In this document: positions 1-64,000 of the stretch, in pieces | How the letters are laid out: each line of letters begins with the position of its first letter | Position numbering within the stretch: the stretch's first letter is position 1 | The notes under the pieces: model-generated | What the model saw: the letters and a program-made list of their open reading frames with translations, nothing else | Told to the model about the DNA's origin: nothing | The model's database searches: none | Translations under genes and position numbers: made by a program | DNA from: Escherichia phage phT4A | Sequence record: NC_055712.1 | Direction: 5' to 3' (one strand) | DNA length: 64,000 nt

Positions 1-203
1 ACAAGTTTGTTGTTTCCTGGGTACATCTTGACTAATAACAGATGCGCAATATAATGTTGACGCGCTGTAAGATTAACCAAATTATCATCAGAATCTGTTC
101 CACCTATGCACTTAGGTATGATATGGTGTGATTCTGTATATCCATCATACTGCGTTTGTTTAGCATGTTCTATGATAGAGTTATAAATTTTGTTATAGTT
201 CAT
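1..203 (-). CDS. HNH homing endonuclease (N-terminal part; 3' end runs off window)
   Basis: Manual reverse translation from ATG at 203: MNYNKIYNSIIEHAKQTQYDGYTESHHIIPKCIGGTDSDDNLVNLTARQHYIAHLLL, the HH..N..H core typical of phage/intron HNH endonucleases. Confidence 0.7.
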   Translation of the reverse strand, partial: MNYNKIYNSIIEHAKQTQYDGYTESHHIIPKCIGGTDSDDNLVNLTARQHYIAHLLLVKMYPGNNKL

Positions 204-259
204 AAACATATCTCTTGTTTGATGGGCCGTTAGATACCCCTATTTAAGAGGATGAAATT

Positions 260-454
260 ATGTTATTAGAAAAATCTTTTGAATTAGAAACCGCTCCGGA
301 AATAGAGCGGTTTTATCTCCACAACAATTTTCTTGAAGAAAAACATATAGTTACTATGAAAGATGTTGAAGAAGCATTCAAAGATAACCCTATAGAGTTG
401 ACGCGAATCAAGAACAACAAAAGTTCTGTTTGGTTCCTCGAAAAAATCTATTGA
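260..454 (+). CDS. hypothetical protein (64 aa)
   Basis: ORF track; AAGAGG Shine-Dalgarno upstream; followed by hairpin terminator. Confidence 0.5.
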   Translation: MLLEKSFELETAPEIERFYLHNNFLEEKHIVTMKDVEEAFKDNPIELTRIKNNKSSVWFLEKIY

Positions 455-479
455 CCGAAATCCATAAATACAGTAAAGT

Positions 480-516
480 AGCCCATGTAACGAAACGTGG
501 GCTTTGTTTTTATTTG
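480..516 (+). terminator. rho-independent terminator
   Basis: AGCCCATG-N8-CGTGGGCT stem followed by TTGTTTTTATTT. Confidence 0.6.
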
Positions 517-527
517 AGGAACAATAA

Positions 528-2237
528 ATGATCACCGAATCCAAAATGACTTATCAGGAAGCACTGAAAGTTTTGGGCGCAACTGGTAGCGAAACCAGCG
601 CTGAAATGTCCAGACTCTTCAAACGTGCATCCTTACGCAATCACCCCGACCGTGGTGGTAGCAATGAATTAATGCAGAAAATCAACCAGGCTTACGATGT
701 CGTTACAAAAACTGGGCCTAGTGGCGCACGTTCTGAGACTGCTGGTGATGTTCGAGCACGTTATGCCCGTCAAAAGAAAGAATGGGAAGAAAAAGTTGAT
801 GCTTACTTTGTAGTGGCGAAAAACTATTTCAGCACCAAATTTAACGCACAGGAATTTGCGGATTACTTCACCAAATACACTGGATTGCCTACCACTTTCA
901 AACAGGAAGTAACAAAAGGTAGTCACGGTGTTTATGCTTCGTTCCGTTTCACTTCTGGTGATGCTTACTTTGATTTCGGTTTCAACTGCACCCCTCCGAA
1001 TGGACAAGGGTTAGCCGCTCCGGATTCATCTGCACTGGGTAGCGTTTCTGTTAGTACCTTTGTACTGGTTGGAACTAAAAAACACAAAATGGCAAGCCGT
1101 GATTATCAATGGGGCAAAAACCCGGATAAGATCACTCCGGAAAGCCTGTTCCCGTCTAAAAAACTGGAAAGCATTTTCAGCCCTGTACAGAAAAATATCA
1201 AATACAAACGTGCTGACTACCTGGCATCATTCCGTAAGCTGTTAGGCGCTGACGTTAGCGGAAACGATATCTTTGTTGAAGTTGGTACACTGAAAGTTCG
1301 TTTCTATCGTCACGTATTCATGCGCAAAGGTGCTTATGTGTTTAGCGCGGTGTATGATCCTGCTGTATCGAAGTATCGTCCGGCTGCACAACTTCGCGGA
1401 ACCATGTTCGAAGACGAGGACGGCGCTTGCCTGGATATGATCGTTGATACGTTCAAAGAGTTGCAGAAACTGAAACCGAGTGTTCAAGGCGTTGTGAACG
1501 CGATCGATAAGATGAACGCAGAGTTTGCGGCGGGGCATCGTTCAGCATCTTTTGTTAAACGTGTAGCTGCTCAGGAAGCCGCACCGAAGCCAGAAGAGAA
1601 GCCAAAACGCACTGTTAATCGTATCGGTAAAGAGGAATATTTCGCAGCACTAAAAGATATTGGTGCTCGTGTAATGCCTACCAGCGGTTATGTTGAATTT
1701 GATAACGGCGCTGGTGTTACTATCAACTTCAAGCGTATTGTTGTAAACCGTAAAGCATACTACTCATTCAGTAGCTTTGATTTCACGTACTCTGGTCAGA
1801 AACACATTGAGTGGTTGAAAGGAATCGATATCGCAGAAGATACCAAAGGCGCAAGCATTAGCCTACTCACTGATACTCTGAAATCTTTACGTGGGATCTC
1901 TGACTGGAACACTGTTAAGAGCGCTTTAGATCAAATGAATTCTAACTTCAAGGCGGGTAAATTCTCCGCACCTCATGTGAAGAAGGAAGCAGAGCAAAAA
2001 GCACCGAAACAGAAAGACGAAATCGGCGCACAGCCTACCAAACCACAGGCGGCTAAGAAAGATACACCAGAAGTGGAAAAATCACAGGCTGTTCATGCAG
2101 CACGTGAGAAAGCGAATATGAACAACACTATTCGTAAAATGATGACTATGTTAGTCAAAGCACAGCGCAAAGACACTCCGGAAGATATCAAGAAGGAAGT
2201 TGATGCAGCAATTCAATTGTGGCGCTTGACTTATTAA
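528..2237 (+). CDS. J-domain (DnaJ-like) protein with internally duplicated C-terminal domain
   Basis: N-terminus YQEALKVLG..FKRASLRNHPDRGG..QKINQAYDVV carries the HPD J-domain signature; two later segments are recognisable repeats (DTFKELQKL..AIDKMNAEFAAG vs DTLKSLRGI..ALDQMNSNFKAG). Confidence 0.85.
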   Translation: MITESKMTYQEALKVLGATGSETSAEMSRLFKRASLRNHPDRGGSNELMQKINQAYDVVTKTGPSGARSETAGDVRARYARQKKEWEEKVDAYFVVAKNYFSTKFNAQEFADYFTKYTGLPTTFKQEVTKGSHGVYASFRFTSGDAYFDFGFNCTPPNGQGLAAPDSSALGSVSVSTFVLVGTKKHKMASRDYQWGKNPDKITPESLFPSKKLESIFSPVQKNIKYKRADYLASFRKLLGADVSGNDIFVEVGTLKVRFYRHVFMRKGAYVFSAVYDPAVSKYRPAAQLRGTMFEDEDGACLDMIVDTFKELQKLKPSVQGVVNAIDKMNAEFAAGHRSASFVKRVAAQEAAPKPEEKPKRTVNRIGKEEYFAALKDIGARVMPTSGYVEFDNGAGVTINFKRIVVNRKAYYSFSSFDFTYSGQKHIEWLKGIDIAEDTKGASISLLTDTLKSLRGISDWNTVKSALDQMNSNFKAGKFSAPHVKKEAEQKAPKQKDEIGAQPTKPQAAKKDTPEVEKSQAVHAAREKANMNNTIRKMMTMLVKAQRKDTPEDIKKEVDAAIQLWRLTY

Positions 2238-2253
2238 TCAAATGAACTATAAT

Positions 2254-2284
2254 GGGAACTGTTAACGCAGTTCCCTTTTTATTT
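2254..2284 (+). terminator. rho-independent terminator
   Basis: GGGAACTG-TTAACG-CAGTTCCC stem then TTTTTATTT. Confidence 0.7.
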
Positions 2285-2296
2285 GAGGAAAATATT

Positions 2297-2587
2297 ATGA
2301 GTTGTCCAACATGGTTACGTTTGGAAAATCTGAAAGAAGGTACACAAAAACGGATTTATATTAATCTTGGTTGGGTTCCTCCTACCGATTTTCAAATGGC
2401 TGAGATTTTAATCAATGCTGTTAAAGAAGTAAGCGACACTTACGAATGGGAAAGGCTCTATTTTCCTTTGATTGGTTTGTATATGACGCGAAATAAATTT
2501 GAAGAAATGAAACTTGCTGTTATTCGCGCTACGATTATTAATTCCCAACAAAGATTTACTTTGAAAAATGCATGGAGTTCTGAATGA
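2297..2587 (+). CDS. hypothetical protein (96 aa)
   Basis: Start moved from track 2252 to ATG 2297 (downstream of terminator, SD GAGGA); stop overlaps next start (ATGA). Confidence 0.6.
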   Translation: MSCPTWLRLENLKEGTQKRIYINLGWVPPTDFQMAEILINAVKEVSDTYEWERLYFPLIGLYMTRNKFEEMKLAVIRATIINSQQRFTLKNAWSSE

Positions 2588-2814
2588 TTATTCAAGTATC
2601 TGTACAGGGTGACACTCTGACTGTCACCGAATCCATCAATACCGCTCTTGCTGTATGTCGTGACCATATCTCACAAAATCCTCCAGTGACTGAGATCCTG
2701 GAAATTGATGTTTGGGATCAGATTGGGATGATCGACGCATCATATGGATTTACCCCGCGAGATGAAGAACTATCTCGTATCGAATCATGGCTGAATGAAC
2801 AGGAAACGGAATGA
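2584..2814 (+). CDS. hypothetical protein (76 aa)
   Basis: ORF track; ATGA start/stop coupling on both sides. Confidence 0.6.
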   Translation: MIIQVSVQGDTLTVTESINTALAVCRDHISQNPPVTEILEIDVWDQIGMIDASYGFTPRDEELSRIESWLNEQETE

Positions 2815-3068
2815 AACTCCCTAAGAACACAACACTACTAACCCGCGAAAAACTTCACTCTGTTGATTGGTGTCCTCTGGATATCATGATTTTTGATATT
2901 GAATCTCGCGTGATCAATGCAAAATATCAGGGGTGTAGTATTTTCTCTGTTGAATTCGAGAAGATTCGCGGGTATGATGAGAAGTACAAAGAAAAACTGA
3001 AAGTTATGATTGAAGCATTGGGCTATATTGTAACTGTTGAAGACAATAAAATGTGGATCGCAATATGA
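2811..3068 (+). CDS. hypothetical protein (85 aa)
   Basis: ORF track; ATGA coupling to neighbours. Confidence 0.6.
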   Translation: MKLPKNTTLLTREKLHSVDWCPLDIMIFDIESRVINAKYQGCSIFSVEFEKIRGYDEKYKEKLKVMIEALGYIVTVEDNKMWIAI

Positions 3069-3643
3069 GCATAGTAAAAGCGGTGTTTGCATTGGGGCAC
3101 GATATCTACCACGATGATTTCGCTTTTGGATATCAGCAAGGCTTGCCGTGGGGCCACTGTAAAGAAGATTTACAGAACTTCAAAGAAGAAACCGCCGATA
3201 GCGTTCTGATTATGGGTGCAAATACGTTTACCTCTCTTCCGGGTAAATTGCCTGGTAGAATTCATTGCGTTCTGTCTGGTTCCGGTAGTTTTTTGAAAAC
3301 CAAAAAAGGCGAGGTTGCTGATTACGTGATCCACGGTGGCGGGTTGTCTGCTGCTATTGGTACAATGCAAGCAACACACCCAGATAAAAATGTGTGTGTC
3401 ATTGGTGGTAAGGGGTTGCTTTTAGATTCAATCAATAATAAAATGGTTGATGAAGTAGTTTTGACACACATTTACGGACATCATGTATATAATGCCCCCG
3501 CATTTAAACGCGATGTTTCGTTTACTGCTTCTGAATTGGGTGATGCATTGTTAAAATATGAATTTTCTGATTTCGAAACTCAGTACATCAAAGAACATGA
3601 ACGCATTGAAAAAATCATAGTCGATCGATATAAAAAGGTATAA
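3065..3643 (+). CDS. frd: dihydrofolate reductase
   Basis: DHFR-like segments LPWGHCKEDLQNFKEET, IMGANTFTSLPGKLPGR, VIGGKGLL; ATGA overlap with upstream ORF sets start at 3065; T4 order frd-td-nrdA. Confidence 0.85.
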   Translation: MSIVKAVFALGHDIYHDDFAFGYQQGLPWGHCKEDLQNFKEETADSVLIMGANTFTSLPGKLPGRIHCVLSGSGSFLKTKKGEVADYVIHGGGLSAAIGTMQATHPDKNVCVIGGKGLLLDSINNKMVDEVVLTHIYGHHVYNAPAFKRDVSFTASELGDALLKYEFSDFETQYIKEHERIEKIIVDRYKKV

Positions 3644-3644
3644 A

Positions 3645-4520
3645 ATGAAACAATATCTGGATATTATTAAACTTGTACTTGATAACGGTGTTGAATCAAC
3701 TGATCGCACTGGTGTAGGTACTATTCGTATTTTCGGCGCACAAGCCCGATGGGATCTAAACAGAGGTTTCCCAGCAACTACCTGTAAAAAACTATTCTTC
3801 AAACCGTGCAAGCATGAATTGCAATGGTTCCTGTCCGGTTCAACCAACGTTGAAGAACTTCGCCGGATGACCTGGGGTGAAAATAGCGATAAGCGCACAA
3901 TCTGGGATGATAACTATGAAAAACAAGCTATTGATTTAGGATATGATTCTGGTTATCTGGGGCCAATCTACGGTCATCAATGGCGTTCGTTTGGTTCTCT
4001 TTATGGGGATGATGATAGTTATTATGGCGGTTGTGGTGTTGATCAGATTGCAAAAGTCATCGAACAACTGAAATCAACTCCAGACGATCGCGGGATCATC
4101 GTTTCTGCCTGGAACCCTGTTGATCTTGATGATATGGCTCTGCGTCCGTGTCACTGTTTCTTCCAGTTCGTTGTAATCAACGGTAAACTGTCTCTACAGT
4201 GGTATCAGCGTTCAGTTGATGTCTTCTTAGGGTTGCCGTTCAATATCGCCTCCTATGCTCTCCTGACGCATATTATCGCTGATATTTGCGGGTACGAAGT
4301 GGGCGATCTGGTTTGGACTGGTGGTGATGTCCATATCTATAAAAATGCGGTTGAACAGGCAAAAGAACTTTTACAGCCTAACCGTTCACCAATGCCATTA
4401 CCGATTCTAAAAATGCCGAAGGTAAATAGCTTACTTGATTTAGATCAAGAATTCTTTGACTCGATAACCTTAGAAGGGTATCATAATCACGGCTCTCTAA
4501 AAGCTGAAATGGCAGTATGA
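3645..4520 (+). CDS. td: thymidylate synthase (ThyA type), uninterrupted
   Basis: ThyA signatures RTGVGT, YGHQWR, IVSAWNP, LRPCHCFFQF, QRSVDVFLGLPFNIASY. Confidence 0.95.
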   Translation: MKQYLDIIKLVLDNGVESTDRTGVGTIRIFGAQARWDLNRGFPATTCKKLFFKPCKHELQWFLSGSTNVEELRRMTWGENSDKRTIWDDNYEKQAIDLGYDSGYLGPIYGHQWRSFGSLYGDDDSYYGGCGVDQIAKVIEQLKSTPDDRGIIVSAWNPVDLDDMALRPCHCFFQFVVINGKLSLQWYQRSVDVFLGLPFNIASYALLTHIIADICGYEVGDLVWTGGDVHIYKNAVEQAKELLQPNRSPMPLPILKMPKVNSLLDLDQEFFDSITLEGYHNHGSLKAEMAV

Positions 4521-4525
4521 AAAAT

Positions 4526-4545
4526 GGGGCTTCGGCCCCTTTCTT
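4526..4545 (+). terminator. hairpin terminator/attenuator between td and nrdA
   Basis: GGGGC-TTCG-GCCCC then TTTCTT. Confidence 0.55.
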
Positions 4546-4559
4546 AACAAGGTAAGAGA

Positions 4560-6054
4560 ATGAATGACATTAAAGTAGTAGTAAAATCCTCTGGTGTACG
4601 CCAGCCGTTTGACAAAGAAAAAATATACAAAGTGCTCAAGTGGGCCTGTGATGGTCATAATATCGATGTTCGTGCATTCCTTGAAAATGTATTAGAACTG
4701 ATCCGCGATGGTATGACTACCAAACAAATTCAACGTATCGCTATCAAGTATGCAGCAGATCATATTTCTGTTAAAGAACCGGATTGGCAATACGTAGCAT
4801 CGAATCTTGAAATGTTTGCATTGCGTAAAGACGTTTACGGTCAGTTCGATCCTATCCCGTTCTACGATCACATCGTTAAAATGGTTGAAGCGGGGAAATA
4901 CGATAAAGAGATCCTGGAAAAATACAGCAAGCAAGATATTCAAGTTTTCGAACGTGCAATTGATCATGATAAGGATTTTGAATTTTCGTATGCTGGTTCC
5001 CAACAGTTAATCGGGAAATATCTGGTTCAGGATCGCGATACTGGCGAAATCTTTGAAACCCCTCAGTATGCGTTTATGCTTATTGCGATGTGTCTGCATC
5101 AGGAAGAAACTGGGTTAGCACAGGTTACGCATATCGTTGATTTTTATAACGCAATTTCCGATCGCAAACTGTCTCTACCGACTCCAATTATGGCGGGTGT
5201 ACGTACTCCTACGCGCCAGTTCTCCAGTTGTGTAGTAATTGAATCGGGTGATTCTCTTGGTTCTCTTAACGCTGTAACCTCTGCGATCGTGAAGTATATT
5301 TCACAACGTGCTGGTATTGGGGTTAACGCGGGACATATTCGCGCAATGGGTTCTAAAATCCGTGGTGGTGAAGCTGTTCATACTGGTGTGATTCCTTTCT
5401 GGAAACATATTCAAACCGCTGTTAAATCCTGTTCACAGGGTGGCGTTCGTGGTGGTGCTGCAACACTGTATTATCCTTTCTGGCATCTGGAAGTTGAAAA
5501 CCTTCTGGTGTTGAAGAACAACAAAGGCGTAGAAGAAAACCGCGTTCGTCATCTTGATTATGGTGTACAGCTTAACCAGTTGATGTATAAACGCTTAATG
5601 AATCGTGATTACATTACGCTGTTTAGTCCGGATGTTGCTAACGATCGTCTGTATGATCTGTTCTATGAAGCTGATCAGACTGCATTTGAAGAACTGTATG
5701 AAAGCCTGGAAAAAGATCCAACTGTTCGTAAGAAACGCATCAAAGCGGTTGACCTGTTCCAACTTTTAGCACAGGAACGCGCACAGACAGGACGCAAATA
5801 CATTTTCAACACTCATCACGTCAACCAACAGGGTAGTTTTACGGTTCCTGTCCGTATGTCTAACCTGTGTTGTGAGATTGCGATCCCAACGTCGCCGCTG
5901 GATGACGATGATAAAATGGCTGGTGAAATCGGATTGTGTACGCTAATGGCTATCGTTCTGGATAACGCTGATATCAGCGAATTCCCGAAACTCACGCGTA
6001 TTGCAGTACGTGCGCTTGTATAACCTGTTGGATTACCGTAACTACCCTGTAAAA
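4560..6054 (+). CDS. nrdA: ribonucleotide reductase large subunit, 5' part only (frameshifted near 6019, then lost in gap)
   Basis: ATP-cone N-terminus, catalytic NLCCEIAIPT; frame stops at 6023 but the next frame reads DNLLDYRNYPVK, the expected NrdA continuation; C-terminal ~250 aa missing. Confidence 0.9.
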
Positions 6055-6154
6055 NNNNNNNNNNNNNNNNNNNNNNNNNNNNNNNNNNNNNNNNNNNNNN
6101 NNNNNNNNNNNNNNNNNNNNNNNNNNNNNNNNNNNNNNNNNNNNNNNNNNNNNN
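6055..6154. other. assembly gap (100 N)
   Basis: Run of exactly 100 n; flanking sequence is not collinear (nrdA interior on left, non-nrdA sequence on right), so true length is unknown. Confidence 0.99.
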
Positions 6155-6284
6155 GCATGTGGTTAATGTTTTGTGTGGTAAGAAAAGATCACTTGACTTT
6201 TTGGATATATAAATGTATGAAAATCTGAATTCAACTTAACCCTTGATAAATGTGGTCGCATCGATCGAAGTTTTTGTTTAAAGT

Positions 6285-6591
6285 GTGGGTGAACTTAGGC
6301 ATTGTGTTTATTTTTATTGCAAATTAAACGATGAAATAGTATATGTTGGTAAATGTCGGGGATATGTGGAAGCGTTTAGACACATATCGCAATGCAAAGT
6401 ATTGGAGAGAAGCCAACCCCAGCAACATCTTAAAAACGTGTCGATTGGAAATGGCTATCAAAAAACGAAAAACTGTGAAACTTATCGTGACTACTCACGA
6501 TGAAAATACATATCATGATTATGAAATCAACATGATACGAAAATACAACCCTGAATGGAATAAACAGCACTATGACAAAGGCACAAACTAA
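6285..6591 (+). pseudogene. small GIY-YIG endonuclease-like gene split by a frameshift
   Basis: Frame 0: CVYFYCKLNDEIVYVGK (GIY-YIG); continuation DMWKRLDTYRNAKYW..IRKYNPEWN is in +1 frame after the G4 run at 6358-6361. Confidence 0.5.
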
Positions 6592-7729
6592 AATTATCAA
6601 TACCCTTTACAAACAACTCATGCAGTTGTGTGGTGAATCCGAAACATTTTTCTTCGTTGATCAAGTAACCGTGATGGGTACACCTGTTCGAATCTTTAAC
6701 TATCGCATGGCCTCATATACAGACTGGCTAAAGCCTGGTGCTCTGGAATGTCGCGGTATCATGTTTGAAATGGATGGAGATACCCCCGTATCAATCATCA
6801 GCCGCCCTATGGAGAAGTTTTTTAACTATGCCGAGGTAAAGGCATGGGAAGCGCTTAACGAGTCTCCTATTGAATTAGGCGAAGTTTTAGACGTGATGAT
6901 TAAAGAAGATGGTTCCTTGATCTCAACTTTCCTTGACGGTGGATTTCTGGCGGTCAAGTCTAAAGGTTCGGTTAAATCAGAACAAGCTATGGATGCGCAC
7001 AGCGTGTTAATGGCAAATCGTGAATTGCTGACCCGCTTAACTGAGATCGCTAAAGAAAACTATACGGTGAACATGGAATACGTTTCCCCGAAAAACCGTA
7101 TTGTCGTTGGTTATGATTCTCCTGATCTGCGTATCCTGAACGTTCGTCACAACATCACGGGTGAATACATCCCTTATGATGAACTCTTTGCTGACGCGCT
7201 GTTACGTGCGTATCTGGTTAAGCGTGAGAATATCGAAGTACTGGATCTGGATGCATTCGCAAAAGAAGCATATCAGAATGAAGGATTCGAAGGCTATGTT
7301 GTTCTGACAACGAAAGGGTTTGTAAAAATCAAAACAAACTGGTATGTCAATCTGCATCGCACAAAAGATAGCATCACCAACAATAAGGATCTTTTCCTAA
7401 ATATTGTTGAGAATACGGTCGATGACCTGAAACAGCTATTCAGTTCGGATCTGGTCTCTCTGAAAAAGATTGACGATTTCGAAAAACTTTTCCTTGATAG
7501 TCTCAATCGTTTGAGTGCAAAAGCGTTCAAAGCTATTGAAGATAATAAAGGGAAATCGCGTAAAGATTTTGCTATCAGTCTAAGCGCGGATTTGTCAAAC
7601 GACGGTCGGATCATCTTCGGGCCTCTTATGAAGTACTTCGAAGAAACCGATCCACAAAAACTGGTCGATCGCATCATTGAAATGATGGTTAAAAATTACG
7701 ATCAGTTCATTCCTGGAGAGTACAAGTGA
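6572..7729 (+). CDS. rnlA: RNA ligase 1
   Basis: Collinear with T4 Rnl1 as recalled (RIFNYRMASYTDWLKPGALECRGIMFEMDG..SRPMEKFFN); adenylation motif KEDGSL. Confidence 0.9.
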   Translation: MTKAQTKIINTLYKQLMQLCGESETFFFVDQVTVMGTPVRIFNYRMASYTDWLKPGALECRGIMFEMDGDTPVSIISRPMEKFFNYAEVKAWEALNESPIELGEVLDVMIKEDGSLISTFLDGGFLAVKSKGSVKSEQAMDAHSVLMANRELLTRLTEIAKENYTVNMEYVSPKNRIVVGYDSPDLRILNVRHNITGEYIPYDELFADALLRAYLVKRENIEVLDLDAFAKEAYQNEGFEGYVVLTTKGFVKIKTNWYVNLHRTKDSITNNKDLFLNIVENTVDDLKQLFSSDLVSLKKIDDFEKLFLDSLNRLSAKAFKAIEDNKGKSRKDFAISLSADLSNDGRIIFGPLMKYFEETDPQKLVDRIIEMMVKNYDQFIPGEYK

Positions 7730-8262
7730 AATCATTTGGCGCATATAGCCGAACGATAGAACAAGAAAAAGCAGGGATTGATTCCCTGCTTTCTTTCGTT
7801 GATGTTTTCCCCGAAACTGGAAAAATTTACTGGAATGATAAAGCATATCATAAAAGTAAGAGAGGAAAAGAAGCGGGTTCTATTGTTTGTGAAGAATACC
7901 CTTATACGAAAATAAAGTATGCTGGGAAAAATTACATGAGGCATAGAATAATATTTTACTATGTTCATGGTTACTTACCAATCATAGTTGATCATAAAAA
8001 TGGTCTTGATTTTGGTGATTGTATTGATAATCTTCAAGAATCCGATCCCGTTCATAATATATTGAAGAAAAACAAAACCAGAAAATCTAAAACTACCACA
8101 TCAAAAGGGGTTGACTATCGTTCTTCTCGTGGAAAATATAGAGCACAAATACGGATTAATGGTAAAACGAAACATATAGGATATTATGATACAGAAGAAC
8201 AGGCGTCTATCGCATATGAGGAAACTTTGAATGAATATCAAAAGCATCTTGGGTATGATTAA
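7726..8262 (+). CDS. free-standing HNH-AP2 homing endonuclease (paralog 1 of 4; mobile)
   Basis: RHRIIFYYVHGYLPIIVDHKNG..CIDNLQ (HNH) plus KGVDYRSSRGKYRAQIRINGKTKHIGYYDTEEQA (AP2 DNA-binding); GTG start overlaps rnlA stop. Confidence 0.85.
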   Translation: MKSFGAYSRTIEQEKAGIDSLLSFVDVFPETGKIYWNDKAYHKSKRGKEAGSIVCEEYPYTKIKYAGKNYMRHRIIFYYVHGYLPIIVDHKNGLDFGDCIDNLQESDPVHNILKKNKTRKSKTTTSKGVDYRSSRGKYRAQIRINGKTKHIGYYDTEEQASIAYEETLNEYQKHLGYD

Positions 8263-8566
8263 TATAAAATCGTGGATATGGCCTATTATTGTTGCTTGCT
8301 CCCTAATAGCCCTTTTTTACATTGCAGTCGATACCAAAATTGAAAATGCATCATTACGCAAGGATATAAAATCTTTGCAAGACGATGTGAAGAAAGTAAA
8401 AGAGACAAATACAAGCAATACTGTGATCTATGTCGAACAAAAAGGTAAGGATCAGCAGTTGGTCAAGGATGCCGGACGTAAAGATCTGCTGTTTAAAAAA
8501 CCAGGACTGATCGAAATCAAGATCAACAAATCCTTCGAAGAGTATATGGCGGAATACGACAAATGA
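8231..8566 (+). CDS. i-spanin (T4 PseT.3-like); alternative start 8255
   Basis: N-terminal TM WIWPIIVACSLIALFYIAV then coiled-coil; overlaps a lipoprotein gene; sits next to pseT as in T4. Confidence 0.6.
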   Translation: MNIKSILGMINIKSWIWPIIVACSLIALFYIAVDTKIENASLRKDIKSLQDDVKKVKETNTSNTVIYVEQKGKDQQLVKDAGRKDLLFKKPGLIEIKINKSFEEYMAEYDK

Positions 8567-8880
8567 AAATTGCAACGTTAGCCCTTGTTCTGGGCGTTCT
8601 GTTGGTCGGGTGTGCTGAGAAGCCCCCAGAAAAGATTTTGCCTACGCTCCCCGCTAAGGTGAATCCGGTGAATGTGAAATGGAAAGTGGTTGCAGAAGTC
8701 CGAGAGATTGACGGTAAAAAATACCTTGTAATGCCCTATGACGGAAATCCTTATGTTGCATTATCATATCCAGATTCATTGATTTTTCGTAGCTGGATGA
8801 ACGACGTTAAAAGACAAAAGGATCAGACCGATAATGTTCTGTGTACTTTGGGATACCCTGAGAAATGCAAATCAAAATAA
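8563..8880 (+). CDS. o-spanin lipoprotein (T4 PseT.2-like)
   Basis: Lipobox MKIATLALVLGVLLVGC; ATGA overlap with i-spanin. Confidence 0.7.
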   Translation: MKIATLALVLGVLLVGCAEKPPEKILPTLPAKVNPVNVKWKVVAEVREIDGKKYLVMPYDGNPYVALSYPDSLIFRSWMNDVKRQKDQTDNVLCTLGYPEKCKSK

Positions 8881-9038
8881 CCAAAACATTTTTTCGTGAC
8901 ATAACAGAAGGAAAAGTTTATACTGCGAAAAAGGATAAAGAAGGTCTATGGATAGAAAACGATTGGAATCGTGATATATGGCTCAATCTGACGAATGAGT
9001 ATAACAAAGAACTAATTGAATATGAGATAGTGAAATGA
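8865..9038 (+). CDS. hypothetical small protein (57 aa; pseT.1 position)
   Basis: Manual: MQIKITKTFFRDITEGKVYTAKKDKEGLWIENDW..; stop overlaps pseT start (ATGA); below ORF-track size cutoff. Confidence 0.4.
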   Translation: MQIKITKTFFRDITEGKVYTAKKDKEGLWIENDWNRDIWLNLTNEYNKELIEYEIVK

Positions 9039-9421
9039 ATCTGTTTATGACTATTGGCGTTCCGGGTAGTGGAAAAACTACCTGGGCGCATGAGAAAGCC
9101 CGTGAATTGGGTAATACTGTTACGATCTCTCGCGATGATCTGCGTAGCTCTTTGTATAATGCNNNNNNNNNNNNNNNNNNNNNNNNNNNNNNNNNNNNNN
9201 NNNNNNNNNNNNNNNNNNNNNNNNNNNNNNNNNNNNNNNNNNNNNNNNNNNNNNNNNNNNNNGATACCAGGACAGATTTTGAAGTAAAAGAAGAAATTTT
9301 GTTTGACAAGATTTTAGATAAGTATTATCCTGTTATTGCAGTGGACGATAGAGACACTCCGGTCGGGATGTGGCGAGCAAACGGGATTCCGTGCTTACAA
9401 GTCGATTATGGTGATTTCTGA
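9035..9421 (+). CDS. pseT: polynucleotide 5'-kinase/3'-phosphatase, interior lost in gap
   Basis: N-term kinase P-loop MTIGVPGSGKTTWA; C-term phosphatase VIAVDDRDTPVGMWRANGIPCLQVDYGDF matches T4 Pnk C-terminus as recalled; about 200 aa missing. Confidence 0.85.
   Translation: MNLFMTIGVPGSGKTTWAHEKARELGNTVTISRDDLRSSLYNXXXXXXXXXXXXXXXXXXXXXXXXXXXXXXXXXXDTRTDFEVKEEILFDKILDKYYPVIAVDDRDTPVGMWRANGIPCLQVDYGDF
9163..9262. other. assembly gap (100 N)
   Basis: Run of 100 n inside pseT. Confidence 0.99.
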
Positions 9422-9449
9422 TTGACATCTAATGTGGGTATGTTAAAGT
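9422..9449 (+). promoter_or_regulatory. sigma70-type early promoter with embedded hairpin
   Basis: TTGACA-16 nt-TAAAGT; GTGGGTA..TACCCAC inverted repeat spans spacer and -10. Confidence 0.45.
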
Positions 9450-9473
9450 ACCCACACAAAAGAGGATTACATT

Positions 9474-9761
9474 ATGAACGTTATTCGTGAAGATAAAGGC
9501 ATCATGGTTGAACTTGGCGATCGCATTCGCGTAGAAAATTTGGGCGATTTTAATCAAAAAGTTCGTTTGTTGTGCCAAAAAATTGCTAACAAAATCCAGG
9601 AACAGAGAAAAGCACCAGGCGGGTTTGAAGTTAGCGCCACTCCGGTTTCTCAGTACTCGTACATTGTGTATATTCATGACGTGGATACTAACAGCACCCA
9701 ATCTTTCGGGCTGGTGTTAAATCCTATTACTGGCTACGTTACATGGGCGGTTGTATTATGA
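9474..9761 (+). CDS. hypothetical protein (95 aa)
   Basis: ORF track; SD AGAGGA upstream. Confidence 0.6.
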   Translation: MNVIREDKGIMVELGDRIRVENLGDFNQKVRLLCQKIANKIQEQRKAPGGFEVSATPVSQYSYIVYIHDVDTNSTQSFGLVLNPITGYVTWAVVL

Positions 9762-10009
9762 ACGTAAAAATTATTGATAGAGCGATGATCACGGACGAAT
9801 CTGTATACCCGGATCCTCGTTATTATGGCGGCGTTTTCGGATACATCAAAGGAACTGATATTGATGTAGTAACAAGTCCGATCGCTGAATATGATATCAA
9901 CAAAAATCAAACAGAAGTTCGCGTTACTACAATCAACGGTTCAGAATATATCGTTGAAGCGACTCCTGATTTTATCAAACAGTTACTAAAGGTGATGAAA
10001 GATGCTTGA
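9758..10009 (+). CDS. hypothetical protein (83 aa)
   Basis: Start moved to ATG 9758 (ATGA overlap with upstream stop). Confidence 0.6.
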   Translation: MNVKIIDRAMITDESVYPDPRYYGGVFGYIKGTDIDVVTSPIAEYDINKNQTEVRVTTINGSEYIVEATPDFIKQLLKVMKDA

Positions 10010-10286
10010 TCATCCTGGCTCTATGAGCATGGTTCTCCTGGAAGCATTAAAGGCATATGATATCCCTTGTCATTTCGGTGAAGTAAATGTTAATACTATT
10101 GTTGACGAAATCGACAACCCAAATACTTTCATTGCTTGTCTTGTTCGAAAATTCACAAGTTGTTTTCGTCCGAGTCCAGAAAAAGTAGTGATTAGTTCTG
10201 TTTCTGCACATCATCGAGTGTTGGATGATAGAAAGATTCAAGTTTACTGGAAAGTTCTTTATCACGTGGTGTATCATGAAGATTGA
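10002..10286 (+). CDS. hypothetical protein (94 aa)
   Basis: ORF track; 8-nt overlap with upstream gene. Confidence 0.55.
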   Translation: MLDHPGSMSMVLLEALKAYDIPCHFGEVNVNTIVDEIDNPNTFIACLVRKFTSCFRPSPEKVVISSVSAHHRVLDDRKIQVYWKVLYHVVYHED

Positions 10287-10782
10287 TGATATTATGTTTA
10301 TGCTTAGAGCGGTAAGCGCTTCTAAGTTCTCTCAATGTGTCTCTGTTAATGTCGGTGCTGCGTTGAGAAATGGTAACGGGCGTGTGTTTGTAGGCGCAAA
10401 TAATACGGTTGATCCTAGTCATCGTTGTACAGATCAGTGCAATCACTTATTAGATGATAACGGGAAACTGAGTGAAGAAAAGCGCCCTGAACATTCACAA
10501 TGGTCAGATCGCAACGAAGTACACGCAGAAATGCGCGTTATTATGCTGGCGGCGTCTCATGAACAAATCAAAGACGCAACTTTGTATACAACTCATTCCC
10601 CTTGCTCACAATGTGCGAAAAATATCGAATTTTGTGTTGCAACAGGTATGATTAAGCGTGTAGTATATCTACATAAATACGATCGTGGTGGCATCGAGTG
10701 GATATGGCGTCTACAGCAATACGGTGCCGAAGTAGTACAACTTGACCCCGAAGAAATGAATAAACATTTCCGGATCAAATAA
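10276..10782 (+). CDS. cd: dCMP deaminase
   Basis: Zinc motifs HAEMRVI and PCSQCAKNI; start at ATG 10276 gives MKIDD.. in line with T4 Cd length. Confidence 0.9.
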   Translation: MKIDDIMFMLRAVSASKFSQCVSVNVGAALRNGNGRVFVGANNTVDPSHRCTDQCNHLLDDNGKLSEEKRPEHSQWSDRNEVHAEMRVIMLAASHEQIKDATLYTTHSPCSQCAKNIEFCVATGMIKRVVYLHKYDRGGIEWIWRLQQYGAEVVQLDPEEMNKHFRIK

Positions 10783-10785
10783 CAA

Positions 10786-11139
10786 ATGAGTAAATGTATG
10801 TCTGAACTGAGTGTAAAAGCATCCTTTGAATATGTTTTGATTGAAACCAACGCTAAAGCGGCTGGAACTGAAATTGTATCACCTTCTGGTATTGTGACTG
10901 GTGTTCGTCAACACGGCGAGGAACCGATCTACGGCACAGTGTTATCATGTGGGCCGGATGTACCGGAAGAATATAAAACCCTGCTTATGGGTAAGCGAGT
11001 ACCGCTTCCTCATGCACAAATGGCAAACGTGCCGGATCCTGAACTGATTGCAGGAAAGGCAACAAAAGAAGAAGCTCGCAAGTATCCGGTTAAATATGTA
11101 ACCGCACACTATAAAGCGATTCAAGCAATTTACGAATAA
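10786..11139 (+). CDS. 31: GroES-like co-chaperonin gp31 (alternative start 10798)
   Basis: Collinear with T4 gp31 as recalled: FEYVLIE..SGIVTG..VLSCGPDVPE..VTAHYKAIQAIYE (T4 VTCHYKAIPCLYK). Confidence 0.8.
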   Translation: MSKCMSELSVKASFEYVLIETNAKAAGTEIVSPSGIVTGVRQHGEEPIYGTVLSCGPDVPEEYKTLLMGKRVPLPHAQMANVPDPELIAGKATKEEARKYPVKYVTAHYKAIQAIYE

Positions 11140-11149
11140 GAGATCCAAC

Positions 11150-11401
11150 ATGGCTAAACAAATTCAAGCAATCATCGCCGATACCGTCGCAAAATCCAAA
11201 AAACTTTTCGACAAAGGCGACATCCTCGAAGCACCGACCCGCATCGATGTAATGACTTCAATGATCATTGATGCTCACCAGGGAAAACTGAATTCCCGTG
11301 CTTCGGAAGTAATGGAATACATCGTACAGTTCGAGGATGTATGCAAATACGCCAAAGCTGTTGATCCGGCTGTTCGCGAAATCTACCGCAAACAGTTCTA
11401 A
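11150..11401 (+). CDS. hypothetical protein (83 aa) at the T4 rIII position
   Basis: ORF track; directly follows gene 31; size equals T4 RIII (82 aa); positional inference only. Confidence 0.6.
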   Translation: MAKQIQAIIADTVAKSKKLFDKGDILEAPTRIDVMTSMIIDAHQGKLNSRASEVMEYIVQFEDVCKYAKAVDPAVREIYRKQF

Positions 11402-11408
11402 AAATATT

Positions 11409-11485
11409 GGCCCCTTAGCTCAATAGGTAGAGCTAATCACTCATAATGGTTAGGTTCCCGGTTCAAGTCACGGGAGGGGCCACCA
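11409..11485 (+). tRNA. tRNA-Met (or Ile2) anticodon CAU, CCA encoded
   Basis: Acceptor GGCCCCT/AGGGGCC, D arm GCTC/GAGC, anticodon loop CTCATAA; T arm CCCGG-TTCAAGT-C(A)CGGG has a 1-nt bulge. Confidence 0.7.
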
Positions 11486-11490
11486 AACAA

Positions 11491-11567
11491 GGCAAGGCAC
11501 TTAGAGAAGCGGGAGGAACAGAATCTGATTCTGTTGGTTGTAGGTGCAAATCCTACCCTTGCCACCA
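11491..11567 (+). tRNA. tRNA-Gln anticodon CUG, CCA encoded
   Basis: Acceptor GGCAAGG/CCTTGCC, anticodon arm ACAGA-ATCTGAT-TCTGT, T arm GTAGG-TGCAAAT-CCTAC; D stem weak. Confidence 0.8.
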
Positions 11568-11716
11568 AATTTGGGTGCGTAGCGCAATGCCGTTAAATGG
11601 TTCGGAATATGCAACCTTATCCACAGGAAAGGCTCTGTTGGTATCCGGTAATAGGTTCCCCGGAATGCGGGGTGAAGTAAAGAAACTTCCAGCCCACTAA
11701 TTTTAATGAGGTTTAT

Positions 11717-11998
11717 ATGAAATTTCGTGAAACTGTGAAATACCATAACGCGGTCGAATATACGCAGATTTTTGTTGATATGTCTCCTGCAAAATTCAAA
11801 GAACGCTATGGCATGACATTTAATGAATGGAAAGATGGATTGTCCGATGGGGATTACCGAAAAAACTTCAAATTCAGTGAATGTTATGTGGATGATGACC
11901 CTTACGATCTGGATGTTTGTAGTAAAACAACACCTCTCATTGAGAATTCACCAGAACAGCTTTACGAATCTTGTATTGATTCTGCATACGAAATTTAA
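11717..11998 (+). CDS. hypothetical protein (93 aa)
   Basis: ORF track; SD GAGG upstream. Confidence 0.6.
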   Translation: MKFRETVKYHNAVEYTQIFVDMSPAKFKERYGMTFNEWKDGLSDGDYRKNFKFSECYVDDDPYDLDVCSKTTPLIENSPEQLYESCIDSAYEI

Positions 11999-12007
11999 AG
12001 AGATAAC

Positions 12008-12427
12008 ATGAAAAATTTACAAAAACTGTTTAAAATGTCTCCGGCAATTAGAAAAATCATCGGAGAAAGCAATCCAACGAATCGCAATAAAAAGTTGATG
12101 GAACTTTTTGTAAAAGAGTTCGATGATTTTGATTCTGAACTTCGTAAAGCGCTTGAGGCATATTCCAAACAAGGGTTCTTTGCATCGCCGCAAGTGAATA
12201 GTAAGAAAGAGTATAGCGAACGATTCTTTGATTGGGAGATTGTCAACCTCGTTCGTAGAACAAATATATCTCCGAGCAATCACCAATTGATTTCTCTTGA
12301 TACTTCGGTATTCTTCATCCAGTATCTTATTAGTGGTGGTTTCAAAAATCCTGAAATTCCGTTTACAAATGAAGCGGTTAGCAGTGAATTTGATGAATCA
12401 TTTGTATACATCAACACAAACAAATAA
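12008..12427 (+). CDS. hypothetical protein (139 aa)
   Basis: ORF track; followed by strong terminator. Confidence 0.6.
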   Translation: MKNLQKLFKMSPAIRKIIGESNPTNRNKKLMELFVKEFDDFDSELRKALEAYSKQGFFASPQVNSKKEYSERFFDWEIVNLVRRTNISPSNHQLISLDTSVFFIQYLISGGFKNPEIPFTNEAVSSEFDESFVYINTNK

Positions 12428-12433
12428 TCAAAT

Positions 12434-12459
12434 GGCTATCTTCGGATAGCCTTATTTTT
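12434..12459 (+). terminator. rho-independent terminator
   Basis: GGCTATC-TTCG-GATAGCC then TTATTTTT. Confidence 0.75.
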
Positions 12460-12462
12460 GGG

Positions 12463-13035
12463 GTGTCTATGCGCTTTTTAAAGTATGCAAGTTGGATCGT
12501 ACTCGTCCCTCTTGACATTATTACTGGAGTATTAGCAATTCTGTTTGCCCCGTTTGTTGTACCATTCTACAACGAGAAAACAGGGCATCTTCCTAAAGGC
12601 TTCCGGTGGATGGAAACCTTCGATAACCCTATTGATGGTGATGGTGGACATATCCGCCGTTGGGCGTCCATACGCTATCATCTGGGGGATTTTGGGGTGT
12701 ACATGCAACGTGTTGGCTGGTTGTGGAGAAACAAGGCTTATAACTTCGCATATCACGTTTTAGGACGTGAAGCGACAAGCAAATTCAACTGGAAAGGCAA
12801 CCCAAAAACAGAAGGTGGGCCGAACCCTGTAAATCATGGGTATCTGCTCATGTGGAACGAATCAGCATGGGGTTTGTACGTTTACAAACCGTGGCTACGG
12901 ATCCACAAAGTGCAATTCTGTTTGCGCGTTTATGCTGGATGGAAACTGAAACAAGAAGTTAGCGACCCAGTTAACCTGGATCGTGCAATGCTGGCGTTTC
13001 ATTTCAACCCGTTCAGGTATTATGTAATCAAGTAA
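12463..13035 (+). CDS. membrane protein, unknown function (190 aa)
   Basis: GTG 12463 or ATG 12469; TM segment [23 protein letters not shown]; Trp-rich C-terminal domain. Confidence 0.65.
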
Positions 13036-13045
13036 AGGTAATACA

Positions 13046-13408
13046 ATGAAAGCATTTCAAATTTTAGAAGGTTTGCATACTGGTACGATCTATCTGGAAG
13101 AAGGTAACGACGTTCGGATCGTAGTATCAAAAACATTAACTATGGATTCTGTGATCGGTAAAGCTCGCGTTACTCCGTTTGAAAAGCGAGAGATTGAGAT
13201 CGAATATCAACCAACTGTTAAGGTGGAAGGTGGACAGCATTTAAACGTAAACGTGTTGCGCCGCGAAACTCTCCTGGATGCGGTTGAACATCCTGAAAAA
13301 TATCCACAATTGACGATCCGTGTATCTGGTTATGCAGTGCGTTTTAACTCACTGACCCCTGAACAGCAACGCGACGTTATCGCCCGAACCTTTACAGAGA
13401 GTCTATAA
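13046..13408 (+). CDS. grcA: autonomous glycyl-radical cofactor (GrcA/YfiD-like)
   Basis: C-terminal [56 protein letters not shown] is almost identical to E. coli GrcA as recalled; N-terminal ~55 aa diverged. Confidence 0.85.
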
Positions 13409-13677
13409 TGGCAATTGATGATATCAAGGGTTATAAACCCCATACTGATAAAAAAGTAGAAACGGTAAACCGTATCAAAGATGCTGAAAATGCATTAGGT
13501 GCAATCCTGGAAGATATCGAACAGCGACTATCAAATTCAGATATTGATTCACTGATAGAGGAAGAATTAGATGAGGTGCTTGAACGTATCCATCAAATTC
13601 AACTAGCGAAAGACCGACTGAAAGAAGCCTCTATGTGGGCGTGTCGTGCGGTGTTTCAGCCTGACGAAAAATATTAA
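13408..13677 (+). CDS. hypothetical acidic protein (89 aa)
   Basis: ORF track; TAATG overlap with grcA stop. Confidence 0.6.
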   Translation: MAIDDIKGYKPHTDKKVETVNRIKDAENALGAILEDIEQRLSNSDIDSLIEEELDEVLERIHQIQLAKDRLKEASMWACRAVFQPDEKY

Positions 13678-13684
13678 AAATCAA

Positions 13685-13718
13685 GCCGTTGCCGAAAGGT
13701 AGCGGCTTTTTCTTTTTT
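13685..13718 (+). terminator. rho-independent terminator
   Basis: GCCGTTGCC-GAAA-GGTAGCGGC then TTTTTCTTTTTT. Confidence 0.7.
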
Positions 13719-13732
13719 GGTGTAAAAAGTTG

Positions 13733-13761
13733 TTGACTCCCTTCTCACATTCCCTTATAGT
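13733..13761 (+). promoter_or_regulatory. strong sigma70-type early promoter
   Basis: TTGACT-17 nt-TATAGT. Confidence 0.7.
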
Positions 13762-13802
13762 TAATCCCGTAGACAAGAAAACACTTTTATGAGGATGACA
13801 TT

Positions 13803-14096
13803 ATGAAACGCTCTTACAACATGAATGAACTGGTTTTCTTCAAAACTCGTCGTGAAGCACGTGCTTACGTTCTGGCGGCTGGTAAAAATACTTCTGCTGC
13901 TATCGATATGGGTACTGATAAAGCTGTTGGTGCTCGTTGGGCCGCTGTTATCGTTATCGCTGCTCCGGTTACTCCGGTTAAAACTCTGGTACTTGGTGCG
14001 CGTCACGCCGAAACTCTTAACACTGCTGCAAGCGGTAGGGGCCACGAAGTTAAAGTGTTCAAGAAGCGTTCTTATCTTTCATGTGCAAGGGGTTAA
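13803..14096 (+). CDS. hypothetical basic, Ala-rich early protein (97 aa)
   Basis: First ORF after strong promoter; codon usage dominated by GCT/GGT/CGT/ACT/CTG; FKTRREARAY..RWAAV. Confidence 0.6.
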   Translation: MKRSYNMNELVFFKTRREARAYVLAAGKNTSAAIDMGTDKAVGARWAAVIVIAAPVTPVKTLVLGARHAETLNTAASGRGHEVKVFKKRSYLSCARG

Positions 14097-14098
14097 CT

Positions 14099-14338
14099 AT
14101 GGCACGATTCATATATAAAGTGGAATACGAAAATACTGAGTTATCTGATACCTTTTTGAAGATGATTCGTGACCACGGGCAACGTCTGGAAAGAGTAACG
14201 ATTGATACTGCGTTTGATTGTCCTGTTGGGTTGGTTCTAACATTATCTTGCAGCCCTGCAAAAGAATCAGCCCGTGTTGAAATGTTACATAAACTAAATG
14301 CATTTTATGAAGGTGGTAGTGTATGGCGAGTATTGTAA
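14099..14338 (+). CDS. hypothetical protein (79 aa)
   Basis: Start moved to ATG 14099, 2 nt after upstream stop. Confidence 0.55.
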   Translation: MARFIYKVEYENTELSDTFLKMIRDHGQRLERVTIDTAFDCPVGLVLTLSCSPAKESARVEMLHKLNAFYEGGSVWRVL

Positions 14339-14493
14339 AATTTTTCACCGACTCAGTGAAAGAAATTAACAGCGCTCTGGAACAATGGAACACTCGCTGT
14401 GATGTATCCATTAAATCAGAGTACGAAACAACTTATGATCGTTATGATCAGGCCCGTGGTTTGCACAATAACCCCCATGAGGTGGAAGTGTGA
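14323..14493 (+). CDS. hypothetical small protein (56 aa)
   Basis: Manual: MASIVKFFTDSVKEINSALEQWNTRCD..; fills otherwise empty coding space. Confidence 0.4.
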   Translation: MASIVKFFTDSVKEINSALEQWNTRCDVSIKSEYETTYDRYDQARGLHNNPHEVEV

Positions 14494-14642
14494 AATACTA
14501 CGGATTCAAAACGAGTCATTTTGGTAAAGCGTATCGTACAGAAAACATCGATCGCAAACGTCCGTACTATGATTCTTTAGTACGCGCGGGACGCAAACGC
14601 GCTCGCCAGGAAGGGAAGAAGGAAGCAGAAAATGAACTTTGA
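14490..14642 (+). CDS. hypothetical basic small protein (50 aa, GTG start)
   Basis: Manual: (M)KYYGFKTSHFGKAYRTENIDRKRPYYDSLVRAGRKRARQEGKKEAENEL; GTGTGA overlap. Confidence 0.35.
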   Translation: MKYYGFKTSHFGKAYRTENIDRKRPYYDSLVRAGRKRARQEGKKEAENEL

Positions 14643-14736
14643 TCAACCCATTGCAATGATAATCGGTGCTGTCCTGGGAATGCTTCTTTTGTTTGGCGGA
14701 ATCCCATTAACTGCATATATCATGAGGTTATTCTAA
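14632..14736 (+). CDS. hypothetical single-TM micro-protein (34 aa)
   Basis: Manual: MNFDQPIAMIIGAVLGMLLLFGGIPLTAYIMRLF. Confidence 0.4.
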   Translation: MNFDQPIAMIIGAVLGMLLLFGGIPLTAYIMRLF

Positions 14737-14737
14737 A

Positions 14738-15178
14738 ATGGACATCGGATCAGGTAGTCAGTATCCCTCATGCGCTTTAAGCAACTTTGCCCCGCATCCG
14801 TTTACGTTCGACGGGGTAGAATGCGCATCGATGGAGGGGCTTTTACAAAGCCTGAAATTCAGCAATCCAGACATGCAAGCGCATGTATGTACGCTGGTTG
14901 GTAAAGCCGCCAAGTTCAAAGGCAAGAAAAAGAAATGGTATCGCGATCAGACCTTGTACTGGAAAGGTACACCGATCCATCGCGAATCCGAAGCGTACCA
15001 GATTCTTATTGAAAATGCGTACAATGCTCTTTTCCTGAATGACGGGTTCCGCCGTGCGCTGGCAGCAACCGGAAAAAGTACCTTGACACATTCAATGGGG
15101 AAATCTCGTATGAACGAAACTATTCTGACAGAACGAGAATTTATTAGAAATTTGAACAGGTTGAGAAATTTGTTATGA
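14738..15178 (+). CDS. NADAR (YbiA/DUF1768) domain protein
   Basis: CALSNFAPHPFTFDGVECASMEGLLQSLKF matches the NADAR signature (SNF.P.PF..DG....S.E...Q..KF). Confidence 0.75.
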   Translation: MDIGSGSQYPSCALSNFAPHPFTFDGVECASMEGLLQSLKFSNPDMQAHVCTLVGKAAKFKGKKKKWYRDQTLYWKGTPIHRESEAYQILIENAYNALFLNDGFRRALAATGKSTLTHSMGKSRMNETILTEREFIRNLNRLRNLL

Positions 15179-15693
15179 AAAGCGCTGATAACCTAAAAAA
15201 AGAAATTGAAGGAATCAAGAAATTATTGCATTATATCGATGTTGATATAGAGACTGGAATATGTACTTGGAAAAGACCCAGAAAATCTATAAATGTTGGT
15301 GATGTTGCTGGATGTAAGAAAGAAAAATATCATGTTATTTGTTTCGATTATAGGTTGTATAGACGACACAGGATTGTGTTCTATTTTGCTAAAGGTTACT
15401 TACCTCAAGTAGTAGACCACATTCATGGTGTTGAACATGGCGACGGTATTGATAATTTACAAGAGGCATCGCAAAGACAAAACGTTATTAAAAAGAAAGG
15501 ACAGAAAAACAACAAAAGTGGTTATCGAGGGGTGTGTTGGTCGTCTCGTGCTGAAAAGTATCGAGCAACTATAGGTATTGATGGAAAACAAATACATTTA
15601 GGATATTTCGATACTCCAGAAGAAGCAAGTAAAGCATATCATCAAAAAGCGAAAGAAACTTTTGGTGATTTTTATAATCCATTGGTTAAATGA
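15175..15693 (+). CDS. free-standing HNH-AP2 homing endonuclease (paralog 2; mobile)
   Basis: RHRIVFYFAKGYLPQVVDHIHG..GIDNLQ plus YRGVCWSSRAEKYRATIGIDGKQIHLGYFDTPEEA; ATGA overlap with NADAR stop. Confidence 0.85.
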   Translation: MKSADNLKKEIEGIKKLLHYIDVDIETGICTWKRPRKSINVGDVAGCKKEKYHVICFDYRLYRRHRIVFYFAKGYLPQVVDHIHGVEHGDGIDNLQEASQRQNVIKKKGQKNNKSGYRGVCWSSRAEKYRATIGIDGKQIHLGYFDTPEEASKAYHQKAKETFGDFYNPLVK

Positions 15694-15965
15694 GATCTGT
15701 TATGAGTGAAAAAGAAAGAGTAGAATGCGTGTTCCTGTTCAAAGGCGCGATTAATCCATTAGCGTTACTGTATGCGCAACATGCATTACGTTCAACGTTG
15801 ATTCAGAGTGTTATCTATAAAGCAGGTGTGTATTATGTTACCATCGGCGCAAATAACATGGTTGTTATTGAATCCTATGTTAAGGAATGTGCATCAAACG
15901 GCGTTGTCTTTGATAAAGTCGATTTTGATGCAGGGGTAGATGCTGTTTATATGTATAAGGGTTGA
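15690..15965 (+). CDS. hypothetical protein (91 aa)
   Basis: ORF track; ATGA coupling. Confidence 0.55.
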   Translation: MRSVMSEKERVECVFLFKGAINPLALLYAQHALRSTLIQSVIYKAGVYYVTIGANNMVVIESYVKECASNGVVFDKVDFDAGVDAVYMYKG

Positions 15966-15966
15966 T

Positions 15967-16188
15967 ATGAGTTACGTAGTTTATTTCGATTGTTCGGATC
16001 TCGATCCGTTCGTGCTTCAACAGGCAAAGAAATATCATCAAGATGTCGTTGGCATTGGTGTAACAAATGATGATATGTTGTGCATCGAATTTGAATATTA
16101 TCGGACATTTGAGCGTGAACAATTCCTGGGTGAATTGAATGCATTCAAAAGTACCCTTTTCTTTGATCGTTATGAGGTTATATCTTGA
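15967..16188 (+). CDS. hypothetical protein (73 aa)
   Basis: Start moved to ATG 15967, just after upstream stop. Confidence 0.55.
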   Translation: MSYVVYFDCSDLDPFVLQQAKKYHQDVVGIGVTNDDMLCIEFEYYRTFEREQFLGELNAFKSTLFFDRYEVIS

Positions 16189-16799
16189 AACCTGTTATTC
16201 TTACCGATATTGACGGGATCGCCGTAAAATGGCAGTCGGGGTTGCCTTTCTTTTTGTCTAAGCACAACATGCCTACTGATATTGCATTGGAAATGGTTAC
16301 GGATGAAAAATTTCGTGATATGACCGAAATCTTCGGATGTGATCAGCAGTTGGCTAAAATCCTTATGGAAGAATACAATAACAGTTCTTTCATTCGTTAT
16401 CTGAATGCGTATGATGATGCATTGATTGTGATCAACCGTCTGAAAACGCAGTATGATTTCGTTGCCGTTACCGCTCTGGGAACAACACCAACGGCAAGCC
16501 TTAACCGAATTGCTAACCTGAATACTCTTTTCCCGTCTGCGTTTAAAGAGGTGATGGTCGTGGGCCACGGTGAAACAAAAACTCATCGTTACCTGGAAGC
16601 AAAAGCAAAGTATGGTAATCGTCTGGTTTGCTTTGTTGATGATCTCGCGATAAACTTAAACGAATGTCATAACGTCATTAGTCAGTTGCCGTTATTCCAT
16701 ATGTTACGTGGTGAACGTGAAGAAACAAATGCACCTCACCAGTTAGTAAAATCGTGGTTTGAAATTGAAGAGAAACTAAATGATCTTGTCAATCCTTAA
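16185..16799 (+). CDS. HAD-superfamily phosphatase
   Basis: Motif I ILTDIDGIAV, motif IV CFVDDLAINL; TTG start overlapping upstream stop. Confidence 0.65.
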   Translation: MKPVILTDIDGIAVKWQSGLPFFLSKHNMPTDIALEMVTDEKFRDMTEIFGCDQQLAKILMEEYNNSSFIRYLNAYDDALIVINRLKTQYDFVAVTALGTTPTASLNRIANLNTLFPSAFKEVMVVGHGETKTHRYLEAKAKYGNRLVCFVDDLAINLNECHNVISQLPLFHMLRGEREETNAPHQLVKSWFEIEEKLNDLVNP

Positions 16800-18309
16800 T
16801 GAACTTGCGTCTACTCTGAAAACCAAAGAGAAAGAAGCAATTTTAAAACGTAATGCCGATAATGAATTATTGAAAGAAGTTTTCCGCATTACGTATACAA
16901 AACAGATTATGTTTTATGTGCGTCAATTTCCTCTGGTAGAAGGGAAACCAGGCACAACACCGCTTTCCGATGCAATCAAAGCATTGCTGGAAGATTTAGC
17001 AAGCCGGAAATATACAGGCAATGCAGCGCGTGATCGTTTACTGGATATTGTATCATCAGTGAACATTAACGATCGTGAAGTGCTACGCCGTATCATTAAC
17101 CGCGATCTGGAATGTGGTGCTGGCACAACCTTACCAAACAGGGTATGGAAGAAACTCATTCCTGAACAGCCTCAATGCCTCGCTACGCCGTTTAGTGAAA
17201 AGGCTTTACGTCGCATCATTTTCCCTGCTTACTCGCAGCTTAAAGCCGATGGTGCGCGTTGTATGGCTGATTTGTTGGAAGCATTAAACCGTAAAGTATC
17301 GAGGGCGGGTAACGAGTACGAAGGGTTAACCCAACTTGATATCGATCTGAAAAAGATTCGCGATTATCTGGGATATGATGTAGTTCTGGATGGAGAATTG
17401 ATTTATGTTCCTTCCGGAACCGTACCAACATTACCTGAACCTGAAACAGACATGCCTTTTTCTTTATCTGCTTTCATGGACGATGATGATAACGACATTG
17501 CGTTATTTGCGGAAGAAGTTCGCAAAGTATCGACCCCAGAAGAAGAACAGGCCGAAGCAAAACGCGAAGAAGGGAACGGGATCGTAAACAAATCTCTGAA
17601 AGGGACGATCACCGAAGAAGAACAGCGAAACATTGTTTATGTTGTTTGGGATATTATTCCATATGAGGTGTATTACGGCGAAGCTGAAAGTGTTCAGACT
17701 TATGATGAACGGTTTAGCCTGTTGCGTGATATCCTCCTGGATCTTTCTCTGCCTTCTGTTCGTTTGATTCAGTCTAAGCTGGTTAATAACATTGCAGAAG
17801 CGAAACAGGACTATAACAATTACCGCAATGACGGTAAAGAAGGTTCTATTCTCAAAAACAGAAACTTCAAATGGAAAGATTCGCGAGTAGCCGATCAGGT
17901 TAAGCTGAAAAACAAAACCCCGATTGAACTACGGATCATTGATATCTACGCGCACACTAAAGAAGACCATAAGGTCGGCGGGTTTGTGGTGGAAGATTTA
18001 TCCGGAATGGCTCGAACGAATACCGGATCTGGGTTAACTGATACCGATTATCGTTACGATGATGATGGTATTACCCGTGTATACATTCCATTAGATGAAC
18101 GTGGTGAACTGGATCGCGAATACATCATGGCGCATAAAGATGAATACATTGGGGCCATTGTAGAAATGGAAGTTGACGGCCTCCAGAAGTCGAAAACGCG
18201 TAAGAAAGGGGAACCGGAATACAGTTTCTTCCTTCCTATTATCAAGAAGATAAGACGCGATAAGACCGAACCCGACGATATTCATGTTGTCTTTGCAGAT
18301 CTATTTTGA
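16780..18309 (+). CDS. 30: ATP-dependent DNA ligase
   Basis: Collinear with T4 gp30 as recalled (MILSILNELAS..AILKRNADNELLKEVF..AQLKADGARC..NGIVNKSLKGTI). Confidence 0.9.
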   Translation: MILSILNELASTLKTKEKEAILKRNADNELLKEVFRITYTKQIMFYVRQFPLVEGKPGTTPLSDAIKALLEDLASRKYTGNAARDRLLDIVSSVNINDREVLRRIINRDLECGAGTTLPNRVWKKLIPEQPQCLATPFSEKALRRIIFPAYSQLKADGARCMADLLEALNRKVSRAGNEYEGLTQLDIDLKKIRDYLGYDVVLDGELIYVPSGTVPTLPEPETDMPFSLSAFMDDDDNDIALFAEEVRKVSTPEEEQAEAKREEGNGIVNKSLKGTITEEEQRNIVYVVWDIIPYEVYYGEAESVQTYDERFSLLRDILLDLSLPSVRLIQSKLVNNIAEAKQDYNNYRNDGKEGSILKNRNFKWKDSRVADQVKLKNKTPIELRIIDIYAHTKEDHKVGGFVVEDLSGMARTNTGSGLTDTDYRYDDDGITRVYIPLDERGELDREYIMAHKDEYIGAIVEMEVDGLQKSKTRKKGEPEYSFFLPIIKKIRRDKTEPDDIHVVFADLF

Positions 18310-18310
18310 T

Positions 18311-18348
18311 AAAAAGCCCTTGACTCCGGTCGGGGGCTTTGTTATATT
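18311..18348 (+). promoter_or_regulatory. hairpin-embedded early promoter cassette (PeSL-like)
   Basis: AAAAAGCCC-TTGACT-CCGGTCGGGGGCTTTGT-TATATT: -35 in hairpin loop, 17-nt spacer. Confidence 0.65.
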
Positions 18349-18385
18349 GGGCCTATCGAAACGTAAATCACTAAGAGAATATATT

Positions 18386-18955
18386 ATGACTAGTAGTTAT
18401 CAGAAACACAAAACCCTTATGGCAAACCTGTCCGGTAAACATATCGACGAAGTAAAATCTCTGCTGACAGTAACCGAAGGTTCCCGTTTTGACACAAATC
18501 ACATTATCAAACCTTCTGTGAAGAAAGTACTGAAAGTGATTTACCGACATCCGGTGTATCAGTGCGTTCATATCATGAACAGCAACGCATTTATTTTCGT
18601 ATATAACGAATCCGATGATAAGTGTGTTGGTATTTTCCGAAAACCTAACTTTGAATGCATGAGCGAAGCGGCTGTTGCAACCCCGATCGTTGAAGAATAT
18701 CCGGATTATGTTCAACGCAACATGCGTTATGTGCAATCCCGACTTGATTATGCATACGATTTCAATTCTGACGCGGTAGAAGCGCTGGCGGATATCCTTT
18801 GCAAAAACCAGAAAGATCGTCAAATGACAAAATATCTGACTGACCCAACACCGTCAACAATCCGAATTTCTGTCGAAGTTCCGTTTGAAAATCATTTCAT
18901 GGCGGTTGAAGCACTTGCTAAACTTGGTTTAGAAGTGAAAACAGAAGCCGTTTAA
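18386..18955 (+). CDS. hypothetical protein (189 aa)
   Basis: Start moved to ATG 18386, downstream of the promoter cassette. Confidence 0.65.
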   Translation: MTSSYQKHKTLMANLSGKHIDEVKSLLTVTEGSRFDTNHIIKPSVKKVLKVIYRHPVYQCVHIMNSNAFIFVYNESDDKCVGIFRKPNFECMSEAAVATPIVEEYPDYVQRNMRYVQSRLDYAYDFNSDAVEALADILCKNQKDRQMTKYLTDPTPSTIRISVEVPFENHFMAVEALAKLGLEVKTEAV

Positions 18956-18970
18956 TAGCACTTTTTGTTA

Positions 18971-19009
18971 AAGAAGCCTCTTGCAATGCAGGGGGCTTTT
19001 TTGTATAGT
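18971..19009 (+). promoter_or_regulatory. hairpin-embedded early promoter cassette (PeSL-like)
   Basis: AAGAAGCCTC-TTGCAA-17 nt-TATAGT, followed by leader CATCGAAACGAAACAGACAAAAGGAA. Confidence 0.65.
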
Positions 19010-19046
19010 GTGTTCATCGAAACGAAACAGACAAAAGGAACATCAC

Positions 19047-19337
19047 ATGAACTTCATCGATATCAACAAAGATTTGGAAGGTAAAAACATCAAACTCGTT
19101 AACCGTGAAATGTTAGAGAGTCTTGGTAACGGTGGCGAAAAATTCAGTGAAGAATTCTATAACAATTTATCGTTGATGACGGTCAAGCGCGTTGATGTTC
19201 AGGGTGGTTCTGGTTGGGTTTCTGCAATTCCGGTTTCCCTTGTAGATCAAGCAACATATGACCCAGTTGCGGATTCATGGGATCTGGAAATGCCGTTGGT
19301 ATTCGAAGAAGTCATGAAGTGTTACGAAATCGCATAA
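19047..19337 (+). CDS. hypothetical protein (96 aa)
   Basis: Start moved to ATG 19047 after promoter and leader. Confidence 0.65.
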   Translation: MNFIDINKDLEGKNIKLVNREMLESLGNGGEKFSEEFYNNLSLMTVKRVDVQGGSGWVSAIPVSLVDQATYDPVADSWDLEMPLVFEEVMKCYEIA

Positions 19338-19347
19338 GGGTATTATT

Positions 19348-19659
19348 ATGAATAGCGGAAAATTACAAATGAAAGTTAGCGAAGAAGAAGTTAAAGAGCG
19401 GTTATCGGTAGCAAGAAGATTCCTTGAATCTATCGACCCTGATAAACTTGGAAAATGCCCTGATACGATTTGCCTTAATTGTGGGCGTTCTGTTCTTGTT
19501 GGTAAGTGTTGCGATAATCCAAATATAGTTGTGATGGAAAAGGAACAAGTATCCCCCGAAACATGGGATCAGATCCAGGAAATCATTAAAAACCCTCCAG
19601 CGCCAACTAAGAAATTACGTGAATTGATGACAAGGAAAATGAAATATGAGCAAATTTAA
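19348..19659 (+). CDS. hypothetical Cys-rich protein (103 aa)
   Basis: ORF track; CPDTICLNCG..GKCCDNP possible zinc site. Confidence 0.6.
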   Translation: MNSGKLQMKVSEEEVKERLSVARRFLESIDPDKLGKCPDTICLNCGRSVLVGKCCDNPNIVVMEKEQVSPETWDQIQEIIKNPPAPTKKLRELMTRKMKYEQI

Positions 19660-20023
19660 ATTGAGTGCAACCGTTCGCCTTATTCGTTGGAATGGTGAAG
19701 AGATCCGTTATGATGACCCCGAATTCGCCCATGAAATTCTTTCGCATCGTTTGGGATTGAAAAACGCGTCATTGGTTCAAACTGTTAAAACATCAGCAGA
19801 GCCGGAAATTTGGCGTTGTGTTATTCTGGATCTCGATAACAACATTGATTATGATGATCCTAAGAACTATCCTCTTCTGGAAGCACAAGTTGAGAATGCT
19901 CCAGAAGACAGACAGTGTTTTTTGGTTGAGTTACCACGCGAACATTACGAAAACATCATAAAGGCCCGTAAAAAGGTCAATAACAATGTTTTCGATCTCC
20001 ACCTCGGATTGTTTGAGGATTAA
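19646..20023 (+). CDS. hypothetical protein (125 aa)
   Basis: ORF track; stop overlaps stop of convergent gene (TTAA). Confidence 0.6.
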   Translation: MSKFKLSATVRLIRWNGEEIRYDDPEFAHEILSHRLGLKNASLVQTVKTSAEPEIWRCVILDLDNNIDYDDPKNYPLLEAQVENAPEDRQCFLVELPREHYENIIKARKKVNNNVFDLHLGLFED

Positions 20024-21129
20024 GTACTGCTAGTTGTGTTCGTAGTAGCGGCGCTGGTAGGTTCCCCCACCTGTATACATTCAAGTGTTTGCAGGTGGAA
20101 ATCTTTTGATACGTCTCGAACACATTCAACGATCAGATATTTTCCTGCATACTCTTCCCCAAATACCTCAATGATTGCCCCTACCTTAACATCTAAACGA
20201 CCCTGCTTTATATCGAATCGGATCCGGCGTTCATAGCTGGATAACAATTGCATTTTAGACGCCTGGAAAGGTTTACCTTCTGAATCTGGGTTCTGAAAGT
20301 TGGTATCATAGATTGCATTACGGTTTGTGAAGATCCATGTATTTTCTGTGTCTGTATCAGCCAGTATGTCACCGTACATCTTTTTATCAGTCAATGACAG
20401 ACTAAAGAAACTGGCATCTTTAAACAGCGTTGTGTTATCCTTATGGGTAATATACTGGGCTTCTGTGAATATGACAGTATCACCAACAAACACGTTATCA
20501 ACGTTAAATTTGTATGCTGGGATCGGTGTCTGGGCCAGAATGTCAGTTGAACTTTTAAGGAAAATACCGGAACCATCTTCCCACAGATAACAGAAGTCAG
20601 AAGAAACTACACTTTGCCCGTTGTCCCTGATATAATCAAATATATCCTGATATGTACCATTTAGACATCCAGGAGGGATACGTATGTTACCGCCGTCAAC
20701 TTCGGGGGTAAGTAGTTTCATTTTGCTATACAGTGCCGTCATACACTCTGTAATCGTCTGTACGGCGTTGTTACTAAATGAACGGGCAAACTTACGTCTG
20801 AACGTTTTATGCAGCGGAGAGAGGTTCATACGCAGCACAGAACGGTTCTTATCGTCAGTATCTACGTTAGAGTAAAGCAATCCGTAATAATGTTGTTCCT
20901 GTGTACCGTTATACTGGAAAGATACCTGTATGATCGGCTGGATAAGTTGCTGATAGATTAACTGTGCGTCGTATATCTGCATCAGCGTTTCCGATGAGCC
21001 GTTAATCATCGTCTTTTCACTAAACGAGACAAGAGCGGGTAGCAATTCAGTATATGCGTTATCAATGTATTTTTCGTATGATGTATATAATTTAATCGAT
21101 GTGACTCGATTGACGATTTTTTCAGCCAT
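20020..21129 (-). CDS. 27: baseplate hub subunit, gp27-like (tentative)
   Basis: 369 aa, divergent from the 28-29-48-54 block; C-terminal S/T-rich tail and overall layout resemble T4 gp27 as recalled; strong SD AGGAGGG. Confidence 0.6.
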   Translation of the reverse strand: MAEKIVNRVTSIKLYTSYEKYIDNAYTELLPALVSFSEKTMINGSSETLMQIYDAQLIYQQLIQPIIQVSFQYNGTQEQHYYGLLYSNVDTDDKNRSVLRMNLSPLHKTFRRKFARSFSNNAVQTITECMTALYSKMKLLTPEVDGGNIRIPPGCLNGTYQDIFDYIRDNGQSVVSSDFCYLWEDGSGIFLKSSTDILAQTPIPAYKFNVDNVFVGDTVIFTEAQYITHKDNTTLFKDASFFSLSLTDKKMYGDILADTDTENTWIFTNRNAIYDTNFQNPDSEGKPFQASKMQLLSSYERRIRFDIKQGRLDVKVGAIIEVFGEEYAGKYLIVECVRDVSKDFHLQTLECIQVGEPTSAATTNTTSST

Positions 21130-21151
21130 AAAAATCCCTCCTAATATATCC

Positions 21152-21171
21152 TATTTACTAAATAGTAAATA
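21152..21171. promoter_or_regulatory. inverted repeat TATTTACTA-AA-TAGTAAATA in divergent hub-gene intergenic (late-promoter-like)
   Basis: Each strand presents AGTAAATA, two positions off the T4 late consensus TATAAATA. Confidence 0.35.
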
Positions 21172-21198
21172 ATGACCCAGGTTCAATTTGAGGCAATA

Positions 21199-21774
21199 AT
21201 GAAAAATAAAACTCTTGATAAATTTATGACTACACGGCTTGAAATCAAGAAGACTAACGTTAAAACCGTTCATCTTCCGGATGGAACAGCCATTGAGATC
21301 CCTAAGATGTCGTATCGTCATTTTGTAAAGATTAAGACTCTGAAAGATGACCCAGTTGCGATCATGCGATTCATCATTGATGACATCAAACCGCGTGAAC
21401 TAACAGCAGCGGAAATTGAATTTGTGTTGATCCATATGTATGCACACAATAACGCTGATTATGCCAATACGCTTAAAGAAATTGGGCTAAATCTTGATGA
21501 CCTCAAAATCTCCGAACCTTGCTATGATTTTACGTTTGACAATGTGCGGTTAGTCTTTGACAAACCCAGCCTGTTAAATGCTCACCTTCCGTTCCTCATC
21601 AAAGAGGCATATGTTGACGGTAAGCCAGTAGAATTAACTGAGGATAAACGAGACGAATTAATTAATTGCCTGTACCGATTCGAATATGATCAGGTATCGC
21701 GTGGTGTCCTCCAGGAAGTATACATTATTCATGAGGGGAAAACCATCAAAGGGCTTAACATCATTGGTGAATGA
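21199..21774 (+). CDS. baseplate hub protein, gp28-like (tentative)
   Basis: Start moved to ATG 21199 (SD GAGG); 191 aa; paralogous in layout to 25537 and 26277 products; precedes gp29. Confidence 0.55.
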   Translation: MKNKTLDKFMTTRLEIKKTNVKTVHLPDGTAIEIPKMSYRHFVKIKTLKDDPVAIMRFIIDDIKPRELTAAEIEFVLIHMYAHNNADYANTLKEIGLNLDDLKISEPCYDFTFDNVRLVFDKPSLLNAHLPFLIKEAYVDGKPVELTEDKRDELINCLYRFEYDQVSRGVLQEVYIIHEGKTIKGLNIIGE

Positions 21775-21776
21775 TA

Positions 21777-23551
21777 ATGGCTAACTCTTATTTCAACGAA
21801 GAACAAAAGAAAAAGTTCTGAACAGAAACAGCAACAAACAACCAGCGGTCACCAAAGTAACAGCCTCCCTTGATGCTGAAAGCGCCCGTGACCTAAAGGA
21901 AATCAACGATAACACCCTTGAAAGTGCAATCAATACTCTTGATATCAAAGAAGGGTTGAAATCGTTCGAAGAAAAATTCCGTGACAAATTCGCGGGGTTC
22001 AAAGAACAATACGAAGAGGATAAAAAGGAATCATTAGCCGAACAACTACCTGATTTCGTCGGCCCGATCCGTCCTATATCCTTAACCGATGATAACTCAA
22101 AAACTGTTGACAATACAGTAAACGTTAACCAAAATGGTCAGTTCGGTAAACTGGAAGAAAACACCGAATCTATTTTTCATGCTATTAACAAACTTGTTGA
22201 TTTATATGAAAATACTGATAAGCATAAGCCGCTTCCTGAACCAGTGGAAGAACCTGATCCGTATGTAGACACTAAGAAAAAACGCATCAATGATGATGAT
22301 GACAAAAGAAGCAAAACTCTGGATAGTATTGCTAAAAGTCTGGTTTCTATTAAAGGTTTTACATCGCAGATCCTTAGCCGTTTCATTGGTTACTCTCTGG
22401 AAGCAATGGCAAAGTTTGCTAAATGGACGCTCCTTATTGGTTCGTTAATCTTTACATTCGATGTGTTGCGCGTCACAATACGCAAATGGTTCGAAGATAT
22501 CCTGAAAGAAGGGGAATCCTCAAAGAAACTATTTGGTACATATCTGGGTAACGTAAAGGCTATCGTAACAAAGATCGAAGAAGGTTTGAACAACTTCAAT
22601 ATGAACAACTTAGGCGAATCACTTCGTGATTTGTTCGTTGAGCCTATGAAGTTGTTGGGGCAAACTGTACAAACGGCAATCACTGAGGGTATCGGTCGTC
22701 TTATTCAATCATTGGGTGAATCAACTGGCATAGACAGCATTACCAATGCCGGACGCGGAATGCAGATCACCGCTTTACGTGATAAACAGAAATTTGGTCT
22801 TGAATTGACTAAAGAAGATATTCTTATGATCAAGAAACAGGAACTAGAAGACCAAAAAGCGGCATTAGAAAAAGAAGATAAAGCTATTGCAGCACGTCAT
22901 GCATTAACAATAACTCCTTCTCAAATTCCTAATGGTTCTATCTATAAAGTTGCTCCTACTGATTATCAAGAAAGAAATCAGAAAACCGTAGATGCTGATA
23001 AAGAACGGCTTGATAATATGAAGAAAGCAACGGAAGAAATGCAGAAACAATACGATTTAGCTAAAAGCAGCGAAGAGGAAGCACAAAAATTAGCCGATGA
23101 GGAAAACAAACGCAACCGCGCACGTATAGAAGAAGCAAAAAGGTTAGAACAAGCGAGGAAGGAAGGAAAACAGCCGCCAGAAGGTGAAGAGAAAAAGGGT
23201 GATGATCTGTTGGGTAAAGCAACCAACTATGCTAACTCTGAAAATCTGGATGCAGCCGATATCAAATACATTAACGATGAACTGTTGGATCAGCTTGAAA
23301 AACGTCGTAATGAAGGCAATCTGGACGATGTACAGAAGGATAGAATCTCTGACCTTATCGAGAAATTGCAAAACAAGATTGCAGCCCGTACAGAATCCAG
23401 CGCCCCGATCGACGCACAGCCACCGTTAGCAGCAAATAAACCGGATGCTGATAAAGCAAGCAACATTCAGGTTAACAACAAAACTGTTAACAACAACGTA
23501 ACTCATTCAGTACAACGCACAGAGCATAAACCGCTCGTAGCGCTGGCATAA
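21777..23551 (+). CDS. 29: tail length determinator/baseplate hub gp29-like, needs -1 shift at A5 run 21810-21814
   Basis: ATG 21777 frame (MANSYFNEEQKKKF*) stops at 21821; the -1 frame is open from 21785 to 23551; joined length ~591 aa vs T4 gp29 590 aa; coiled-coil rich. Confidence 0.75.
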
Positions 23552-23561
23552 GGAACATATA

Positions 23562-24635
23562 ATGAAGTTTTCTATTATTGATGACAGTATAAACACTCTC
23601 AAAAATATTAAAAATCGCGGTATCCCCTCTGGGGGTGCCGCAATCACAGAATCAGTATTAAAGCAAACTATCGTTACCGCCGAATTTCCGGCCCAACGTG
23701 CAGCAGGTATCGATAACGCTTATAATGCTTCGAGTCTGTATAATAACGGCCTTCTGTTCACTGCATATGATTTTAATGGTGTTGGTAGTAAAGACAACTA
23801 TCGTTCATTACGTCAGGCAGCACAGAACCCAAAACAAATACTATCATCTGCGACGGGTAATGTTAAGTACAAACAAGTGTTGAATAGTTCTATTGGTACT
23901 ATGGAACCTGTTTGCCAGATCCTGCTACCGCGAAGCCTGAACGATAACGAAGTAAACAGCCACCGCTATCAAGATGCAAACGATAGTTTCTTAACCAAAG
24001 GGTTGAGCCGTGTTGTTTCAAACATGGTATGGGGCGCTGTAGAATCCGTTTCAGGCGGTATTATGGCAGACCGAAGAGAAGCCCTTGATGTTGGTACTAA
24101 AGCCGCTTTCCAGGGTTCTGACAAGCGAACAAAGATGTATTACAATACATTCGTGATTGAAAGCCGTAATGATTTGCTGGAACTGATTAAAATCTACTAT
24201 CTGTTTACTGTTCTGGGATATGGCACAACTTCTGGCGGTACTGCTAAAGAGGTTGCTGCATTGGTTAAACAGTATTACGGTGTTCTGGGTGCTAAAACCG
24301 CTAACGCAATTAGCCCTTCCAGTAACCCAGTAACAGCGTCAGATTTTGATAATAGTCTGGGTAATGACGTGGTTGATTTCATTTCAAACGTAGAGGTTAT
24401 TAAATCGCCTCCTGTCTGGTTTATTCGTGATTTCCAGTCTGGGGATTCCTTGCGTTTACCTCATTCAACCTTTGGGCCAGCAGGTATTACCAGTGTTCGC
24501 TTTGGTCGTTCTATTGATAATATTGTAAATACATTAAGAGAATCACCAAATACCCCGATCTCACTTGAGGTCGAAATTCAATTTATGGAACTGATCGATA
24601 TGCGTCAGGATTCTATTTTTGATACAAATTACTAA
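23562..24635 (+). CDS. 48: baseplate/tail-tube junction protein gp48-like
   Basis: 357 aa directly after gp29 (T4 gp48 is 364 aa); synteny-based. Confidence 0.6.
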   Translation: MKFSIIDDSINTLKNIKNRGIPSGGAAITESVLKQTIVTAEFPAQRAAGIDNAYNASSLYNNGLLFTAYDFNGVGSKDNYRSLRQAAQNPKQILSSATGNVKYKQVLNSSIGTMEPVCQILLPRSLNDNEVNSHRYQDANDSFLTKGLSRVVSNMVWGAVESVSGGIMADRREALDVGTKAAFQGSDKRTKMYYNTFVIESRNDLLELIKIYYLFTVLGYGTTSGGTAKEVAALVKQYYGVLGAKTANAISPSSNPVTASDFDNSLGNDVVDFISNVEVIKSPPVWFIRDFQSGDSLRLPHSTFGPAGITSVRFGRSIDNIVNTLRESPNTPISLEVEIQFMELIDMRQDSIFDTNY

Positions 24636-24641
24636 GGAGAT

Positions 24642-25508
24642 ATGATGTTTTACAACGTAGATGAATTTTTATCAGGTATGGCTAATCGCGATTTTCAGCG
24701 TAGCAACCTGTTTAGCGTTGTATTTGCAACCAGCCCTGCATCACGTATCCTTGACAACACGATCGGTAGTATTCGAGATACTTTGATTGATGGATCTATT
24801 AGTTCTATCAACGCGAACAACCCGAACGAATTCATTAATGCTATCACTGGCGGTGTGAGTAAATTGTTTAGTTACACCGTTGATAAGGCGATTATGTCGC
24901 TGAACAAAACAGGATTTAGCAAAATCATCGGGGCAATTAGCCCCCGTTTGATTACTTCCCTGTTTGGTGATAGCATGTATGGACAACTGCTATCTGAATT
25001 CCGTGATGAAATGATGTATAATATGGGTTTAAGCATTATGGGAGTTAACCTCCCTGGTAAATCCATTGGGTACGAATACGTTTATAATGGTGGCGTACCT
25101 CAAATCAGATTCACTCGCCCTGAGAATGGGGAATTGTCATTGACGTTCCGCACCGATTCAGAAGCCCGTAACCTGAAAATCTTTAACGAATGGATTTCCG
25201 CTATTCGCGATGATGTAACAGGACAATACGCCTTCATTGATGAAGTGACAAGTACTATTCAGGTTAACTTACACGATCGTGATGGTTCACCGCATACAAC
25301 ATACGTATTTCAGAAGTGCTTGCCCGTCAAAATCAGTAACAGTGAATTGAGCTATGAGAACAACAACGAAATCTGGACATTTACTGTTGATTTTGCCTAT
25401 AAAACATCATGGGTTGTCGAGGCTGATAAAGAAGGCTGGGAAGGGTTCAAACAATCCGTAGAGGAAGGTTTAGCCATTGCAGCACGTACCGCAATTACAG
25501 GACAATAA
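24642..25508 (+). CDS. 54: baseplate tail-tube initiator gp54-like
   Basis: 288 aa after gp48-like gene; synteny-based. Confidence 0.6.
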   Translation: MMFYNVDEFLSGMANRDFQRSNLFSVVFATSPASRILDNTIGSIRDTLIDGSISSINANNPNEFINAITGGVSKLFSYTVDKAIMSLNKTGFSKIIGAISPRLITSLFGDSMYGQLLSEFRDEMMYNMGLSIMGVNLPGKSIGYEYVYNGGVPQIRFTRPENGELSLTFRTDSEARNLKIFNEWISAIRDDVTGQYAFIDEVTSTIQVNLHDRDGSPHTTYVFQKCLPVKISNSELSYENNNEIWTFTVDFAYKTSWVVEADKEGWEGFKQSVEEGLAIAARTAITGQ

Positions 25509-25509
25509 A

Positions 25510-25527
25510 GGGGCTACGGCCCCTTTT
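25510..25527 (+). terminator. hairpin GGGGC-TACG-GCCCC plus TTTT (weak terminator/attenuator)
   Basis: Immediately after the gp54-like stop. Confidence 0.4.
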
Positions 25528-25536
25528 GAGGATCTT

Positions 25537-26280
25537 ATGTTTGATATTATTCGAGTAACATTACCATCAGGGATCAAACGATTCCCTATGTTTACAGTTA
25601 AAGACCAGTTTAAATTAATGCTGACCCGTATTGATATGGAAGGTCGGCCCCTTAAAGAGCAACAGGAAATACTGGATGAAGTGTTGGATCTGCTTTACCC
25701 TGGGTATTCCAAAACAGAACAGGAATACATTTTCAGCCGGGTGTATTGTGGTTCGTTCGGTAAAAACGTTATCAAGGTTGTGATAGGTGGTAAAGGTGGG
25801 GGCCACTCCGAAGCCTTCATGGTGATTAATGATATTCAACTGGAAAATGAATACAAGCTGAATGATGAAATCACATTAGGGTTTAACTTCCCCCGTACAC
25901 GCAATACAAGCGAAGAGTTGTTTCTTGAATGTATTAGTTATGTAATATACAACGAACAGCGCTATGAATGGACATCACTAACCGAAGAAACGAAAGAAAA
26001 TATTCTTGATATCGTCGAACTTGATGATGTCGAAAAAATCGTTACTATGCTAACGAAATCGGTTGATGTGTCTATGCGCGGTAAATCATTTAGTGGTATG
26101 TTAACCCTGTTCAAGATCCTGTTTAGTCGTGGGGATCTGGATGAATTTGTGAAGACCAACTATCTGCTAAATAAAAACGGCCTGAACCTGGAACCTATCA
26201 TGAATAGTAGCCCGATGGAAAGGCAAATTTATACTGCATTGCTTGCAGAAGACTTGAAAAAACAAGGTGCTGTTAAATGA
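25537..26280 (+). CDS. baseplate hub-associated protein (gp51/gp26 family-like, tentative)
   Basis: Start moved to ATG 25537 (SD GAGGA); 247 aa (T4 gp51 is 249 aa); layout paralogous to 21199 and 26277 products. Confidence 0.55.
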   Translation: MFDIIRVTLPSGIKRFPMFTVKDQFKLMLTRIDMEGRPLKEQQEILDEVLDLLYPGYSKTEQEYIFSRVYCGSFGKNVIKVVIGGKGGGHSEAFMVINDIQLENEYKLNDEITLGFNFPRTRNTSEELFLECISYVIYNEQRYEWTSLTEETKENILDIVELDDVEKIVTMLTKSVDVSMRGKSFSGMLTLFKILFSRGDLDEFVKTNYLLNKNGLNLEPIMNSSPMERQIYTALLAEDLKKQGAVK

Positions 26281-26831
26281 GAAAGCATGAATATAAACAC
26301 GTTGAGAAATATAATGTTGATTATCGTCCTCTGACACATACAGAGTTTACCCCCGACGCAGATTTTATCAAAGGGGATGTTTACCTGTATCAAAGAGAAT
26401 ATCTTTTCATTCTGGCACTTCTGGAAAGTAAAAATATTGATACCCGTCAACTGTTCATCAACTGTGAAGAATGTCAGGAAAGAATTGAATTCCAGCTTAA
26501 ACGCAATCAAATAATGGTTGAAGATTTCGACGATAAGCTATACGGCAATGACGGGATCGCGTTATCTGTTCACCCTCGTAAGACTGGTGATGAAGAAATC
26601 CCCGATCTTATCGATTACGTAATGATAGACGGCGAACAGATCATGTGGAGTGATTGCAGCGACAAAGATAAAGAAATGGTGTTGGATGCAATCGACTATG
26701 CAACCTATAAATCGATTTCTACCGCCCTGGATAAGCCAGCAGTGGTCGCAAACATTCCGGTAAGGTGTTCGTGTGGACATAGCCATATCGTCTCTCTGAG
26801 AGGCTTACAGCAATTTTTAAAGGTGGTCTAA
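26277..26831 (+). CDS. baseplate hub-associated protein (gp26-like, tentative)
   Basis: 184 aa; ATGA coupling; central DG..D.DK...L segment shared with the two paralogs. Confidence 0.55.
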   Translation: MRKHEYKHVEKYNVDYRPLTHTEFTPDADFIKGDVYLYQREYLFILALLESKNIDTRQLFINCEECQERIEFQLKRNQIMVEDFDDKLYGNDGIALSVHPRKTGDEEIPDLIDYVMIDGEQIMWSDCSDKDKEMVLDAIDYATYKSISTALDKPAVVANIPVRCSCGHSHIVSLRGLQQFLKVV

Positions 26832-27224
26832 ATGGGTGTAAATCTGAGGTTGCTATATAGCGATATAGAACCTAACATGCAACGAGATTGGAATAATGAC
26901 GTAGCGGCCTCAAAAGGGGCCGCAGCAGTAAGAAATAGTTTGATTGGTATCGTAACCACGATCAAGGGTACACGTCCATTTGATAGTAACTTTGGTTGTG
27001 CAATTAGTGATATGCTGTTTGAGAACATGAACCCTCTGACAGCGGAATCAATTAGAACTTCTATCGTATCTGCGATCCGGACATATGAGCCTAGAGTATA
27101 TAATCTTTCTGTTGAAGTCATTCCACAGTATGATGATAACTCAGTAACAGTAACTATCTATTACAGCATCATTGATGACCCGGATGACGTAGAGCAAATC
27201 AAACTACAGCTTTCCGCATCATAA
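26832..27224 (+). CDS. 25: baseplate wedge protein gp25 (GPW/lysozyme-like)
   Basis: SLIGIVTTIKGTRPFDSNFGCAISDMLFE..ESIRTSIVSAIRTYEPRV; 130 aa vs T4 gp25 132 aa. Confidence 0.8.
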   Translation: MGVNLRLLYSDIEPNMQRDWNNDVAASKGAAAVRNSLIGIVTTIKGTRPFDSNFGCAISDMLFENMNPLTAESIRTSIVSAIRTYEPRVYNLSVEVIPQYDDNSVTVTIYYSIIDDPDDVEQIKLQLSAS

Positions 27225-27226
27225 CA

Positions 27227-27258
27227 AAAAGCCCCTTCCTTTCGGTTGGGGCTTTCTT
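27227..27258. terminator. bidirectional terminator between convergent arms
   Basis: AAAAGCCCC-N12-GGGGCTTT with U-tracts on both strands; marks the + to - strand switch. Confidence 0.7.
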
Positions 27259-27714
27259 TTAGAATTCAATGAATCCCATTAGTGTTTGATATCGCAATTC
27301 AAACGGGGAGATATAACTTTGCATCTGGTTTTGATCGGATACGATGTAATAATACACCTCATCATTATCATCGTATAGTGCTTCTTTGATGATGCAATAT
27401 CGATCGGTTTCCACGTTCACATAAAGAGTATCCATGTACTTTGTAACTTTGGAACCCTGTGAACTGATTTCACGAATAGCGTTATCTATGAAAAGCGACA
27501 ATGCTTGCATGAAGTTATCAAACTCACCATATTCACAGCCCATAATAGAAATTGCAGTGTATTGGTGCCAGCCTTTGATTGTGTCTCCACGGCGGATCCA
27601 TCCAATTTGTCTACCCCCGATAGATACACACCACACTTTACCAACGGGACTATAGAACCGCACAACTTCTTTTAATAACAGGGACATGATCCCACATTTT
27701 GTATAAGGATTCAT
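27259..27714 (-). CDS. hypothetical protein (151 aa)
   Basis: ORF track. Confidence 0.6.
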   Translation of the reverse strand: MNPYTKCGIMSLLLKEVVRFYSPVGKVWCVSIGGRQIGWIRRGDTIKGWHQYTAISIMGCEYGEFDNFMQALSLFIDNAIREISSQGSKVTKYMDTLYVNVETDRYCIIKEALYDDNDEVYYYIVSDQNQMQSYISPFELRYQTLMGFIEF

Positions 27715-27721
27715 TTCAACC

Positions 27722-27946
27722 TCATTTCATATCAAGTAGCCAGGAAGGGCTAGTTTCAAGCGAAATTGCAGTATATTCGTATTTTACAGTATAACCTTTG
27801 AAACCGAAAGGAATGACTGCATTTTCATTGAGATATTTTACTTTATGCTTTGCTTCTTCTTCATTCAGAGCAGCACAGACTGTTGTTTGTTCAACGTTAC
27901 CAGCAGGAGAAGTAAATTTTTCAATGATAATGTATACGCAGTTCAT
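27722..27946 (-). CDS. hypothetical protein (74 aa)
   Basis: Start moved to ATG 27946, adjacent to upstream stop. Confidence 0.55.
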   Translation of the reverse strand: MNCVYIIIEKFTSPAGNVEQTTVCAALNEEEAKHKVKYLNENAVIPFGFKGYTVKYEYTAISLETSPSWLLDMK

Positions 27947-27947
27947 C

Positions 27948-28232
27948 CTATTGCCCTCTTTCCATTTTTTCAAGTTTCAGTGTATCCACTTGTAGTTGAA
28001 GTTTAAGAATACAACCTTTCGATATGTTATACAAGTAGTCACTAACGATTTTTGACTTTACCTGATCGTAATCAGAAGATAACGTAATCCAATCATACAT
28101 CGTTTGGTATGATGGAAGATACGTACATTGTTCTTCTTTTGATAACGCTTTAAATGATTGGTAATCGGTTGGAGGTTCCGAAGCAATTGCGGTTGTGGTC
28201 ATAAGACTAAGTGCAAGTAGTAGATATTTCAT
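27948..28232 (-). CDS. exported small protein (94 aa)
   Basis: Start moved to ATG 28232, giving signal peptide MKYLLLALSLMTTTAIA; promoter cassette just upstream. Confidence 0.6.
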   Translation of the reverse strand: MKYLLLALSLMTTTAIASEPPTDYQSFKALSKEEQCTYLPSYQTMYDWITLSSDYDQVKSKIVSDYLYNISKGCILKLQLQVDTLKLEKMERGQ

Positions 28233-28262
28233 AATGTATTCCTCATTGTTTTCGATAGAACC

Positions 28263-28300
28263 AATATAGCAAAAAGCCCCGACCGAAGTCAAGGGCTTTT
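28263..28300 (-). promoter_or_regulatory. hairpin-embedded early promoter cassette (PeSL-like)
   Basis: Minus strand: AAAAAGCCC-TTGACT-18 nt-TATATT. Confidence 0.6.
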
Positions 28301-28303
28301 TCA

Positions 28304-28588
28304 TCAATGCAAGAAAGATTTCACGTACTGTTCGATCTTTTCACGACATGTATCAACTGAGGTGCTTTCCGCAATTACGGCATGACATAACGCCTCGCCT
28401 CCGACCCAGAAACTCATCATGTACTGAATATCACGACCTTCCATTTCTTTTTGATGCGCTTTGATTCGATCGAAAGCGTTTTCGATTGTTTCAGTAGCAG
28501 TAAGCATTTCGGATTCCCCGTCAACCTCCGCCAGTTCCCCATCGATCATTTCGCTTTCGACTTCTTCCCAGTATACTATCGTTATCAT
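28304..28588 (-). CDS. hypothetical acidic protein (94 aa)
   Basis: ORF track; last gene of the vWA operon. Confidence 0.6.
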   Translation of the reverse strand: MITIVYWEEVESEMIDGELAEVDGESEMLTATETIENAFDRIKAHQKEMEGRDIQYMMSFWVGGEALCHAVIAESTSVDTCREKIEQYVKSFLH

Positions 28589-28603
28589 GCATTACCCCAG
28601 TGG

Positions 28604-29074
28604 TTAACCGTCGTAATCCCCGCCACAATTCACATCGCCTTCAATGAACAGTTCGCGGTTATCACGTAATAAATTATACTTTCTTTCGAGTTCAGGCCCG
28701 AACGCGTCGGCGTCTTCATACCAGCTATAATTGTATCTTCCGCATTCATCATCATATTCTGGTTCATCACCGCGCTCGTTGAAGTGAACAATTTTAATAT
28801 CGTCCATCCCCAGTTCTTTCAGCTTATCCCAGATATACGAAATCTCAACGCTATGGGAACCGAACGCTTCCAGTGAGATCGTACCGTCGCTATCGACTTG
28901 AGGAACACCCCACTTCGAACGAGTATCATCGGTGATCATATCTATTAATGACTCAATATTATTCTCACCGTAGATATCAGCAACTTCCTTTTCTTTACCA
29001 GGGCGAACAAGTCCGATCCCGATAATAAAGCTACTGCTTGAGCTATTGCTCACAAACCCAGAACGAATTTTCAT
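28604..29074 (-). CDS. unknown-family protein, paralog B (MKIRSGFVSNSSSSSF..DDECG)
   Basis: First 17 aa identical to the 32457..32972 product; shared C-terminal [DS]DECG motif; acidic. Confidence 0.7.
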   Translation of the reverse strand: MKIRSGFVSNSSSSSFIIGIGLVRPGKEKEVADIYGENNIESLIDMITDDTRSKWGVPQVDSDGTISLEAFGSHSVEISYIWDKLKELGMDDIKIVHFNERGDEPEYDDECGRYNYSWYEDADAFGPELERKYNLLRDNRELFIEGDVNCGGDYDG

Positions 29075-29229
29075 CGCATCACCATATTACCAATCATGAA
29101 TAGAGGGATTAGCGCGAAGACGATACCCCATAGAATGACCTTATCTTCACGACGGTCACACCCATAATAGATAACACCTCCAGCGAAAATCAATACAACA
29201 ACTGAAACGAACGCGAATAAATAAATCAT
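29071..29229 (-). CDS. two-TM micro-protein (52 aa)
   Basis: Manual: MIYLFAFVSVVVLIFAGGVIYYGCDRREDKVILWGIVFALIPLFMIGNMVMR; ATGA overlaps at both ends. Confidence 0.45.
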   Translation of the reverse strand: MIYLFAFVSVVVLIFAGGVIYYGCDRREDKVILWGIVFALIPLFMIGNMVMR

Positions 29230-29876
29230 TTGCAGGTATCCATTCTCATAGAAACTTCTTTCAGGATCTTATTCAGATCGTGAAGCGCATCTTTTACGTT
29301 ACCTTCGTTATAGGTAAGCATATCCTGGTACAGCCCTTTCAAGCAACGATTGATTACATATGCTTTTTCAGAAGGTAACATTGTACCAGAGCGATTATAA
29401 TCTCTGAAAATGTCCATCATCGTGCCGTTGTTACCAGGTAATGACGGGTTGAAGTTAACCATACCGGACATCAAACTATCAACATACACAACTGTTGTGT
29501 TATCAGAACGATACGCGCCACCAACTTTAAACCAGTTGCTGAACACATACGGAGATTCCCGCACTTCGCTCAAATCGGTTCCGATTTCATCGATGTTTAC
29601 ACGAATGTTGTTAAAATACACCGATTCATCAATAGAACCATGACGCCATAAGATAGCACCATTGTTATTTTTGAATCCGACTACATCAACCTGCCAGCCG
29701 TTATCTGTTAACCGGACATCATCAACGACAATGAAATCAGGTAGCTGTGAATGAAAGCCGATGTTTTCAGGACGGGAATTACGAAACCCATCACGATTGG
29801 AGAAATAAAGGATGTCGCCTTGATTCAGTTCGCATATATTCATAAGATTTTTAAAGTCCAATTCAAGTAATTCCAC
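29226..29876 (-). CDS. hypothetical protein (216 aa, GTG start)
   Basis: ORF track; SD GAGG after the hairpin. Confidence 0.6.
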   Translation of the reverse strand: MELLELDFKNLMNICELNQGDILYFSNRDGFRNSRPENIGFHSQLPDFIVVDDVRLTDNGWQVDVVGFKNNNGAILWRHGSIDESVYFNNIRVNIDEIGTDLSEVRESPYVFSNWFKVGGAYRSDNTTVVYVDSLMSGMVNFNPSLPGNNGTMMDIFRDYNRSGTMLPSEKAYVINRCLKGLYQDMLTYNEGNVKDALHDLNKILKEVSMRMDTCK

Positions 29877-29886
29877 AAGTCACCTC

Positions 29887-29905
29887 AAAGCCCCCTTTCG
29901 GGGGC
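29887..29905 (-). terminator. intra-operon hairpin (attenuator) after the vWA gene
   Basis: Minus strand: GCCCCC-GAAA-GGGGGC then TTTGAGG (the U-tract merges into the next SD). Confidence 0.4.
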
Positions 29906-29912
29906 AAATTCA

Positions 29913-32129
29913 TTAGAGTTTGACTTCTTTTTCTTCCAGAACGATTGTGCAATCAAATTTCACATCTTTCCAGAATTCCGCTGCAACGATATCTGTTGCG
30001 GTAACGCTTACGCTGGTTTCTTCGAAATCCAGATCCGCAAACCATGCGTGTCCGACGACAATACCGTACATTACACGACTCAGGCGATTATTAAGGGCGC
30101 GAACCTCTTTAATAGTTTCCTTTGTCTGTTTATCAAGATACTCGATCAGGTCATTCTTGTCAAGCGCTTCGATCTCTTTAGATACGGTATCGTAAGCCCA
30201 CAGAATGATCAGGTCACCATTGTTGAGTTTCTTCTTACCTTCGGCGCGTTTTGCAACGGTAGCCGCAACAGCCGGAAGTGATGAAACGCCTTTGATTTTC
30301 ACGTTCAGTTCTTTCGACATGTAAACATCAGTCGATTCTGTGCGCTCAACCTTCGGAGAGAAGCCGTAATCACGGATCCCTTGCTCAGACAACCATTCAC
30401 CAGCCGCCTCGCCAAAACGCTGTTTAAGCCCTTCTGCGTTGCGTAAACCAATCGCGTTATCACGGAAGAACTTCATTACCTTCTGACGGCCTTTCAGGAT
30501 TTCCAGACGGACGTTATCAGCAACAAATTCCTTACCAGAAATACCGCGAGTCATCGAACGGTTAACCAGAGGCAGAGAGGTAAAGTCAACCAGTACAGAC
30601 ATACGGTCTTCACCAATTTTAGCCAGCGGTTTGATAGTCAGACCAGAAGCACGTAAGTTTTTCAGAGTCGGAATATCGGTTTCCAGCGGAAGTACCTTAA
30701 CGTTCACGATACCATCTTTAACAATGGTAAAGTTACGCACTTGTTTGGTTTCTACTTTTTCCGGTAATCCAAACTCTTTTTGTTTGCTTTCCGGAATGGT
30801 TACATAACCTTGCAGATCCGTATTGATGGAAATGTTCGGACGGGAACTGTTACCCACCAGGTGTTTCACTGCAACTTTCGTTGTGGTTTGGGTAAATTCC
30901 GGTTTCCATACTTCATGCGCTACCAGTTGCGCCGCCAGTGCTTTACGTTCTTCCGGAGTAGAAGCGTTTGCAATCTGTTCTGACAGTTTATCCAGAGTAT
31001 CATCATCTTTCTGGACAGTCTGACGGCCTGTACGATTGTACGCCCAGTGTTCAGAAGACAGGTCGATCACTGTGTCGGTTTCTGCCAGCAGTTCGAGAGC
31101 ATCAACCAGAGTAAACGCGTTTTCATCAGGAACCATGTTGTAATCAACACCATCCATCAGACGTTTAGCCGGATCAACAACCGCTTCGGAGATCATATCT
31201 TTAGCGTTGGAATAATCCTGTTTGGTAAAGCAGTTATCGTATGCTTTAATCAGACGCACATCACCCAGCTTTTTCAGAACTTTCCATGCCAGATCTGGAT
31301 TCATGGTATGAAGCGCATGATACAGAACCACATACAGAACCTGTTCACCTTCTGCTGTTGCCGGATCGAAGCCGTCAACGTCATTGATCGCGTTTTCACC
31401 CAGCGCCCAAATGTTTTTGATATGTTCCGGAACCAGAACAACACCATTTGCAGCATTCAGGACATACACACGGCCTTCATCCAGGTAGATCGCATGGGTT
31501 GCATCGCCAACTTTGACTTCAACACGTGCGGAGGTTTGCGCGGTAATGATTTCATCAAATGCAGGTACATACGCATCAAACCCTTCAACGAATTTGTGTA
31601 ATGCGTTGGTTGCTTCCGCCATTTTTTCCAGCAGAGGACGGTTTACATAATAACCATATTCCAGGAAAGCAATGTTGTTAAACGTCAACGGCAGAGTAGA
31701 ACACGCTTTCAGGATATCATCAGTACGCCAGCAGTTATCATAACCATCAGTCAGGAAGATCAGACTGTTCAGATTGCCATTATCCGCTTGCAGATCGGTA
31801 GCGACTTCAACCGCCAGTTGCAGAGGTTCAACGAAGCCAGTACATCCGGTCGGACGCAGATAACGATCGATAGCATCATTGATTTTGCTCAGGTCGGATA
31901 CAGAGCTAACCTTTTCGCCAACGAATACAGAACCGAACTGACCACGGCTGGAGAAATACAGAATAGATACGGTATCATCCTGTTTAACCAGCGTTGCCAG
32001 GTTGTTTTTCAGGTGCTGACGAATGCGCGGGAGTTCGTTATACATCGATCCGGATACGTCACAAACAAAAACGTGGTTAGTCGGGGTTGGTTTGGCTACG
32101 GCGTTTTTGAATTCAATGTTAGTGATCAT
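29913..32129 (-). CDS. von Willebrand factor A (vWA) domain protein, 738 aa, C-terminal ~530 aa unassigned
   Basis: MIDAS elements VFVCDVSGSM .. RPTGCTGF .. LIFLTDGYDN in the first ~190 aa. Confidence 0.85.
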   Translation of the reverse strand: MITNIEFKNAVAKPTPTNHVFVCDVSGSMYNELPRIRQHLKNNLATLVKQDDTVSILYFSSRGQFGSVFVGEKVSSVSDLSKINDAIDRYLRPTGCTGFVEPLQLAVEVATDLQADNGNLNSLIFLTDGYDNCWRTDDILKACSTLPLTFNNIAFLEYGYYVNRPLLEKMAEATNALHKFVEGFDAYVPAFDEIITAQTSARVEVKVGDATHAIYLDEGRVYVLNAANGVVLVPEHIKNIWALGENAINDVDGFDPATAEGEQVLYVVLYHALHTMNPDLAWKVLKKLGDVRLIKAYDNCFTKQDYSNAKDMISEAVVDPAKRLMDGVDYNMVPDENAFTLVDALELLAETDTVIDLSSEHWAYNRTGRQTVQKDDDTLDKLSEQIANASTPEERKALAAQLVAHEVWKPEFTQTTTKVAVKHLVGNSSRPNISINTDLQGYVTIPESKQKEFGLPEKVETKQVRNFTIVKDGIVNVKVLPLETDIPTLKNLRASGLTIKPLAKIGEDRMSVLVDFTSLPLVNRSMTRGISGKEFVADNVRLEILKGRQKVMKFFRDNAIGLRNAEGLKQRFGEAAGEWLSEQGIRDYGFSPKVERTESTDVYMSKELNVKIKGVSSLPAVAATVAKRAEGKKKLNNGDLIILWAYDTVSKEIEALDKNDLIEYLDKQTKETIKEVRALNNRLSRVMYGIVVGHAWFADLDFEETSVSVTATDIVAAEFWKDVKFDCTIVLEEKEVKL

Positions 32130-32136
32130 AATTTTC

Positions 32137-32457
32137 TCATTTATAGGTAAATTTGATTAAAATTTCGTTTACTTTTTTGCTAATTATATCTAATGCATCA
32201 TCGCATCCAAACTTACTACTCAACAATGAAACAAAATCATCCATCGTTGTTGTTTGAGACTCGCCAACGTCAAAAGACAGAGCGTAGGCAACAGGATTTT
32301 TAATCCTTACGATTTGAATAGTATACTCATTCAGGTCAAACCGTTCAAGATATTTTCGCAAAGAAAATAAATCAATCGGTACTGGTAGAGTTTGACTAAA
32401 CGTTATTTCTTCCCCCAGTTGATAGGGGGGCATTTTTACACAGATTTCGTATTCCAT
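32137..32457 (-). CDS. hypothetical protein (106 aa)
   Basis: ORF track; 1-nt overlap with upstream stop. Confidence 0.6.
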   Translation of the reverse strand: MEYEICVKMPPYQLGEEITFSQTLPVPIDLFSLRKYLERFDLNEYTIQIVRIKNPVAYALSFDVGESQTTTMDDFVSLLSSKFGCDDALDIISKKVNEILIKFTYK

Positions 32458-32972
32458 CAGTGATGACTCTTCATAGTGTGTTCCAGATTACGGAAAATTT
32501 GCCCGTGTTCAAGCTGGGATTGGAATTCTCCGCATTCATCAGAGTAAGTAAATTCATAAATGAATACACCGTCCTGATTGCCAAATTTAGAGTTGTACTC
32601 TTCATACAACCACATCTTGATCAGAGCGTCTTTCTCTTCTGTTTCCAGATCATACCAGTCACGCCCATCATAAGCAAGCGCAATTTGAGGATTAGACCGA
32701 TATCGAGTTTCGGCGCTATCTTCGGTTTCCCATTCATAACGCTTATCATCATAGTATGATTCGAAGCTATTTCCCATATGACCGCCCAGGTCGCGGTGTA
32801 CCTGCTGTACAACTTCTTCCGCTGTCGGGCAAGTCATCCAGCTATAACCACAGTTAGGAACACAGTCACCCATCATTTCGCGGAGATTGTTGATATCAGT
32901 CGGATCCTTCGGGAACCGTACAATAAAGCTACTTGATGAACTATTGCTCACAAAACCAGAACGGATTTTCAT
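32457..32972 (-). CDS. unknown-family protein, paralog A (MKIRSGFVSNSSSSSF..SDECG)
   Basis: Start set to ATG 32972 by analogy with paralog B (TAATG overlap). Confidence 0.7.
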   Translation of the reverse strand: MKIRSGFVSNSSSSSFIVRFPKDPTDINNLREMMGDCVPNCGYSWMTCPTAEEVVQQVHRDLGGHMGNSFESYYDDKRYEWETEDSAETRYRSNPQIALAYDGRDWYDLETEEKDALIKMWLYEEYNSKFGNQDGVFIYEFTYSDECGEFQSQLEHGQIFRNLEHTMKSHH

Positions 32973-33211
32973 TATAATTTCTCCCACTCAAACGTTGTGA
33001 AATGTTTTCTTTCGTCATACCCAACAGTACAACAATGTGTTGGCTTTCCTGTGAATCCATCAAACACAGTTATACAATAGTAATGCAAAGATGGAAGCGG
33101 TGTATGCTTAATGTAGTTGATCGCGACGTTCAGGTCAACAGTAGAACATACACAATCAGACGTTTGATCAAAACGGCCATCAAAAATCAACTCAATGCTA
33201 TAGATGTTCAT
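32972..33211 (-). CDS. hypothetical protein (79 aa)
   Basis: ORF track. Confidence 0.55.
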   Translation of the reverse strand: MNIYSIELIFDGRFDQTSDCVCSTVDLNVAINYIKHTPLPSLHYYCITVFDGFTGKPTHCCTVGYDERKHFTTFEWEKL

Positions 33212-33494
33212 CTTTCACTTCCTTCATATTTTTCATAACTTCTTCAAAAGTTATAGGGTAAGGAGAAAACGTTATTTGATTAATATTTCTCGATTCCCAC
33301 CGAGTTCTATCTAGTTCTGAGTAGGATATTAACTTACTATTATCCCATACGCTAAAACGAATATTATCTATAGAACCAAGATATGAAAAACAATCATGGT
33401 TGTTTACTGCATCAATACAAACCTGTAGAGATTCAGATACACATATAATTTCGCCCGGTTCATAATCAAGCAATCTTTCTCCGACAAAAATCAT
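33198..33494 (-). CDS. hypothetical protein (98 aa)
   Basis: ATG 33494 (ATGA overlap) preferred over track GTG 33500. Confidence 0.55.
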   Translation of the reverse strand: MIFVGERLLDYEPGEIICVSESLQVCIDAVNNHDCFSYLGSIDNIRFSVWDNSKLISYSELDRTRWESRNINQITFSPYPITFEEVMKNMKEVKDEHL

Positions 33495-33661
33495 AACCAC
33501 CCCCTAACAATGCTAACCAGCAGTAAACCCAGGATCCAGAACACGGCAACCGCACAAATACGGGCCATTACTACATTTCCGCGACTAGTCCACTCCGCAC
33601 TAAGAAACAAGAGGACAAACGTTAACGCGTATAAAACCATTTCAATAACTTCGGTAATCAT
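33491..33661 (-). CDS. two-TM micro-protein (56 aa)
   Basis: Manual: MITEVIEMVLYALTFVLLFLSAEWTSRGNVVMARICAVAVFWILGLLLVSIVRGWL. Confidence 0.45.
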   Translation of the reverse strand: MITEVIEMVLYALTFVLLFLSAEWTSRGNVVMARICAVAVFWILGLLLVSIVRGWL

Positions 33662-33673
33662 ATAAACCCCACG

Positions 33674-33694
33674 AAAAAGCCCCTTTCGGGGCTT
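33674..33694 (-). terminator. rho-independent terminator
   Basis: Minus strand: AAGCCCC-GAAA-GGGGCTTTTT. Confidence 0.7.
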
Positions 33695-33700
33695 GATTAA

Positions 33701-33979
33701 TCAATGTCCGAACACACCACGAATAGACTCTGCGAATGCATACAGTTCAGGATTTTTAGCTTTCACTGTTTCGATTTGTTCCAGAATGTAATCTGGCTTG
33801 TATTTCGCACCGAACCAGCAGTAAGAGAAAGAGCGATCCCACATGAACACGTTATAGTATTCACCGTTGCGAACTTCAACCATCACATAACCAGGATTAG
33901 AACCCAGCGGATAATCTTTCAGAAGATTGAATTTCGCGCCAGCACCAGTACATCCGTTAAACAGGTCATTAAAAGTCAT
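33701..33979 (-). CDS. hypothetical protein (92 aa)
   Basis: ORF track. Confidence 0.6.
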   Translation of the reverse strand: MTFNDLFNGCTGAGAKFNLLKDYPLGSNPGYVMVEVRNGEYYNVFMWDRSFSYCWFGAKYKPDYILEQIETVKAKNPELYAFAESIRGVFGH

Positions 33980-34037
33980 GGTATGTTCCTTTTGTCAGTT
34001 TCGTTTCAACAAGGTCACTATACTATTCTTCGTTAGC

Positions 34038-34571
34038 CTATGCAAGATTTAATTTAGCAAATTCTCCAAAATGTTTTATCGCTTCCTGGTCGTATGCTTT
34101 TGCAGCCTCTAACTCATCACTATAAGAACCGATATGCTTAACCTTACCATCAACCATTATCTGTGCAATGTAACGTATTCCGGTTGGTTGATTGCGTACA
34201 CATACACCCTTGAATATGCTGGTTCCTTCCTTTCGCCGTTTCCTGTTCTGAGAGTTGCGGGATTGGTTCGCTTCGCGCAAGTTATCAATCCCGTCACCAG
34301 CCTCAACACCATTTTTGTGATCAATCACATCAGGTAGTTTTCCGGTCGCAACGTAGTAGATGATTCGATGGCGTAGATACCCTTTGCTTTTGAAATAAAC
34401 GCGTGTATATCCTCCTTTGATCTTCGAACCAACTTCCTTTCCGATCAAGTCGGAACGTTTATGCGATGTTCGTATAATCTTTCCTGTGTGGACATCAACA
34501 GAAACAGTTTTGAGGAATTCATCAATTCCTCTCTGTTCTTCTTCAACTGTTCTTAATCCATTATGTGACAT
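34038..34571 (-). CDS. free-standing HNH-AP2 homing endonuclease (paralog 3; mobile)
   Basis: RHRIIYYVATGKLPDVIDHKNG..GIDNLR plus FKGVCVRNQPTGIRYIAQIMVDGKVKHIGSYSDELEA; 19-nt overlap with the dcm 3' end. Confidence 0.85.
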   Translation of the reverse strand: MSHNGLRTVEEEQRGIDEFLKTVSVDVHTGKIIRTSHKRSDLIGKEVGSKIKGGYTRVYFKSKGYLRHRIIYYVATGKLPDVIDHKNGVEAGDGIDNLREANQSRNSQNRKRRKEGTSIFKGVCVRNQPTGIRYIAQIMVDGKVKHIGSYSDELEAAKAYDQEAIKHFGEFAKLNLA

Positions 34572-35476
34572 AACGCCTTCTTAATTTGTTTTGCTATGGC
34601 TTCAATCACTGGGATGGAAACTGAATTCCCAGCCTGTTTGTAAGCCTGTATTTTGCTTTCAGGGATGATAAACGAATCCGGAAACCCTTGTAACCTAAAA
34701 CATTCTCGCGGGCTTAATCTTCTAGGGTTCTTACCTTCCTGTAATACCAGACATTGAACACCGTCCTTTCCATATTGGGCTGTTATCGTCCCAGTACACA
34801 CAGAATCCACCATAACGGCCTGATAACCAAACCCCTTGCCGTTTGCCTTGTTTCGTTCTTTACGCTCTCTAAAGCCCTTCCAGGCACGATCTGATATGGT
34901 GTATTGATCATTATCCGGTTCGAGAATGTCACCGACCCTTGTTGGGGTACGTGGAGGAACAGGAAAACTAAAGAACACTGGATCGCGAAAGCAGACAATA
35001 AACACACGCTCTCTTCGTTGAGGCAATCCAAAATCTTTTGTATTCATTACCTGATAATGGATATCGTATCCTTCGTCCTGTAACAGCCTGTAGATGGTTT
35101 TAAACGTGTTTCCCTTGTCATGGGTTAATAGCTGGGGAACATTCTCAAAGAACAGCACAGAGGGCTTTTTAGCCCGTATAATGCGGAGTATTTCAAAGAT
35201 GATAGTACCGCGAGGATCTAACATGCCCTGTTTTAAACCTGCTTTACTGAACGCCTGACAAGGAAACCCAGCTAACAGGATATCATGATCAGGCACATCA
35301 TTTTCATCAATGGCGAATATATCACCCTGAATATTTTCATCGCCCCAGTTATCAGCATATGTTTGTTGTGCATGTTTATCGATTTCAGACGTTAAAAGGC
35401 ATTCGACCCCGCCGAATGCCTTATCGAAACCGAGCCTCACGCCACCAACACCAGCGCAAAGGTCAATTATTTTCAT
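34553..35476 (-). CDS. dcm: DNA (cytosine-5) methyltransferase
   Basis: Motif I DLCAGVGG, IV GFPCQAFS, VI FENVPQL, VIII QRRERVFIV, X GNSVSIPV. Confidence 0.9.
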   Translation of the reverse strand: MKIIDLCAGVGGVRLGFDKAFGGVECLLTSEIDKHAQQTYADNWGDENIQGDIFAIDENDVPDHDILLAGFPCQAFSKAGLKQGMLDPRGTIIFEILRIIRAKKPSVLFFENVPQLLTHDKGNTFKTIYRLLQDEGYDIHYQVMNTKDFGLPQRRERVFIVCFRDPVFFSFPVPPRTPTRVGDILEPDNDQYTISDRAWKGFRERKERNKANGKGFGYQAVMVDSVCTGTITAQYGKDGVQCLVLQEGKNPRRLSPRECFRLQGFPDSFIIPESKIQAYKQAGNSVSIPVIEAIAKQIKKALCHIMD

Positions 35477-35739
35477 ACGTCGAAATCAACCTCATCGATT
35501 TTGTATGATTCTTCGCCAATATCAGCCCATAGCTGAATATTCACGCTTTTCGCATCACGATAAAGAGATTGACCACAAAGCCCACCTGTATAACAAGTTT
35601 CTGTAATCTCGTTAACTTCCAGGCGGAGGCTATTGCGCATAATTTTAACAACAGCCTTTTCCATTGCAGAATCCAGGGTTTTAGTATCACCCAATACTAC
35701 ATCTTTAACGTTCAAAATAACATCACTCATTATCGCCAC
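35473..35739 (-). CDS. hypothetical protein (88 aa)
   Basis: ORF track; ATGA coupling to dcm. Confidence 0.6.
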   Translation of the reverse strand: MAIMSDVILNVKDVVLGDTKTLDSAMEKAVVKIMRNSLRLEVNEITETCYTGGLCGQSLYRDAKSVNIQLWADIGEESYKIDEVDFDV

Positions 35740-35975
35740 TCCGTTTCAATTCCGTGTTTGTATGCGTCAACGCCCAGAGGGGTGATCACTAAACACATAT
35801 CAGTATTTTTCGTTGGTGAACTAAACGCCATAGATGCATAACCTTTTTGAATCAGGGCATCACGCCCCGATTTACTGGGAACATCGTTGAAATCTAAATC
35901 CAACATTTTTGACGAGTATCTGTAAAGTTTACACAGAACATCAATTTCAGCGCCGGATAATTTCGGGTATGTCAT
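35730..35975 (-). CDS. hypothetical protein (81 aa)
   Basis: ORF track. Confidence 0.6.
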   Translation of the reverse strand: MTYPKLSGAEIDVLCKLYRYSSKMLDLDFNDVPSKSGRDALIQKGYASMAFSSPTKNTDMCLVITPLGVDAYKHGIETEWR

Positions 35976-36940
35976 TTGTAGTACCTCACAACATGTTCAG
36001 AATACACACGTTCAATGAAATCATTCCAGAAATCGCGATCAACTTCTTTCGGATAACCAGATACAGCCGCCAGCTTTTCAACTTCACACATCGTTGATTC
36101 TAGCGCCTCTTGTACGGTTGCGAAAGGAACACCGCCAGCTTTAACCATTTTCAAAAATGCGCTATCCGGAAGAGGATACACAATATCACCTTCTTTGAAA
36201 ATCTGGATCAATTGCATACCACCGCGCAACGCATGAGAAAGAGCTTTCCAGTCGATCCCGTTGTTGGCTTCTGCTTGCCGTGCGCGTTCCCCGTATTCAT
36301 CCCAGAGTTTATACACGGATTTCTTCATTTCCGCTACAGTGATCGTAGACTGGAATTTACGCCCCAGAACTTCATAAAATTCCTGACAACCTGATTTCAG
36401 TGTTTTGTCTGTAACGAATCGACAAAACTCATTGGTCGGGAATCGGTTAGAAATCTCACCAACTTTGATGCGCTTGCCGTAATTAGATTCATCCACGTTA
36501 CCCAGCAATGATGTACCATACCAGTAATCGGGAATCATTTGTAACACATCAACAACTTCACGCAGTGCCGCCAGGCGAGAACCTTTAACACCATACTTCG
36601 CCGCTTGCTTACGAACATAACCAAACAGGCCAGTTAATTCCGTAGTGTAGAAGCGCGAACGGTTAGCGCGGAGATATTGCCAGATATCAGAGTTAGCGAT
36701 CAGCTTGCTATCATCTGCATGAAGCATATCAATCGCCACGGTATCACCATCACATGCGAGGCTAATAAACTTTTGCAGACTGTAAATCTGACGATCTACG
36801 TCATTAACATCGTTCTTTGAGTTTTTATCACCAGTTGATGTATCGATAGACTTCTTCGCAGTGCCTAACAGGATTTCGCGAGGATGAGGGAGATAGATCC
36901 CTTTGTAGTCTTTATCGCTTGTTGGTGTTTCCAGTCCGTA
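35972..36940 (-). CDS. RlaP-type nucleotidyltransferase, N-terminus lost in gap
   Basis: Frame stays open upstream of the track start as far as the gap and reads YGLETPTSDKDYKGIYLPHPREILLG, the YG..SD.D..GIY motif of PF10127-type NTases. Confidence 0.7.
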   Translation of the reverse strand, partial: YGLETPTSDKDYKGIYLPHPREILLGTAKKSIDTSTGDKNSKNDVNDVDRQIYSLQKFISLACDGDTVAIDMLHADDSKLIANSDIWQYLRANRSRFYTTELTGLFGYVRKQAAKYGVKGSRLAALREVVDVLQMIPDYWYGTSLLGNVDESNYGKRIKVGEISNRFPTNEFCRFVTDKTLKSGCQEFYEVLGRKFQSTITVAEMKKSVYKLWDEYGERARQAEANNGIDWKALSHALRGGMQLIQIFKEGDIVYPLPDSAFLKMVKAGGVPFATVQEALESTMCEVEKLAAVSGYPKEVDRDFWNDFIERVYSEHVVRYYK

Positions 36941-37040
36941 NNNNNNNNNNNNNNNNNNNNNNNNNNNNNNNNNNNNNNNNNNNNNNNNNNNNNNNNNNNN
37001 NNNNNNNNNNNNNNNNNNNNNNNNNNNNNNNNNNNNNNNN
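36941..37040. other. assembly gap (100 N)
   Basis: Run of 100 n joining two unrelated coding frames. Confidence 0.99.
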
Positions 37041-37410
37041 CTACATGGGTAACAATACCATCAACAGCAGAACGAGAATTAACATAAATTTTGCTAATCT
37101 CCGCCATGAAAACACTATCTCTCAGATATCGAGCAGTCACTTTATCTAAACACTGAGAAGATACTTTATCTCCGCCAGGATATACTGAGATAATCATTAC
37201 ATGACCCTGAACACGAGCGGTTCCTACTTTATGCAGAATGTAAACCATCGAACCATCAGAATCTTTAGATACAAGGATCACACTGAAAGATTCTTTGTGT
37301 TGCTTCCGAGTTTCTCCACAAGTAAAAGATACTTCCAGAAAATCACCAACTTTAACACCACGGGGTTTTGCTACTTGTTCACGAACACTAATAACAGGGA
37401 TCATAATCAT
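37041..37410 (-). CDS. hypothetical protein, C-terminus lost in gap
   Basis: N-terminal 123 aa of track ORF 36865..37410; the post-gap residues belong to the NTase gene region. Confidence 0.55.
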
Positions 37411-37679
37411 TTCCTCACAGTTTCAAATTCTTCATCAGATTTCCAATATACGTTAAAATTACGACAATCGTGTTCGGATGTCAACGTGTATTTTTCATTT
37501 GTTTTTTCGTCAGTGATAACCATAGTTTCATTCTCGATCGAGTTAACACCGTAAACGAAAACATTCTCACCACGTTTGTTTAAAAACGCATCACCCTTTT
37601 CAATCAACTGCCAACAGGTAACAGGCAAACCACCCGGACTAACCGGGCGGGTAACAAGACAATAGGGATGTTTAATCAT
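37407..37679 (-). CDS. hypothetical protein (90 aa)
   Basis: ORF track; ATGA coupling both sides. Confidence 0.6.
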   Translation of the reverse strand: MIKHPYCLVTRPVSPGGLPVTCWQLIEKGDAFLNKRGENVFVYGVNSIENETMVITDEKTNEKYTLTSEHDCRNFNVYWKSDEEFETVRK

Positions 37680-37870
37680 TTAAATTCTTCCATTGCATAG
37701 GAAGTAAGATCTTTGAAATACCTTGCGGTGTTGCCTTCTGGGTTGTTTGTAATCTCCATCAGGATAACAGCACTATCAACTCCTGCTTTCTTAGCCATGA
37801 ATGAAAGGGCTTCGGTAGCAATAATCGTTGCTTTCATAACATCAGCTTTAGAAACGTTGATTGTATTCAT
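37676..37870 (-). CDS. hypothetical protein (64 aa)
   Basis: ORF track; first gene after promoter cassette. Confidence 0.6.
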   Translation of the reverse strand: MNTINVSKADVMKATIIATEALSFMAKKAGVDSAVILMEITNNPEGNTARYFKDLTSYAMEEFK

Positions 37871-37906
37871 TTTTCTTCCTTTTCATTAATCACTTGGTAT
37901 GTGTGT

Positions 37907-37945
37907 ATAATACAAAAGCCCTCACGAGAACGCAAGGGCTTTTTA
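37907..37945 (-). promoter_or_regulatory. hairpin-embedded early promoter cassette (PeSL-like)
   Basis: Minus strand: AAAAAGCCC-TTGCGT-17 nt-TATTAT-ACACACAT. Confidence 0.6.
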
Positions 37946-37977
37946 TTAAATTTCGTATAAATCTGGATTCACAATAA

Positions 37978-38007
37978 CCGCACATAAAAGATCATCTATA
38001 TGTGCGG
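37978..38007 (-). terminator. hairpin terminator after the Nudix gene
   Basis: CCGCACATA-N12-TATGTGCGG, weak U-tract. Confidence 0.45.
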
Positions 38008-38043
38008 CTTCTTGTTCTAAGGTTTGCTTAGATGAATGTGCTT

Positions 38044-38622
38044 TCAAGCAACCCCCGTAAAGGCGTTTACTATCTGGAAATGATCATCGAAGAATTCCCC
38101 TTGTCGTTGCACGACCTCATGCATAGGTAGCCAGAACGCGTCTGCTGCATCATCAGCACCGCCCATGATACGAGGCAATGAACCATCGTTATTAGGTTCG
38201 AGCTTGATATACTGTGCTACAGTCGGTTTTGAGAAGTACACCGAACGTTTCGGATGATCGAACAGCATCGAATTACGGATAGAACCACGAATAACCTTTT
38301 CAGGTACTTTAATTCGTACTTCTTCCAGTAATTCACGGATCGCACAATCAAGGAACGTTTCGTTACCGTTTTTGTGTCCACCCGGAAGCGCTAACGCATC
38401 TTTACCAGGCGCAAACTTACGACGGATTACTAACACGTGGTTATTACATACGACCACTGAATCAGCCGTGCAACAGTTCAGAGAATCCGGATACGGATAT
38501 TTTTTGAACTTGTCAATCTCTCGTTGCCAGTGCGCATCTTCATGGGACAAACGCTGGAATTCTTTTGTTTGTGTCCATTCATCGATAAAGGAAACCGTAG
38601 TGCTAGGCGCATATTTTAACAA
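38044..38622 (-). CDS. Nudix hydrolase (ADP-ribose pyrophosphatase-like), TTG start or C-terminal half of a NadM-Nudix fusion
   Basis: Nudix box GGHKNGNETFLDCAIRELLEEVRI; no ATG start; frame is -1 relative to the NMNAT gene and overlaps its stop. Confidence 0.8.
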   Translation of the reverse strand: MLKYAPSTTVSFIDEWTQTKEFQRLSHEDAHWQREIDKFKKYPYPDSLNCCTADSVVVCNNHVLVIRRKFAPGKDALALPGGHKNGNETFLDCAIRELLEEVRIKVPEKVIRGSIRNSMLFDHPKRSVYFSKPTVAQYIKLEPNNDGSLPRIMGGADDAADAFWLPMHEVVQRQGEFFDDHFQIVNAFTGVA

Positions 38623-39104
38623 ATCTTCGTCCCAGCTTCATGGTGTTCCCAGATAATTTTGCGTAAATTGGTCGAGGACAGATCCTGGTCTCCAACCTTC
38701 ACAGATTCAACCGGAATATGATTCCATCCGAATGCTTTAAGCCAGTAAGAATCTTTGTCTTTTTCGTACCCGACGATCGCAATTCGGTCATTTCGAGTTT
38801 CATCGATTGCCATACGAACACGGGATTTCCATTTTTCCTCGTTATAGAGATAATCCGGAATGTGAGCGAATTTGATTCTGGCTGCATCTTCAACATCAAG
38901 TTTGCAGATAGACCAGCGAGTGATCATTGCTTGACGCTGTTTAGCGGTCAATGGGTTTAATGTGTTCGGATATGCATAAGCAGAACCGATCAGAATGTAA
39001 ACCGTATCAGCAACAGCAAGGGCTTCCCTTACCATTTTCTCATGACCATAGTGAAAAGGTTGAAAACGTCCAATTACTACAGCTTTATCATATTTGTGTT
39101 TCAT
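38616..39104 (-). CDS. NadM-type nicotinamide-nucleotide adenylyltransferase
   Basis: GRFQPFHYGH and SSTNLRK motifs; ATG 39104 with SD GGAG preferred over track GTG 39116. Confidence 0.85.
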   Translation of the reverse strand: MKHKYDKAVVIGRFQPFHYGHEKMVREALAVADTVYILIGSAYAYPNTLNPLTAKQRQAMITRWSICKLDVEDAARIKFAHIPDYLYNEEKWKSRVRMAIDETRNDRIAIVGYEKDKDSYWLKAFGWNHIPVESVKVGDQDLSSTNLRKIIWEHHEAGTKIC

Positions 39105-39129
39105 AACGTGCTCCACGTTTAAAGGTTAA

Positions 39130-39228
39130 TCATAAAACAGACGCAATTATTAAAACACCAAACAATCCACCAATGAAACCAAAGAATAGTGAAATGAGTA
39201 TTGTCAATACGATCTGTTTTATGTTCAT
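39130..39228 (-). CDS. single-TM micro-protein (32 aa)
   Basis: Manual: MNIKQIVLTILISLFFGFIGGLFGVLIIASVL; weak SD. Confidence 0.35.
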   Translation of the reverse strand: MNIKQIVLTILISLFFGFIGGLFGVLIIASVL

Positions 39229-39280
39229 TATAGTATTCTCGTTTTAGATGTCAAGCCCCCAAAGAGGGGGCTTTAAAACA

Positions 39281-40207
39281 TTATTTACGAGAATCGAAAA
39301 TCACTTTACCCGCATAATCCGAACCCATTACAGTTTGAGGTACGCCACCTTTATAGCGGGTAGAGTAGTTCATCTGTACATCCAGTTCTTTCCAGCGGAT
39401 CATTTCCGGTGTAATGGTGCGTTGCAGGGCGGCGTTGGCTTCTGCTTCTTTCTTCGCTGCATACAGACGGGCATCAGCATCACGTTCGTTAGCGATTGCA
39501 GCGTTTTCACGCGCCTGGCGATCGGCTTCCGCTTGTTTTACTGCTTGTAATGAAGTCTGTTCTACTTTTTGCAGTTCAGCTTTAGCAGCGTTAACCTGTT
39601 CTTCGCGGATCTTCGTGTTAGTTACCTGTTCCATGATAACTTCCGGCAGGGTGATATCCTGCAAGAATACCTGTTTCACAGTGTAACCGTAAGGCCGTGC
39701 ATAATCTTCTACTTCCTGCTGAATTGCGATTTGCAGTTGGTTTTGGATCTTCGCATCAAACAGGTCTTGCGCTTTTGGTACGGATTTACCAAATTCGCGA
39801 ACAGTGGAAAGCAGTTTTTCAGTTACATACTTATCCAGTGCCTGATCCTGATTACCCGCGTTGATACGGTTGATCGGTGCTTTGCTACCGTCGAATTGCA
39901 GCATTACGGTCATATCCACAGTGGATTTAAATTTATCCTGGGACGGAACCTGTAATTTGTCGAACTTCATCGCGATGTCTTTGGTGCTGAACGTATCAAA
40001 CGTTGCCAGCGGGTTTACAATGTGGAAACCAGGCAGTACGGGTTTCGGTGATACTTTACCCATGAAGGTTTCAGTTTTAACCGTACCGTCTTGCACAATG
40101 GTATACATGTTAGGCACTAACCACAGTGCTGCGACTACGCCCAGAGCGATCAGAGAGGTTTTCTTCGGGTTGTTCACGATAGTGTTTAAGTTCATCATAA
40201 TTTCCAT
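39281..40207 (-). CDS. SPFH/band-7 (prohibitin/HflC-like) membrane protein
   Basis: N-terminal TM LIALGVVAALWLV, SPFH core, Ala/Glu-rich coiled-coil tail (AKAELQKVEQTSLQAVKQAEADRQARENAA). Confidence 0.85.
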   Translation of the reverse strand: MEIMMNLNTIVNNPKKTSLIALGVVAALWLVPNMYTIVQDGTVKTETFMGKVSPKPVLPGFHIVNPLATFDTFSTKDIAMKFDKLQVPSQDKFKSTVDMTVMLQFDGSKAPINRINAGNQDQALDKYVTEKLLSTVREFGKSVPKAQDLFDAKIQNQLQIAIQQEVEDYARPYGYTVKQVFLQDITLPEVIMEQVTNTKIREEQVNAAKAELQKVEQTSLQAVKQAEADRQARENAAIANERDADARLYAAKKEAEANAALQRTITPEMIRWKELDVQMNYSTRYKGGVPQTVMGSDYAGKVIFDSRK

Positions 40208-40266
40208 AAGTTGTTGTTCAATTCGATAGTTATTCTATCATCACATTTCACGCTGTCAAACTATTT

Positions 40267-40650
40267 TTAAGAAAGTTTTGTCAGCTTGTAGATTGTTTGA
40301 TAGCACAAGCCCTTAATCTCGTCCAGGATGTTCTTCAAAGAACTATCTACTGATTCGTAGATCTCGTTTGCTTCGTTGGCTATTTTACGGAGATACGCCA
40401 CCGTGTCAAGCACATTTTCGGTTTTTAGCACAGGTTTGTATCTTCCCGTGATTCCTATGTGGATTTCGGTGAATTTATCAACCAAATCCTGCATATCTTC
40501 GTAAAAACCCTCATATGCTTTATGTTGTGAGTATGAACCTGTTGCAAAATGTGCGCTATGCATATAGGTAACGGACATAAGGCACATGCCAATAAAGGCA
40601 TCTATCTTGCTTGAGTTCTCAGATTCTGTAATTTGTTTAAATGATTGCAT
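40267..40650 (-). CDS. Dps/mini-ferritin-like four-helix-bundle protein (tentative)
   Basis: YMHSAHFATGSYSQHKAYEGFYEDMQDLVDKFTE reproduces the Dps ferroxidase spacing H-x11-H-x14-D-x3-E as recalled for E. coli Dps. Confidence 0.5.
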   Translation of the reverse strand: MQSFKQITESENSSKIDAFIGMCLMSVTYMHSAHFATGSYSQHKAYEGFYEDMQDLVDKFTEIHIGITGRYKPVLKTENVLDTVAYLRKIANEANEIYESVDSSLKNILDEIKGLCYQTIYKLTKLS

Positions 40651-40660
40651 GATGATCCCT

Positions 40661-40942
40661 TTATGAACGATGGATACTTGCAAACTCATACGCGACCCTG
40701 ATTCCTAGCTTTGCGCATTCGGATTCAGATCGGCATTGTTTTTGGTGCCATTTTCGTTCCATGTAGTTGTAGAATAGTTCGCTTGTATTTACGCTGGGAG
40801 GGATCGTTGTGATGTATACTTGAAGGGCCGCATTAATATAATCGTCAAATTCTTTCTGAACCGGACGGTCGGCGGCGTGTGTTGTGGGTGTCATCATCAA
40901 CAATCCGAACAGCACAGCCATTGATATGCGTTTAATGTTCAT
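40661..40942 (-). CDS. exported small protein (93 aa)
   Basis: Start moved to ATG 40942: signal peptide MNIKRISMAVLFGLLMMTPTTHA; late promoter upstream. Confidence 0.6.
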   Translation of the reverse strand: MNIKRISMAVLFGLLMMTPTTHAADRPVQKEFDDYINAALQVYITTIPPSVNTSELFYNYMERKWHQKQCRSESECAKLGIRVAYEFASIHRS

Positions 40943-40991
40943 AACAATTACTCTTTTACTCATAGACCCACTATAGGTCTACTCCTGTATA

Positions 40992-40999
40992 TATTTATA
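40992..40999 (-). promoter_or_regulatory. T4-type late promoter TATAAATA
   Basis: Exact TATAAATA on the minus strand, immediately after a terminator and ~50 nt upstream of the 40942 start. Confidence 0.5.
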
Positions 41000-41000
41000 G

Positions 41001-41022
41001 CAAAAACGAGGCCAAGCCTCGT
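41001..41022 (-). terminator. rho-independent terminator
   Basis: Minus strand: ACGAGGC-TTG-GCCTCGT then TTTTT. Confidence 0.65.
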
Positions 41023-41047
41023 TATAATATTTTTGCTGTAAAGTCAA

Positions 41048-41440
41048 TCAAGTAATGTCATACCAACACAAACTTCTTTCGAAAGCGCGTATTTTGTTCA
41101 CGTTTTCTACGTTTTCGTCCCAACCGATCACACCAGCTTTCATACGTTTCAGTTCCTGACGTAAACGGGTACGTACTTTTGAATCAATTTTCTTTACTGC
41201 AATAGAAAGCATTGCATTCAGATCGCCATGAGCTTTGTTACCGTCGCGACACAGATTATTATCAAATCGAATGTATGCACATCCTGATTTGTGTTTCCAG
41301 TTGGTTGAGTACCAACGCAACCCATCCGGATCAATACCATGTTGAGCATAATAACGAGAATACTCTTTTACTTCTTCGATCTTTTCGTTAGATGAACGGT
41401 CACGAAGAGGATTGTATTTCTTACGGTAAGTGCGACTCAT
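41048..41440 (-). CDS. hypothetical basic protein (130 aa)
   Basis: ORF track. Confidence 0.6.
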   Translation of the reverse strand: MSRTYRKKYNPLRDRSSNEKIEEVKEYSRYYAQHGIDPDGLRWYSTNWKHKSGCAYIRFDNNLCRDGNKAHGDLNAMLSIAVKKIDSKVRTRLRQELKRMKAGVIGWDENVENVNKIRAFERSLCWYDIT

Positions 41441-41456
41441 AATGATCTCCTTTTGT

Positions 41457-42065
41457 TTATTCTTCCACTGTATCAGGGTTGTTCTTTAGTTGCAAGTAAT
41501 GTTTTCGACAAAGTGAAACATATTTGTCTTCGGCCCCGATCTCAATCTGGTCGCCATTAGCAACAAATTTGCCATTTGCATCAATACGGGCAACGGTAGT
41601 TGCTTTCTTTCCACAATGACAAACCCCCCGCAACTCCCTGATCTCATCAGCAAGTGCCAGCAACATATAAGAACCTTCAAACAGGTTCAACTGAAAATCG
41701 GTTCTTAGTCCATATGTCATTACGGGTATATCTAATTCGTCAACAACCCGACACAGATCCATGACATTTTTCCTGGAAAGGAATTGTGCTTCGTCCACAA
41801 ACACACAAGAAACTAGTTTCTGGCTGTCGCTATAAAAATGATTGTTGTGAACATCATAATATAAGTCCATATCAGGTGTGATCATGGTACATGTTGCTTC
41901 CAACCCAATACGCGAAGAGATACTCTGTTTACCTTCTCGCGTATCAATTGCTGGTTTGTACATCAGGATCCGCATACCGCGTTCCTGGTAGTTGTATGCA
42001 TCGGTGAGTAAACGAGCACTCTTGCCAGCATTCATTGATGCATAATGAAAATATAGTTTAGCCAT
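41457..42065 (-). CDS. tk: thymidine kinase
   Basis: P-loop SMNAGKS, VFVDEAQF, zinc knuckle CHCGKKAT..RKHY. Confidence 0.9.
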   Translation of the reverse strand: MAKLYFHYASMNAGKSARLLTDAYNYQERGMRILMYKPAIDTREGKQSISSRIGLEATCTMITPDMDLYYDVHNNHFYSDSQKLVSCVFVDEAQFLSRKNVMDLCRVVDELDIPVMTYGLRTDFQLNLFEGSYMLLALADEIRELRGVCHCGKKATTVARIDANGKFVANGDQIEIGAEDKYVSLCRKHYLQLKNNPDTVEE

Positions 42066-42288
42066 TTATCCTCTCAACAAAATCTGGGGTATTTTGGAAT
42101 TTCCCTTCCCCTTCATGGTTTTTGCATGTTTTATTTGAACAGTAGATCCACCAATCCCACTCATCATAAGGGGGTTTGGTAATGTTCATTACGCAAATTA
42201 AAGGGAAATGACAATCCCGACAACGAACTTTTTCTATAATGTGTGCGTTAGCCAATTGAAAACCATCCTTTACCCATGAGTTTTTCAT
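42058..42288 (-). CDS. hypothetical Cys-rich protein (76 aa from ATG 42288)
   Basis: CRDCHFPLIC..YCSNKTCKNH; track start 42339 overlaps the upstream ORF by 92 nt. Confidence 0.5.
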   Translation of the reverse strand: MKNSWVKDGFQLANAHIIEKVRCRDCHFPLICVMNITKPPYDEWDWWIYCSNKTCKNHEGEGKFQNTPDFVERING

Positions 42289-42463
42289 TATGTCGCGCAA
42301 GATACTCTTTGATTTCTGGCATCCGGATCGCAGTGTCATACTCTTCTTTCGTCATGGTATGATTTGCGCAACCCATACACCCGCACACCTGCGCGTTACA
42401 CCAACGGAGTGTTCCATATGTCGCAATCACCTTCATTGCTTTAGCTTTGATTTTGTCAGTCAT
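42248..42463 (-). CDS. hypothetical Cys-rich protein (71 aa)
   Basis: WCNAQVCGCMGCANH; start moved to ATG 42463. Confidence 0.5.
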   Translation of the reverse strand: MTDKIKAKAMKVIATYGTLRWCNAQVCGCMGCANHTMTKEEYDTAIRMPEIKEYLARHNEKLMGKGWFSIG

Positions 42464-42743
42464 GATTATAACCACTCATTTCGTTATCTTGTGCTTGATG
42501 TATATCAAGATACCACATATTGATTTTGCTTTTCAGTTCGTCCATTTCCTTACTCAGACAATTGTCAACGATACATAGAACATTAACAGTTTCTTTACGC
42601 TGCATAATGTTGATGTTATTCGCTTTCATCGCTTGCGCCAATGCATTATAGGTTTTAACCAGTGCGGCGCGTTGTCCTTTGATTACGGCGATCCGCTTGT
42701 TTGCTTTCTTAATCTCCCGACCTGCTTTGATAGGATCCATCAT
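42456..42743 (-). CDS. hypothetical coiled-coil protein (95 aa)
   Basis: ORF track. Confidence 0.6.
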   Translation of the reverse strand: MMDPIKAGREIKKANKRIAVIKGQRAALVKTYNALAQAMKANNINIMQRKETVNVLCIVDNCLSKEMDELKSKINMWYLDIHQAQDNEMSGYNHD

Positions 42744-42745
42744 GA

Positions 42746-43219
42746 TTAATTCGCCTTACGAGGATCGAAATGAACGACAATGATCGGGTAATCACCAGTC
42801 ACCTCATTAATAATGCGCTTAATGAGTTCCCAGTCGCCCCCAGCGAGGCCAGCACCGATTAAAGGTGTGATGATAGGCTTTCCAGTCTTAACGGCGTCAG
42901 CAAGCCCTACAGCCTGTTTAAAAGCATTGCCGATTGCGTCATAATCGACACGCGGCCCAGGTGTCCAGAAATCATATTGAGTATATGCATTGAAAACAAT
43001 GTTGCCTTTTTCGCCAATGTAAACAGAACAAGTTCCGAGCTTATCACGGGAACCTTTTAACGTATTGGCATCAACTTGAAATGCACCAGGAATACGATCG
43101 CGGATTTCGCGAGCAATACCAGCGCCCATATTGCAATAGCAGTTGCATCCGTGGATCAAATGGCCTTCACCGTTCAGATACATATTGACAGCATTACCTT
43201 TCACTTCTTTAATGATCAT
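42746..43219 (-). CDS. macro-domain protein (ADP-ribose binding/hydrolase)
   Basis: HGCNCYCNMGAGIAREI and ITPLIGAGLAGGDW loops typical of macro domains; start moved to ATG 43219. Confidence 0.8.
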   Translation of the reverse strand: MIIKEVKGNAVNMYLNGEGHLIHGCNCYCNMGAGIAREIRDRIPGAFQVDANTLKGSRDKLGTCSVYIGEKGNIVFNAYTQYDFWTPGPRVDYDAIGNAFKQAVGLADAVKTGKPIITPLIGAGLAGGDWELIKRIINEVTGDYPIIVVHFDPRKAN

Positions 43220-43307
43220 TTTTATTTTTCCGATATAGTAGGGCCACAACAAGGCCCATCAAAATCACAAGGATCCACAATACAGTGAATTGAACCCCTA
43301 CGCTCAT
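43209..43307 (-). CDS. single-TM micro-protein (32 aa)
   Basis: Manual: MSVGVQFTVLWILVILMGLVVALLYRKNKNDH; ATGA overlap upstream. Confidence 0.35.
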   Translation of the reverse strand: MSVGVQFTVLWILVILMGLVVALLYRKNKNDH

Positions 43308-43471
43308 TTTCTCGCTTTCCGTTCACGGCGGCGATCTTCTTGATGACACATATATAAAACACCACCAAAAATTATAAAACCGATAACAACGCCTATAAAG
43401 TATCCAGCACTAAACATAGTCATCATCCCCGCAATAGTAACAAGGCCCAGTGCTCTCATGCTTACCAGCAT
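43304..43471 (-). CDS. small membrane protein with basic tail (55 aa from ATG 43471)
   Basis: ..ALGLVTIAGMMTMFSAGYFIGVVIGFIIFGGVLYMCHQEDRRRERKARK. Confidence 0.45.
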   Translation of the reverse strand: MLVSMRALGLVTIAGMMTMFSAGYFIGVVIGFIIFGGVLYMCHQEDRRRERKARK

Positions 43472-43526
43472 TGTACGCCAAGAACACCACAACCGCCGCC
43501 ATAATAATAAAAATCCAGATAGCCAT
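43410..43526 (-). CDS. single-TM micro-protein (38 aa), possibly the N-terminus of the 43304 product
   Basis: Manual: MAIWIFIIMAAVVVFLAYNAGKHESTGPCYYCGDDDYV; TAATG overlap upstream; overlaps the next ORF in another frame. Confidence 0.35.
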   Translation of the reverse strand: MAIWIFIIMAAVVVFLAYNAGKHESTGPCYYCGDDDYV

Positions 43527-43849
43527 TAGTAAAGTCCTATGCCAGCATTGAATTCGTCAACCAAATAAGTACGGAACTTTTCGCACCGTTCCTTATTTGG
43601 CGCTTGTTTGCATAGATTCATCATTGGTTCAGACTGCAAAAACTCTTTTTGTTTCAGCAACTTACCGCGTTTATACAGGTGAGCATTTTCCTCTCCCCAC
43701 ATATAAGCAACATCTAACTGTTCTGCGATCACTTGCTTACATACTGCGACATCTTTGATATCACGATTGTTGCATAACTCATCCAGGCGAGCATCACCCG
43801 CGTGAGCAAATCCAGCAACCAGAGTTAAAAGCAGTGCTAACTTTTTCAT
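43526..43849 (-). CDS. exported small protein (107 aa)
   Basis: Signal peptide MKKLALLLTLVAGFAHA. Confidence 0.6.
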   Translation of the reverse strand: MKKLALLLTLVAGFAHAGDARLDELCNNRDIKDVAVCKQVIAEQLDVAYMWGEENAHLYKRGKLLKQKEFLQSEPMMNLCKQAPNKERCEKFRTYLVDEFNAGIGLY

Positions 43850-43858
43850 GATGATTCC

Positions 43859-44458
43859 TTATTCATCCTCTTCGATAGGAGTATAATAATGCGCATTACA
43901 GATATACGCAAGAACTTTTTTCAGAGACATATCCGAGAATGTCGGATCCTGGTTTCGTCTCATCCCACTACCAGTTTCAACAGCCCAACGTTTGTTAGCT
44001 GGATTGTATGTCAGCCAGTAACAATCCCATTCAGACAGAGTATGTTCGAACAGATCGAAACGCTTACGCCCATTTGCTTGCGGCCTGACAAAAGGTTCAA
44101 CCATTTCTAAAGCGGTTAAAACTCGATTAAGGTTTGAACCGTCTTCATCCATCGCGATCCGCAAACAGTATTGGTTAATGTCCGGATCCATACCATCGAT
44201 ACCCAGACCGATAGATTCGAAAAATTTTGTTGCCGCGTGATAAGACACACTGGAAGAACGATATTCCAACATCACGGGGATCTTTTCCCCGTCCTTGACG
44301 TTGTTAATGATATCCTGATCGATGAGTTCAATCAGGTCTCTTTTCTCTTTAATCAACGTGGAAATTTCTTCTTGCAGTGGGGCTATCTGTGCATGAAGTT
44401 CTTTTATCCGTTGATCAATTACGGTCACTTCGAAAGCTAAATTTCTCATTGTACCCAT
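43859..44458 (-). CDS. hypothetical protein (199 aa)
   Basis: ORF track. Confidence 0.6.
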   Translation of the reverse strand: MGTMRNLAFEVTVIDQRIKELHAQIAPLQEEISTLIKEKRDLIELIDQDIINNVKDGEKIPVMLEYRSSSVSYHAATKFFESIGLGIDGMDPDINQYCLRIAMDEDGSNLNRVLTALEMVEPFVRPQANGRKRFDLFEHTLSEWDCYWLTYNPANKRWAVETGSGMRRNQDPTFSDMSLKKVLAYICNAHYYTPIEEDE

Positions 44459-44592
44459 TCCCCGTTTTTGTCAATATACATGATCCAATCAGCAACCGAC
44501 CAATGGGAAGTATTGCCTTTCGGAGTCGCTACGATGTAGGAACCAGCTTTAAACAGTACGCGTTTAGTTTCGTTCAGGATCAGGTCGCTCAT
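44446..44592 (-). CDS. hypothetical small protein (48 aa)
   Basis: Manual: MSDLILNETKRVLFKAGSYIVATPKGNTSHWSVADWIMYIDKNGEWVQ; SD GAGAGGAA; first ORF after promoter cassette. Confidence 0.4.
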   Translation of the reverse strand: MSDLILNETKRVLFKAGSYIVATPKGNTSHWSVADWIMYIDKNGEWVQ

Positions 44593-44620
44593 AATGTATT
44601 CCTCTCAATTAGATGCATCC

Positions 44621-44658
44621 ATAATAAAAAAGCCCCCGACCGAAGTCAAGGGCTTTTT
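44621..44658 (-). promoter_or_regulatory. hairpin-embedded early promoter cassette (PeSL-like)
   Basis: Minus strand: AAAAAGCCC-TTGACT-17 nt-TATTAT; near-duplicate of the 28263 cassette. Confidence 0.6.
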
Positions 44659-44659
44659 G

Positions 44660-45301
44660 TCAAATGATTTGTTTTTCTTCTAACAGCTTCGCGGTTGTAT
44701 TAACCATACGAGCATAATCACGGGCTTCTTTCTTTGTATACTTGAAACCAGCGTTATAGCTCGCCAGCGCCTTTTTCAAGTCGCCTTTGTGGTAATCAAG
44801 CCAATACTCCAGTTCATAGATCGCATACTTCGATCCACCTTGAAGAGTTTCGAGCTTTTTGATTACTACGCGTTTAGGATATGACTTATCCATTCGTGCG
44901 CTGGCGCTCCTTGCGGTAACTTGCCAGCATCCATAAGCGTGATGGCCTTTTTTACCTTTACCGACATTCTCACATGCGCGAGACTCGATCCAGGCAATAG
45001 CCGCTAAATGATAGCCTAAACGTTTAGCCTTATCTTTTTCTACAGGTTTTGCAGTCTTCAAATCATAGTTGTGTCCAACTCGATAAGCATACTCCAAAAC
45101 CTCTTTCTGCTTCGGTGTAATGTTATCCAAATCCTTGATGTAGGATGGAGAATTTTTGTTTGCCGGAGGCTTCACAGTAGCCTTTTGTAAAGGCAATTGA
45201 TGAGTAGGCAAATCCGCAATGAAATCCCCTAGCGGATCCGTCGCAGCGTTGCCAGAAAAAGAGCACAAGAAAATGCTGGCAGCAATAATAATTTTCTTCA
45301 T
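44660..45301 (-). CDS. secreted lytic transglycosylase (SLT-domain) protein
   Basis: Signal peptide MKKIIIAASIFLCSFSGNA; AAIAWIESRA (catalytic Glu-Ser) .. YGCWQV. Confidence 0.7.
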   Translation of the reverse strand: MKKIIIAASIFLCSFSGNAATDPLGDFIADLPTHQLPLQKATVKPPANKNSPSYIKDLDNITPKQKEVLEYAYRVGHNYDLKTAKPVEKDKAKRLGYHLAAIAWIESRACENVGKGKKGHHAYGCWQVTARSASARMDKSYPKRVVIKKLETLQGGSKYAIYELEYWLDYHKGDLKKALASYNAGFKYTKKEARDYARMVNTTAKLLEEKQII

Positions 45302-45365
45302 TTTAATACCTATGTTGCAAAAAGAGGGGCAATAATACACCCCACTTTATATTTATGCAACTATT

Positions 45366-45920
45366 TTAGATAGTTTTCGCGTCACGTAGTTTATCGGCGA
45401 TAAACTCAGCAATGTTATAATTTGAAATAGCCTTGTTAGGATCGTATAGCGCAATGATTTCATCTAACGATACCATAACGGCATGTTTAAAGTAGACGCT
45501 CCAGCTAGTAGTAAGGATCTCACTGTTGTCAAATCCACAATCAGGGCTGAACAATGCGCGGTATTTGTACCCACTGTATTTCGTCAGACGATTTGTGCTG
45601 TGCGCATCACTGGTGATCAGAAAAGTCCCCTGGTGAGTTTCAACAACGAAAAAGTATCCGAGGCGTTCTTTGTTGTCCAGCATCTTTTCAAACTTGCGAT
45701 CGGTTTCTTCGCGAACAATACGAGAAGTCAGCATTTCCAACACTTTATCGTATTCAGGCCAATCATTCTCGATCACGATTGCATCAAATGGTTTCTTACC
45801 ATTAATCCCGCGCCCGATTTCGATTTTCGTGCAAATTTCGTTGAACGTTTTCAAATCTTCTGGCGTCAGTTCTTTAAGATCGCTCAACTTTGCTACATAA
45901 TAACGTTTTTCTAGTTTCAT
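45366..45920 (-). CDS. hypothetical protein (184 aa)
   Basis: Start moved to ATG 45920. Confidence 0.6.
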   Translation of the reverse strand: MKLEKRYYVAKLSDLKELTPEDLKTFNEICTKIEIGRGINGKKPFDAIVIENDWPEYDKVLEMLTSRIVREETDRKFEKMLDNKERLGYFFVVETHQGTFLITSDAHSTNRLTKYSGYKYRALFSPDCGFDNSEILTTSWSVYFKHAVMVSLDEIIALYDPNKAISNYNIAEFIADKLRDAKTI

Positions 45921-45921
45921 T

Positions 45922-46104
45922 TTACAATTCAACCTCGTTTTTACAGTATATACATTCAATAAAATCAACTTTTCGCATGTTGAAGAAATATGAACCCTCA
46001 GAAGATTTTTCCTTGTGTTTTACATCTTCCGCGTCATATTTCATAGTAGTATCACAACAATTGCACGTAACAATACGAGATTTTGCATTTATGATCTCAA
46101 TCAT
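45922..46104 (-). CDS. zinc-ribbon micro-protein (60 aa), tandem paralog 2
   Basis: CNCC..CIYC; SD TGAGGTG identical to its neighbour. Confidence 0.55.
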   Translation of the reverse strand: MIEIINAKSRIVTCNCCDTTMKYDAEDVKHKEKSSEGSYFFNMRKVDFIECIYCKNEVEL

Positions 46105-46112
46105 GATACACC

Positions 46113-46310
46113 TCAATTCAAAAATAATTTCACAGAGTTACCACATTTAGGGCATGTGATAAATTTTTTCACGACATAATCAGCAGCAGAGAAAAATCCA
46201 TTGTAAATCGATTCTCTCTTTTGCTGTATATCAGATAGTTCGTATTCTAACCCACTTTTACAGCAACTGCAAACAGTAATTAGTTTTTGGCTATGGATGA
46301 CAGTAATCAT
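46113..46310 (-). CDS. zinc-ribbon micro-protein (65 aa), tandem paralog 1
   Basis: CSCC..CPKC; MITVIHSQKLITVCSCC parallels MIEIINAKSRIVTCNCC. Confidence 0.55.
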   Translation of the reverse strand: MITVIHSQKLITVCSCCKSGLEYELSDIQQKRESIYNGFFSAADYVVKKFITCPKCGNSVKLFLN

Positions 46311-46321
46311 ATACACCTCAC

Positions 46322-46342
46322 AAAAAGGGGGCTTTCGCCCCC
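46322..46342 (-). terminator. rho-independent terminator after phoH
   Basis: Minus strand: GGGGGC-GAAA-GCCCCC then TTTTT. Confidence 0.65.
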
Positions 46343-46346
46343 ATCA

Positions 46347-47693
46347 TTAGAAATTGTCTTCGACAAACGCCGCGAGACGGGAACGATACACTGTATCAAG
46401 AATGATATGGCTTGAGTGTTCGTATTCTTTCAGCTTTTCAACAGCCCATACAAACCCGTTGTTTACGGCAGTGTTTCGAGGGTTGTCGATCTGCTTAATG
46501 TTCCCGCATAGTATCAGAAGTGTGTTCTCTCCGCAACGAGAAATGATAGATTTAATTTCGTGGTTGCTAAGGTTTTGACATTCATCAACAATTAGCACAG
46601 AACCTTTGCCCGGATCCGGATGTCCGATACTGCGACCACGGAAGTAATACAGGCTAGGGAATTGCACCACCCCTTTTTCAATCAAACCTTCAATGTATTT
46701 TTCAGATTCCGGATTATCCTTAAACAGAATATTCAGGCTAGTAATACAAGGTTCAATAGAAGGCCGGAGTTTTTCGCCCAATGTACCAGGAAGGAAGCCG
46801 ATTTCACTTGATAACGGGCTATCTGACTTCACATACATCAAGTTAGCGTAATGTCCACTATTAACCAGGTGCATAGCACCGGAAACAGCAAGCATTGTTT
46901 TACCAGAACCAGCGCCGCCCATAATGGTAGCAACATCGATTTCATTGCTCATAATGGATTCAACGAAAGCCGCTTGCAGAGAATCACGGGGCTGGATAGC
47001 TTTCATGAGTTTGCGTTTCATCGCCTGTTCATGCTTAACAGGTAAGACATTCAAGCAAATCTCATCAGCAGTCACTACACGCCCGACTAACTCACCATTA
47101 GAGGTAATGTACTGGTTAGGATAAAAATCTTCGTCAGGAAGCGAACTGTAAGTGATTTGGGCTACATTATCCGTATATCCCAACACTTCCACGGTATCCC
47201 AGAAATCAGGGATCTCTACGTAACCGGAATACAACACATCGCTATCTTTTAACGTATCGTCGCCAGTATACTGTTCTACCTTACACCCACGGGACATTGC
47301 GATCAGCAACATCATAATATCGCGAGTAACTAAGGTTGCATCCTGCTGCATACAAGTTTCAATGATTCGTTCGTCTTGCTTGTCAAGAGCAAACGTTTTG
47401 TTTCCGACATAATCAACCACTTTAAGGGTGATAGTGTCAGACAGTGCTGGGTTTGTCAGGTTTAAAGGAATACCTGATTTCGTAATCGCATCATATGACT
47501 GACCGAAAATAACTTTTGACAGAAGCCGGATCGCCAATCGTGCTTCGTGCGCTGTTCGTTCTTTCGTTTTCAGGTGATCTAATTCACCCATAGTAGCAGA
47601 GGTAATAATGATTTCTGTACCAGGTTGAGTGAATGAATAGATTGAATAGGGGTTACTAATCAAAACATTGGTGTCTAATACGTATTTTGACAT
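46347..47693 (-). CDS. phoH: PhoH-family ATPase with N-terminal PIN domain
   Basis: PIN YVLDTNVLISNP, Walker A GGAGSGKT, Walker B LIVDECQN. Confidence 0.85.
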   Translation of the reverse strand: MSKYVLDTNVLISNPYSIYSFTQPGTEIIITSATMGELDHLKTKERTAHEARLAIRLLSKVIFGQSYDAITKSGIPLNLTNPALSDTITLKVVDYVGNKTFALDKQDERIIETCMQQDATLVTRDIMMLLIAMSRGCKVEQYTGDDTLKDSDVLYSGYVEIPDFWDTVEVLGYTDNVAQITYSSLPDEDFYPNQYITSNGELVGRVVTADEICLNVLPVKHEQAMKRKLMKAIQPRDSLQAAFVESIMSNEIDVATIMGGAGSGKTMLAVSGAMHLVNSGHYANLMYVKSDSPLSSEIGFLPGTLGEKLRPSIEPCITSLNILFKDNPESEKYIEGLIEKGVVQFPSLYYFRGRSIGHPDPGKGSVLIVDECQNLSNHEIKSIISRCGENTLLILCGNIKQIDNPRNTAVNNGFVWAVEKLKEYEHSSHIILDTVYRSRLAAFVEDNF

Positions 47694-47702
47694 ACATTAA
47701 CC

Positions 47703-48227
47703 TTATGTGGTTTCGTTAAAAAATGCACCGAAAACCTCTTTTGCTTTCCGGTTATAAACGGATTTTGCTTCTTCTGGAGTGTTATAGTACCCCAAAAATT
47801 TTCTTTTTCCATCTATGTTTATCTGCGCTTTGTACTTCCCATTGGCTTTATGATAAGAAACACCTTTCAACCCTGTACTACTGTTTGAGTTACATTTCTT
47901 TTTCATCGCATTTTGCTGGTTCGTCGCTTTCTGTAAATTTCTTGCTGTATCTCCATTCTCAACACCATATACATGATCTACGATAGGAGGAAGATAACCA
48001 TTCTCAACGTAAAACACTATTCGGTGTCGCAAATACATAGAACCTTTAAAATGAATTTGGGAATACTCGTTTTTGCTTCCGGCTTCACTTCCAGGAAACA
48101 TAGGGCCGCGCTGAACTTTCCAATACACTTTACCTGTAGATGTATCAACATCTACAAAATTCAGAAGAGATTCGATCCCTTGAATCTCTTCATGTATGGT
48201 TCTTGATGAATAGCCATGACTTTTCAT
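47703..48227 (-). CDS. free-standing HNH-AP2 homing endonuclease (paralog 4; mobile)
   Basis: RHRIVFYVENGYLPPIVDHVYG plus LKGVSYHKANGKYKAQINIDGKRKFLGYYNTPEEA; ATG 48227 overlaps upstream stop. Confidence 0.85.
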   Translation of the reverse strand: MKSHGYSSRTIHEEIQGIESLLNFVDVDTSTGKVYWKVQRGPMFPGSEAGSKNEYSQIHFKGSMYLRHRIVFYVENGYLPPIVDHVYGVENGDTARNLQKATNQQNAMKKKCNSNSSTGLKGVSYHKANGKYKAQINIDGKRKFLGYYNTPEEAKSVYNRKAKEVFGAFFNETT

Positions 48228-48685
48228 TACATACCCAGCGAAATTACGTGAATATATGCTAATGGATGTTTCTTTTGTACACAATGCATGAGTGTATTAT
48301 ACACAATGTCCATGCGTTCATTGCGCGTAAGATCACACTCATCAAAAATAAGGTTTATTGCCTGGTGCTCTATTCGACGTCCACGGAAATGATTAAGAAT
48401 TGCCCCTTTACTGGTCAATACATCACATCCGGTAGCACCATTTAGCTGTTTGGCGTCTTGTGCTGCATTTAACGTATGCGCTACGTAAATGTTAAGGGAA
48501 CTATGGGAACGTTTCATAAAATCAAACGCGCCTTTAGTCTTTTGCGTTTCTCTGCCCAGATCCAGCCTGGTTTCGAATACCATAAAATCGTTAGGGCCGT
48601 AATTATGCGTTGGTTCTTCCAACTCTCGCATAAGATGCATCTTACGACATTCTTCAATTGTCTTTACATAAAATTCACTATTCAT
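48227..48685 (-). CDS. hypothetical protein (152 aa)
   Basis: ORF track. Confidence 0.6.
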   Translation of the reverse strand: MNSEFYVKTIEECRKMHLMRELEEPTHNYGPNDFMVFETRLDLGRETQKTKGAFDFMKRSHSSLNIYVAHTLNAAQDAKQLNGATGCDVLTSKGAILNHFRGRRIEHQAINLIFDECDLTRNERMDIVYNTLMHCVQKKHPLAYIHVISLGM

Positions 48686-48716
48686 GTTTTACCTTTAAGG
48701 GGCCAAAGCCCCTTTG

Positions 48717-49112
48717 TTACGCTAATTCCACATGCGGGGCATCAATGAATTTTGTTTCGATCGGAAGGTTCGGATCATTTTTCCAGTTGATACCAAAACG
48801 CAGTTTAACACCCAGTTCATCACCTGCTTGTTTAACAGCATTCAGGACAGGCAACCACACTTTAGGGTTTGTTTGCCAGCCTTGAGGCAACACGCTAGGA
48901 TACAGATCCACCGCATCACCCGTGATGTGTTTTGAGTTCATTGTTTGAGATACACCCTTACGGACATTCTCGCGCTGTTGTTCTACAGTACGCAGACCTT
49001 CACGTACACCAAAATCAACAGGAGACAGTTGCAGAGCACGTTCTACGACTTTCACCAGTTGAGGTTTAACGCCTTTAAGGTTGTTAAGGCTTTTTTGACT
49101 GAATTTAAACAT
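48717..49112 (-). CDS. endolysin, L-alanyl-D-glutamate peptidase (T5 type, peptidase M15)
   Basis: Collinear with T5 endolysin as recalled: MFKFSQKSLNNLKGVKPQL..LSPVDFGVREGLRTVEQQ..SKHITGDAVDLYP..C-terminal DAPHVELA. Confidence 0.85.
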   Translation of the reverse strand: MFKFSQKSLNNLKGVKPQLVKVVERALQLSPVDFGVREGLRTVEQQRENVRKGVSQTMNSKHITGDAVDLYPSVLPQGWQTNPKVWLPVLNAVKQAGDELGVKLRFGINWKNDPNLPIETKFIDAPHVELA

Positions 49113-49179
49113 AAATCACCTCTTGTAAAAATACCCTGTTTGGGTACACAGGGTATTTATGGTTTAAGAGGTTCGATAC

Positions 49180-49590
49180 TTAATAATCGTAAAGATCACC
49201 GAAACATTCGTCATACTCGCGTTTACGTTCAATTTGCTCGTTTCTACGATCTTCCATATATGGAGGAAGACGGTTTTCATTGACTTCATCAATGTAAGCC
49301 TGTGCATCCTCTTTTGTTAGAAAGAATGCATGGAAATTGTACCCGTTGTACCCGTTGTACCCGTTCATACTACGATCTTCAAGAGAGAATTCTGTGTGAC
49401 AGTCCCAGTCTTTGTACAGGGTGATACATTTAGCAAACAGCCCAATACCGCGATGAATGTATGGGAATCCAGTAACAATCATCTTGCTACCCATTTCCGC
49501 ATTTTCTCCGTTCACACAGAATACTTCATACATGATCGCGCCTGGTTTAACATCTTTCTTAACAGCACGTTTTTCAAAAGCACTTTTCAT
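49180..49590 (-). CDS. hypothetical protein (136 aa) with an (NGY)3 repeat
   Basis: ORF track. Confidence 0.6.
   Translation of the reverse strand: MKSAFEKRAVKKDVKPGAIMYEVFCVNGENAEMGSKMIVTGFPYIHRGIGLFAKCITLYKDWDCHTEFSLEDRSMNGYNGYNGYNFHAFFLTKEDAQAYIDEVNENRLPPYMEDRRNEQIERKREYDECFGDLYDY
49339..49365. repeat. perfect 9-nt tandem repeat (GTACCCGTT)x3
   Basis: Read directly; in frame, encodes NGYNGYNGY on the minus strand. Confidence 0.9.
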
Positions 49591-49644
49591 AATATATTCC
49601 TCTCAATTGGTGTAACTACAGATTACTAGTTTAGTTTCTGAATG

Positions 49645-49968
49645 TCAACAAGGTTTATCGTTTTTTGACGGAAAAGTTAGAGTGAACAAACGATCATGAA
49701 GGTTGTCGATCCGTTCACAAGCCTGTTTCAGTATGGTTTTATCACCATCATTTGTTGTTTCAATGCATCCAAGTTCATCGGCGTCAATGTTCACTACATC
49801 GCTCATCAATGAAGCAAACACGTTAACATCAGGATGTAACAGTTCTTCGATTTCGGCCTTCATGCCGTCGTGTTCAGAAAGGATATCAATAATATCACGG
49901 GTTAAATCTCCCTGGTACGGGAACCCTGTTTCTAAATGATTGATGATCCTTTGTGCTTTCGTAATCAT
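49645..49968 (-). CDS. hypothetical protein (107 aa)
   Basis: ORF track. Confidence 0.6.
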   Translation of the reverse strand: MITKAQRIINHLETGFPYQGDLTRDIIDILSEHDGMKAEIEELLHPDVNVFASLMSDVVNIDADELGCIETTNDGDKTILKQACERIDNLHDRLFTLTFPSKNDKPC

Positions 49969-49980
49969 AATTTTACCTAC

Positions 49981-50000
49981 AAAAAAGCCCCTTTCGGGGC
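49981..50000 (-). terminator. rho-independent terminator
   Basis: Minus strand: GCCCC-GAAA-GGGGC then TTTTTT. Confidence 0.7.
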
Positions 50001-50007
50001 TAGTTAA

Positions 50008-50271
50008 TTAAAGTTCACAGCAACGGCACACACCGTATTTTGTAAATGGAGCATCACCGCTAACGTAGGCCCAGAAATCACATGCTTCTTCGGCAGTATC
50101 GAAGATTGCGGCATCATAGAACCCGTGGGCTTCGTTACCGTTCTCATCGATGAAAACCGGAGTCCAGATATTAGGATTGAAGCAATCGTCAACAACAACC
50201 CAACCTTCTTTATCTTTCATTGCTTCTTTGTTGGCTTCGATGTGAGCTAAGATTTCGTTCATGATGTCCAT
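50008..50271 (-). CDS. hypothetical acidic protein (87 aa)
   Basis: ORF track; leader with GAAACGAAAC motif upstream. Confidence 0.6.
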   Translation of the reverse strand: MDIMNEILAHIEANKEAMKDKEGWVVVDDCFNPNIWTPVFIDENGNEAHGFYDAAIFDTAEEACDFWAYVSGDAPFTKYGVCRCCEL

Positions 50272-50340
50272 TTTTCTCTCCTAAAGTGTGTTTCGTTTCT
50301 ACAGGGCTATAGTCTCATAACCCCGTATCTACGTCAACAC

Positions 50341-50601
50341 TTATTTGAAGCGAATTGTGCTATTTTTGAAAAATAGTCCAGAGCACACAGCACCTTCAAT
50401 TTTCACCCCTGTAGGGCTTTTAGCAACGAACCCTGTTGCGTAGGTGTCTTTCTCATCACATGCGAACCAGGCGTGGCCTGTGTACGTGATATCGCTAAAC
50501 CCGTTAGCAGTCAGAATACGTTCGGCTTCTTTCTCATCGGTGCATCCGGATTGTGCTAAAACGACAATAACGACTAACACCAAAGCAATAATATATTTCA
50601 T
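50341..50601 (-). CDS. lipoprotein (86 aa)
   Basis: MKYIIALVLVVIVVLAQSGC lipobox. Confidence 0.65.
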   Translation of the reverse strand: MKYIIALVLVVIVVLAQSGCTDEKEAERILTANGFSDITYTGHAWFACDEKDTYATGFVAKSPTGVKIEGAVCSGLFFKNSTIRFK

Positions 50602-50602
50602 G

Positions 50603-51034
50603 TTAAACTCTTTTTAAGTTGGTTTTACTGGCTTCAATCCAGTACACGGGATCAGAATAGTTACCGCACATACCCAGTAACACAGTTGTACATCCTAAAT
50701 GATCGGAAGGTCTCAATCCATCAGGATGAAAAGGCAATTCGTTAACACCGATACTGGTAGCAAAAAGAGCACCTCCAGTACTGTAAAATGTTTTGATATG
50801 ATCGTATGCATCATCAGGCCACTGAAAACGATAAGTTTTATTGTCAATGGTTACTGTATACATATCATATTCCGTAAACAACGGATCTTTTCCTTGTGTT
50901 GCCCCATACAGAGCGCCGCGCCATTCAACCAGATTTGCTTCAATGTCGCTTACACAAATTTCGTTACCCATACGCAAATCATGAAGGATCCCTTCAATGG
51001 TACGAATAGCCCCACTAAGTTCATTAGTTAACAT
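50603..51034 (-). CDS. hypothetical protein (143 aa)
   Basis: ORF track. Confidence 0.6.
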   Translation of the reverse strand: MLTNELSGAIRTIEGILHDLRMGNEICVSDIEANLVEWRGALYGATQGKDPLFTEYDMYTVTIDNKTYRFQWPDDAYDHIKTFYSTGGALFATSIGVNELPFHPDGLRPSDHLGCTTVLLGMCGNYSDPVYWIEASKTNLKRV

Positions 51035-51044
51035 AGAGTTTCCT

Positions 51045-51218
51045 TTAAATCGGTTTAATGGTTTTCAGGTGTAGTTTAGCATAAGAAGAACCAAATGAGT
51101 TACCATTATGATCAAACTTATGTTCTTCACTCTTCCAGTATTTCCCCGATTTCATCAAGGGTATACGCTTCTTACCTGCTGTTATCGTTTCAACCATTCC
51201 GGTATGAGTGAATGTCAT
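51045..51218 (-). CDS. hypothetical small protein (57 aa)
   Basis: Manual: MTFTHTGMVETITAGKKRIPLMKSGKYWKSEEHKFDHNGNSFGSSYAKLHLKTIKPI; ATGA overlap. Confidence 0.4.
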   Translation of the reverse strand: MTFTHTGMVETITAGKKRIPLMKSGKYWKSEEHKFDHNGNSFGSSYAKLHLKTIKPI

Positions 51219-51562
51219 GATATACCCTCTTCTTTCAGCACTTCCCAGATCAGTTTATCAAGGTGCATCAGGTTCCACATAACCGAATCATAAGAACCCA
51301 GTGAGCGGGAGTAAATCACTCCCCATGAACGATAACTTTTCTGGAATGCTTCTGCACTATCTACATCATACGGCATATCATCACCGGATGCAATCAAAAG
51401 TTTAAGGATCATCAGACTGTTCAGAAGTTTTGAACTAGCGTCTTGTGCTTGTACTTTTGCACAATAATTTTCAATAATCGCTTTTGCCTTTGGTTCGGTG
51501 ATGCGTCCATTTTTGCATCGCTCTTTGTACACATACATAAGTTCATCGATTATTTCTTGCAT
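51215..51562 (-). CDS. hypothetical protein (115 aa)
   Basis: ORF track; SD AGGAAAG. Confidence 0.6.
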   Translation of the reverse strand: MQEIIDELMYVYKERCKNGRITEPKAKAIIENYCAKVQAQDASSKLLNSLMILKLLIASGDDMPYDVDSAEAFQKSYRSWGVIYSRSLGSYDSVMWNLMHLDKLIWEVLKEEGIS

Positions 51563-51884
51563 ACATTCTTTCCTTCTGTTCTGTGCTCATGCCATACAAC
51601 TGAGAGCGTATACGGTCTTGTATACGACGCGTTTCGTTTTGCATCAGTTGGTTTGAAAGAATCAAATCGACCACCGCGCCGCGAACTTTCCATAGATAAT
51701 CAATCATCGCCATATCTTCATCAGTATGGAAACCCTTCGCATCACATTCATAGATAATGCTTTGCCTTTCCGCCATTGCCATTTCTGCTGTCGCCGGAGT
51801 AGCCAGAGAATATTCATACTTCTCGATCAATGATTCCAGTGTACGTGGTTTTACGGGAATGTCAACAGTTATTGGACGAATCAT
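51543..51884 (-). CDS. hypothetical protein (113 aa)
   Basis: Start moved to ATG 51884 (ATGA overlap). Confidence 0.55.
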   Translation of the reverse strand: MIRPITVDIPVKPRTLESLIEKYEYSLATPATAEMAMAERQSIIYECDAKGFHTDEDMAMIDYLWKVRGAVVDLILSNQLMQNETRRIQDRIRSQLYGMSTEQKERMYARNNR

Positions 51885-60098: not shown

Positions 60099-60344
60099 TT
60101 ATTCACCTTCAAAAGCGTTATCAAATGCTTCAAGTGCTTTGTTAGCGCGAGCACTGGCTTTTGTCACACCAGCAGAAAGGTTTTCGAAGAAAGTATGTTT
60201 CCACACTTCGCGGCGACTGGATTCATGTTCCAGACTGTTTTTGTGATCACCGCGAATCTGTTCTTCCATGTCATAACGGTACAGATCGAGTTCTGCGTTT
60301 AATTTCTGTTCTAATGCCTGTGCAAATACATGTTCAATATTCAT
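60099..60344 (-). CDS. hypothetical protein (81 aa)
   Basis: ORF track; abuts the Nudix start. Confidence 0.55.
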   Translation of the reverse strand: MNIEHVFAQALEQKLNAELDLYRYDMEEQIRGDHKNSLEHESSRREVWKHTFFENLSAGVTKASARANKALEAFDNAFEGE

Positions 60345-60592
60345 TTTGTATAGCCTATTTCAGATTTAAGGTTTTCGAGGGTGGAGTGATAAACAACATT
60401 CCCTTCGTGTCGAGTATACCATACTTTTCCGTTCTGGTTACACTCATTCATTACATTTTCATCTAAACCAGGGATCGGCTTCATGCTGGGAGAAAACGCG
60501 ATAGACATCATTTGTTCCGCACTATCAGCAAACCCACAAGGGAAAACAGATCCAGTTGGTTTATCAAGATACATCAACTCTACTTTAGCCAT
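60341..60592 (-). CDS. hypothetical protein (83 aa)
   Basis: Start moved to ATG 60592. Confidence 0.5.
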   Translation of the reverse strand: MAKVELMYLDKPTGSVFPCGFADSAEQMMSIAFSPSMKPIPGLDENVMNECNQNGKVWYTRHEGNVVYHSTLENLKSEIGYTK

Positions 60593-60878
60593 AGATTTCT
60601 TCGAAATCCTCACAATCAGGCAAATACGTTTCACAGAAGGTGCAAAGCGTAAAGAATGCAGGTTGACGAATACCAGGATTATCCGGTAGATACATCCAGA
60701 AGGTGTTAGCAAACACGATGAATGTTTTCAGGTTTTCGGTGGTAATTTCGCTAACACCATCATACCCGGATTGATTGATCGCGCGTTGCAGTGGCACCTC
60801 GTACTGTTCGCAATAGTCGGCATAATGATCGCTTGTTACAAGGCCATTAGCCATTTTAATCAAATCGACGATTTTCAT
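60585..60878 (-). CDS. hypothetical protein (97 aa)
   Basis: ORF track. Confidence 0.55.
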   Translation of the reverse strand: MKIVDLIKMANGLVTSDHYADYCEQYEVPLQRAINQSGYDGVSEITTENLKTFIVFANTFWMYLPDNPGIRQPAFFTLCTFCETYLPDCEDFEEIYG

Positions 60879-61210
60879 GATTTTACATATTCCACTTTAA
60901 CAGGTTTTGCAACAAATTTATCTTTGGTGCGCCCATGACCATTACACAGGTCACATTCTTTGTTGAAATCTTTCATATCTTCGACCCATCCAGAATCTGG
61001 CAACCCAGACGGATATGCGTTATAACGAATGGTTTCATAACCTTTTCCGTTGCATTTCGGGCAAACATGAGGACGTTCTTTTTTAGCAGACTCTGCCAGT
61101 TCGCGAAGGGTGGTAGAACTACCATAAGCCCGACACATGTTTTCAAAGTCTTTTAAAGTCATTCTATAAACATCAATGACGTTATATTTTTTGCCGGATG
61201 GTTTAGCCAT
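60875..61210 (-). CDS. protein with DnaJ-type CxxCxGxG zinc-finger pair (111 aa)
   Basis: CPKCNGKGY and CDLCNGHGR; start moved to ATG 61210. Confidence 0.55.
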   Translation of the reverse strand: MAKPSGKKYNVIDVYRMTLKDFENMCRAYGSSTTLRELAESAKKERPHVCPKCNGKGYETIRYNAYPSGLPDSGWVEDMKDFNKECDLCNGHGRTKDKFVAKPVKVEYVKS

Positions 61211-61220
61211 AATATATTTC

Positions 61221-61361
61221 TCACTTAAAGAATTTTTTGATGAAAGAGATAGCAAGGCCGATACCAAAGAAAATTAAGTAACCTTTTCCGTCACCGTGCG
61301 CCAAAACATAGAGTGAGCTGCCGTATGCGATGAGTTCTGCGATGTTCATTAAGTTTCTCAT
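61221..61361 (-). CDS. small membrane protein (46 aa)
   Basis: Manual: MRNLMNIAELIAYGSSLYVLAHGDGKGYLIFFGIGLAISFIKKFFK; strong SD AAGGAGG. Confidence 0.45.
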   Translation of the reverse strand: MRNLMNIAELIAYGSSLYVLAHGDGKGYLIFFGIGLAISFIKKFFK

Positions 61362-61450
61362 GATATCCTCCTTTTTCTATATTAAGTATCTTACCATAAT
61401 ATAAACCAAAGTCAACAACAAAGTTTTATCAACCCACTTATCACCAGTCA

Positions 61451-61591
61451 TTAGTAATCCCCTACAGGTTGAGACGCCGCAACACTCAGGATCTTGAAAG
61501 TGCAATTGTTCCATTCACAATAAGTTTTTGCGCAATGAACACTTCCTTTCATAACAAACCCGTTTGAGAAAATTAACCAGTAAAGTTTCAT
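61451..61591 (-). CDS. hypothetical small protein (46 aa)
   Basis: Start moved to ATG 61591 (SD AAGGAGG) after the promoter cassette. Confidence 0.4.
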   Translation of the reverse strand: MKLYWLIFSNGFVMKGSVHCAKTYCEWNNCTFKILSVAASQPVGDY

Positions 61592-61618
61592 GATAGCCTC
61601 CTTTGTTTCGACAAGGCC

Positions 61619-61657
61619 AATATAACAAAGCCCCTGCACGAATGCAAGGGCTTTTTT
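61619..61657 (-). promoter_or_regulatory. hairpin-embedded early promoter cassette (PeSL-like)
   Basis: Minus strand: AAAAAAGCCC-TTGCAT-17 nt-TATATT; near-duplicate of the 57208 cassette. Confidence 0.6.
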
Positions 61658-62196
61658 CAGTTTTTCAACATCCAAAGTTGCGGAGGACAATCTTTAGAAG
61701 CGATTAGACGATCCAGGCGGGACATAACCCGACGATAACCGTCGTATTCAAAATTAATTTTTGGTGGAACGTAGTTGACCTGGATTGTTTTTCTGTTAGC
61801 TAAAGAAACATACTCAGGGATCACCGTTCGCAACCGTATAGCGATCACTGGCTTCTCTTCGCCTTCGTTAAAGAACATTTGAACAGTTATAGGACAAGCA
61901 AAGATTTTACCATTTACCCGACGATAAACAATAACTTCCTGTGTCCCTTCTGTTTTGGCCTTCACCGCGTAGGTTAGAACATAACACGAATAATGATTTG
62001 CTAGACTCATCATGATATCGCGATAAGTTTCAATATCTTTTTTAATCGATACTGAACGGTCTTTAAAGCGATCTGCAATGTGGTCAGCAGTAGCCGCTAC
62101 CTTGATTGTATACCAGTCACCTAACGCGCTAGTAAACGCCTCGCTAACTTCTTTTCGTACACTGTTAACAAGATACATTAAACGTGTTCTGTTCAT
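61657..62196 (-). CDS. hypothetical protein (179 aa)
   Basis: Start moved to ATG 62196 (SD GAGGA). Confidence 0.6.
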   Translation of the reverse strand: MNRTRLMYLVNSVRKEVSEAFTSALGDWYTIKVAATADHIADRFKDRSVSIKKDIETYRDIMMSLANHYSCYVLTYAVKAKTEGTQEVIVYRRVNGKIFACPITVQMFFNEGEEKPVIAIRLRTVIPEYVSLANRKTIQVNYVPPKINFEYDGYRRVMSRLDRLIASKDCPPQLWMLKN

Positions 62197-62203
62197 ATAA
62201 TCC

Positions 62204-62827
62204 TCACTGATTTTTGAAGTATTCGATCTGACGCAAACGCTTTTCAGCGGCGGCTTTCGAATCGTATTCACCAAGTTCTTTTGTGTGATCGTGATTCAAA
62301 ACAACCCACTTATCGCCACGCTGTTCAATGTGTTCTGTAATATCTTTTAACGACTTATCCAGATCCAGTGATTCAGCCTCTTCACAGATAATAGTCAAAT
62401 CCACGGGCAGTGTCAACAACCTTTTTACTCCGCTGATATCATCAAGCATCGAATCGTATGCAAGGGTTACGTGCGGTTTGTAATCCGGATAATCGTATGT
62501 TGCGCCAGCATCAATAGAATCTTTGAAACGGCTATGCAGGTATTCAGATTCCAGGATCCCTACGATAGTGCTACCGTATTTTGTGTCCCACTTTTCAACA
62601 TCAACCAGTTTAGCAGGTTCTGTGATGTCCTGTTGCGGGAACAAATCAACCGTTTTCCGGCTGTATACGATCGTTGTATGCATCTTTTCGGCTGAAACAG
62701 CATTCTTTGTGATACCTAATGTCTTTTGAACATTTTTCAAAGCCTCACATGAAGCCTGATCGAATTTAGCACACATGTAGATACCAGGATCTACAACAGG
62801 TTTTGTGATTTCAAGAAATGATTTCAT
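62204..62827 (-). CDS. 2H phosphoesterase (LigT/cyclic phosphodiesterase fold) with a short C-terminal extension
   Basis: Two H-x-T motifs, MHTTIVYS and PHVTLAYD, about 72 aa apart; start moved to ATG 62827. Confidence 0.75.
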   Translation of the reverse strand: MKSFLEITKPVVDPGIYMCAKFDQASCEALKNVQKTLGITKNAVSAEKMHTTIVYSRKTVDLFPQQDITEPAKLVDVEKWDTKYGSTIVGILESEYLHSRFKDSIDAGATYDYPDYKPHVTLAYDSMLDDISGVKRLLTLPVDLTIICEEAESLDLDKSLKDITEHIEQRGDKWVVLNHDHTKELGEYDSKAAAEKRLRQIEYFKNQ

Positions 62828-62840
62828 AAAACACCCCAAT

Positions 62841-62860
62841 AAAAAAGGGGCCGAAGCCCC
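62841..62860 (-). terminator. rho-independent terminator
   Basis: Minus strand: GGGGC-TTCG-GCCCC then TTTTTT. Confidence 0.7.
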
Positions 62861-62878
62861 TTTGTAATAAATTTGTTT

Positions 62879-63151
62879 TTACGCTTCTTCGCCAAAGTCG
62901 GCTTCATCTTCCGCGCCTTTTTCGACTTCAACGGAAGGGATCAGAGCGGATACCGCGCCAATCACTGCTTCTGGGGTTACTGGCTGGCTTGCGTCAATAC
63001 CCAGTACCGAACACAGGTCGGACAGAAGTTGACGATGAACAGAGAGTTCACTTTCTTTTTGCGCGATTACTTCGTTCAGATCGAATGCGCGGCCTTTCAG
63101 TACCAGTACTTCATTTTGCAGTTTTTGAATATCAGACATTTTATTACCCAT
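62879..63151 (-). CDS. hypothetical coiled-coil/acidic protein (90 aa)
   Basis: ORF track. Confidence 0.6.
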   Translation of the reverse strand: MGNKMSDIQKLQNEVLVLKGRAFDLNEVIAQKESELSVHRQLLSDLCSVLGIDASQPVTPEAVIGAVSALIPSVEVEKGAEDEADFGEEA

Positions 63152-63153
63152 TG

Positions 63154-63849
63154 TTAAAATTTAAAAGTATCGAGCACTTTGCTCTTTAGTTGTTTCAAAG
63201 TACCTTCGTTAGTGATGATACTATCTCCCGGTTGAGGTGTCAAACCTTTTTCCGTGGAATGTTCATCAACAATTCCGGTATCTTTTACAATAAACACAAA
63301 CTTAGCACCCAAGCGTTTCAGGTATTTATATTCGTGTTCCTGACGACAGTCAGTTACCAGAAGATGATTGTATTCGTCACCAGCATATTTATTGACGAAT
63401 CTTTCCAGTGTGTAACGAACCCAAACCGTGTTATCATACTTGCATACGATATCAGTTCCAAACACTTGCATCAAGCGTCTGATACTCCAGGGAGTATCGT
63501 TACTCATAATCAGATTATCAATATCATCAGGACTATAAACAATATTGTATCCACGTTCTTTGAGGATTTCAAGCCCGATTTTGAAAATATTTAGAACATC
63601 TTCATTAGACATCACAAGAGGTTTCTCTCGATCACCTTCGTAAAAAATAGCATCCGGATCAGAATATTTTCCTTCAACCAGACTACGAATGTATGGTTTA
63701 GCGTAACCATATCGCTGCATTGCTACTCTTAGCGTTCTTTTGATACCAAATGCCAGTGCTTCACACTGAACATCATTGTACGCCTCTTGAATAAATTTAG
63801 CAACCGTATCTTTACCAGTTCGCTTTTTTCCACTAATCACATAAATCAT
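63154..63849 (-). CDS. 1: deoxynucleoside monophosphate kinase
   Basis: MIYVISGKKRTGKDTVAKFI parallels the T4 gp1 N-terminus (..SGVKRSGKDT..) as recalled; 231 aa vs 241 aa. Confidence 0.8.
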   Translation of the reverse strand: MIYVISGKKRTGKDTVAKFIQEAYNDVQCEALAFGIKRTLRVAMQRYGYAKPYIRSLVEGKYSDPDAIFYEGDREKPLVMSNEDVLNIFKIGLEILKERGYNIVYSPDDIDNLIMSNDTPWSIRRLMQVFGTDIVCKYDNTVWVRYTLERFVNKYAGDEYNHLLVTDCRQEHEYKYLKRLGAKFVFIVKDTGIVDEHSTEKGLTPQPGDSIITNEGTLKQLKSKVLDTFKF

Positions 63850-64000
63850 TAGCTCATTCTCTTTTGAGAAGTGACTACTTTTCCGTCAATTTCAACTTCC
63901 ATATGAAGGAAGCCAAAAGTTGCCATACACGTAACCGCTTCATCACTATCGTTAGTATAACCCAATTCAACCTCACCCAAGTTTGTTGGGAAGGCACCAT
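63849..64000 (-). CDS. hypothetical protein, C-terminal part only (5' end beyond window)
   Basis: Manual: ..LGEVELGYTNDSDEAVTCMATFGFLHMEVEIDGKVVTSQKRMS; TAATG overlap with the gene 1 start. Confidence 0.5.
   Translation of the reverse strand, partial: GAFPTNLGEVELGYTNDSDEAVTCMATFGFLHMEVEIDGKVVTSQKRMS

Follow-up and report, generated by a model that had tools for sequence, protein, structure and literature searches.

A phage-encoded GrcA of Slopekvirus type whose host-identical radical domain likely reflects unequal purifying selection rather than recent exchange with a host

How does a phage come to encode a protein of which one half is identical, residue for residue, to that of a host? The question is raised by a small gene of Escherichia phage phT4A (record NC_055712.1), located in the stretch of 64,000 nucleotides that was analyzed here as a whole and that we call the window. 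The product of this gene ends in a segment, V60 to L120, that is identical at 61 of 61 positions to GrcA, the autonomous glycyl-radical cofactor, of Klebsiella pneumoniae, a natural host; the segment before it is strongly diverged. An earlier note on this DNA recognized a phage GrcA here and traced the mosaic either to recent recombination with the grcA of a host or to strong constraint on the module that bears the radical. Can these be told apart? Mosaicism at the level of the protein, even at 61/61, is no evidence of recent transfer; it is the synonymous sites that decide.

The locus is laid out as follows.

12434-12451, plus strand: terminator-like hairpin that closes the preceding unit, from a pattern scan, with a terminator annotated at the equivalent site in phage KP27
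12463-13035, plus strand: upstream ORF of 190 aa in the same transcription unit as grcA, matching phrog_2143 and equivalent to KP27_093
13035-13038, plus strand: Shine-Dalgarno-like AAGG, 7 nt 5' of the grcA ATG, with a ribosome-binding site annotated at the equivalent place in the KLB3 record
13046-13408, plus strand: the grcA (vs.6-type) coding sequence, with ATG, 120 codons and TAA, from the ORF list and matches to Pfam, NCBIfam, PDB and PHROG
13046-13222, plus strand: N-half of phage grcA, codons 1 to 59: a diverged segment, presumably for docking, whose counterpart in bacterial GrcA is the disordered, homologous stretch of residues 1-66
13223-13405, plus strand: C-half, the glycyl-radical domain, codons 60 to 120 (V60-L120), from the alignments with GrcA and with PflB 696-759
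13274-13291, plus strand: codons 77 to 82 (L-D-A-V-E-H), CTGGATGCGGTTGAACAT, holding both of the residues at which the C-half departs from E. coli GrcA
13328-13330, plus strand: GGT, coding for Gly95, the glycine of R92-V-S-G-Y-A-V that is predicted to bear the radical, aligned with the glycyl-radical motif RVSGYAV found in E. coli GrcA and in PflB
13408-13677, plus strand: downstream ORF of 89 aa, whose ATG shares 1 nt with the stop codon of grcA (TAATG); its KP27 equivalent, KP27_095, carries an annotation of similarity to Vs.4
13683-13708, plus strand: terminator-like hairpin with an 11-bp stem and a T-run at the end of the three-gene unit, from a pattern scan, with a KP27 terminator at the equivalent site

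The radical glycine of GrcA is numbered Gly102. In PflB, it is G734 (PMC8683613).

The gene is the middle ORF of a three-ORF unit (12463-13035, 13046-13408, and 13408-13677) bracketed by terminator-like hairpins, and the KLB3 homologue of the 190-residue upstream product is annotated with a transmembrane domain. The 5 kb around grcA are 99.6% identical to Klebsiella phage vB_KpnM-VAC66 and at least 95% identical to about 110 further records, and the record of vB_KM5a1-KLB3 (99.2% identical) is classified as Straboviridae, Slopekvirus, in keeping with the enterobacterial host that the note expected. The 120-residue product is 100% identical to a protein of Klebsiella phage vB_KleM_kp20 and 99.2% identical to that of phiKp_17, where it is annotated as grcA, and several near-identical phage records already annotate the gene as “autonomous glycyl radical cofactor.” It is a recognizable accessory gene, already known and annotated in Klebsiella Slopekviruses; its interest is therefore modest, and for the window itself little is at stake.

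The wider window has peculiarities of its own. Three runs of exactly 100 N (6055-6154, 9163-9262, and 36941-37040) look like scaffold gaps. The first of these cuts nrdA, the ORF at 4560-6023 ending halfway through the barrel domain, and compared with KP27 about 2.3 kb is missing there (the 3' part of nrdA, nrdB, KP27_075, and denA). ARAGORN predicts a single tRNA-Met (CAT) at 11409-11485; KP27 and KLB3 annotate a second tRNA (Gln) directly downstream, and KLB3 calls the first tRNA-Ile, so that the annotations conflict. Away from grcA lie a 403-residue ORF with a SPASM iron-sulfur domain, maybe a radical-SAM enzyme (52174-53385, minus strand), and a separate ORF with PIN and PhoH domains (46347-47693, minus strand).

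What kind of protein does grcA encode? The Pfam model Gly_radical scores 66.5 bits (cut-off, 22.2), and the best NCBIfam hit is TIGR04365 (GrcA), at 151.6 bits over residues 18-120 of 120, a score that falls below the 170-bit equivalog cut-off because the N-half is diverged. Among structures, E. coli GrcA (PDB 6OWR) is matched at E 4.7e-41, with residues 19-120 aligned to 25-127 of the chain, and crystal structures of PflB, the pyruvate formate-lyase (PFL), are matched at E 1.6e-27, with residues 57-120 aligned to PflB 696-759. The match to the phage family phrog_1209 spans the full length (E 2.6e-59, 1-120 of 121). The makeup is that of a GrcA: a small stand-alone protein ending in a PFL-type radical domain with RVSGYAV and beginning with a segment homologous to bacterial GrcA (hhalign, 97.2%). 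A tblastn search places homologues in 1,586 of the 50,697 phage records, including T-even (vs.6), T5-like, and jumbo phages, and 1,531 phage records cover at least 80% of the phage GrcA protein. KP27_094 is annotated as similar to Vs.6, T4 vs.6 is named GrcA by RefSeq, and vs.6 is kept in 6 of 6 T4-like genomes (PMC1524935). The Pfam, NCBIfam, PDB, and PHROG matches thus bear out the identification as a phage GrcA. The T4 precedent that the note invoked, Y06I, holds as well: Y06I is annotated as vs.6, and its restoration of PFL is attributed to Wagner 2001 in the account given in PMC8683613.

How unequal are the two halves? Against E. coli GrcA, V60-L120 is identical at 59 of 61 positions, with L77 in place of E and E81 in place of K; the note had put about two differences in the last ~62 residues, and the agreement with K. 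pneumoniae is stronger still. Residues 1-59 are identical to E. coli GrcA at 14 of 59 positions (24%). The note had proposed to give up the mosaic if an alignment revealed uniform moderate divergence; at 59/61 in one half and 14/59 in the other, the protein mosaic stands. The note's description of the first ~55 residues as unrelated in detail is right about divergence but not about unrelatedness. Taken alone, the phage and bacterial N-halves align by hhalign with a probability of 97.2% (E 3.7e-11, 58 columns) and by pairwise BLASTP at E 1.6e-5, and Q5-I6, R24, K29, D34, R48-E49, E53, and P56 are kept between them. The phage gene is a full-length GrcA homologue with very uneven divergence and not a fusion of a foreign N terminus to a host fragment.

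The unevenness extends beyond this pair. Within phages, the N-half is under purifying selection (pN/pS of 0.08/0.48 against Miller and 0.28/0.80 against T2), and between the window and T2, dN is 0.35 in the N-half and 0.033 in the C-half. Amino acid identity between E. coli and Morganella GrcA is 0.59 in the N-half and 0.97 in the C-half; for E. coli and Vibrio, the values are 0.66 and 0.93. The same contrast in rate, in milder form, holds among bacterial GrcAs and between phages. In YfiD, the E. coli GrcA, residues 1-60 are disordered in solution and residues 61-127 are structured; the structured domain duplicates the PFL C terminus and inserts into the active site, and the N-half aids binding to cleaved PFL, with fourfold better activation, and is dispensable for catalysis (PMC8683613). 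The boundary of conservation in the phage protein coincides with this published domain boundary. We posit that the mosaic pattern arises from a structured radical domain that would have to fit both PFL and its activating enzyme, PflA, and from a disordered docking half that would be less constrained.

Is the identity of the C-half a trace of recent exchange? On that alternative, a diverged phage gene recently received its C-half from the grcA of a host, as the sharp mosaic and the 61/61 match to K. pneumoniae GrcA might suggest and as can be demonstrated to happen in sister lineages (T4, T2, and Jiaodavirus). The DNA of the window argues otherwise. A donor was sought among 5,426 complete E. 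coli genomes, 80 of 586 GTDB gammaproteobacterial grcA relatives, and K. pneumoniae and K. aerogenes chromosomes filed wrongly in PLSDB, with 83 bacterial grcA genes compared at the DNA level. The 183 nt of the C-half are 81.7% identical to the best of the 5,426 E. coli genomes, 80.3-80.6% to K. pneumoniae grcA, 80.7% to K. aerogenes grcA, and 79-83% to the closest among the 80 of 586 gammaproteobacterial relatives, the rest being lower; among the 83 genes compared and the 5,426 E. coli genomes, no bacterial grcA was more than 83% identical to this DNA. Against K. pneumoniae, the C-half has a pN of 0 and a pS of 0.78, which means that its synonymous sites are saturated, and pS against the seven hosts compared is 0.57-0.83. 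Against Klebsiella sp. WOUb02, the N-half (pS 0.72) is as saturated as the C-half (0.82). The window and K. pneumoniae have 26 of 61 codons in common, compared with 25.5 expected (z 0.15) when phage codons are sampled independently according to codon usage in the window. The longest exact run that they share is 17 nt, against 85-131 nt in converted phages, and the window gene does not carry the marks by which we recognize a host-converted allele, namely, C-half DNA at least 93% identical to host grcA and long exact runs. A metagenome scan for the exact 44-nt degenerate C-half pattern returned two contigs only, both of them phage with a phage-type N-half, which also speaks against a recent copy.

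Given the low DNA identity, the saturated synonymous sites, and a codon identity at chance level, we reject recent recombination for the window gene at this sampling and regard it as extremely improbable. Host-to-phage conversion is undetectable in this gene, and any unsampled donor would need to differ from the grcA of K. pneumoniae by at least ~11%. The note's first explanation thus fails, and its second, constraint on the radical-bearing module, is the one that the substitutions support: extreme purifying selection on the radical domain appears to explain the host-identical C-half. How long has this C-half been in the lineage? Its pS against the Pseudotevenviruses Nando and Invicta is 0.45-0.47, similar to the 0.59 of the N-half, which implies that it has been resident since before that split. 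C-half DNA at least 90% identical to that of the window is present in about 110 phage records, as many as expected for the genus, and together these observations indicate that the C-half and the remainder of the gene have long passed down the lineage together by vertical descent. In total, we consider it likely that 13046-13408 encodes a phage GrcA, the counterpart in Slopekvirus of its orthologue T4 vs.6/Y06I, and that its mosaic results from unequal purifying selection rather than from recent exchange with a host.

Several observations made along the way stand apart from this argument. The grcA of Pantoea sp. GD03673 (L042) is 83-85% identical in nucleotides to the C-halves of the window and Earwig, the highest of the bacteria examined, and has 33 of 58 codons in common with the window and 35 of 58 with Earwig, against 25 expected (z 2.4-3.0); after 83 comparisons, this excess is borderline. 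Between the window and Citrobacter phage Miller, pS is 0.72 in the C-half and 0.48 in the N-half. The idea that the window C-half is the outlier here was rejected, as comparison with Nando, Invicta, and Earwig makes Miller the outlier. The Miller copy (L085, 1501-1863) has a pS against its relatives of 0.59-0.74 in the C-half and 0.43-0.50 in the N-half, with K/K at residues 77 and 81, and its C-half may have had a separate history. The databases contain oddities as well: an enterobacterial-type grcA turns up on a contig labeled Vagococcus sp. WN89Y, PLSDB files a 5.37-Mb K. pneumoniae chromosome as a plasmid, and grcA is frameshifted in the record of K. aerogenes NCTC10006.

Does host DNA enter this gene in other phages? 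We compared the copies of T2 (L083, 3001-3363), T4 (L102, 3058-3420, minus strand), Mosigvirus RPN187 (L097, 769-1131), and a Jiaodavirus (L086, 601-963). In T2 vs.6, the C-half is 96% identical in nucleotides to E. coli grcA, with a pS of 0.13 and an exact run of 85 nt, and the N-half is 44% identical; the jump to high identity falls exactly at the codon for E61 (EGGQH). The T4 vs.6 C-half matches E. coli grcA at 177 of 183 positions (96.7%) in one strain and at up to 98.4% in others, over a tract of ~170 nt, and that of RPN187 is 97% identical to E. coli grcA. The Jiaodavirus C-half resembles K. pneumoniae grcA instead (93% over 183 nt, 96-97% over the aligned tract, with an exact run of 131 nt). 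Identical codons number 54 of 60 between T2 and E. coli and 51 of 60 between Jiaodavirus and K. pneumoniae. On a wider scale, 489 phage records match nt 200-384 of E. coli grcA at 95-99%, and 77 match nt 199-374 of K. pneumoniae grcA at 95-99%.

In which direction did this DNA move? Between E. coli and Citrobacter grcA, pS is 0.36 in the N-half and 0.35 in the C-half; the host genes are not mosaic, and the direction is therefore from host to phage. The N-halves of T2 and Jiaodavirus are both of Tevenvirinae type (71% amino acid identity) and their C-half DNA comes from different hosts, which implies at least two independent events. The tracts in T4, T2, Mosigvirus, and Jiaodavirus thus indicate that host-to-phage gene conversion occurs in this family. 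These conversions in sister lineages look solid, and we hold to them with high confidence. Among the phage records compared with host grcA, the host-like tract is absent from Karamvirus, T5-like phages, and the Slopekvirus/Pseudotevenvirus clade. We speculate that, in T4-like phages, the half of grcA that encodes the radical domain may be converted again and again by homologous host DNA, as is visible in the DNA of Tequatrovirus and Mosigvirus with E. coli and of Jiaodavirus with Klebsiella. A literature search found no paper on phage-host grcA recombination, and with its coverage incomplete this is no proof of novelty.

If conversion recurs in the family, could the window copy be an old instance of it? 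A Klebsiella-type conversion, of the whole C-half or of a short patch at codons 77-82, might have taken place in the Slopekvirus ancestor and since been ameliorated, its synonymous sites having drifted to phage codon usage. The sister lineages prove the mechanism, and the window has exactly the host-type L77/E81 where the closest Pseudotevenviruses have E/K or K/K. Furthermore, the 18 nt of the patch match Klebsiella sp. WOUb02 grcA at 18 of 18 positions, two synonymous sites included, and K. pneumoniae at 16 of 18, and 7 of the 18 differ from phage Nando. However, L..E is also present in PflB and in distant RB49-like and Proteus phage copies, so that the L..E state at 77/81 is probably ancestral, and in a conserved region such as this one, chance alone gives unrelated pairs exact runs of 20 nt. 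The similar synonymous divergence of the two halves from Nando and Invicta also weighs against an old conversion, as does the tendency of nonconverted phages to mismatch hosts at 77/81 (Enterobacter phage Nando has E/K and Enterobacter has M/E). We consider such an ameliorated conversion in the Slopekvirus ancestor quite unlikely, and a microconversion at codons 77-82 is disfavored by the probably ancestral state of L..E. The broader proposal, that the window copy is an old, fully ameliorated product of recurrent conversion with the L77/E81 patch (13274-13291) as its last trace, we rate as unlikely. The reading that we prefer for the window gene remains unequal purifying selection.

What might such a protein do during infection? 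Formate is the reductant of the anaerobic (class III) ribonucleotide reductase, NrdD. In PMC8683613, which cites Wagner 2001, biochemical validation as a “spare part” protein is granted to E. coli YfiD and T4 Y06I and to no others: the radical is installed by the PFL-activating enzyme, PFL-AE, and the activated protein forms a complex with O2-cleaved PFL and restores its activity. The rescue of PFL by T4 Y06I is described there as in vitro data. By analogy, we propose that host PflA, the radical-SAM enzyme that activates PFL, would install a radical on Gly95 of the phage protein. When O2 cleaves host PFL at G734, the phage protein would dock on the cleaved enzyme via its N-half, and its C-terminal 61 residues, identical to those of host GrcA, would replace the lost radical domain; the complete identity of the module implies that every contact that it makes with PFL and PflA would be preserved. 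The conversion of pyruvate to acetyl-CoA and formate could then resume in cells infected under micro-oxic conditions. The likely benefit would be a supply of acetyl-CoA and ATP that is maintained during infection, and the resulting formate may also feed a phage NrdD.

Could the phage protein instead serve nucleotide metabolism directly, as a spare part for a phage NrdD or a substrate of NrdG, or else, as a decoy, titrate host PflA or PFL? Slopekviruses encode NrdD and NrdG (KP27 encodes NrdD, NrdG, NrdA/B, NrdC, and NrdH), homologues lie beside nrd genes in some phages, and a role in nucleotide metabolism was speculated upon by Nolan et al. 2006 (PMC1524935). Against this, the radical domain is PFL-type and not NrdD-type, being identical to that of host GrcA and matching PflB 696-759 at E 1.6e-27, and no NrdD model appears among the family hits. 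Because the module is PFL-type, a spare-part role for NrdD is unlikely. No nrd gene is next to grcA in the window; no NrdD was found in the window, where the sole glycyl-radical motif is that of grcA, and KP27 has its NrdD and NrdG in another part of its genome. The T4 orthologue, moreover, restores PFL activity in vitro in the account given in PMC8683613. We thus regard any of these other functions as very unlikely, and repair of PFL as the working proposal. In three distant phages, the homologue adjoins genes related to ribonucleotide reductase: in Yersinia phage fHe-Yen9-04 (L088, 595-957), the grcA homologue lies two genes after nrdD; in Vibrio phage D479 (L091, 442-813), a ribonucleotide reductase small subunit is directly upstream; and in kaaroe (L089, 595-1011), NrdC.11 is downstream.

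The presence of grcA suggests that Slopekviruses protect the fermentative metabolism of the host when oxygen intrudes. The most interesting result, the host-specific tracts in the T-even and Jiaodavirus copies, lies outside this window, and there is some irony in the outcome: the recombination idea is wrong for the gene that raised it and correct for T4, T2, a Mosigvirus, and Jiaodavirus. The result is a natural contrast between a ~170-nt, near-identical host tract in some virulent lineages and the same protein with randomized codons here. Could this contrast be a small model for measuring both recombination from host to lytic phage and selection on the radical domain? We think that it could.

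How, then, does the window protein compare with known systems? Like the GrcA of E. coli and Klebsiella (YfiD; 6OWR, TIGR04365/IPR011140), it is a full-length homologue with a two-part architecture and RVSGYAV. Unlike bacterial GrcA, it is 7 residues shorter and has an N-half that is 24% identical; its gene sits in an early-type gene cluster of a lytic phage, whereas the bacterial gene adjoins ung, and at synonymous sites the phage gene and the host gene show unrelated choices of codon. The likeness to T4 vs.6 (Y06I) is closer: both proteins have 120 aa, with 91 of 120 residues identical (76%; 34 of 59 in the N-half and 57 of 61 in the C-half), and both genes are followed by small ORFs of Vs.4/Vs.5 type. 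The T4 C-half, however, carries the ~170-nt host-derived tract, and the window gene has no such tract against any host compared. The neighborhoods differ too, the window grcA lying between tRNA/gp31 and ligase and T4 vs.6 between denV and regB. With the radical domain of PflB (696-759; PDB 1H16 and others), the phage protein shares one 10-residue strand, one 22-residue stretch, and L..E at 77/81. It is without the ~700-residue catalytic barrel and the catalytic cysteines of PflB and therefore would work only as a module inserted into damaged PFL. Finally, it shares its radical domain with the short GrcA2 and GrcA3 proteins (NF008341 and NF038360; ~80 aa), which score 109 and 93 bits over residues 59-120, both below cut-off; unlike them, the phage protein retains the long N-terminal segment.

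Follow-up and report, generated by a model that had tools for sequence, protein, structure and literature searches.

The window analysed here is a stretch of 64,000 nucleotides of Escherichia phage phT4A (sequence record NC_055712.1), read on one strand from 5′ to 3′. Its region 13600-16200 is 99-100% identical to Slopekvirus phages of Klebsiella (Straboviridae, T4-like), for example vB_KpnM-VAC66 and Prick1_ER44. In this region, a terminator-like hairpin and a predicted promoter are followed on the same strand by five small open reading frames (ORFs), by the gene that we call adfN after its T4 counterpart and by a gene for an HNH-AP2 homing endonuclease; the DNA ligase gene lies further downstream (Table 1). 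At adfN the identity to Prick1_ER44 is 100%. The gene is labelled 'hypothetical protein' in VAC66, Miro and Prick1_ER44, and Miro adds the note 'T4 Y12G-like'.

Table 1. Features of the adfN locus; positions are counted from the first nucleotide of the window.
Feature	Position	Strand	Basis
Terminator-like hairpin, 11 pairs and T-run, ending the upstream unit (Gly-radical and Acb2-like genes)	13683..13708	+	Hairpin scan; terminator annotated at the equivalent Miro position
Predicted sigma-70-type early-like promoter, TTGACT-17-TATAGT	13733..13761	+	Consensus match, 10/12
Small ORF 1, 97 aa, conserved phage protein	13803..14096	+	phrog_7596, E = 3e-55; annotated in VAC66 and Miro
Small ORF 2, 79 aa (alternative start ATG 14081 gives 85 aa)	14099..14338	+	phrog_16878, E = 2e-58
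Small ORF 3, 56 aa	14323..14493	+	phrog_5441, E = 7e-28
Small ORF 4, 50 aa, basic; last ~7 codons within the divergent cassette	14490..14642	+	phrog_6713, E = 1.5e-36
Divergent cassette relative to phage Miro, ~1.07 kb: end of small ORF 4, small ORF 5, adfN, HNH insert	14621..15693	+	Alignment to Miro
Small ORF 5, 34 aa, one hydrophobic helix, putative coding	14632..14736	+	Annotated in VAC66 and Prick1
adfN (counterpart of T4 gene 30.3), phage-type NADAR, predicted DNA guanine-ADP-ribose glycohydrolase	14738..15178	+	146 aa
Codon for E33 (catalytic E36 of T4 AdfN, E43 of PnNADAR, E48 of YbiA)	14834..14836	+	Alignments; role from PMC11825919
Codon for K40 (K43 of T4 AdfN, K50 of PnNADAR, K55 of YbiA)	14855..14857	+	Alignments; role from the T4 and PnNADAR papers
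Codon for H118, last-strand His (motif LTHSMG) typical of phage NADARs	15089..15091	+	Alignments
C-terminal helix, residues 132-145, missing from the RB69 allele	15131..15172	+	DSSP on the predicted structure; alignment to the end of T4 AdfN
Free-standing HNH-AP2 homing endonuclease gene, 172 aa	15175..15693	+	Pfam HNH_3, AP2; phrog_99
DNA ligase (T4 gene 30 homologue), synteny anchor for the 30.x region	16780..18309	+	VAC66 and Miro annotation; T4 gene order

The original prediction placed a near-consensus early promoter at 13733 and five tiny ORFs between it and adfN, and both were recovered. The predicted promoter shares the best score in a 6-kb scan with a site at 18320 and lies directly 3′ of the hairpin, which is a strong one, and all five ORFs are present, four of them with a conserved PHROG match. 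The phrog_16878 profile matches residues 7-85 of the long form of small ORF 2; Miro annotates the short form. Small ORF 5, unlike the other four, has no match to a PHROG family. Its slot in Miro (about 2535..2650, L003) is occupied by a different small hydrophobic ORF that, on our reading of the alignment, is unalignable with it, and the label 'tripartite tricarboxylate transporter permease' given to small ORF 5 in VAC66 looks spurious. It had further been proposed that adfN closes this cluster. The five ORFs do precede it, but 'closes' goes too far, as no terminator-like site follows the gene. The next strong terminator-like site past adfN is at 18313, after the DNA ligase gene. The transcription unit therefore probably continues beyond adfN, and an internal position in a long early unit is more likely for the gene than a terminal one.

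The adfN ORF starts with ATG, 10 nt downstream of a GAGG Shine-Dalgarno sequence, and encodes the peptide SNFAPHPFTFDGVECASMEGLLQSLKF at residues 15-41 (nt 14780-14860). In Pfam, its product matches PF08010, "Bacteriophage protein GP30.3", with E = 6e-55 and 185.2 bits (cutoff 36), and the alignment covers model positions 2-137 of 138; the match is therefore full-length and above the curated threshold. Among the PHROG profiles, phrog_652 matches with E = 4e-52. A collection of 5.8 billion proteins holds 4138 homologues at E ≤ 1e-3, and an exhaustive search gave 1124 cluster representatives. Relative to the allele of phage Miro, 54 codon differences are synonymous and 14 non-synonymous, which indicates purifying selection on adfN. 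The PF08010 match, the number of homologues and the pattern of codon differences together mean that the ORF is no chance feature, and the gene called in the original prediction is a real one.

The relation of this family to the canonical NADAR proteins is more distant. The product had been described as carrying the NADAR (YbiA/DUF1768) signature, which is correct at the level of the superfamily; the Pfam NADAR model PF08719, however, scores it at 13.8 bits, below the gathering threshold of 35.1, and the family to which it belongs is PF08010, the gp30.3 branch. Ten of 60 diverse gp30.3-family members reach PF08719 at E ≤ 0.01; among those listed with a bit score, the best has 29.3 bits (P0129), and none passes the threshold. 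The NADAR-type matches of the adfN product in NCBIfam all fall far below their cutoffs, including TIGR02464, 'riboflavin biosynthesis intermediates N-glycosidase' (E = 0.0095, 16.2 bits, cutoff 73.7). Searches of all PDB chain sequences with single-sequence phmmer and with a profile of close homologues found no NADAR; with a profile of diverse family representatives, YbiA came out on top (E = 0.022). When this diverse-family profile was compared with E. coli YbiA by hhalign, the probability was 94.5% (E = 8e-8), and E33 was paired with E48 and K40 with K55. The canonical SxEH reads SMEG in the adfN product, which has His in place of Glu or Asp at the third catalytic position. Judged by sequence, the link to canonical NADAR is thus a remote one. 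As a side observation, several metagenomic relatives (P0164, P0171, P0251, P0199 and P0180) have a gp30.3-type NADAR domain at the C-terminus of longer predicted proteins, the N-terminal parts of which match enzymes of the cell envelope or repeats (Lgt, the D-Ala-D-Ala ligase C-terminal domain, FtsW/RodA and BspA-type LRR), and P0134 appears to hold tandem gp30.3-type NADAR copies. Such proteins may represent genuine fusions from cellular organisms, or they may arise from read-through in gene calling.

The AlphaFold2 model of the adfN product (pLDDT 90.7, pTM 0.86) has the YbiA/NADAR fold, and its closest structural match is E. coli YbiA. This match, together with the weak hit to TIGR02464, favours a YbiA-like metabolic N-glycosidase that would act on reactive intermediates of the riboflavin pathway and have no part in defence evasion. 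We regard this as extremely improbable. The TIGR02464 score lies far below its cutoff, the last-strand Glu that defines YbiA is His in the adfN product, no riboflavin gene context surrounds adfN, and the T4 counterpart has a demonstrated role in DNA de-ADP-ribosylation. Several differences set the adfN product apart from E. coli YbiA (PDB 2b3w): it misses the thresholds of both PF08719 and TIGR02464, His replaces Glu125 of YbiA, and it has a family-specific beta-hairpin insertion at residues ~68-84. The roles also differ, being riboflavin damage control and swarming for YbiA and, as predicted here, counter-defence for adfN.

Within this fold, the residues expected of an active enzyme are retained. 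E33, K40 and H118 are invariant among 40 homologues of at least 67% identity, and in a set of 60 diverse representatives together with T4 each shows a conservation of at least 90%. The residue on the last strand sorts the NADAR families, as three papers describe (PMC11125620 and PMC12945103 among them): it is Glu in YbiA, Asp in DarG1/BC4488 and His in phage NADARs. H118 is placed opposite E125 of YbiA, the hhalign alignment ending one residue earlier, at T117 (V124 of YbiA). For the ADP-ribose contacts D130 and W133 of PnNADAR, reading of the sequence found no obvious equivalent after H118, nor does T4 AdfN have one. Structure prediction and a comparison of catalytic residues had been suggested as checks in the original prediction; they gave a NADAR fold in which E33, K40 and H118 are conserved, not lost.

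The C-terminal end of the protein bears on its activity as well. RB69 carries a natural frameshift allele without the last 15 residues, and such a truncation lowers AdfN activity (PMC11825919). The adfN product aligns with T4 AdfN to the last residue and reaches the same C-terminus, and the helix assigned there by DSSP (residues 132-145) is confidently modelled, with block pLDDT values of 96 for residues 131-140 and 95 for residues 141-146. RB69 shows that loss-of-function alleles occur in nature, and adfN sits in a recombinant cassette beside a selfish gene, so the window allele might be imagined as an inactive or decaying RB69-like one carried as a passenger of the homing-endonuclease cassette. 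We consider this highly improbable, as the full-length frame still encodes the C-terminal helix, no catalytic residue has been lost, and the codon differences from Miro point to purifying selection.

The protein that best informs the function of adfN is gp30.3 of T4 (UniProt Y12G_BPT4). BLASTP aligns the two over their full length with 43% identity (E = 3e-34), and both belong to PF08010. Both genes also occupy the same site in a T4-like genome: adfN is located ~1.6 kb upstream of DNA ligase, at the same place as in T4, Miro and VAC66, and the T4 gene order is 30.3-30.2-30.1-30. The two proteins share the same minimal, core-only NADAR fold, the E/K/H catalytic set and the intact C-terminal helix. 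Family membership, synteny, fold, catalytic residues and C-terminal helix are thus established for the window gene itself. There are, on the other hand, distinguishable differences: 57% of the residues differ, the host genus of the Slopekviruses is Klebsiella whereas that of T4 is Escherichia, and adfN is followed by the HNH-AP2 gene whereas 30.3 is followed by 30.2.

T4 gene 30.3 has been renamed adfN, for anti-DarT factor NADAR (Johannesman et al., Nat Commun 2025; PMC11825919). In that work, AdfN was found to be necessary for the resistance of T4 to DarTG1 and sufficient to rescue RB69; deletion of adfN sensitises T4 to DarTG1, and resistance during infection was demonstrated for the T4 and T2 alleles (PMC11825919). 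A two-hybrid assay showed no binding of the T4 protein to DarT1, and the purified protein strips ADP-ribose from DarT1-modified DNA in vitro (PMC11825919). Its E36A and K43A mutants rescue RB69 more weakly, and purified E36A fails to remove ADP-ribose (PMC11825919). The T4 enzyme hydrolyses guanine-ADPr on both DNA and RNA in vitro and is inactive on T-ADPr and C-ADPr (PMC11125620, PMC12945103). Its activity depends on the setting: it works fully only in T-even infection, helps non-T-even phages weakly (PMC11825919) and does not rescue uninfected E. coli that expresses DarT1 (PMC11825919, PMC11125620). The function of the family is therefore already known from work published in 2023-2025, and the window gene is an ordinary syntenic member of it. 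Among the papers listed by our search of the literature on DarTG with Slopekvirus or Klebsiella, none addresses this gene.

From these comparisons, the adfN product is probably the Slopekvirus counterpart of T4 AdfN, a DNA guanine-ADP-ribose glycohydrolase directed against DarTG1. Its substrate, its role against DarTG1 and its dependence on the infection context would be those of the T4 protein; since T4 AdfN is fully active only in T-even infection, we infer, rather than observe, that the phenotype transfers to a Slopekvirus. In the proposed mechanism, adfN would be expressed as part of the early region that precedes the DNA ligase gene. Host DarT1 of the DarTG1 defence would attach ADP-ribose to guanine N2 of the phage DNA and thereby block replication; the adfN product, as a minimal N-glycosidase of NADAR fold, would hydrolyse the bond between ADP-ribose and guanine N2, and the marks would be erased. 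Its mode of action would be catalytic removal of the modification, not binding or sequestration of the toxin. The distal ribose and the diphosphate would be held in place by E33 and K40, with H118 at the site where other NADARs have their catalytic Glu or Asp. The central proposal of the original prediction, a reverser of DarT1 guanine ADP-ribosylation, thus finds support by analogy with T4 AdfN, through homology, synteny, fold, catalytic residues and the C-terminal helix. A negative result of co-expression with DarT1 in uninfected cells would not refute it, because T4 AdfN itself fails there.

The original prediction had also pointed to NADAR proteins reported as antitoxins. The reading as a NADAR-type reverser is supported, but adfN is an orphan phage counter-defence gene and not the antitoxin of a toxin-antitoxin pair. 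Profile searches of the ORFs neighbouring adfN found no ART or DarT domain, and the setting is a phage early region. A DarG1-type antitoxin was excluded because the vicinity contains no toxin gene, His stands on the last strand where DarG1 has Asp, and the N-terminal extension is missing. The DarG1 proteins (BC4488 family; Geobacter lovleyi NADAR, PDB 8bat) differ accordingly: adfN has no adjacent darT1, DarG1 has Asp where the adfN product has His118, and the 8bat chain has 219 residues with its N-terminal extension whereas the adfN product is a core-only protein of 146 aa. The T4 phage enzyme, moreover, cannot replace DarG1 in uninfected cells. AdfN-Bas32 and AdfN-Bas60 (from Markadamsvirinae and Vequintavirinae) are likewise orphan phage NADARs that counter DarTG1. 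However, they were acquired independently, they belong to other NADAR branches and not to the PF08010 type, and they neutralise DarT1 even without infection (PMC11825919).

Two other readings concern what an active adfN product would act upon. In the first, the target would be guanine ADP-ribosylation of RNA, or the modifications made by Klebsiella ART toxins (pierisin/ScARP-like or YarT-like). All NADAR families, the T4 enzyme included, also clear G-ADPr from RNA in vitro, and several unrelated ARTs make G-ADPr (PMC12945103). A new ART-YbiA toxin-antitoxin pair (YarT) indicates that NADARs pair with toxins other than DarT, and the adfN product differs from the T4 enzyme at more than half of its positions. 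Nevertheless, anti-DarTG1 is the only phenotype that the family is known to have in vivo, and the residues linked to catalysis and specificity (the last-strand His, of the guanine-only class) do not differ from those of T4; we consider another target unlikely. In the second, adfN would do housekeeping for the phage's own ARTs of the Alt/ModA/ModB type by clearing their off-target modifications of nucleic acid. T4-like phages do encode ARTs, with T4 alt located just beyond the ligase gene in the same region, and the need of T4 AdfN for the T-even infection context would fit such a role. Yet Alt and Mod enzymes are not known to modify guanine bases, and the phenotype of the T4 adfN deletion appears specifically on DarTG1 hosts, which makes this reading very improbable. 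The reversal of DarT1 marks remains the most probable function of adfN.

The gene that follows adfN raises a separate point. As originally predicted, the start of the HNH-AP2 gene overlaps the adfN stop, its ATG and the TGA sharing ATGA at 15175. Its product scores 26.1 bits against HNH_3 (cutoff 24.8) and 30.3 bits against AP2, just under the cutoff of 33.3, and phrog_99 matches residues 5-168 with E = 1.6e-57, which supports the long start of this ORF. The gene is absent from Miro and from most Slopekviruses. Its insertion lies at the end of the divergent cassette, the flanks of which are at least 99% identical to Miro on both sides; within the cassette, adfN has about 81% nucleotide identity to Miro, and the small-ORF segment 14621-14737 is more divergent. 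A 527-bp insert that contains the HNH gene (15167..15693) is missing in Miro, and the divergent tract, which begins at ~14621, ends exactly at this insert. The final adfN codons are supplied by the insert itself, in re-coded form. The junction was read by eye and by ungapped comparison: the window reads TTGAGA, then AATTTGTTATGA...AAATGA, then GATCTGTTATGAGTG, whereas Miro passes directly from TTGAGA to GATCTGTTATGAGTG. The ORF that follows (15690..15965, + strand) can start at ATG 15690, which overlaps the HNH stop, or at ATG 15703 (MSEKERVE...), where the ORF begins in Prick1 and in Miro, which has no HNH gene. As 15703 is the start in the phage without the HNH gene, the insertion created the alternative in-frame start upstream at 15690.

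In the phage collection, the full cassette occurs in 19 database records (89.7-100% identity), each of which carries the HNH gene, and the relatives without this gene are at most 89% identical over the shared part of the cassette. This pattern is as expected for co-conversion of donor flanks by a homing endonuclease and suggests a homing-linked allele replacement. One could go further and suppose that the window adfN is a non-resident allele that arrived with the cassette, the selfish endonuclease spreading this anti-DarT allele and the membrane-peptide ORF among Slopekviruses; we regard this as a speculative and rather doubtful extension. If it were true, the 14 amino-acid differences from Miro might retune AdfN to other DarT1 variants or to another infection context.

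The surroundings of adfN contain other ORFs of note. Directly ahead of the terminator-like hairpin and the promoter at the head of the adfN unit, an ORF of 89 aa (13408..13677, + strand) matches the Acb2/Tad1 hairpin domain PF24729 (E = 3.4e-17, 62.8 bits, cutoff 27). Proteins of the Acb2/Tad1 family are nucleotide sponges that act against CBASS and Thoeris, and from its domain match this ORF probably encodes a cyclic-nucleotide sponge of the Acb2 type. Before it, an ORF of 120 aa (13046..13408, + strand) has a glycyl-radical domain (PF01228, E = 3.6e-18), is annotated 'glycyl radical cofactor' in Miro and resembles the GrcA/YfiD 'spare part' for enzymes of the pyruvate formate-lyase type. Downstream of the ligase gene, an ORF of 103 aa (19348..19659, + strand) has a weak TacA1/DUF1778 match (E = 0.0018, 18.6 bits, below the cutoff of 21), and in VAC66 the corresponding ORF bears the label DUF1778 antitoxin; with it, the same early region may hold a second orphan gene of antitoxin type. 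The PADLOC models gave no match for the adfN product, nor for the neighbouring Acb2-like and TacA-like ORFs. A search by tblastn for a homologue of T4 gp61.2 (AdfA) found none in the window, which covers about one third of the phage genome (best E = 1.9). The adfN region looks rich in counter-defence genes.

In its biology, the analysis goes no further than the published AdfN work, and its value lies in better annotation: a function is assigned to a gene that stands as a hypothetical protein in the three related phages named above. Slopekviruses are candidates for phage therapy against Klebsiella. By analogy with T4, the annotation predicts that these phages would resist DNA ADP-ribosylation defence of the DarTG1 type, and the link to the homing endonuclease offers a small lead on how anti-defence alleles may move between related phages.

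Follow-up and report, generated by a model that had tools for sequence, protein, structure and literature searches.

Hairpin cassettes that very probably combine an intrinsic terminator with an early promoter recur in a Slopekvirus genome

A compact hairpin-bearing cassette occurs eight times in the 64,000-nucleotide stretch of the Escherichia phage phT4A genome analysed here (NC_055712.1; hereafter the window), and we consider it very probable that these cassettes are composites of an intrinsic terminator and an early promoter, of the promoter-early-stem-loop (PeSL) type, in Slopekvirus. Recurring terminator-promoter units had been proposed by a model that saw only the letters of the window and its open reading frames (the sequence-only reading), and this observation is confirmed. 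The copies share one sequence anatomy and a strand-specific, covarying RNA structure, lie without exception between genes, and in part coincide with indel junctions between close relatives. Taken together with orthology, sequence and structure suggest that they terminate transcription, initiate it and act early. They represent a lineage-specific member of the already described PeSL class and no new kind of element.

Distribution and anatomy of the eight cassettes

Megablast relates the window to Slopekvirus genomes (the Miro/Matisse/KP15 group of T4-like Klebsiella phages) at 98-99% identity, and it is colinear, at ~99% identity, with VAC66 from ~113 kb to 178.5 kb. Its first part (1-27,250) carries genes of nucleotide metabolism, the DNA ligase gene and then baseplate hub genes on the plus strand, and the remainder (27,259-64,000) is a hyperplastic early region of small genes on the minus strand. 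Every cassette is intergenic and points the same way as its flanking genes. The complete VAC66 genome holds 14 strong cassettes, all 14 in early regions and co-oriented with the genes, with none in the structural blocks, and a 91-nt query covering cassette and leader matches 1,395 places in 185 phage records (7.5 places per record on average), which represent Slopekvirus and the RB43/RB16 group, Pseudotevenvirus. An Rfam search of the whole window returned tRNA-Met only and no RNA family at the cassettes.

The cores of the eight canonical cassettes, numbered here by position, lie where the sequence-only reading had placed them, at 18311-18348 and 18971-19009 on the plus strand (cassettes 1 and 2) and, from low to high coordinate, at 28263-28301, 37907-37944, 44621-44658, 55363-55400, 57208-57245 and 61619-61657 on the minus strand (cassettes 3 to 8). 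A strict regular expression run on the window matches exactly these eight sites. The pattern AAASCCCTTG-N11-GGGYTTT, allowing up to two mismatches, finds seven of the eight together with one plain bidirectional terminator, against a chance level of 0.03 mean matches in shuffled sequence, and with a profile of the eight copies their own E-values run from 1e-15 to 1e-21, while the runner-up reaches 1e-4; the canonical sites are thus far above chance in the motif search that had been suggested. Where at least ten copies had been counted, eight are canonical; the site near 9422 has another arrangement, and those near 54345 and 50300 represent decayed copies. The pairs 28263/44621 and 57208/61619, described as near-identical, are so over the ~38-nt core, in which the members of each pair are one base apart (one G and one loop base, respectively), but not downstream, where the sequences diverge.

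On the promoter side, the −35 element reads TTGNNN in all eight copies, and an extended −10 TG is present in five. The −10 hexamers (TATATT, TATTAT, TATAGT) and the spacer of 17-18 nt are as first described, every copy having a 17-bp spacer except cassette 3 (28301), where it measures 18 bp. At least five A's directly precede the GCCC, and an upstream stop codon falls 0-10 nt before the A-tract or within it in 7/8 copies; for cassette 4 (37944), the end of an upstream ORF was not clearly assigned. A leader, (A/G)T(C/A)GAAAC(G)AAAC, begins ~6-7 nt past the −10, at the predicted start site, and is found after eight promoters of the window, including hairpin-less ones, while an ATG stands 21-32 nt past the predicted +1, behind a ribosome-binding site of the GGAG/AGGA type. 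The unit measures ~70-80 nt from A-run to start codon, or ~85 nt counting the upstream stop. The cassette hexamers TTGCAT, TTGCGT and TTGCCA match the −35 consensus at only 4-5 of 6 positions, and generic sigma-70 scans of the window showed no enrichment (49 matches vs 54.7 in shuffles, 41 vs 42.6 and 56 vs 44.9), so that the case for promoters rests on the fixed composite geometry and not on motif counts.

Cassette 1 (18311-18388, plus strand) directly follows the stop codon of the DNA ligase gene (18307-18309). Its hairpin (18313-18340; loop UCCG, −20.4 kcal/mol, z −5.9) is the top terminator-like site of the scan, with 12 pairs, and its promoter (−35 TTGACT at 18320-18325, spacer 17, TG, −10 TATATT at 18343-18348), which scores 10/12 as promoter-like, is predicted to start transcription at ~18355, in ATCGAAACG, ahead of an ATG at 18386 that opens a 189-aa ORF. 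Cassette 2 (18969-19049, plus strand) joins a hairpin at 18969-19003 (triloop AAU, −20.9 kcal/mol) to −35 TTGCAA (18981-18986), a spacer of 17 and −10 TATAGT (19004-19009), with a predicted +1 at ~19016, in ATCGAAACGAAAC, and an ATG at 19047 that opens a 96-aa ORF. The remaining cassettes lie on the minus strand. Cassette 3 (28230-28301) has a hairpin at 28301-28271 (loop UUCG, one bulged U, −17.0 kcal/mol) and a promoter with −35 TTGACT (28292-28287), spacer 18, TG and −10 TATATT (28268-28263), and its ATG at 28232 opens a 94-aa ORF with a signal-peptide-like start. In cassette 4 (37868-37944) the hairpin (37943-37914; loop UUCU, −19.4 kcal/mol) is combined with −35 TTGCGT (37935-37930), spacer 17 and −10 TATTAT (37912-37907), followed by an ATG at 37870 and a 64-aa ORF; at the orthologous site the KP15 record annotates both promoter and terminator.

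Cassette 5 (44590-44658), situated after the Vs.1/SLT-domain gene, comprises a hairpin at 44658-44627 (loop UUCG, −20.7 kcal/mol), −35 TTGACT (44649-44644), spacer 17, −10 TATTAT (44626-44621) and an ATG at 44592. The hairpin of cassette 6 (55322-55402) extends over 55402-55369, with a CCCC/GGGG stem, the triloop AAU and 13 pairs (−18.9 kcal/mol); its promoter (−35 TTGCCA at 55391-55386, spacer 17, TG, −10 TATATT at 55368-55363) is followed by the leader ATAGAAACGAAAC and an ATG at 55324 opening a 92-aa ORF, and its RB43 orthologue is Pe:95419, with terminator 95389-95409 nested inside. Cassette 7 (57169-57245; hairpin 57243-57216, loop UUAG, −19.3 kcal/mol) has −35 TTGCAT (57236-57231), spacer 17, TG and −10 TATATT (57213-57208), the leader ATCGAAACGAAAC from ~57201 and an ATG at 57171 for a 67-aa ORF; its orthologues in other phages carry GUAA, UUCG and UUAC loops on compensated stems, and the one in RB43 is Pe:96875. 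Cassette 8 (61589-61657; hairpin 61654-61627, loop UUCG, −19.3 kcal/mol) has −35 TTGCAT (61647-61642), spacer 17, TG, −10 TATATT (61624-61619) and an ATG at 61591 opening a 46-aa ORF, and corresponds in RB43 to Pe:100921, inside which terminator 100890-100911 is nested. The expectation that every cassette precedes one to a few small genes holds for cassettes 1, 2, 3 and 6 (18311, 18971, 28301 and 55400), but cassettes 4 and 5 (37944 and 44658) each head a run of ~10 genes.

Several other sites in the window resemble the cassettes in part, and three of them were rejected as canonical copies, for a hairpin over the −10, for a missing hairpin and poor −10, and for a 20-bp spacing. At 9422-9476 (plus strand), a promoter-like TTGACA-16-TAAAGT with TG has its −10 covered by a 7-bp hairpin (GTGGGTA/TACCCAC), and since the U-tract is absent this is not a terminator-type cassette. 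A decayed copy at 54324-54386 (minus strand), within a 275-bp module that VAC66 lacks, retains TTGCGT-17-TACCTT and the leader ATAGAAACGAAAC and has no hairpin (profile E 1e-4), and a doubtful or decayed one at 50279-50337 (minus strand) combines TTGACG with a TATAGC 20 bp further downstream and has, besides the leader GTAGAAACGAAAC, a weak hairpin of 6 bp (profile E 0.18). The hairpin-less promoter at 33980-34023 (minus strand; TTGCAT-17-TATAGT, then GTTGAAACGAAACTGACAAAAGGAA) has −10 and leader as in the cassettes, and a hairpin-less partial copy at 54971-55045 (minus strand), where phiEap-3 has an indel, consists of a −10-like TATTGT and the leader ACACACATCGAAACGAAGGAGG. A composite of another kind at 39227-39280 (minus strand) has a hairpin, AAAGCCCCC-TCTT-TGGGGGCTT, that abuts and overlaps a promoter of perfect consensus (TTGACA-16-TATAAT, 12/12 match). 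There are also several plain promoters without a hairpin and ~10 plain terminators (e.g., 33662-33700, 46311-46346 and 49969-50007), which have pure G/C stems and GAAA or UUCG-type loops.

RNA hairpin, covariation and terminator form

In the sense RNA the cassettes form stems of 12-16 bp with loops of 3-4 nt (UUCG, UCCG, UUAG, UUCU or AAU), unbroken save for the bulged U of cassette 3, and the eight folds reach −17 to −21 kcal/mol, with z-scores of −3.9 to −6.6. The antisense strand yields −8.5 to −15 kcal/mol and internal loops, 3.5-12 kcal/mol worse than the sense strand, because G·U pairs turn into A·C mismatches, and this strand specificity argues that the structure is selected in RNA of the gene direction and not as a DNA cruciform. 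One structural detail of the sequence-only reading has to be revised: the −35 hexamer does not lie in the hairpin loop, as RNA folding places TTG and the next two bases in the upper stem. Opposite the two T's of TTG stands G or A, and opposite its G stands C or U; positions 4 and 5 of the hexamer have their partners immediately past the loop.

In a MAFFT alignment of 19 hairpin variants, the triloop and tetraloop classes fell out of register, and pairs were therefore counted on the tetraloop class only, in whose 9 distinct hairpins, drawn from the window and four relatives, pairing reaches 99.1%, as against 22-66% with slid partners. A second set was obtained by scanning IMG/VR with the lower stem and −10 fixed and the 11 central bases free, and in the 14 distinct variants recovered from its viral contigs the five free pairs are 100% paired. 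The upper stems found (GAC/GUC, GCA/UGC, GCG/CGU, GCC/GGU, GUA/UGU and GGA/UCC) show that −35 positions 4 and 5 change on both sides of the stem. TTG is invariant in both sets, its partners varying only among bases that pair with it (UG or UA; GC or GU), and none of the 19 distinct copies departs from the TTG of the −35 or from the T, A, T and final T of the −10. A fixed TTG with drifting partners is the signature of two constraints, a promoter on the 5′ arm and a structure on both arms.

The cassettes also have the form of intrinsic terminators, in which a G+C-rich hairpin on the transcribed strand runs straight into a U-tract, and they are the longest-stemmed terminator-like sites that the scanner reported in the window. 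A consensus scan flags six of the eight; it missed cassettes 4 and 5 (37944 and 44658), with the tails UUUUUUAUUAU and UUUUGUAUUAU, because A-U pairs at the base of the stem consume the T-run, and ARNold flags both in KP15. U-tracts are interrupted in four cassettes (UUUGUUAUAUU).

Indels and crossovers among relatives

We compared the window with VAC66, Matisse, KP15, phiEap-3 and KLB21, and with RCIP0020 over positions 17000-21000 only. The coincidence of cassettes with synteny breakpoints, anticipated by the sequence-only reading, is seen in two indels that cross over inside cassettes, at 18971 and 55363. At 18971, most relatives hold a 621-bp module of three small ORFs that is missing from the window; the module is flanked by a hairpin cassette on one side and by a hairpin-less copy of promoter and leader on the other, and the window is a recombinant whose crossover lies inside GTATAGTGTGTTCATYGAAACGAAACA, within 18996-19029, in an overlap of 31-34 nt. 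At 55363, Matisse and phiEap-3 have one extra ORF (~397 bp) between a hairpin cassette and a hairpin-less promoter, and cassette 6 of the window is a chimera of the two cassettes flanking that ORF, with overlaps of 36 and 53 nt. Both crossovers map to the −10 and leader and not to the hairpin.

Events of other kinds are found at further cassettes. Just downstream of 44621, relatives hold a 406-bp insertion with one ORF, bounded by a 19-nt repeat (GAGGAATACATTATGAGCG) that spans a ribosome-binding site and start codon, and at 37907 phiEap-3 has a replacement of 37679-38079 that includes cassette 4. In Lw1, of the RB43 group, the post-ligase cassette is joined straight to the sequence from window position 19383 onward, with the gene that starts near 19348, and both cassette-headed ORFs (18311 and 18971) are absent. 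No indel event was seen at the cassettes at 18311, 28263, 57208 and 61619 in the five-genome panel. The other indels are homing-endonuclease genes or use homologies of 12-19 nt at ribosome-binding sites and start codons, and window-specific extra segments of 150-300 bp, suspicious at first sight, proved to be small ORF modules of the ordinary kind. Within one genome, different loci can share identical 36-nt cores, and orthologous loci can carry differing upper stems; target-site duplications or terminal repeats were not seen.

A rough test that drew on five relatives and on ORFs called by us gave no significant excess of breakpoints at cassettes (4/9 cassette junctions vs 30/95 others, p = 0.33; a second p value, 0.12, is also not significant). 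The cassettes are real crossover sites, but dominance among crossover sites cannot be claimed. The proposal that they drive gene shuffling is accordingly tempered: it is only partly supported, by the two indels with crossovers in a cassette, and as main drivers the cassettes would have to share the role with the homologies at ribosome-binding sites and start codons and with homing-endonuclease genes, which are also at work.

Known systems, proposed mechanism and alternative readings

PeSLs were defined in the coliphages RB49 and phi1 as early sigma-70 promoters with transcription-terminating stem-loops, which take five positions relative to the promoter, one of them overlapping the −35, and have G-T pairs in their stems; both promoter and stem-loop activity were found in reporter assays, conservation spans roughly 100 bp, and recombination between cassettes was reported to yield mini-circles (Arbiol et al., 2010, PMC2839356). 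Later work recognised PeSLs, with stems particular to the lineage, in PST/T4 and nt-1/KVP40 (Comeau et al., 2014, PMC4122927), and 'PeSL-like sequences' have been mentioned for RB43. The match to PeSLs drawn by the sequence-only reading stands, as the cassettes show every sequence-level feature that defines them (Arbiol et al., 2010): an AT-rich tract with a stop codon, −35/N17/−10 boxes of sigma-70 type, a stem-loop, a ribosome-binding site and ATG, in many copies, within hyperplastic early regions, with small ORFs of unknown function. Some of the cassettes also sit, like PeSLs, beside indels between close relatives. In size, too, the unit of ~70-85 nt resembles the ~100 bp of PeSL conservation. 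Its attribution to the RB49/phi1 type is right as to the PeSL class but not as to lineage, which is Slopekvirus/RB43 here (Slopekvirus/Pseudotevenvirus, as against Krischvirus), nor as to stem polarity, since the stems run A-run/GCCC ... GGGC/T-run whereas those of RB49 have G and then C. Furthermore, one architecture dominates here, with the −35 as upper stem, in contrast to the five mixed subclasses of RB49/phi1, and a conserved +1 leader (AUCGAAACGAAAC) is present, unlike in RB49/phi1 PeSLs.

Parts of these units have been annotated before. Early promoters and TransTerm terminators were predicted for RB43 in 2006 (Nolan et al., PMC1524935, Additional files 3 and 6), and RB43 95429-95338, 96885-96794, 100931-100841 and 85919-85827 are direct orthologues of cassettes in the window, given there as the early promoters Pe:95419, Pe:96875, Pe:100921 and Pe:85900, with terminators 95389-95409 and 100890-100911 nested inside two of these promoter intervals (PMC1524935). 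Promoters and terminators are reported separately in that paper, and the portion of its text available to us contains neither a fused unit nor the words 'stem-loop' or 'hairpin'. At cassette sites the KP15 record (NC_014036.1) has overlapping features, 'putative middle promoter' (MEME) and 'putative terminator' (ARNold), and the Matisse record has terminators only; the KP15/KP27 paper counts promoters and terminators separately, with no composite unit or 'stem-loop' in the available portion of its text (Maciejewska et al., 2016, PMC5219037). Literature searches for PeSLs in Klebsiella phages or promoter-terminator units in Slopekvirus found nothing relevant, and one for Slopekvirus transcript mapping nothing usable. 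With T4 early promoters the cassettes have in common the use of host sigma-70, an A-rich tract at ~−40 to −44 and a GT-rich stretch or TG before the −10. The T4 early −35 is GTTTAC, however, whereas the lineage studied here has G at −33 (TTG...), and T4 promoters, the PeSL-like subset aside, do not generally lie inside a terminator hairpin.

We propose that RNA read from the upstream gene would fold into the 12-16 bp hairpin and continue into a U-rich tail, the 5′ arm consisting of A-run, GCCC and UUGNN and the 3′ arm of NN(G/A)(G/A), GGGC and U-run, and that through hairpin and tail the transcript arriving from upstream would be terminated or attenuated, with its 3′ end capped. The same bases, as duplex DNA, would serve as a host sigma-70 promoter, in which the A-tract is UP-element-like, the TTGNNN −35 lies in the ascending arm, and the G-rich descending arm and T-run fill the 17-bp spacer before the −10, often an extended TG followed by TATATT. 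Transcription would restart ~7 nt past the −10, at the conserved AUCGAAAC leader, and proceed through the ribosome-binding site to the ATG. With termination and restart in one unit, each cassette would insulate its downstream gene block and give it early transcription of its own, and the ~85-nt unit, being directly repeated, would offer one substrate, though not the sole one, for the loss or gain of small gene modules through homologous recombination.

That the cassettes are only intrinsic terminators or hairpins stabilising 3′ ends, and resemble promoters incidentally, seems to us very unlikely. Their top rank among the terminator-like sites of the window, their annotation solely as terminators in Matisse and a frequency of sigma-70-like matches no higher than in shuffled sequence would all suit it, but the ~10 plain terminators have neither TTG nor −10 nor any other promoter feature, TTG never varies where structure alone would permit it to, while its partners do, a TAnnnT always follows at 17-18 bp with leader, ribosome-binding site and ATG at fixed distances, and the hairpin-less copies retain promoter and leader. 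If the sites are promoters, the feature labels of the KP15 GenBank record would make them T4-type middle promoters dependent on MotA/AsiA, and several copies do have TGCAT or TGCGT, loosely like the Mot box TGCTT. We nevertheless rejected this reading, to which we give hardly any credence: the TGC lies 15 nt from the −10, at the geometry of a −35 with a 17-bp spacer, whereas the Mot box, (a/t)(a/t)(a/t)TGCTTtA, lies 11-13 away, T4 MotA and AsiA found nothing better than E = 1.5-2 by tblastn in the whole VAC66 genome, and Pfam searches were negative for the VAC66 genes after the holin gene t, the place of asiA in T4. RB43, according to the available portion of its paper, has neither MotA nor a middle-promoter consensus, and its orthologous sites were scored as early (PMC1524935). 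In the KP15 paper, likewise available in part, the basis for 'middle' is the MEME motif alone (PMC5219037), and given the spacing of the TGC, the lack of a MotA/AsiA homologue and the situation in RB43, the label is unsupported.

The cassettes could instead act mainly as DNA, as cruciforms, recombination sites or miniature mobile elements, with transcription signals of secondary importance. In favour of this, the units recur and are palindromic in part, two indels have their crossover inside them, the identical 36-nt cores lie at different loci of one genome, and mini-circles have been reported for the PeSLs of RB49/phi1 (PMC2839356). It is nonetheless highly improbable that this is their main role, as the stem folds strand-specifically and needs G·U pairs, whose DNA counterparts are the mismatches T·G and A·C, the crossovers fall at −10 and leader and not at the hairpin, homing-endonuclease genes or homologies at ribosome-binding sites and start codons account for other indels, and neither significant breakpoint enrichment nor target-site duplications or terminal repeats were seen.

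Going beyond the composite terminator-promoter that we favour, the fusion might represent a functional coupling and not mere economy of space, and the ~85-nt unit might be the actual vehicle by which small modules move; we judge this unlikely. An incoming polymerase would be released within the spacer and −10 of the next promoter, so that the terminator could shield the promoter from occlusion by read-through, or the released polymerase might alternatively be handed on for local re-initiation. The unit would then carry modules between loci and between the genera Slopekvirus and Pseudotevenvirus, a possibility on which the identical cores at different loci and the different upper stems at orthologous loci bear.

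As composite terminator-promoter cassettes, the eight units would correct the label 'middle promoter' that the reference record of KP15 bears, and they would give the annotation of early transcription units (eight in the window, 14 per genome) a rule that is clean and can be checked. They illustrate how a single 38-nt stretch meets two constraints, the TTG of the −35 remaining constant as its partners in G·U or A-U pairs drift, and they would extend the PeSL design to the Slopekvirus/RB43 lineage, including many Klebsiella phages studied for therapy.

Variable modules and their boundaries

Comparison with five related genomes (VAC66, Matisse, KP15, phiEap-3 and KLB21) picks out five small variable modules, each 150-300 bp long and made up of one ORF encoding 45-98 aa, whose edges coincide exactly with gene starts and stops. 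Those at 45922-46110 and 56827-56978 are missing from all five relatives, and those at 42254-42455, 51865-52170 and 54316-54592 from at least one; the products of two of the five are Cys-rich and zinc-ribbon-like. Several of the largest indels relative to these genomes are homing-endonuclease genes, which some relatives lack and which lie at 15175-15693, 34038-34571, 47703-48284 and 53299-54069, the last being a plus-strand GIY-YIG gene oriented opposite to the adjoining genes.

A ribosome-binding-site and start-codon context, GAGGAATACATTATG, is repeated 5' of several unrelated genes in the window (9460-9476, 28233-28246, 44586-44604 and 49591-49610). At 44586-44604 it forms the 19-nt repeat flanking a one-gene indel, so translation signals, as well as promoters, can serve as crossover homologies.

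The window also has three runs of exactly 100 N, at 6055-6154, 9163-9262 and 36941-37040. At these places the relatives hold 2205 bp (within nrdA), 598 bp (within pseT) and 878 bp (near 37 kb), respectively, so the runs are assembly gaps or masked stretches and not real sequence.

Hairpins, promoters and a tRNA gene

Nine sites in the window carry plain hairpins with a G/C stem and a GAAA/UUCG or similar tetraloop (4521-4559, 25509-25536, 29844-29912, 33662-33700, 46311-46346, 48686-48716, 49969-50007, 59010-59037 and 62828-62878), all of them devoid of promoter features. Most have a T-run on their 3' side and lie within operons, immediately 5' of the following ribosome-binding site; their appearance is that of terminators, of attenuators or of elements that stabilise RNA. 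The symmetric hairpin AAAAAGCCCCTTCCTTTCGGTTGGGGCTTTCTTTT (27225-27258), located where the baseplate-wedge gene converges on the early region of the minus strand, is likely a bidirectional terminator; its counterpart in the KP15 record is annotated on both strands.

The same record (NC_014036.1) labels the promoters of the composite terminator-promoter cassettes as 'putative middle promoter' (e.g., 55838-55875 and 75862-75902). This label looks wrong, because no MotA/AsiA homologue was found in the VAC66 genome and no Mot-box geometry at the cassettes. An Rfam search of the window matched a single tRNA-Met (CAT) gene, at 11409-11485, and no other family.

Accessory and possible counter-defence genes

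For the second gene 3' of the plus-strand cassette at 18971 (19348-19659), the VAC66 annotation gives a DUF1778 protein, which is like the ribbon-helix-helix antitoxins. It is possibly an accessory gene that is controlled by the cassette and is involved in counter-defence or related to toxin-antitoxin systems. In KLB21 (PP597383.1), part of the region corresponding to 62-63 kb of the window is replaced by a locus (1309-1686) whose gene, according to its annotation, resembles the one for the anti-CBASS protein Acb1. The KLB21 gene shows that the variable modules of the 62-63 kb region include counter-defence genes.

Follow-up and report, generated by a model that had tools for sequence, protein, structure and literature searches.

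The locus lies on the minus strand of the window, that is, the whole stretch of 64 000 nucleotides from Escherichia phage phT4A (sequence record NC_055712.1) that was analysed. The gene, the two ORFs into which it appears to be divided and the site that separates them are as follows:

38044..39104, minus strand: natV orthologue (bifunctional NadM-type NMN adenylyltransferase/Nudix ADP-ribose pyrophosphatase), 1061 nt versus 1062 nt in relatives, with the same ATG and the same stop.
39104..38616, minus strand: upstream NMNAT ORF, 162 aa from ATG to TAA; residues 1–156 are native NMNAT sequence, followed by six out-of-frame residues (AGTKIC) and the TAA.
38622..38044, minus strand: downstream Nudix ORF, 192 aa counted from a TTG; it comprises the C-terminal ~30 residues of the NMNAT domain and, after them, the Nudix domain.
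38636, minus strand: site of the missing base, with a single G versus GG in all relatives checked; codon 157 (Gly).

The 162-aa ORF contains both GRFQPFHYGH and SSTNLRK and was recognized by the Pfam profile PF01467 (cytidylyltransferase-like) with 45.2 bits for a cutoff of 21. The 192-aa ORF scored 50.8 bits against PF00293 (NUDIX; cutoff 21.1) and corresponds to positions 175–354 of the 354 positions of the bifunctional profile NF003786. The Nudix box (GX5EX7REUXEEXGU) is present here as G-x5-E-x7-REUxEExRU (letters GHKNGNETFLDCAIRELLEEVRI). Every Glu and Arg of the box is kept, all the acidic residues included, and its final G is replaced by R, as in Synechocystis 2QJO (RELKEETRL). At the junction, the TTG of the Nudix ORF and the stop of the NMNAT ORF overlap by 7 nt (TTGTTAA). 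Upstream of this TTG the Nudix frame reads TGA AGC TGG GAC GAA GAT TTG, i.e. five sense codons, and in the downstream ORF the native frame can be read from W158 onwards. The motifs, the Nudix box, the frames, the TTG, the five codons and the overlap had all been reported in a preliminary description of this DNA and were found unchanged on re-reading. In the window as written, the two domains are not carried by one polypeptide of about 340–355 aa; they are once one G is restored.

The intact form of the gene was sought in relatives. The 1.4-kb region is 99.0–99.6% identical at the DNA level to Klebsiella Slopekvirus phages (Straboviridae, T4-like), and 171 phage records match it. The four relatives examined (Miro, CP-p-KP-21068, R2_1 and KLB21) each have one CDS of 1062 nt here, which is annotated in two of them as a bifunctional NMN adenylyltransferase/NUDIX hydrolase. 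When the junctions were aligned, all four relatives read CATGAAGGCTGGGAC and the window read CATGAAGCTGGGAC, the sole difference being one G of the GG. With one G added to the window, the product has 353 aa; it shows 100% identity to the proteins of CP-p-KP-21068 and R2_1 and differs by one or two residues from those of KLB21 and Miro. Since the restored protein is 100% identical over 353 aa, there has been no decay or adaptation downstream of the missing base. Judging from these alignments, the region holds one natV gene, that of a Klebsiella Slopekvirus, in which one G is missing; most likely, this is not a biological split. The preliminary description had proposed either a genuine split or a fused gene affected by an indel of 1 nt. 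The indel is upheld by the GG of the relatives and by the restoration of the 353-aa protein. It had been placed in ACGAAGAT; according to the alignment, the missing base is instead a G of the GG located a few bases upstream, at 38636.

The state of the gene was then surveyed more widely. The repaired protein was used as a tblastn query and matched 467 phage records, 434 of which cover at least 80% of the query. Sixty rows were sampled evenly from these 467 records, from 100% down to 26% identity, and all 60 contain the protein in a single piece and in one frame, the natV of KVP40 among them. The comparison of fused and split orthologues that had been suggested in the preliminary description thus gave the fused state in the four annotated relatives and in all the sampled rows.

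The position of the break relative to the domains was determined with NCBIfam stand-alone NMNAT profiles, from which the limits of the NMNAT domain in the intact protein were taken:

NF002243, profile positions 2–171 of 175: residues 7–191 of the intact protein.
NF010365, profile positions 3–176 of 196: residues 4–187 of the intact protein.
TIGR01527, profile positions 2–156 of 167: residues 8–177 of the intact protein.

The match to NF010365 reaches position 146 of 196 on the 162-aa ORF versus position 176 of 196 on the intact protein. With the domain delimited in this way, the break at codon 157 falls within the NMNAT domain, some 30 residues before its end, and does not coincide with a boundary between domains; it would shift the C-terminal helices of the NMNAT onto the 'Nudix' ORF. 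A break about 30 residues within the domain is unlike an evolved domain split. It is very improbable that the two ORFs form a genuine functional split, in which a shortened NMNAT would be accompanied by a Nudix enzyme with displaced NMNAT helices, the second protein being made by termination–reinitiation at the TTG. The 7-nt overlap and the in-frame TTG do exist, and T4-like phages commonly use translational coupling, but the intact gene has this TTG unchanged, as its codon for Leu-162, and a sequence scan of the 19 nt upstream of it detected no Shine–Dalgarno 4-mer. Moreover, the NMNAT domain, within the limits given by the stand-alone profiles, would lose about 30 residues, no split orthologue was present among the 60 rows sampled from the 467 phage records, and the sequence is, apart from one base, that of the fused relatives. 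An evolved domain split with reinitiation was therefore rejected because of the native Leu-162 TTG, the missing Shine–Dalgarno sequence and the cut inside the NMNAT domain, and the genuine-split part of the earlier proposal was given up on the same grounds.

Programmed −1 ribosomal frameshifting, by which the fused NatV would be rebuilt from the two ORFs, has hardly any chance of being the explanation and was also dropped. The frames do overlap, over five sense codons and the 7-nt overlap, but no slippery heptamer X XXY YYZ was found in 38616–38640, the stretch bounded by the Nudix-frame TGA and the NMNAT-frame TAA. The protein is single-frame in every relative, so that there is no two-frame arrangement to conserve.

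The family of the intact protein was examined next. GRFQPFHYGH occupies residues 12–21 and was aligned with GRFQPFHLGH of 2QJO, which gives the (H/T)xGH motif in its NadM form; SSTNLRK (residues 144–150) was aligned with SSTAIR of 2QJO, in agreement with SxTxxR. The intact phage orthologue aligns end to end with Synechocystis slr0787 (PDB 2QJO; E 5.9e-53) and with the Francisella tularensis protein (PDB 2QJT/2R5W; E 9.6e-45 with 2QJT). HxGH, SxTxxR and the Nudix box are common to these bacterial NadM–Nudix enzymes and the phage protein. The Pfam domain cut-offs were passed. Against the NCBIfam equivalog PRK05379, the intact orthologue scored 261.7 bits for a cut-off of 397, so that the phage protein is a divergent member of the family. 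The NatV of Vibrio phage KVP40 (KVP40.0162, one CDS) has the same two-domain architecture and is 40% identical over its full length, although KVP40 belongs to another phage genus and infects another host than Slopekvirus. The Slopekvirus NatV proteins (Miro CPT_Miro132, AKU44716.1; CP-p-KP-21068, XXQ00884.1; R2_1, WKC55382.1) are encoded by the same gene in the same position with the same flanking genes, and the window differs from them by the lack of one G at codon 157. By analogy with the KVP40, Synechocystis and Francisella homologues, the N-terminal NadM-type domain of NatV would adenylate NMN to give NAD+ and the C-terminal Nudix domain would hydrolyse ADP-ribose.

Signals that may govern the expression of natV were located on both sides of the gene:

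39111..39114, minus strand: Shine–Dalgarno sequence GGAG, which precedes the natV ATG by 6 nt; the annotations of Miro and KLB21 have a corresponding ribosome_binding_site.
39227..39254, minus strand: putative sigma-70 promoter-like site (TTGACA, 16 nt, TATAAT; 12/12 match to the consensus).
37978..38007, minus strand: first terminator-like hairpin downstream of natV (−17.1 kcal/mol, z −5.4), a terminator in the Miro annotation.
37913..37944, minus strand: second terminator-like hairpin, with a U-rich tail (−20.0 kcal/mol, z −6.7), a terminator in the Miro annotation.

This arrangement fits a small transcription unit that would be expressed early by the host polymerase, as would suit an enzyme of metabolism or counter-defence. 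A hydrophobic ORF of 32 codons (39130–39228, minus strand), hypothetical in the annotation of CP-p-KP-21068, lies between natV and the promoter-like site. Because the start codon of this ORF shares bases with the −10 hexamer (TATAATG), transcription from this promoter would probably begin downstream of the ATG. The gene located just upstream of natV (39281–40207, minus strand) encodes a 308-aa protein, for which the annotations of relatives give either 'lipoprotein' or HflK-like, the latter with a transmembrane and a signal-peptide domain. The closest relative (PV864763) has a separate gene annotated as a small Nudix hydrolase at 104387–104794, and synteny would place its counterpart in the window at ~59691–60098 (minus strand). 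If it is present, the phage would have a second Nudix enzyme besides NatV.

NatV and Nampt (NadV) would together perform the KVP40-type NAD+ salvage (NARP2), in which NAD+ would be rebuilt from nicotinamide, PRPP and ATP. NARP2 was defined with the Nampt and the Nmnat of KVP40 (bioRxiv 10.1101/2024.02.11.579819). According to the same work, 94% of the phages with a KVP40-type Nampt also have an Nmnat, and the pathway is found in about 1.1% of phages. NARP3, which consists of the PnuC and NadR pair, is a pathway distinct from NARP2.

The preliminary description had noted that no Nampt was in view. For the window this is correct: tblastn with the Slopekvirus Nampt detected no Nampt-like sequence in it at E ≤ 10. 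It is not a cause for concern, as in the closest relative Nampt (50448–51881) and natV (125464–126525) are ~74 kb apart. This spacing is larger than the reach of the window on either side of natV, and the absence of Nampt probably just reflects where the window ends; in the rest of the genome, Nampt would be expected ~74 kb from natV, beside dam and thioredoxin. In KVP40-type phages the Nampt and NatV genes are also apparently far apart, as in Slopekvirus. A human NAMPT probe, an approximate query used as a lead only, matched the nicotinamide/nicotinate phosphoribosyltransferase genes of KLB25 and KpF2. The Nampt of KpF2 (WMX17991.1) is a 477-aa protein assigned to PHROG 448 (E 6e-166), and no Prs-like gene is annotated beside its gene. 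In all, 111 Slopekvirus records carry this gene (DNA identity ≥95%), and the number of natV-carrying records is likewise 111. The Slopekvirus Nampt is 49% identical to KVP40-type NadV. For the genus, it falls in the Nmnat-associated Nampt clade and not in the Adps-associated Namat clade of NARP1, and it is accompanied by a homologue of the KVP40 Nmnat (NatV; 40% identity), the gene of which is frameshifted in the window. The NARP2-like assignment made beforehand was right: in Table S2 of the NARP paper, the Nampt of KP15 and that of Miro are classed as 'Nmnat-associated' (bioRxiv 10.1101/2024.02.11.579819). Since these two phages are already listed there, the assignment is not new. NAD salvage enzymes were also stated to be encoded by all Klebsiella Slopekvirus phages in a Klebsiella-phage paper of 2025 (PMC11845039). 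No biochemical or anti-defence test of a Slopekvirus NatV or Nampt was found in the literature searched.

The frequency of the deletion was evaluated in several collections. A 101-nt query centred on 38636 matched 111 phage records, with a best identity of 99.0%. Among the 111, all 60 records listed span 102 nt, and a span of 102 nt for a query of 101 nt means that the extra base is present in each of them. Not one of these 111 records has the deleted version carried by the window. A query of 40 nt, centred on 38636 and with each 28-mer seed crossing it, had no match in 50 697 phage records. The 33-mer bearing the deletion was absent from IMG/VR, from GTDB (one genome per species) and from JGI metagenome contigs, and the intact 34-mer was found in IMG/VR. 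Finally, an exact-protein look-up of the three possible ORF products in a large gene-position index returned nothing on record. By these searches, the deletion is a singleton.

The quality of the assembly was assessed by alignment of the window with CP-p-KP-21068. Three runs of 100 N are present:

6055–6154: run of 100 N replacing 2205 nt of CP-p-KP-21068.
9163–9262: run of 100 N replacing 599 nt of CP-p-KP-21068.
36941–37040: run of 100 N replacing 878 nt of CP-p-KP-21068.

The runs interrupt nrdA/nrdB, the polynucleotide kinase gene, and the gene for a 335-aa nucleotidyltransferase together with the neighbouring gene for a 203-aa protein. They were rejected as length-preserving masks because 599–2205 nt of conserved genes are replaced; they are scaffold gaps of undefined size, and the window is consequently a draft assembly. 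To the right of the first gap (6213–6361), ten 1-nt insertions were counted, each of which lengthens a homopolymer, with no substitution among them. A series of this kind, right next to a gap, is characteristic of sequencing errors in homopolymer length near the end of a contig. On the left of the same gap, at a distance of 35 nt, a 1-nt insertion at ~6019 (plus strand) in nrdA (ribonucleotide reductase large subunit) makes the ORF 4560–6023 end early; it is probably a contig-end error as well.

Away from the gaps, two uncompensated frameshifts in coding sequences were counted in ~55 kb aligned, one in natV and the other in the following gene:

21771–23551, plus strand: gp29-like baseplate hub/tail-length gene (PHROG 7361; weakly PHROG 1283).

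A TTT to TT deletion at ~21817 stops this gene after 16 codons (MIMANSYFNEEQKKKF, then a stop). In the remaining ORF (21956–23551), the match to PHROG 7361 begins only at profile position 62. A query of 101 nt around 21817 matched 111 records, none of them above 99.0%, and all 12 rows listed span 102 nt. The 40-mer at this site had no match in phage records; as it is A-rich and was possibly masked by the low-complexity filter, the uniqueness of the 21817 deletion rests on the 101-nt query and not on the 40-mer. The gene lies between gp28-like and gp48-like genes and we take it, by position, to be the counterpart of T4 gp29. In T4, gp29 is essential, and loss of gene 29 should be lethal if real.

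Other differences from CP-p-KP-21068 were recorded. The baseplate block 18996–24257 is only ~90% identical, with many small indels in divergent stretches, and its flanks are 98–99% identical; from this pattern of identity it looks like a mosaic exchange with another Slopekvirus lineage. A 1-nt deletion at ~41013 (GGCTTCGGCC to GGCTTGGCC) affects the loop of an intergenic GC-rich hairpin and not a homopolymer. This hairpin sits between the matches of CDS0192 and CDS0193 of CP-p-KP-21068. Within a hypothetical gene, an in-frame tandem duplication of 9 nt (GGGTACAAC repeated) was observed at 49350–49359.

The change of GG to G at 38636 is probably a homopolymer-length error of sequencing or assembly in a gapped draft. 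The unique homopolymer deletion in the gp29-like gene and the cluster of errors at a contig end make a homopolymer error the most economical account. Two observations weigh against an artefact: the assembly is accurate away from gap edges (two uncompensated coding frameshifts in ~55 kb), and GG is a short homopolymer, less prone to errors of length than long runs are. The alternative is a real and recent loss of function, which we consider unlikely. In that case natV would be a pseudogene, its NMNAT truncated in the C-terminal helices and its Nudix part untranslated or poorly translated. The deletion stands in the deposited sequence, the assembly is highly accurate at the base level where no gap edge is near, and natV is an accessory gene. 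The authors who described NARP2 reported that NAD+ is produced in excess, that PRPP is consumed and that the operon is toxic in E. coli (bioRxiv 10.1101/2024.02.11.579819). An accessory gene whose pathway is costly, and toxic on cloning, makes a genuine knockout biologically plausible; it may be selected, since NARP2 uses PRPP and is costly on hosts without an NAD+-depleting defence. Nevertheless, a loss of function does not sit well with a deletion found in none of the 111 relatives nor in the three other collections, with 353 codons free of any further change, with a unique deletion of the same kind in the baseplate hub/tail-length gene or with the ten-error homopolymer cluster that adjoins a gap. 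A homopolymer-length error is thus retained as the probable origin of the missing G.

natV and Nampt are already known from Slopekvirus, where both have been annotated and assigned to NAD+ salvage of the NARP2 type. The sole unusual feature of the natV module in the window is the one-base deletion. It carries little weight for biology, and its practical value is one of caution: any further gene of the window that looks split or like a pseudogene, the gp29-like gene at 21771 for instance, should first be checked against relatives, since the assembly is a draft with gaps and contains errors of homopolymer length. If a genuine split into two proteins were true, it would be a natural and very recent fission of NatV, revealing which parts of the enzyme work alone. 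If the deletion were real, the phage would be a natural natV knockout, which could be used to gauge the contribution of NARP2 on Klebsiella hosts with NAD+-depleting defences.

Follow-up and report, generated by a model that had tools for sequence, protein, structure and literature searches.

The stand-alone macrodomain protein encoded at 42746..43219 on the minus strand of the window (the whole 64-kb stretch of DNA that was analysed) is probably an anti-DarT2 DNA-repair enzyme of the AdfM type, the Slopekvirus counterpart of T4 tk.4. The coding sequence is of the Tk.4/AdfM type and specifies 157 aa, the stop codon being included in the coordinates. The gene is already catalogued and the counter-defence role of its counterpart has been published, so that it is largely explained and is not a discovery.

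The protein and its ADP-ribose pocket

The reading frame begins with an ATG at 43219 and terminates with a TAA stop codon at 42748..42746, as read from the minus-strand ORF and its translation. A TTG at 43252 would generate a longer ORF, and is an unlikely start because the relatives are annotated with the same 474-nt gene. Klebsiella phage Prick1_ER44 encodes the identical protein (100%), and identical or near-identical proteins are encoded in >100 public Klebsiella phage genomes, under labels such as Tk.4-like, macro domain or phosphatase. It matches the Pfam Macro profile PF01661 with 30.1 bits (E=5.2e-7; the gathering cut-off is 22 bits) over profile positions 1-117 of 118, and phrog_335 with E=7.4e-57. 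Database homologs at E<=1e-5 number 3,620.

An AlphaFold2 model of the protein has a mean pLDDT of 95.8 and a pTM of 0.91, and shows the three-layer alpha/beta/alpha architecture of the macro fold. Comparison of the model with the PDB by Foldseek gave 170 matches at E<=1e-3, the leaders being macrodomains or scaffolds derived from macrodomains. Ranks 1-17 are occupied by TARG1, Poa1p, BT1257, Thermus aquaticus DarG and SCO6735 (E=1.5e-9 to 1.3e-7, TM 0.69-0.82), with the MacroD-type domains of alphaviruses and coronaviruses ranked below these ALC1-like proteins. The matches found in the PDB by phmmer are the same ALC1-like set as the Foldseek leaders. Judged by its predicted fold and its sequence neighbours, the protein is a macrodomain of the ALC1-like class (TARG1, DarG, SCO6735, BT1257, Poa1p). 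The original prediction of a stand-alone macrodomain protein at 42746-43219 is thus borne out by a profile score above the cut-off, by phrog_335 and by the AlphaFold2 fold, and the macro fold itself is upheld both by the profile search and by the conservation of its loops. The clade, which had been left for classification, is ALC1-like by Foldseek and phmmer, and not MacroD-, PARG-, macroH2A- or Af1521-like.

Both of the loops that had been quoted as matching the ADP-ribose pocket are present, and carry pocket residues that are invariant in the family. The first ADP-ribose-binding loop (residues 23-39, HGCNCYCNMGAGIAREI; 43103..43153, minus strand) was assigned from the invariant columns of the family alignment, which comprises 55 sequences. 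The pocket residues H23, G24, C25, N26, M31, G34 and A36 are invariant in this alignment, as are N77, Y79 and Q81. The glycine-rich diphosphate-binding loop (residues 117-130, ITPLIGAGLAGGDW; 42830..42871, minus strand) was assigned from its invariant glycines together with alignments. Within this second loop P119, G122, G124, G128 and W130 are invariant over the 55 sequences, and the loop aligns with PRIGCGLAGG(K/T)W of BT1257/SCO6735 and with PRIGCGLDRLQW of TARG1.

The codon for Gln81 (42977..42979, minus strand) lies at the position of K84 in TARG1, K80 in DarG and Gln85 in SCO6735. In the phmmer alignment with SCO6735 (PDB 5E3B) Q81 is opposite Q105 of the chain, which is Q85 of the native protein; the 20-residue tag offset in 5E3B was confirmed by the correspondence of K54 and K109 of the chain to the published K34 and K89. 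Alignment with TARG1 by BLASTP, using a query sequence confirmed against the PDB (334.8 bits), places Q81 opposite Lys84 and Ala126 opposite Asp125. Gln85 of SCO6735 is essential, and is the structural equivalent of TARG1 Lys84 and DarG Lys80 (PMC9411070). The assignment of Gln81 to the position of DarG Lys80 is based upon the SCO6735 and TARG1 alignments together with this published superposition (PMC9411070); a search of the PDB using residues 60-157 only returned no DarG matches. A Gln at the position of Q81 is common to T4 Tk.4 and the Adpp protein of Vibrio phage Gary. By its sequence the window protein is therefore classed with SCO6735 and BT1257 among the Gln-type members of the ALC1-like class.

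The same phmmer alignment places H23 and N26 opposite H24 and N27 of SCO6735, and G24 opposite Val25, the backbone of which is the proposed holder of the catalytic water (PMC9411070). SCO6735 cleaves thymidine-linked ADP-ribose from DNA, for which a water-mediated mechanism has been proposed (PMC9411070). In PhiKZ AdfM the mutation of a conserved Asn in the active site, possibly the counterpart of N26 in the window protein, lowered the activity (PMC13309987).

Genomic position and relatives

Over the 4 kb around the macrodomain gene the sequence is 98-99% identical to that of Klebsiella phages BL02, Miro, Matisse and KP27, all of them Slopekviruses (family Straboviridae). The gene order rI.-1, rI, tk, tk.x, macrodomain gene, vs, vs.1 is common to the window, T4, CC31, Aeromonas phage 31 and KP27. 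The macrodomain gene is named tk.4 in T4, CC31 and Aeromonas phage 31, and in the KP27 record it is labelled 'similar to Tk.4'.

Immediately upstream lies a mini-ORF encoding a hydrophobic peptide of 32 aa (MSVGVQFTVLWILVILMGLVVALLYRKNKNDH; 43209..43307, minus strand), the equivalent of which is annotated as a 99-nt CDS in Prick1_ER44. Its stop overlaps the first 11 nt of the macrodomain gene, and this suggests that translation of the two may be coupled. A weak GGA Shine-Dalgarno-like element precedes the ATG of the macrodomain gene, and the ATG of the downstream gene (42743) is 2 nt after its stop codon. With the overlap at one end and the 2-nt gap at the other, the macrodomain gene is closely packed with its neighbours in a string of minus-strand genes. 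A candidate sigma-70-like promoter (TTGACT-17-TATTAT, 10/12 matches; 44621..44649, minus strand), located by a consensus scan, heads a minus-strand string of ~3.6 kb that includes vs, the macrodomain gene and tk, and the same site is independently annotated as a promoter in KP27. The region contains 17 promoter-like sites compared with 14.4 +/- 3.7 in shuffled sequences, so there is no excess over the control. We infer that the macrodomain gene is expressed early, for which the promoter scan is weak evidence because the number of sites is not above that in the shuffled controls. At the downstream end of the minus-strand string there is a terminator-like hairpin of 8 pairs, 5 of them G-C (41005..41023). 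The hairpin is palindromic and the scan gave the plus strand; the corresponding site in KP27 carries an annotated terminator on the minus strand.

Alignment with T4 Tk.4 spans the full length of the protein (153/157 residues), with 32% identity and E=1e-27. Tk.4 of CC31 forms a bridge between the two, being 43% identical to the window protein and 52% identical to T4 Tk.4. Using either the window protein or T4 Tk.4 as query, tblastn finds essentially the same ~2,700 phage records and matches each genome at a single place; no second macrodomain gene was found when a complete and near-identical genome was searched locally. In a neighbour-joining tree with 150 bootstrap replicates the window protein groups with the Tk.4 proteins of Aeromonas phages and with bacterial stand-alone macrodomains (75%), while T4, CC31 and a Vequintavirus form a separate group (92%). 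In 59% of the 150 replicates Adpp and others are separated from the group formed by Tk.4-like and bacterial proteins. The bacterial stand-alone macrodomains in the sub-clade of the window protein are 44-50% identical to it, and the two closest bacterial homologs examined are stand-alone genes with no DarT neighbour.

The original prediction drew attention to a NADAR protein, two Nudix hydrolases and an NMNAT as an unusually complete set of enzymes handling NAD and ADP-ribose. The NADAR protein is indeed present (14738..15178; 185 bits to Pfam Phage_30_3), and is the ortholog of T4 gp30.3/AdfN, which is anti-DarTG1 (42.6% identity to T4 30.3). The Nudix and NMNAT genes are also real, with one Nudix gene at 59691..60098. 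However, the second Nudix ORF (38044..38622) and the NMNAT-like ORF (38616..39116) are the two halves of a single frameshifted NMNAT-Nudix gene; in a near-identical relative this gene is whole and encodes 352 aa, and in the window a 1-nt deletion has divided it. Nor is the set unusual, but rather the normal equipment of a T4-like phage; T4 has both AdfN (30.3) and Tk.4, and the NAMPT and NMNAT-Nudix genes of the Slopekvirus genome resemble NARP2. NARP2 has been presented as another way of countering non-canonical NAD+ depletion, one that uses no phosphatase (bioRxiv 10.64898/2026.01.28.702374). A homolog of the anti-CBASS protein Acb1 is encoded at 62204..62827. Slopekviruses are candidates for Klebsiella phage therapy. 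The 64-kb window contains orthologs of three counter-defence genes (AdfN, the Tk.4/AdfM-type macrodomain and Acb1) as well as half of a NARP2-like NAD+ pathway, and both are relevant to the prediction of host range.

Probable anti-DarT2 repair and its alternatives

The function proposed here is based in part upon the genetics of T4. HIDEN-SEQ (transposon sequencing) gave tk.4 as its single significant hit on a DarTG2 host, and T4 becomes sensitive to DarTG2 when tk.4 is cleanly knocked out (bioRxiv 10.1101/2025.11.20.689424, preprint). The gene was renamed adfM (anti-DarT factor Macrodomain), and de-ADP-ribosylation of DNA was proposed from the genetics (bioRxiv 10.1101/2025.11.20.689424). This requirement fits an earlier prediction that T4 carries an anti-DarTG2 factor in addition to AdfA and AdfN (PMC11825919).

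In the proposed mechanism the DarT2 toxin of a host with DarTG2 defence would modify thymidines in the single-stranded DNA of the phage, and the early-expressed macrodomain would strip the ADP-ribose from them so that replication could continue. Gln81 would position the distal ribose, as proposed for SCO6735, and a water molecule near the backbone of G24 would start the reaction without the Lys nucleophile of DarG and TARG1. By analogy, we infer that the substrate would be that of T4 Tk.4 and SCO6735, and that the mechanism would be the one proposed for SCO6735. Lacking a DarT-binding domain, the protein would deal with the damaged DNA rather than with the toxin itself.

A role of the AdfM type is favoured by the position of the gene as the counterpart of tk.4, by the lack of an Adps partner, by the states of three sequence motifs (both discussed below) and by bracketing. 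Within the group T4 Tk.4 is genetically required against DarT2, and outside it SCO6735 reverses damage of the DarT2 type biochemically. The same phage carries an ortholog of the anti-DarTG1 factor AdfN, as does T4, and this too counts in favour. On the other side, the DNA-positioning K34 and K89 of SCO6735 are replaced by Ala33 and Trp85 in the window protein, Gary Adpp is at least as similar to it (36-39% identity) as T4 Tk.4 is (32-34%), and the protein falls outside the sub-clade of T4 with only 59% support for its split from Adpp.

The main role of the protein might instead be that of an ADPR-1''-phosphate phosphatase like Adpp or Poa1p, converting the product of RES-type NAD+ phosphorolysis (the aRES defence) into ADP-ribose, but this we consider unlikely. 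Purified gp182 (Adpp) of Vibrio phage Gary converts ADPR-1P into ADPR, and without it the NARP1-AP operon does not overcome aRES, NARP1 rebuilding the NAD+ (bioRxiv 10.64898/2026.01.28.702374). Gary gp182 is homologous to the window protein (38.7% identity over 137 aa), and both are members of phrog_335 with Gln at the catalytic position. Moreover, Poa1p is among the top matches by both sequence and fold, and its catalytic His23 aligns with His23 of the window protein. Yet the role of Adpp needs NARP1 to consume the ADPR, and the macrodomain genes of Gary and Pseudomonas phage GEC_MRC are located within or beside Adps-Namat. Adps was not found in the complete 177-kb Slopekvirus genome (tblastn, best E about 7). 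Furthermore, the three motifs are HQxNC, YGQ and IGCGL in the NARP1-linked proteins but HGCNC, YTQ and IGAG in the window protein and in those of T4, CC31 and the bacterial relatives, a contrast drawn from only two Adpp sequences. The lack of Adps, and hence of NARP1, taken with Tk.4-type residues at the three motif positions, disfavours the phosphatase role. The difference at these positions provides a testable hypothesis on the divergence of substrate specificity between NARP1-linked and Tk.4-type proteins. The presence of Gln81 was also considered as a discriminator between AdfM and Adpp, and was rejected as Gary Adpp has Gln too.

The two activities need not be mutually exclusive. It is possible, though on balance doubtful, that the sub-clade comprising Slopekvirus, Aeromonas-phage tk.4 and the bacterial macrodomains both repairs DarT2 damage and dephosphorylates ADPR-1''-phosphate, or else acts on an undescribed substrate. 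If the enzyme were such a dual-purpose eraser, one small protein would answer two unrelated NAD+-based defences, and HGCNC/YTQ/IGAG versus HQxNC/YGQ/IGCGL would mark the specialisation of Adpp from a generalist. The original prediction favoured a counter-defence enzyme rather than a metabolic one. Counter-defence is in keeping with the genetics of T4 tk.4, but the contrast with metabolism is not clean, because Adpp in the same family is both. The 'phosphatase' label found in the databases originates from Adpp-type activity. As applied to phrog_335 it is unreliable, as the family brings under one heading at least three proteins that experiments have shown to differ (T4 AdfM, Gary Adpp and PhiKZ 'AdfM').

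Reversal of the ADP-ribosylation of protein or RNA, carried out by the phage's own transferases (such as T4 Alt, ModA and ModB) or by RNA-targeting toxins of the host, seems improbable. The ALC1-like proteins TARG1 and SCO6735 do act on protein substrates too (PMC9411070), and it has been speculated in the DarTG1 paper that some phage anti-DarT factors might detoxify RNA ADP-ribosylation (PMC11825919). However, the Lys84/Asp125 dyad of TARG1, which acts on Glu/Asp-linked ADP-ribose of proteins, is Gln81/Ala126 in the window protein. No homolog of T4 ModA, ModB or the first 501 residues of Alt (all but the last 181) was found in the Slopekvirus genome (tblastn, best E=0.09). With no T4-type transferase detectable and the TARG1 dyad absent, it is unlikely that the phage reverses its own ADP-ribosylation. 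The T4 ADP-ribosyltransferases modify arginine, and arginine-linked ADP-ribose is not known to be a substrate of macrodomains. The CmdTAC paper describes defence against T-even phages that carry tk.4, and phage macrodomains are unmentioned there. We give very little weight to readings in which DNA is not the target, namely neutralisation of DarT2 through toxin binding, or the binding or degradation of ADP-ribose-derived signals of the Thoeris type. It is true that inhibition of DarT in vitro survives the loss of catalysis in SCO6735, DarG and TARG1 (PMC9411070), and that ICP1 AdfB acts by direct interaction (PMC11481870). There are also weak matches to macro models of ThsA (Pfam PF20016, 19.6 bits; PADLOC ThsA, 11.4 bits), but both are below threshold (the cut-off being 25 for PF20016), and any macro fold would score in this way. 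The window protein has no C-terminal DarT-binding domain, and the invariant pocket including Q81 and N26 points to catalysis rather than mere binding.

Comparison with known macrodomain systems

The anti-DarT2 role proposed for the window protein would probably give it a target in common with DarG and PhiKZ gp104, that is, DarT2-modified thymidine in ssDNA. The earlier description of the protein as DarG-like holds for this probable substrate only; the protein is not a DarG, and is closer to SCO6735 and BT1257. It has a macro fold of the same class as T. aquaticus DarG (Foldseek E=6e-9), but DarG proteins are about 330-340 aa long and combine a catalytic Lys with a DarT-binding domain, where the window protein has 157 aa and a Gln. 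Its score against the NCBIfam DarG profile NF048014 is 22.8 bits, below the cut-off of 250, and that against PADLOC DarG PDLC02990 is 28.5 bits, covering only profile positions 16-148 of 329. The neighbours of the macrodomain gene are phage genes, with no DarT toxin gene among them. The possibility of a captured DarG was rejected, since the profile score is too low, the protein is too short, and the C-terminal domain, the catalytic Lys and a DarT neighbour are all absent.

The name AdfM has also been given to PhiKZ gp104, which in vitro frees DarT2-modified DNA of its ADP-ribose (PMC13309987). This protein differs from the window protein in scoring 132.9 bits with PADLOC DarG and in keeping the Lys (FPTKDNW), and the two are only 21-23% identical. 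Going by these sequences, the name AdfM spans two separate lineages with different catalytic residues.

The best sequence matches in the PDB are SCO6735 (5E3B, E=5e-6) and BT1257 (2FG1/2AFC, E=9e-5). Like the window protein these are stand-alone macrodomains in which Gln replaces the catalytic Lys, the Asp of the TARG1 dyad is missing and the loop reads G(L/I)AGG. They are 27-28% identical to it, and are cellular proteins (of Streptomyces coelicolor and Bacteroides respectively) and not phage proteins. Human TARG1 (OARD1) and yeast Poa1p are the top Foldseek matches (E=1.5e-9 and 3.8e-9, TM 0.72-0.81), with sequence identities to the window protein of about 20-23%. Poa1p differs in that its Ser30 and Phe152 align with Asn30 and Ala126 of the window protein.

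Gary gp182 shares PHROG 335, 36-39% identity, length, Gln and fold class with the window protein. It differs in its setting, the Adps-Adpp-Namat operon, where the phage of the window type has no Adps. T4 Tk.4 is only 32-34% identical to the window protein and lies in another sub-clade, and the window-type gene belongs to a phage with a Klebsiella host. Yet both are single-copy stand-alone macrodomains located between tk and vs, with 157 aa in the window and 155 aa in T4. They have the HGCNC, YTQ and IGAG motif states and the Gln at the catalytic position in common, as well as the same neighbours in the PDB, and their scores against PADLOC DarG are 28.5 bits for the window protein and 36 bits for T4 Tk.4.

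Surroundings of the macro gene

Moving along the minus strand, a gene encoding a protein of 93 amino acids (42058..42339) lies between tk and the operon partner of the macro gene, and matches the Pfam family Phage_zn_bind (PF23895) with 104 bits. At the position corresponding to 44593..44659 of the window most of the related phages (BL02, Miro, Matisse and Prick1_ER44) carry an additional gene of approximately 400 bp, encoding 131 amino acids (9605..10000 in the Prick1_ER44 locus). This gene is absent from the window and from KP27, where there is instead a gap of 67 bp (44593..44659 in the window) that contains a promoter-like site.

The NMNAT-Nudix gene

An NMNAT-like reading frame (38616..39116, minus strand; CTP_transf_like) adjoins a Nudix reading frame (38044..38622, minus strand), the two forming the halves of an NMNAT-Nudix protein. 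In the near-identical phage Prick1_ER44 the counterpart of 38044..39116 is a single gene for a protein of 352 aa. Relative to that gene, the window sequence is broken in two by a deletion of 1 nt (GAAGGCTGG to GAA-GCTGG). The deletion is either a real frameshift or a sequencing error; if the former, the NARP2-like NAD+ pathway of the phT4A isolate may be disabled.

Unusual homologs and motif differences

A homolog in the Planctomycetes bacterium TBK1r is 44% identical to the window macro protein in the family alignment. Its neighbours (region 5735053..5745511 of CP036432.1) encode a microbial PARG, two RlaP nucleotidyltransferases, ARPP-1/ARPP-2 and a HIT-helicase fusion, and the locus looks like an ADP-ribose conflict island lacking DarT. 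In the Mooglevirus Shigella phage ESh22 (locus L017, 2495..3289) the macrodomain makes up the N-terminal portion of a protein of 264 aa, which continues into a C-terminal extension of about 100 aa. The 189-aa database protein P0002 matches the window macro protein with 97% identity across 84% of its length, but the Pfam domain precomputed for it is that of thymidine kinase (PF00265). This may reflect a chimeric gene call or an isolate in which the tk-macro junction has been rearranged.

Both NARP1-linked members, from phages Gary (L010, 3132..6162) and GEC_MRC (L015, 1..2980), share the motifs HQxNC, YGQ and IGCGL; the corresponding motifs of the Tk.4-type members are HGCNC, YTQ and IGAG. With two sequences only on the NARP1-linked side, these differences may constitute a specificity signature.

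Counter-defence genes and comparison with T4 and PhiKZ

A 207-aa protein (62204..62827, minus strand) matches Acb1, the anti-CBASS phosphodiesterase, with 160.9 bits in Pfam. Its gene adjoins that of dNMP kinase, where the corresponding region of T4 holds 57B; the counterpart in a relative is annotated solely as 'RNA ligase'. The protein encoded at 14738..15178 (plus strand; Pfam Phage_30_3, 185 bits) is the ortholog of T4 gp30.3, the NADAR-type anti-DarTG1 factor AdfN, with 42.6% identity to it. The window phage therefore carries the same pair of AdfN-type and Tk.4/AdfM-type genes as T4.

The name AdfM has been given in two 2025-2026 papers (bioRxiv 10.1101/2025.11.20.689424; PMC13309987) to proteins of two distinct lineages, only ~19% identical in the family alignment. 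PhiKZ gp104 (L006, 12518..13006) is Lys-type and DarG-like, scoring 132.9 bits against PADLOC DarG, whereas the T4 tk.4 product (L002, 6923..7390) is Gln-type and SCO6735-like, scoring 36 bits.
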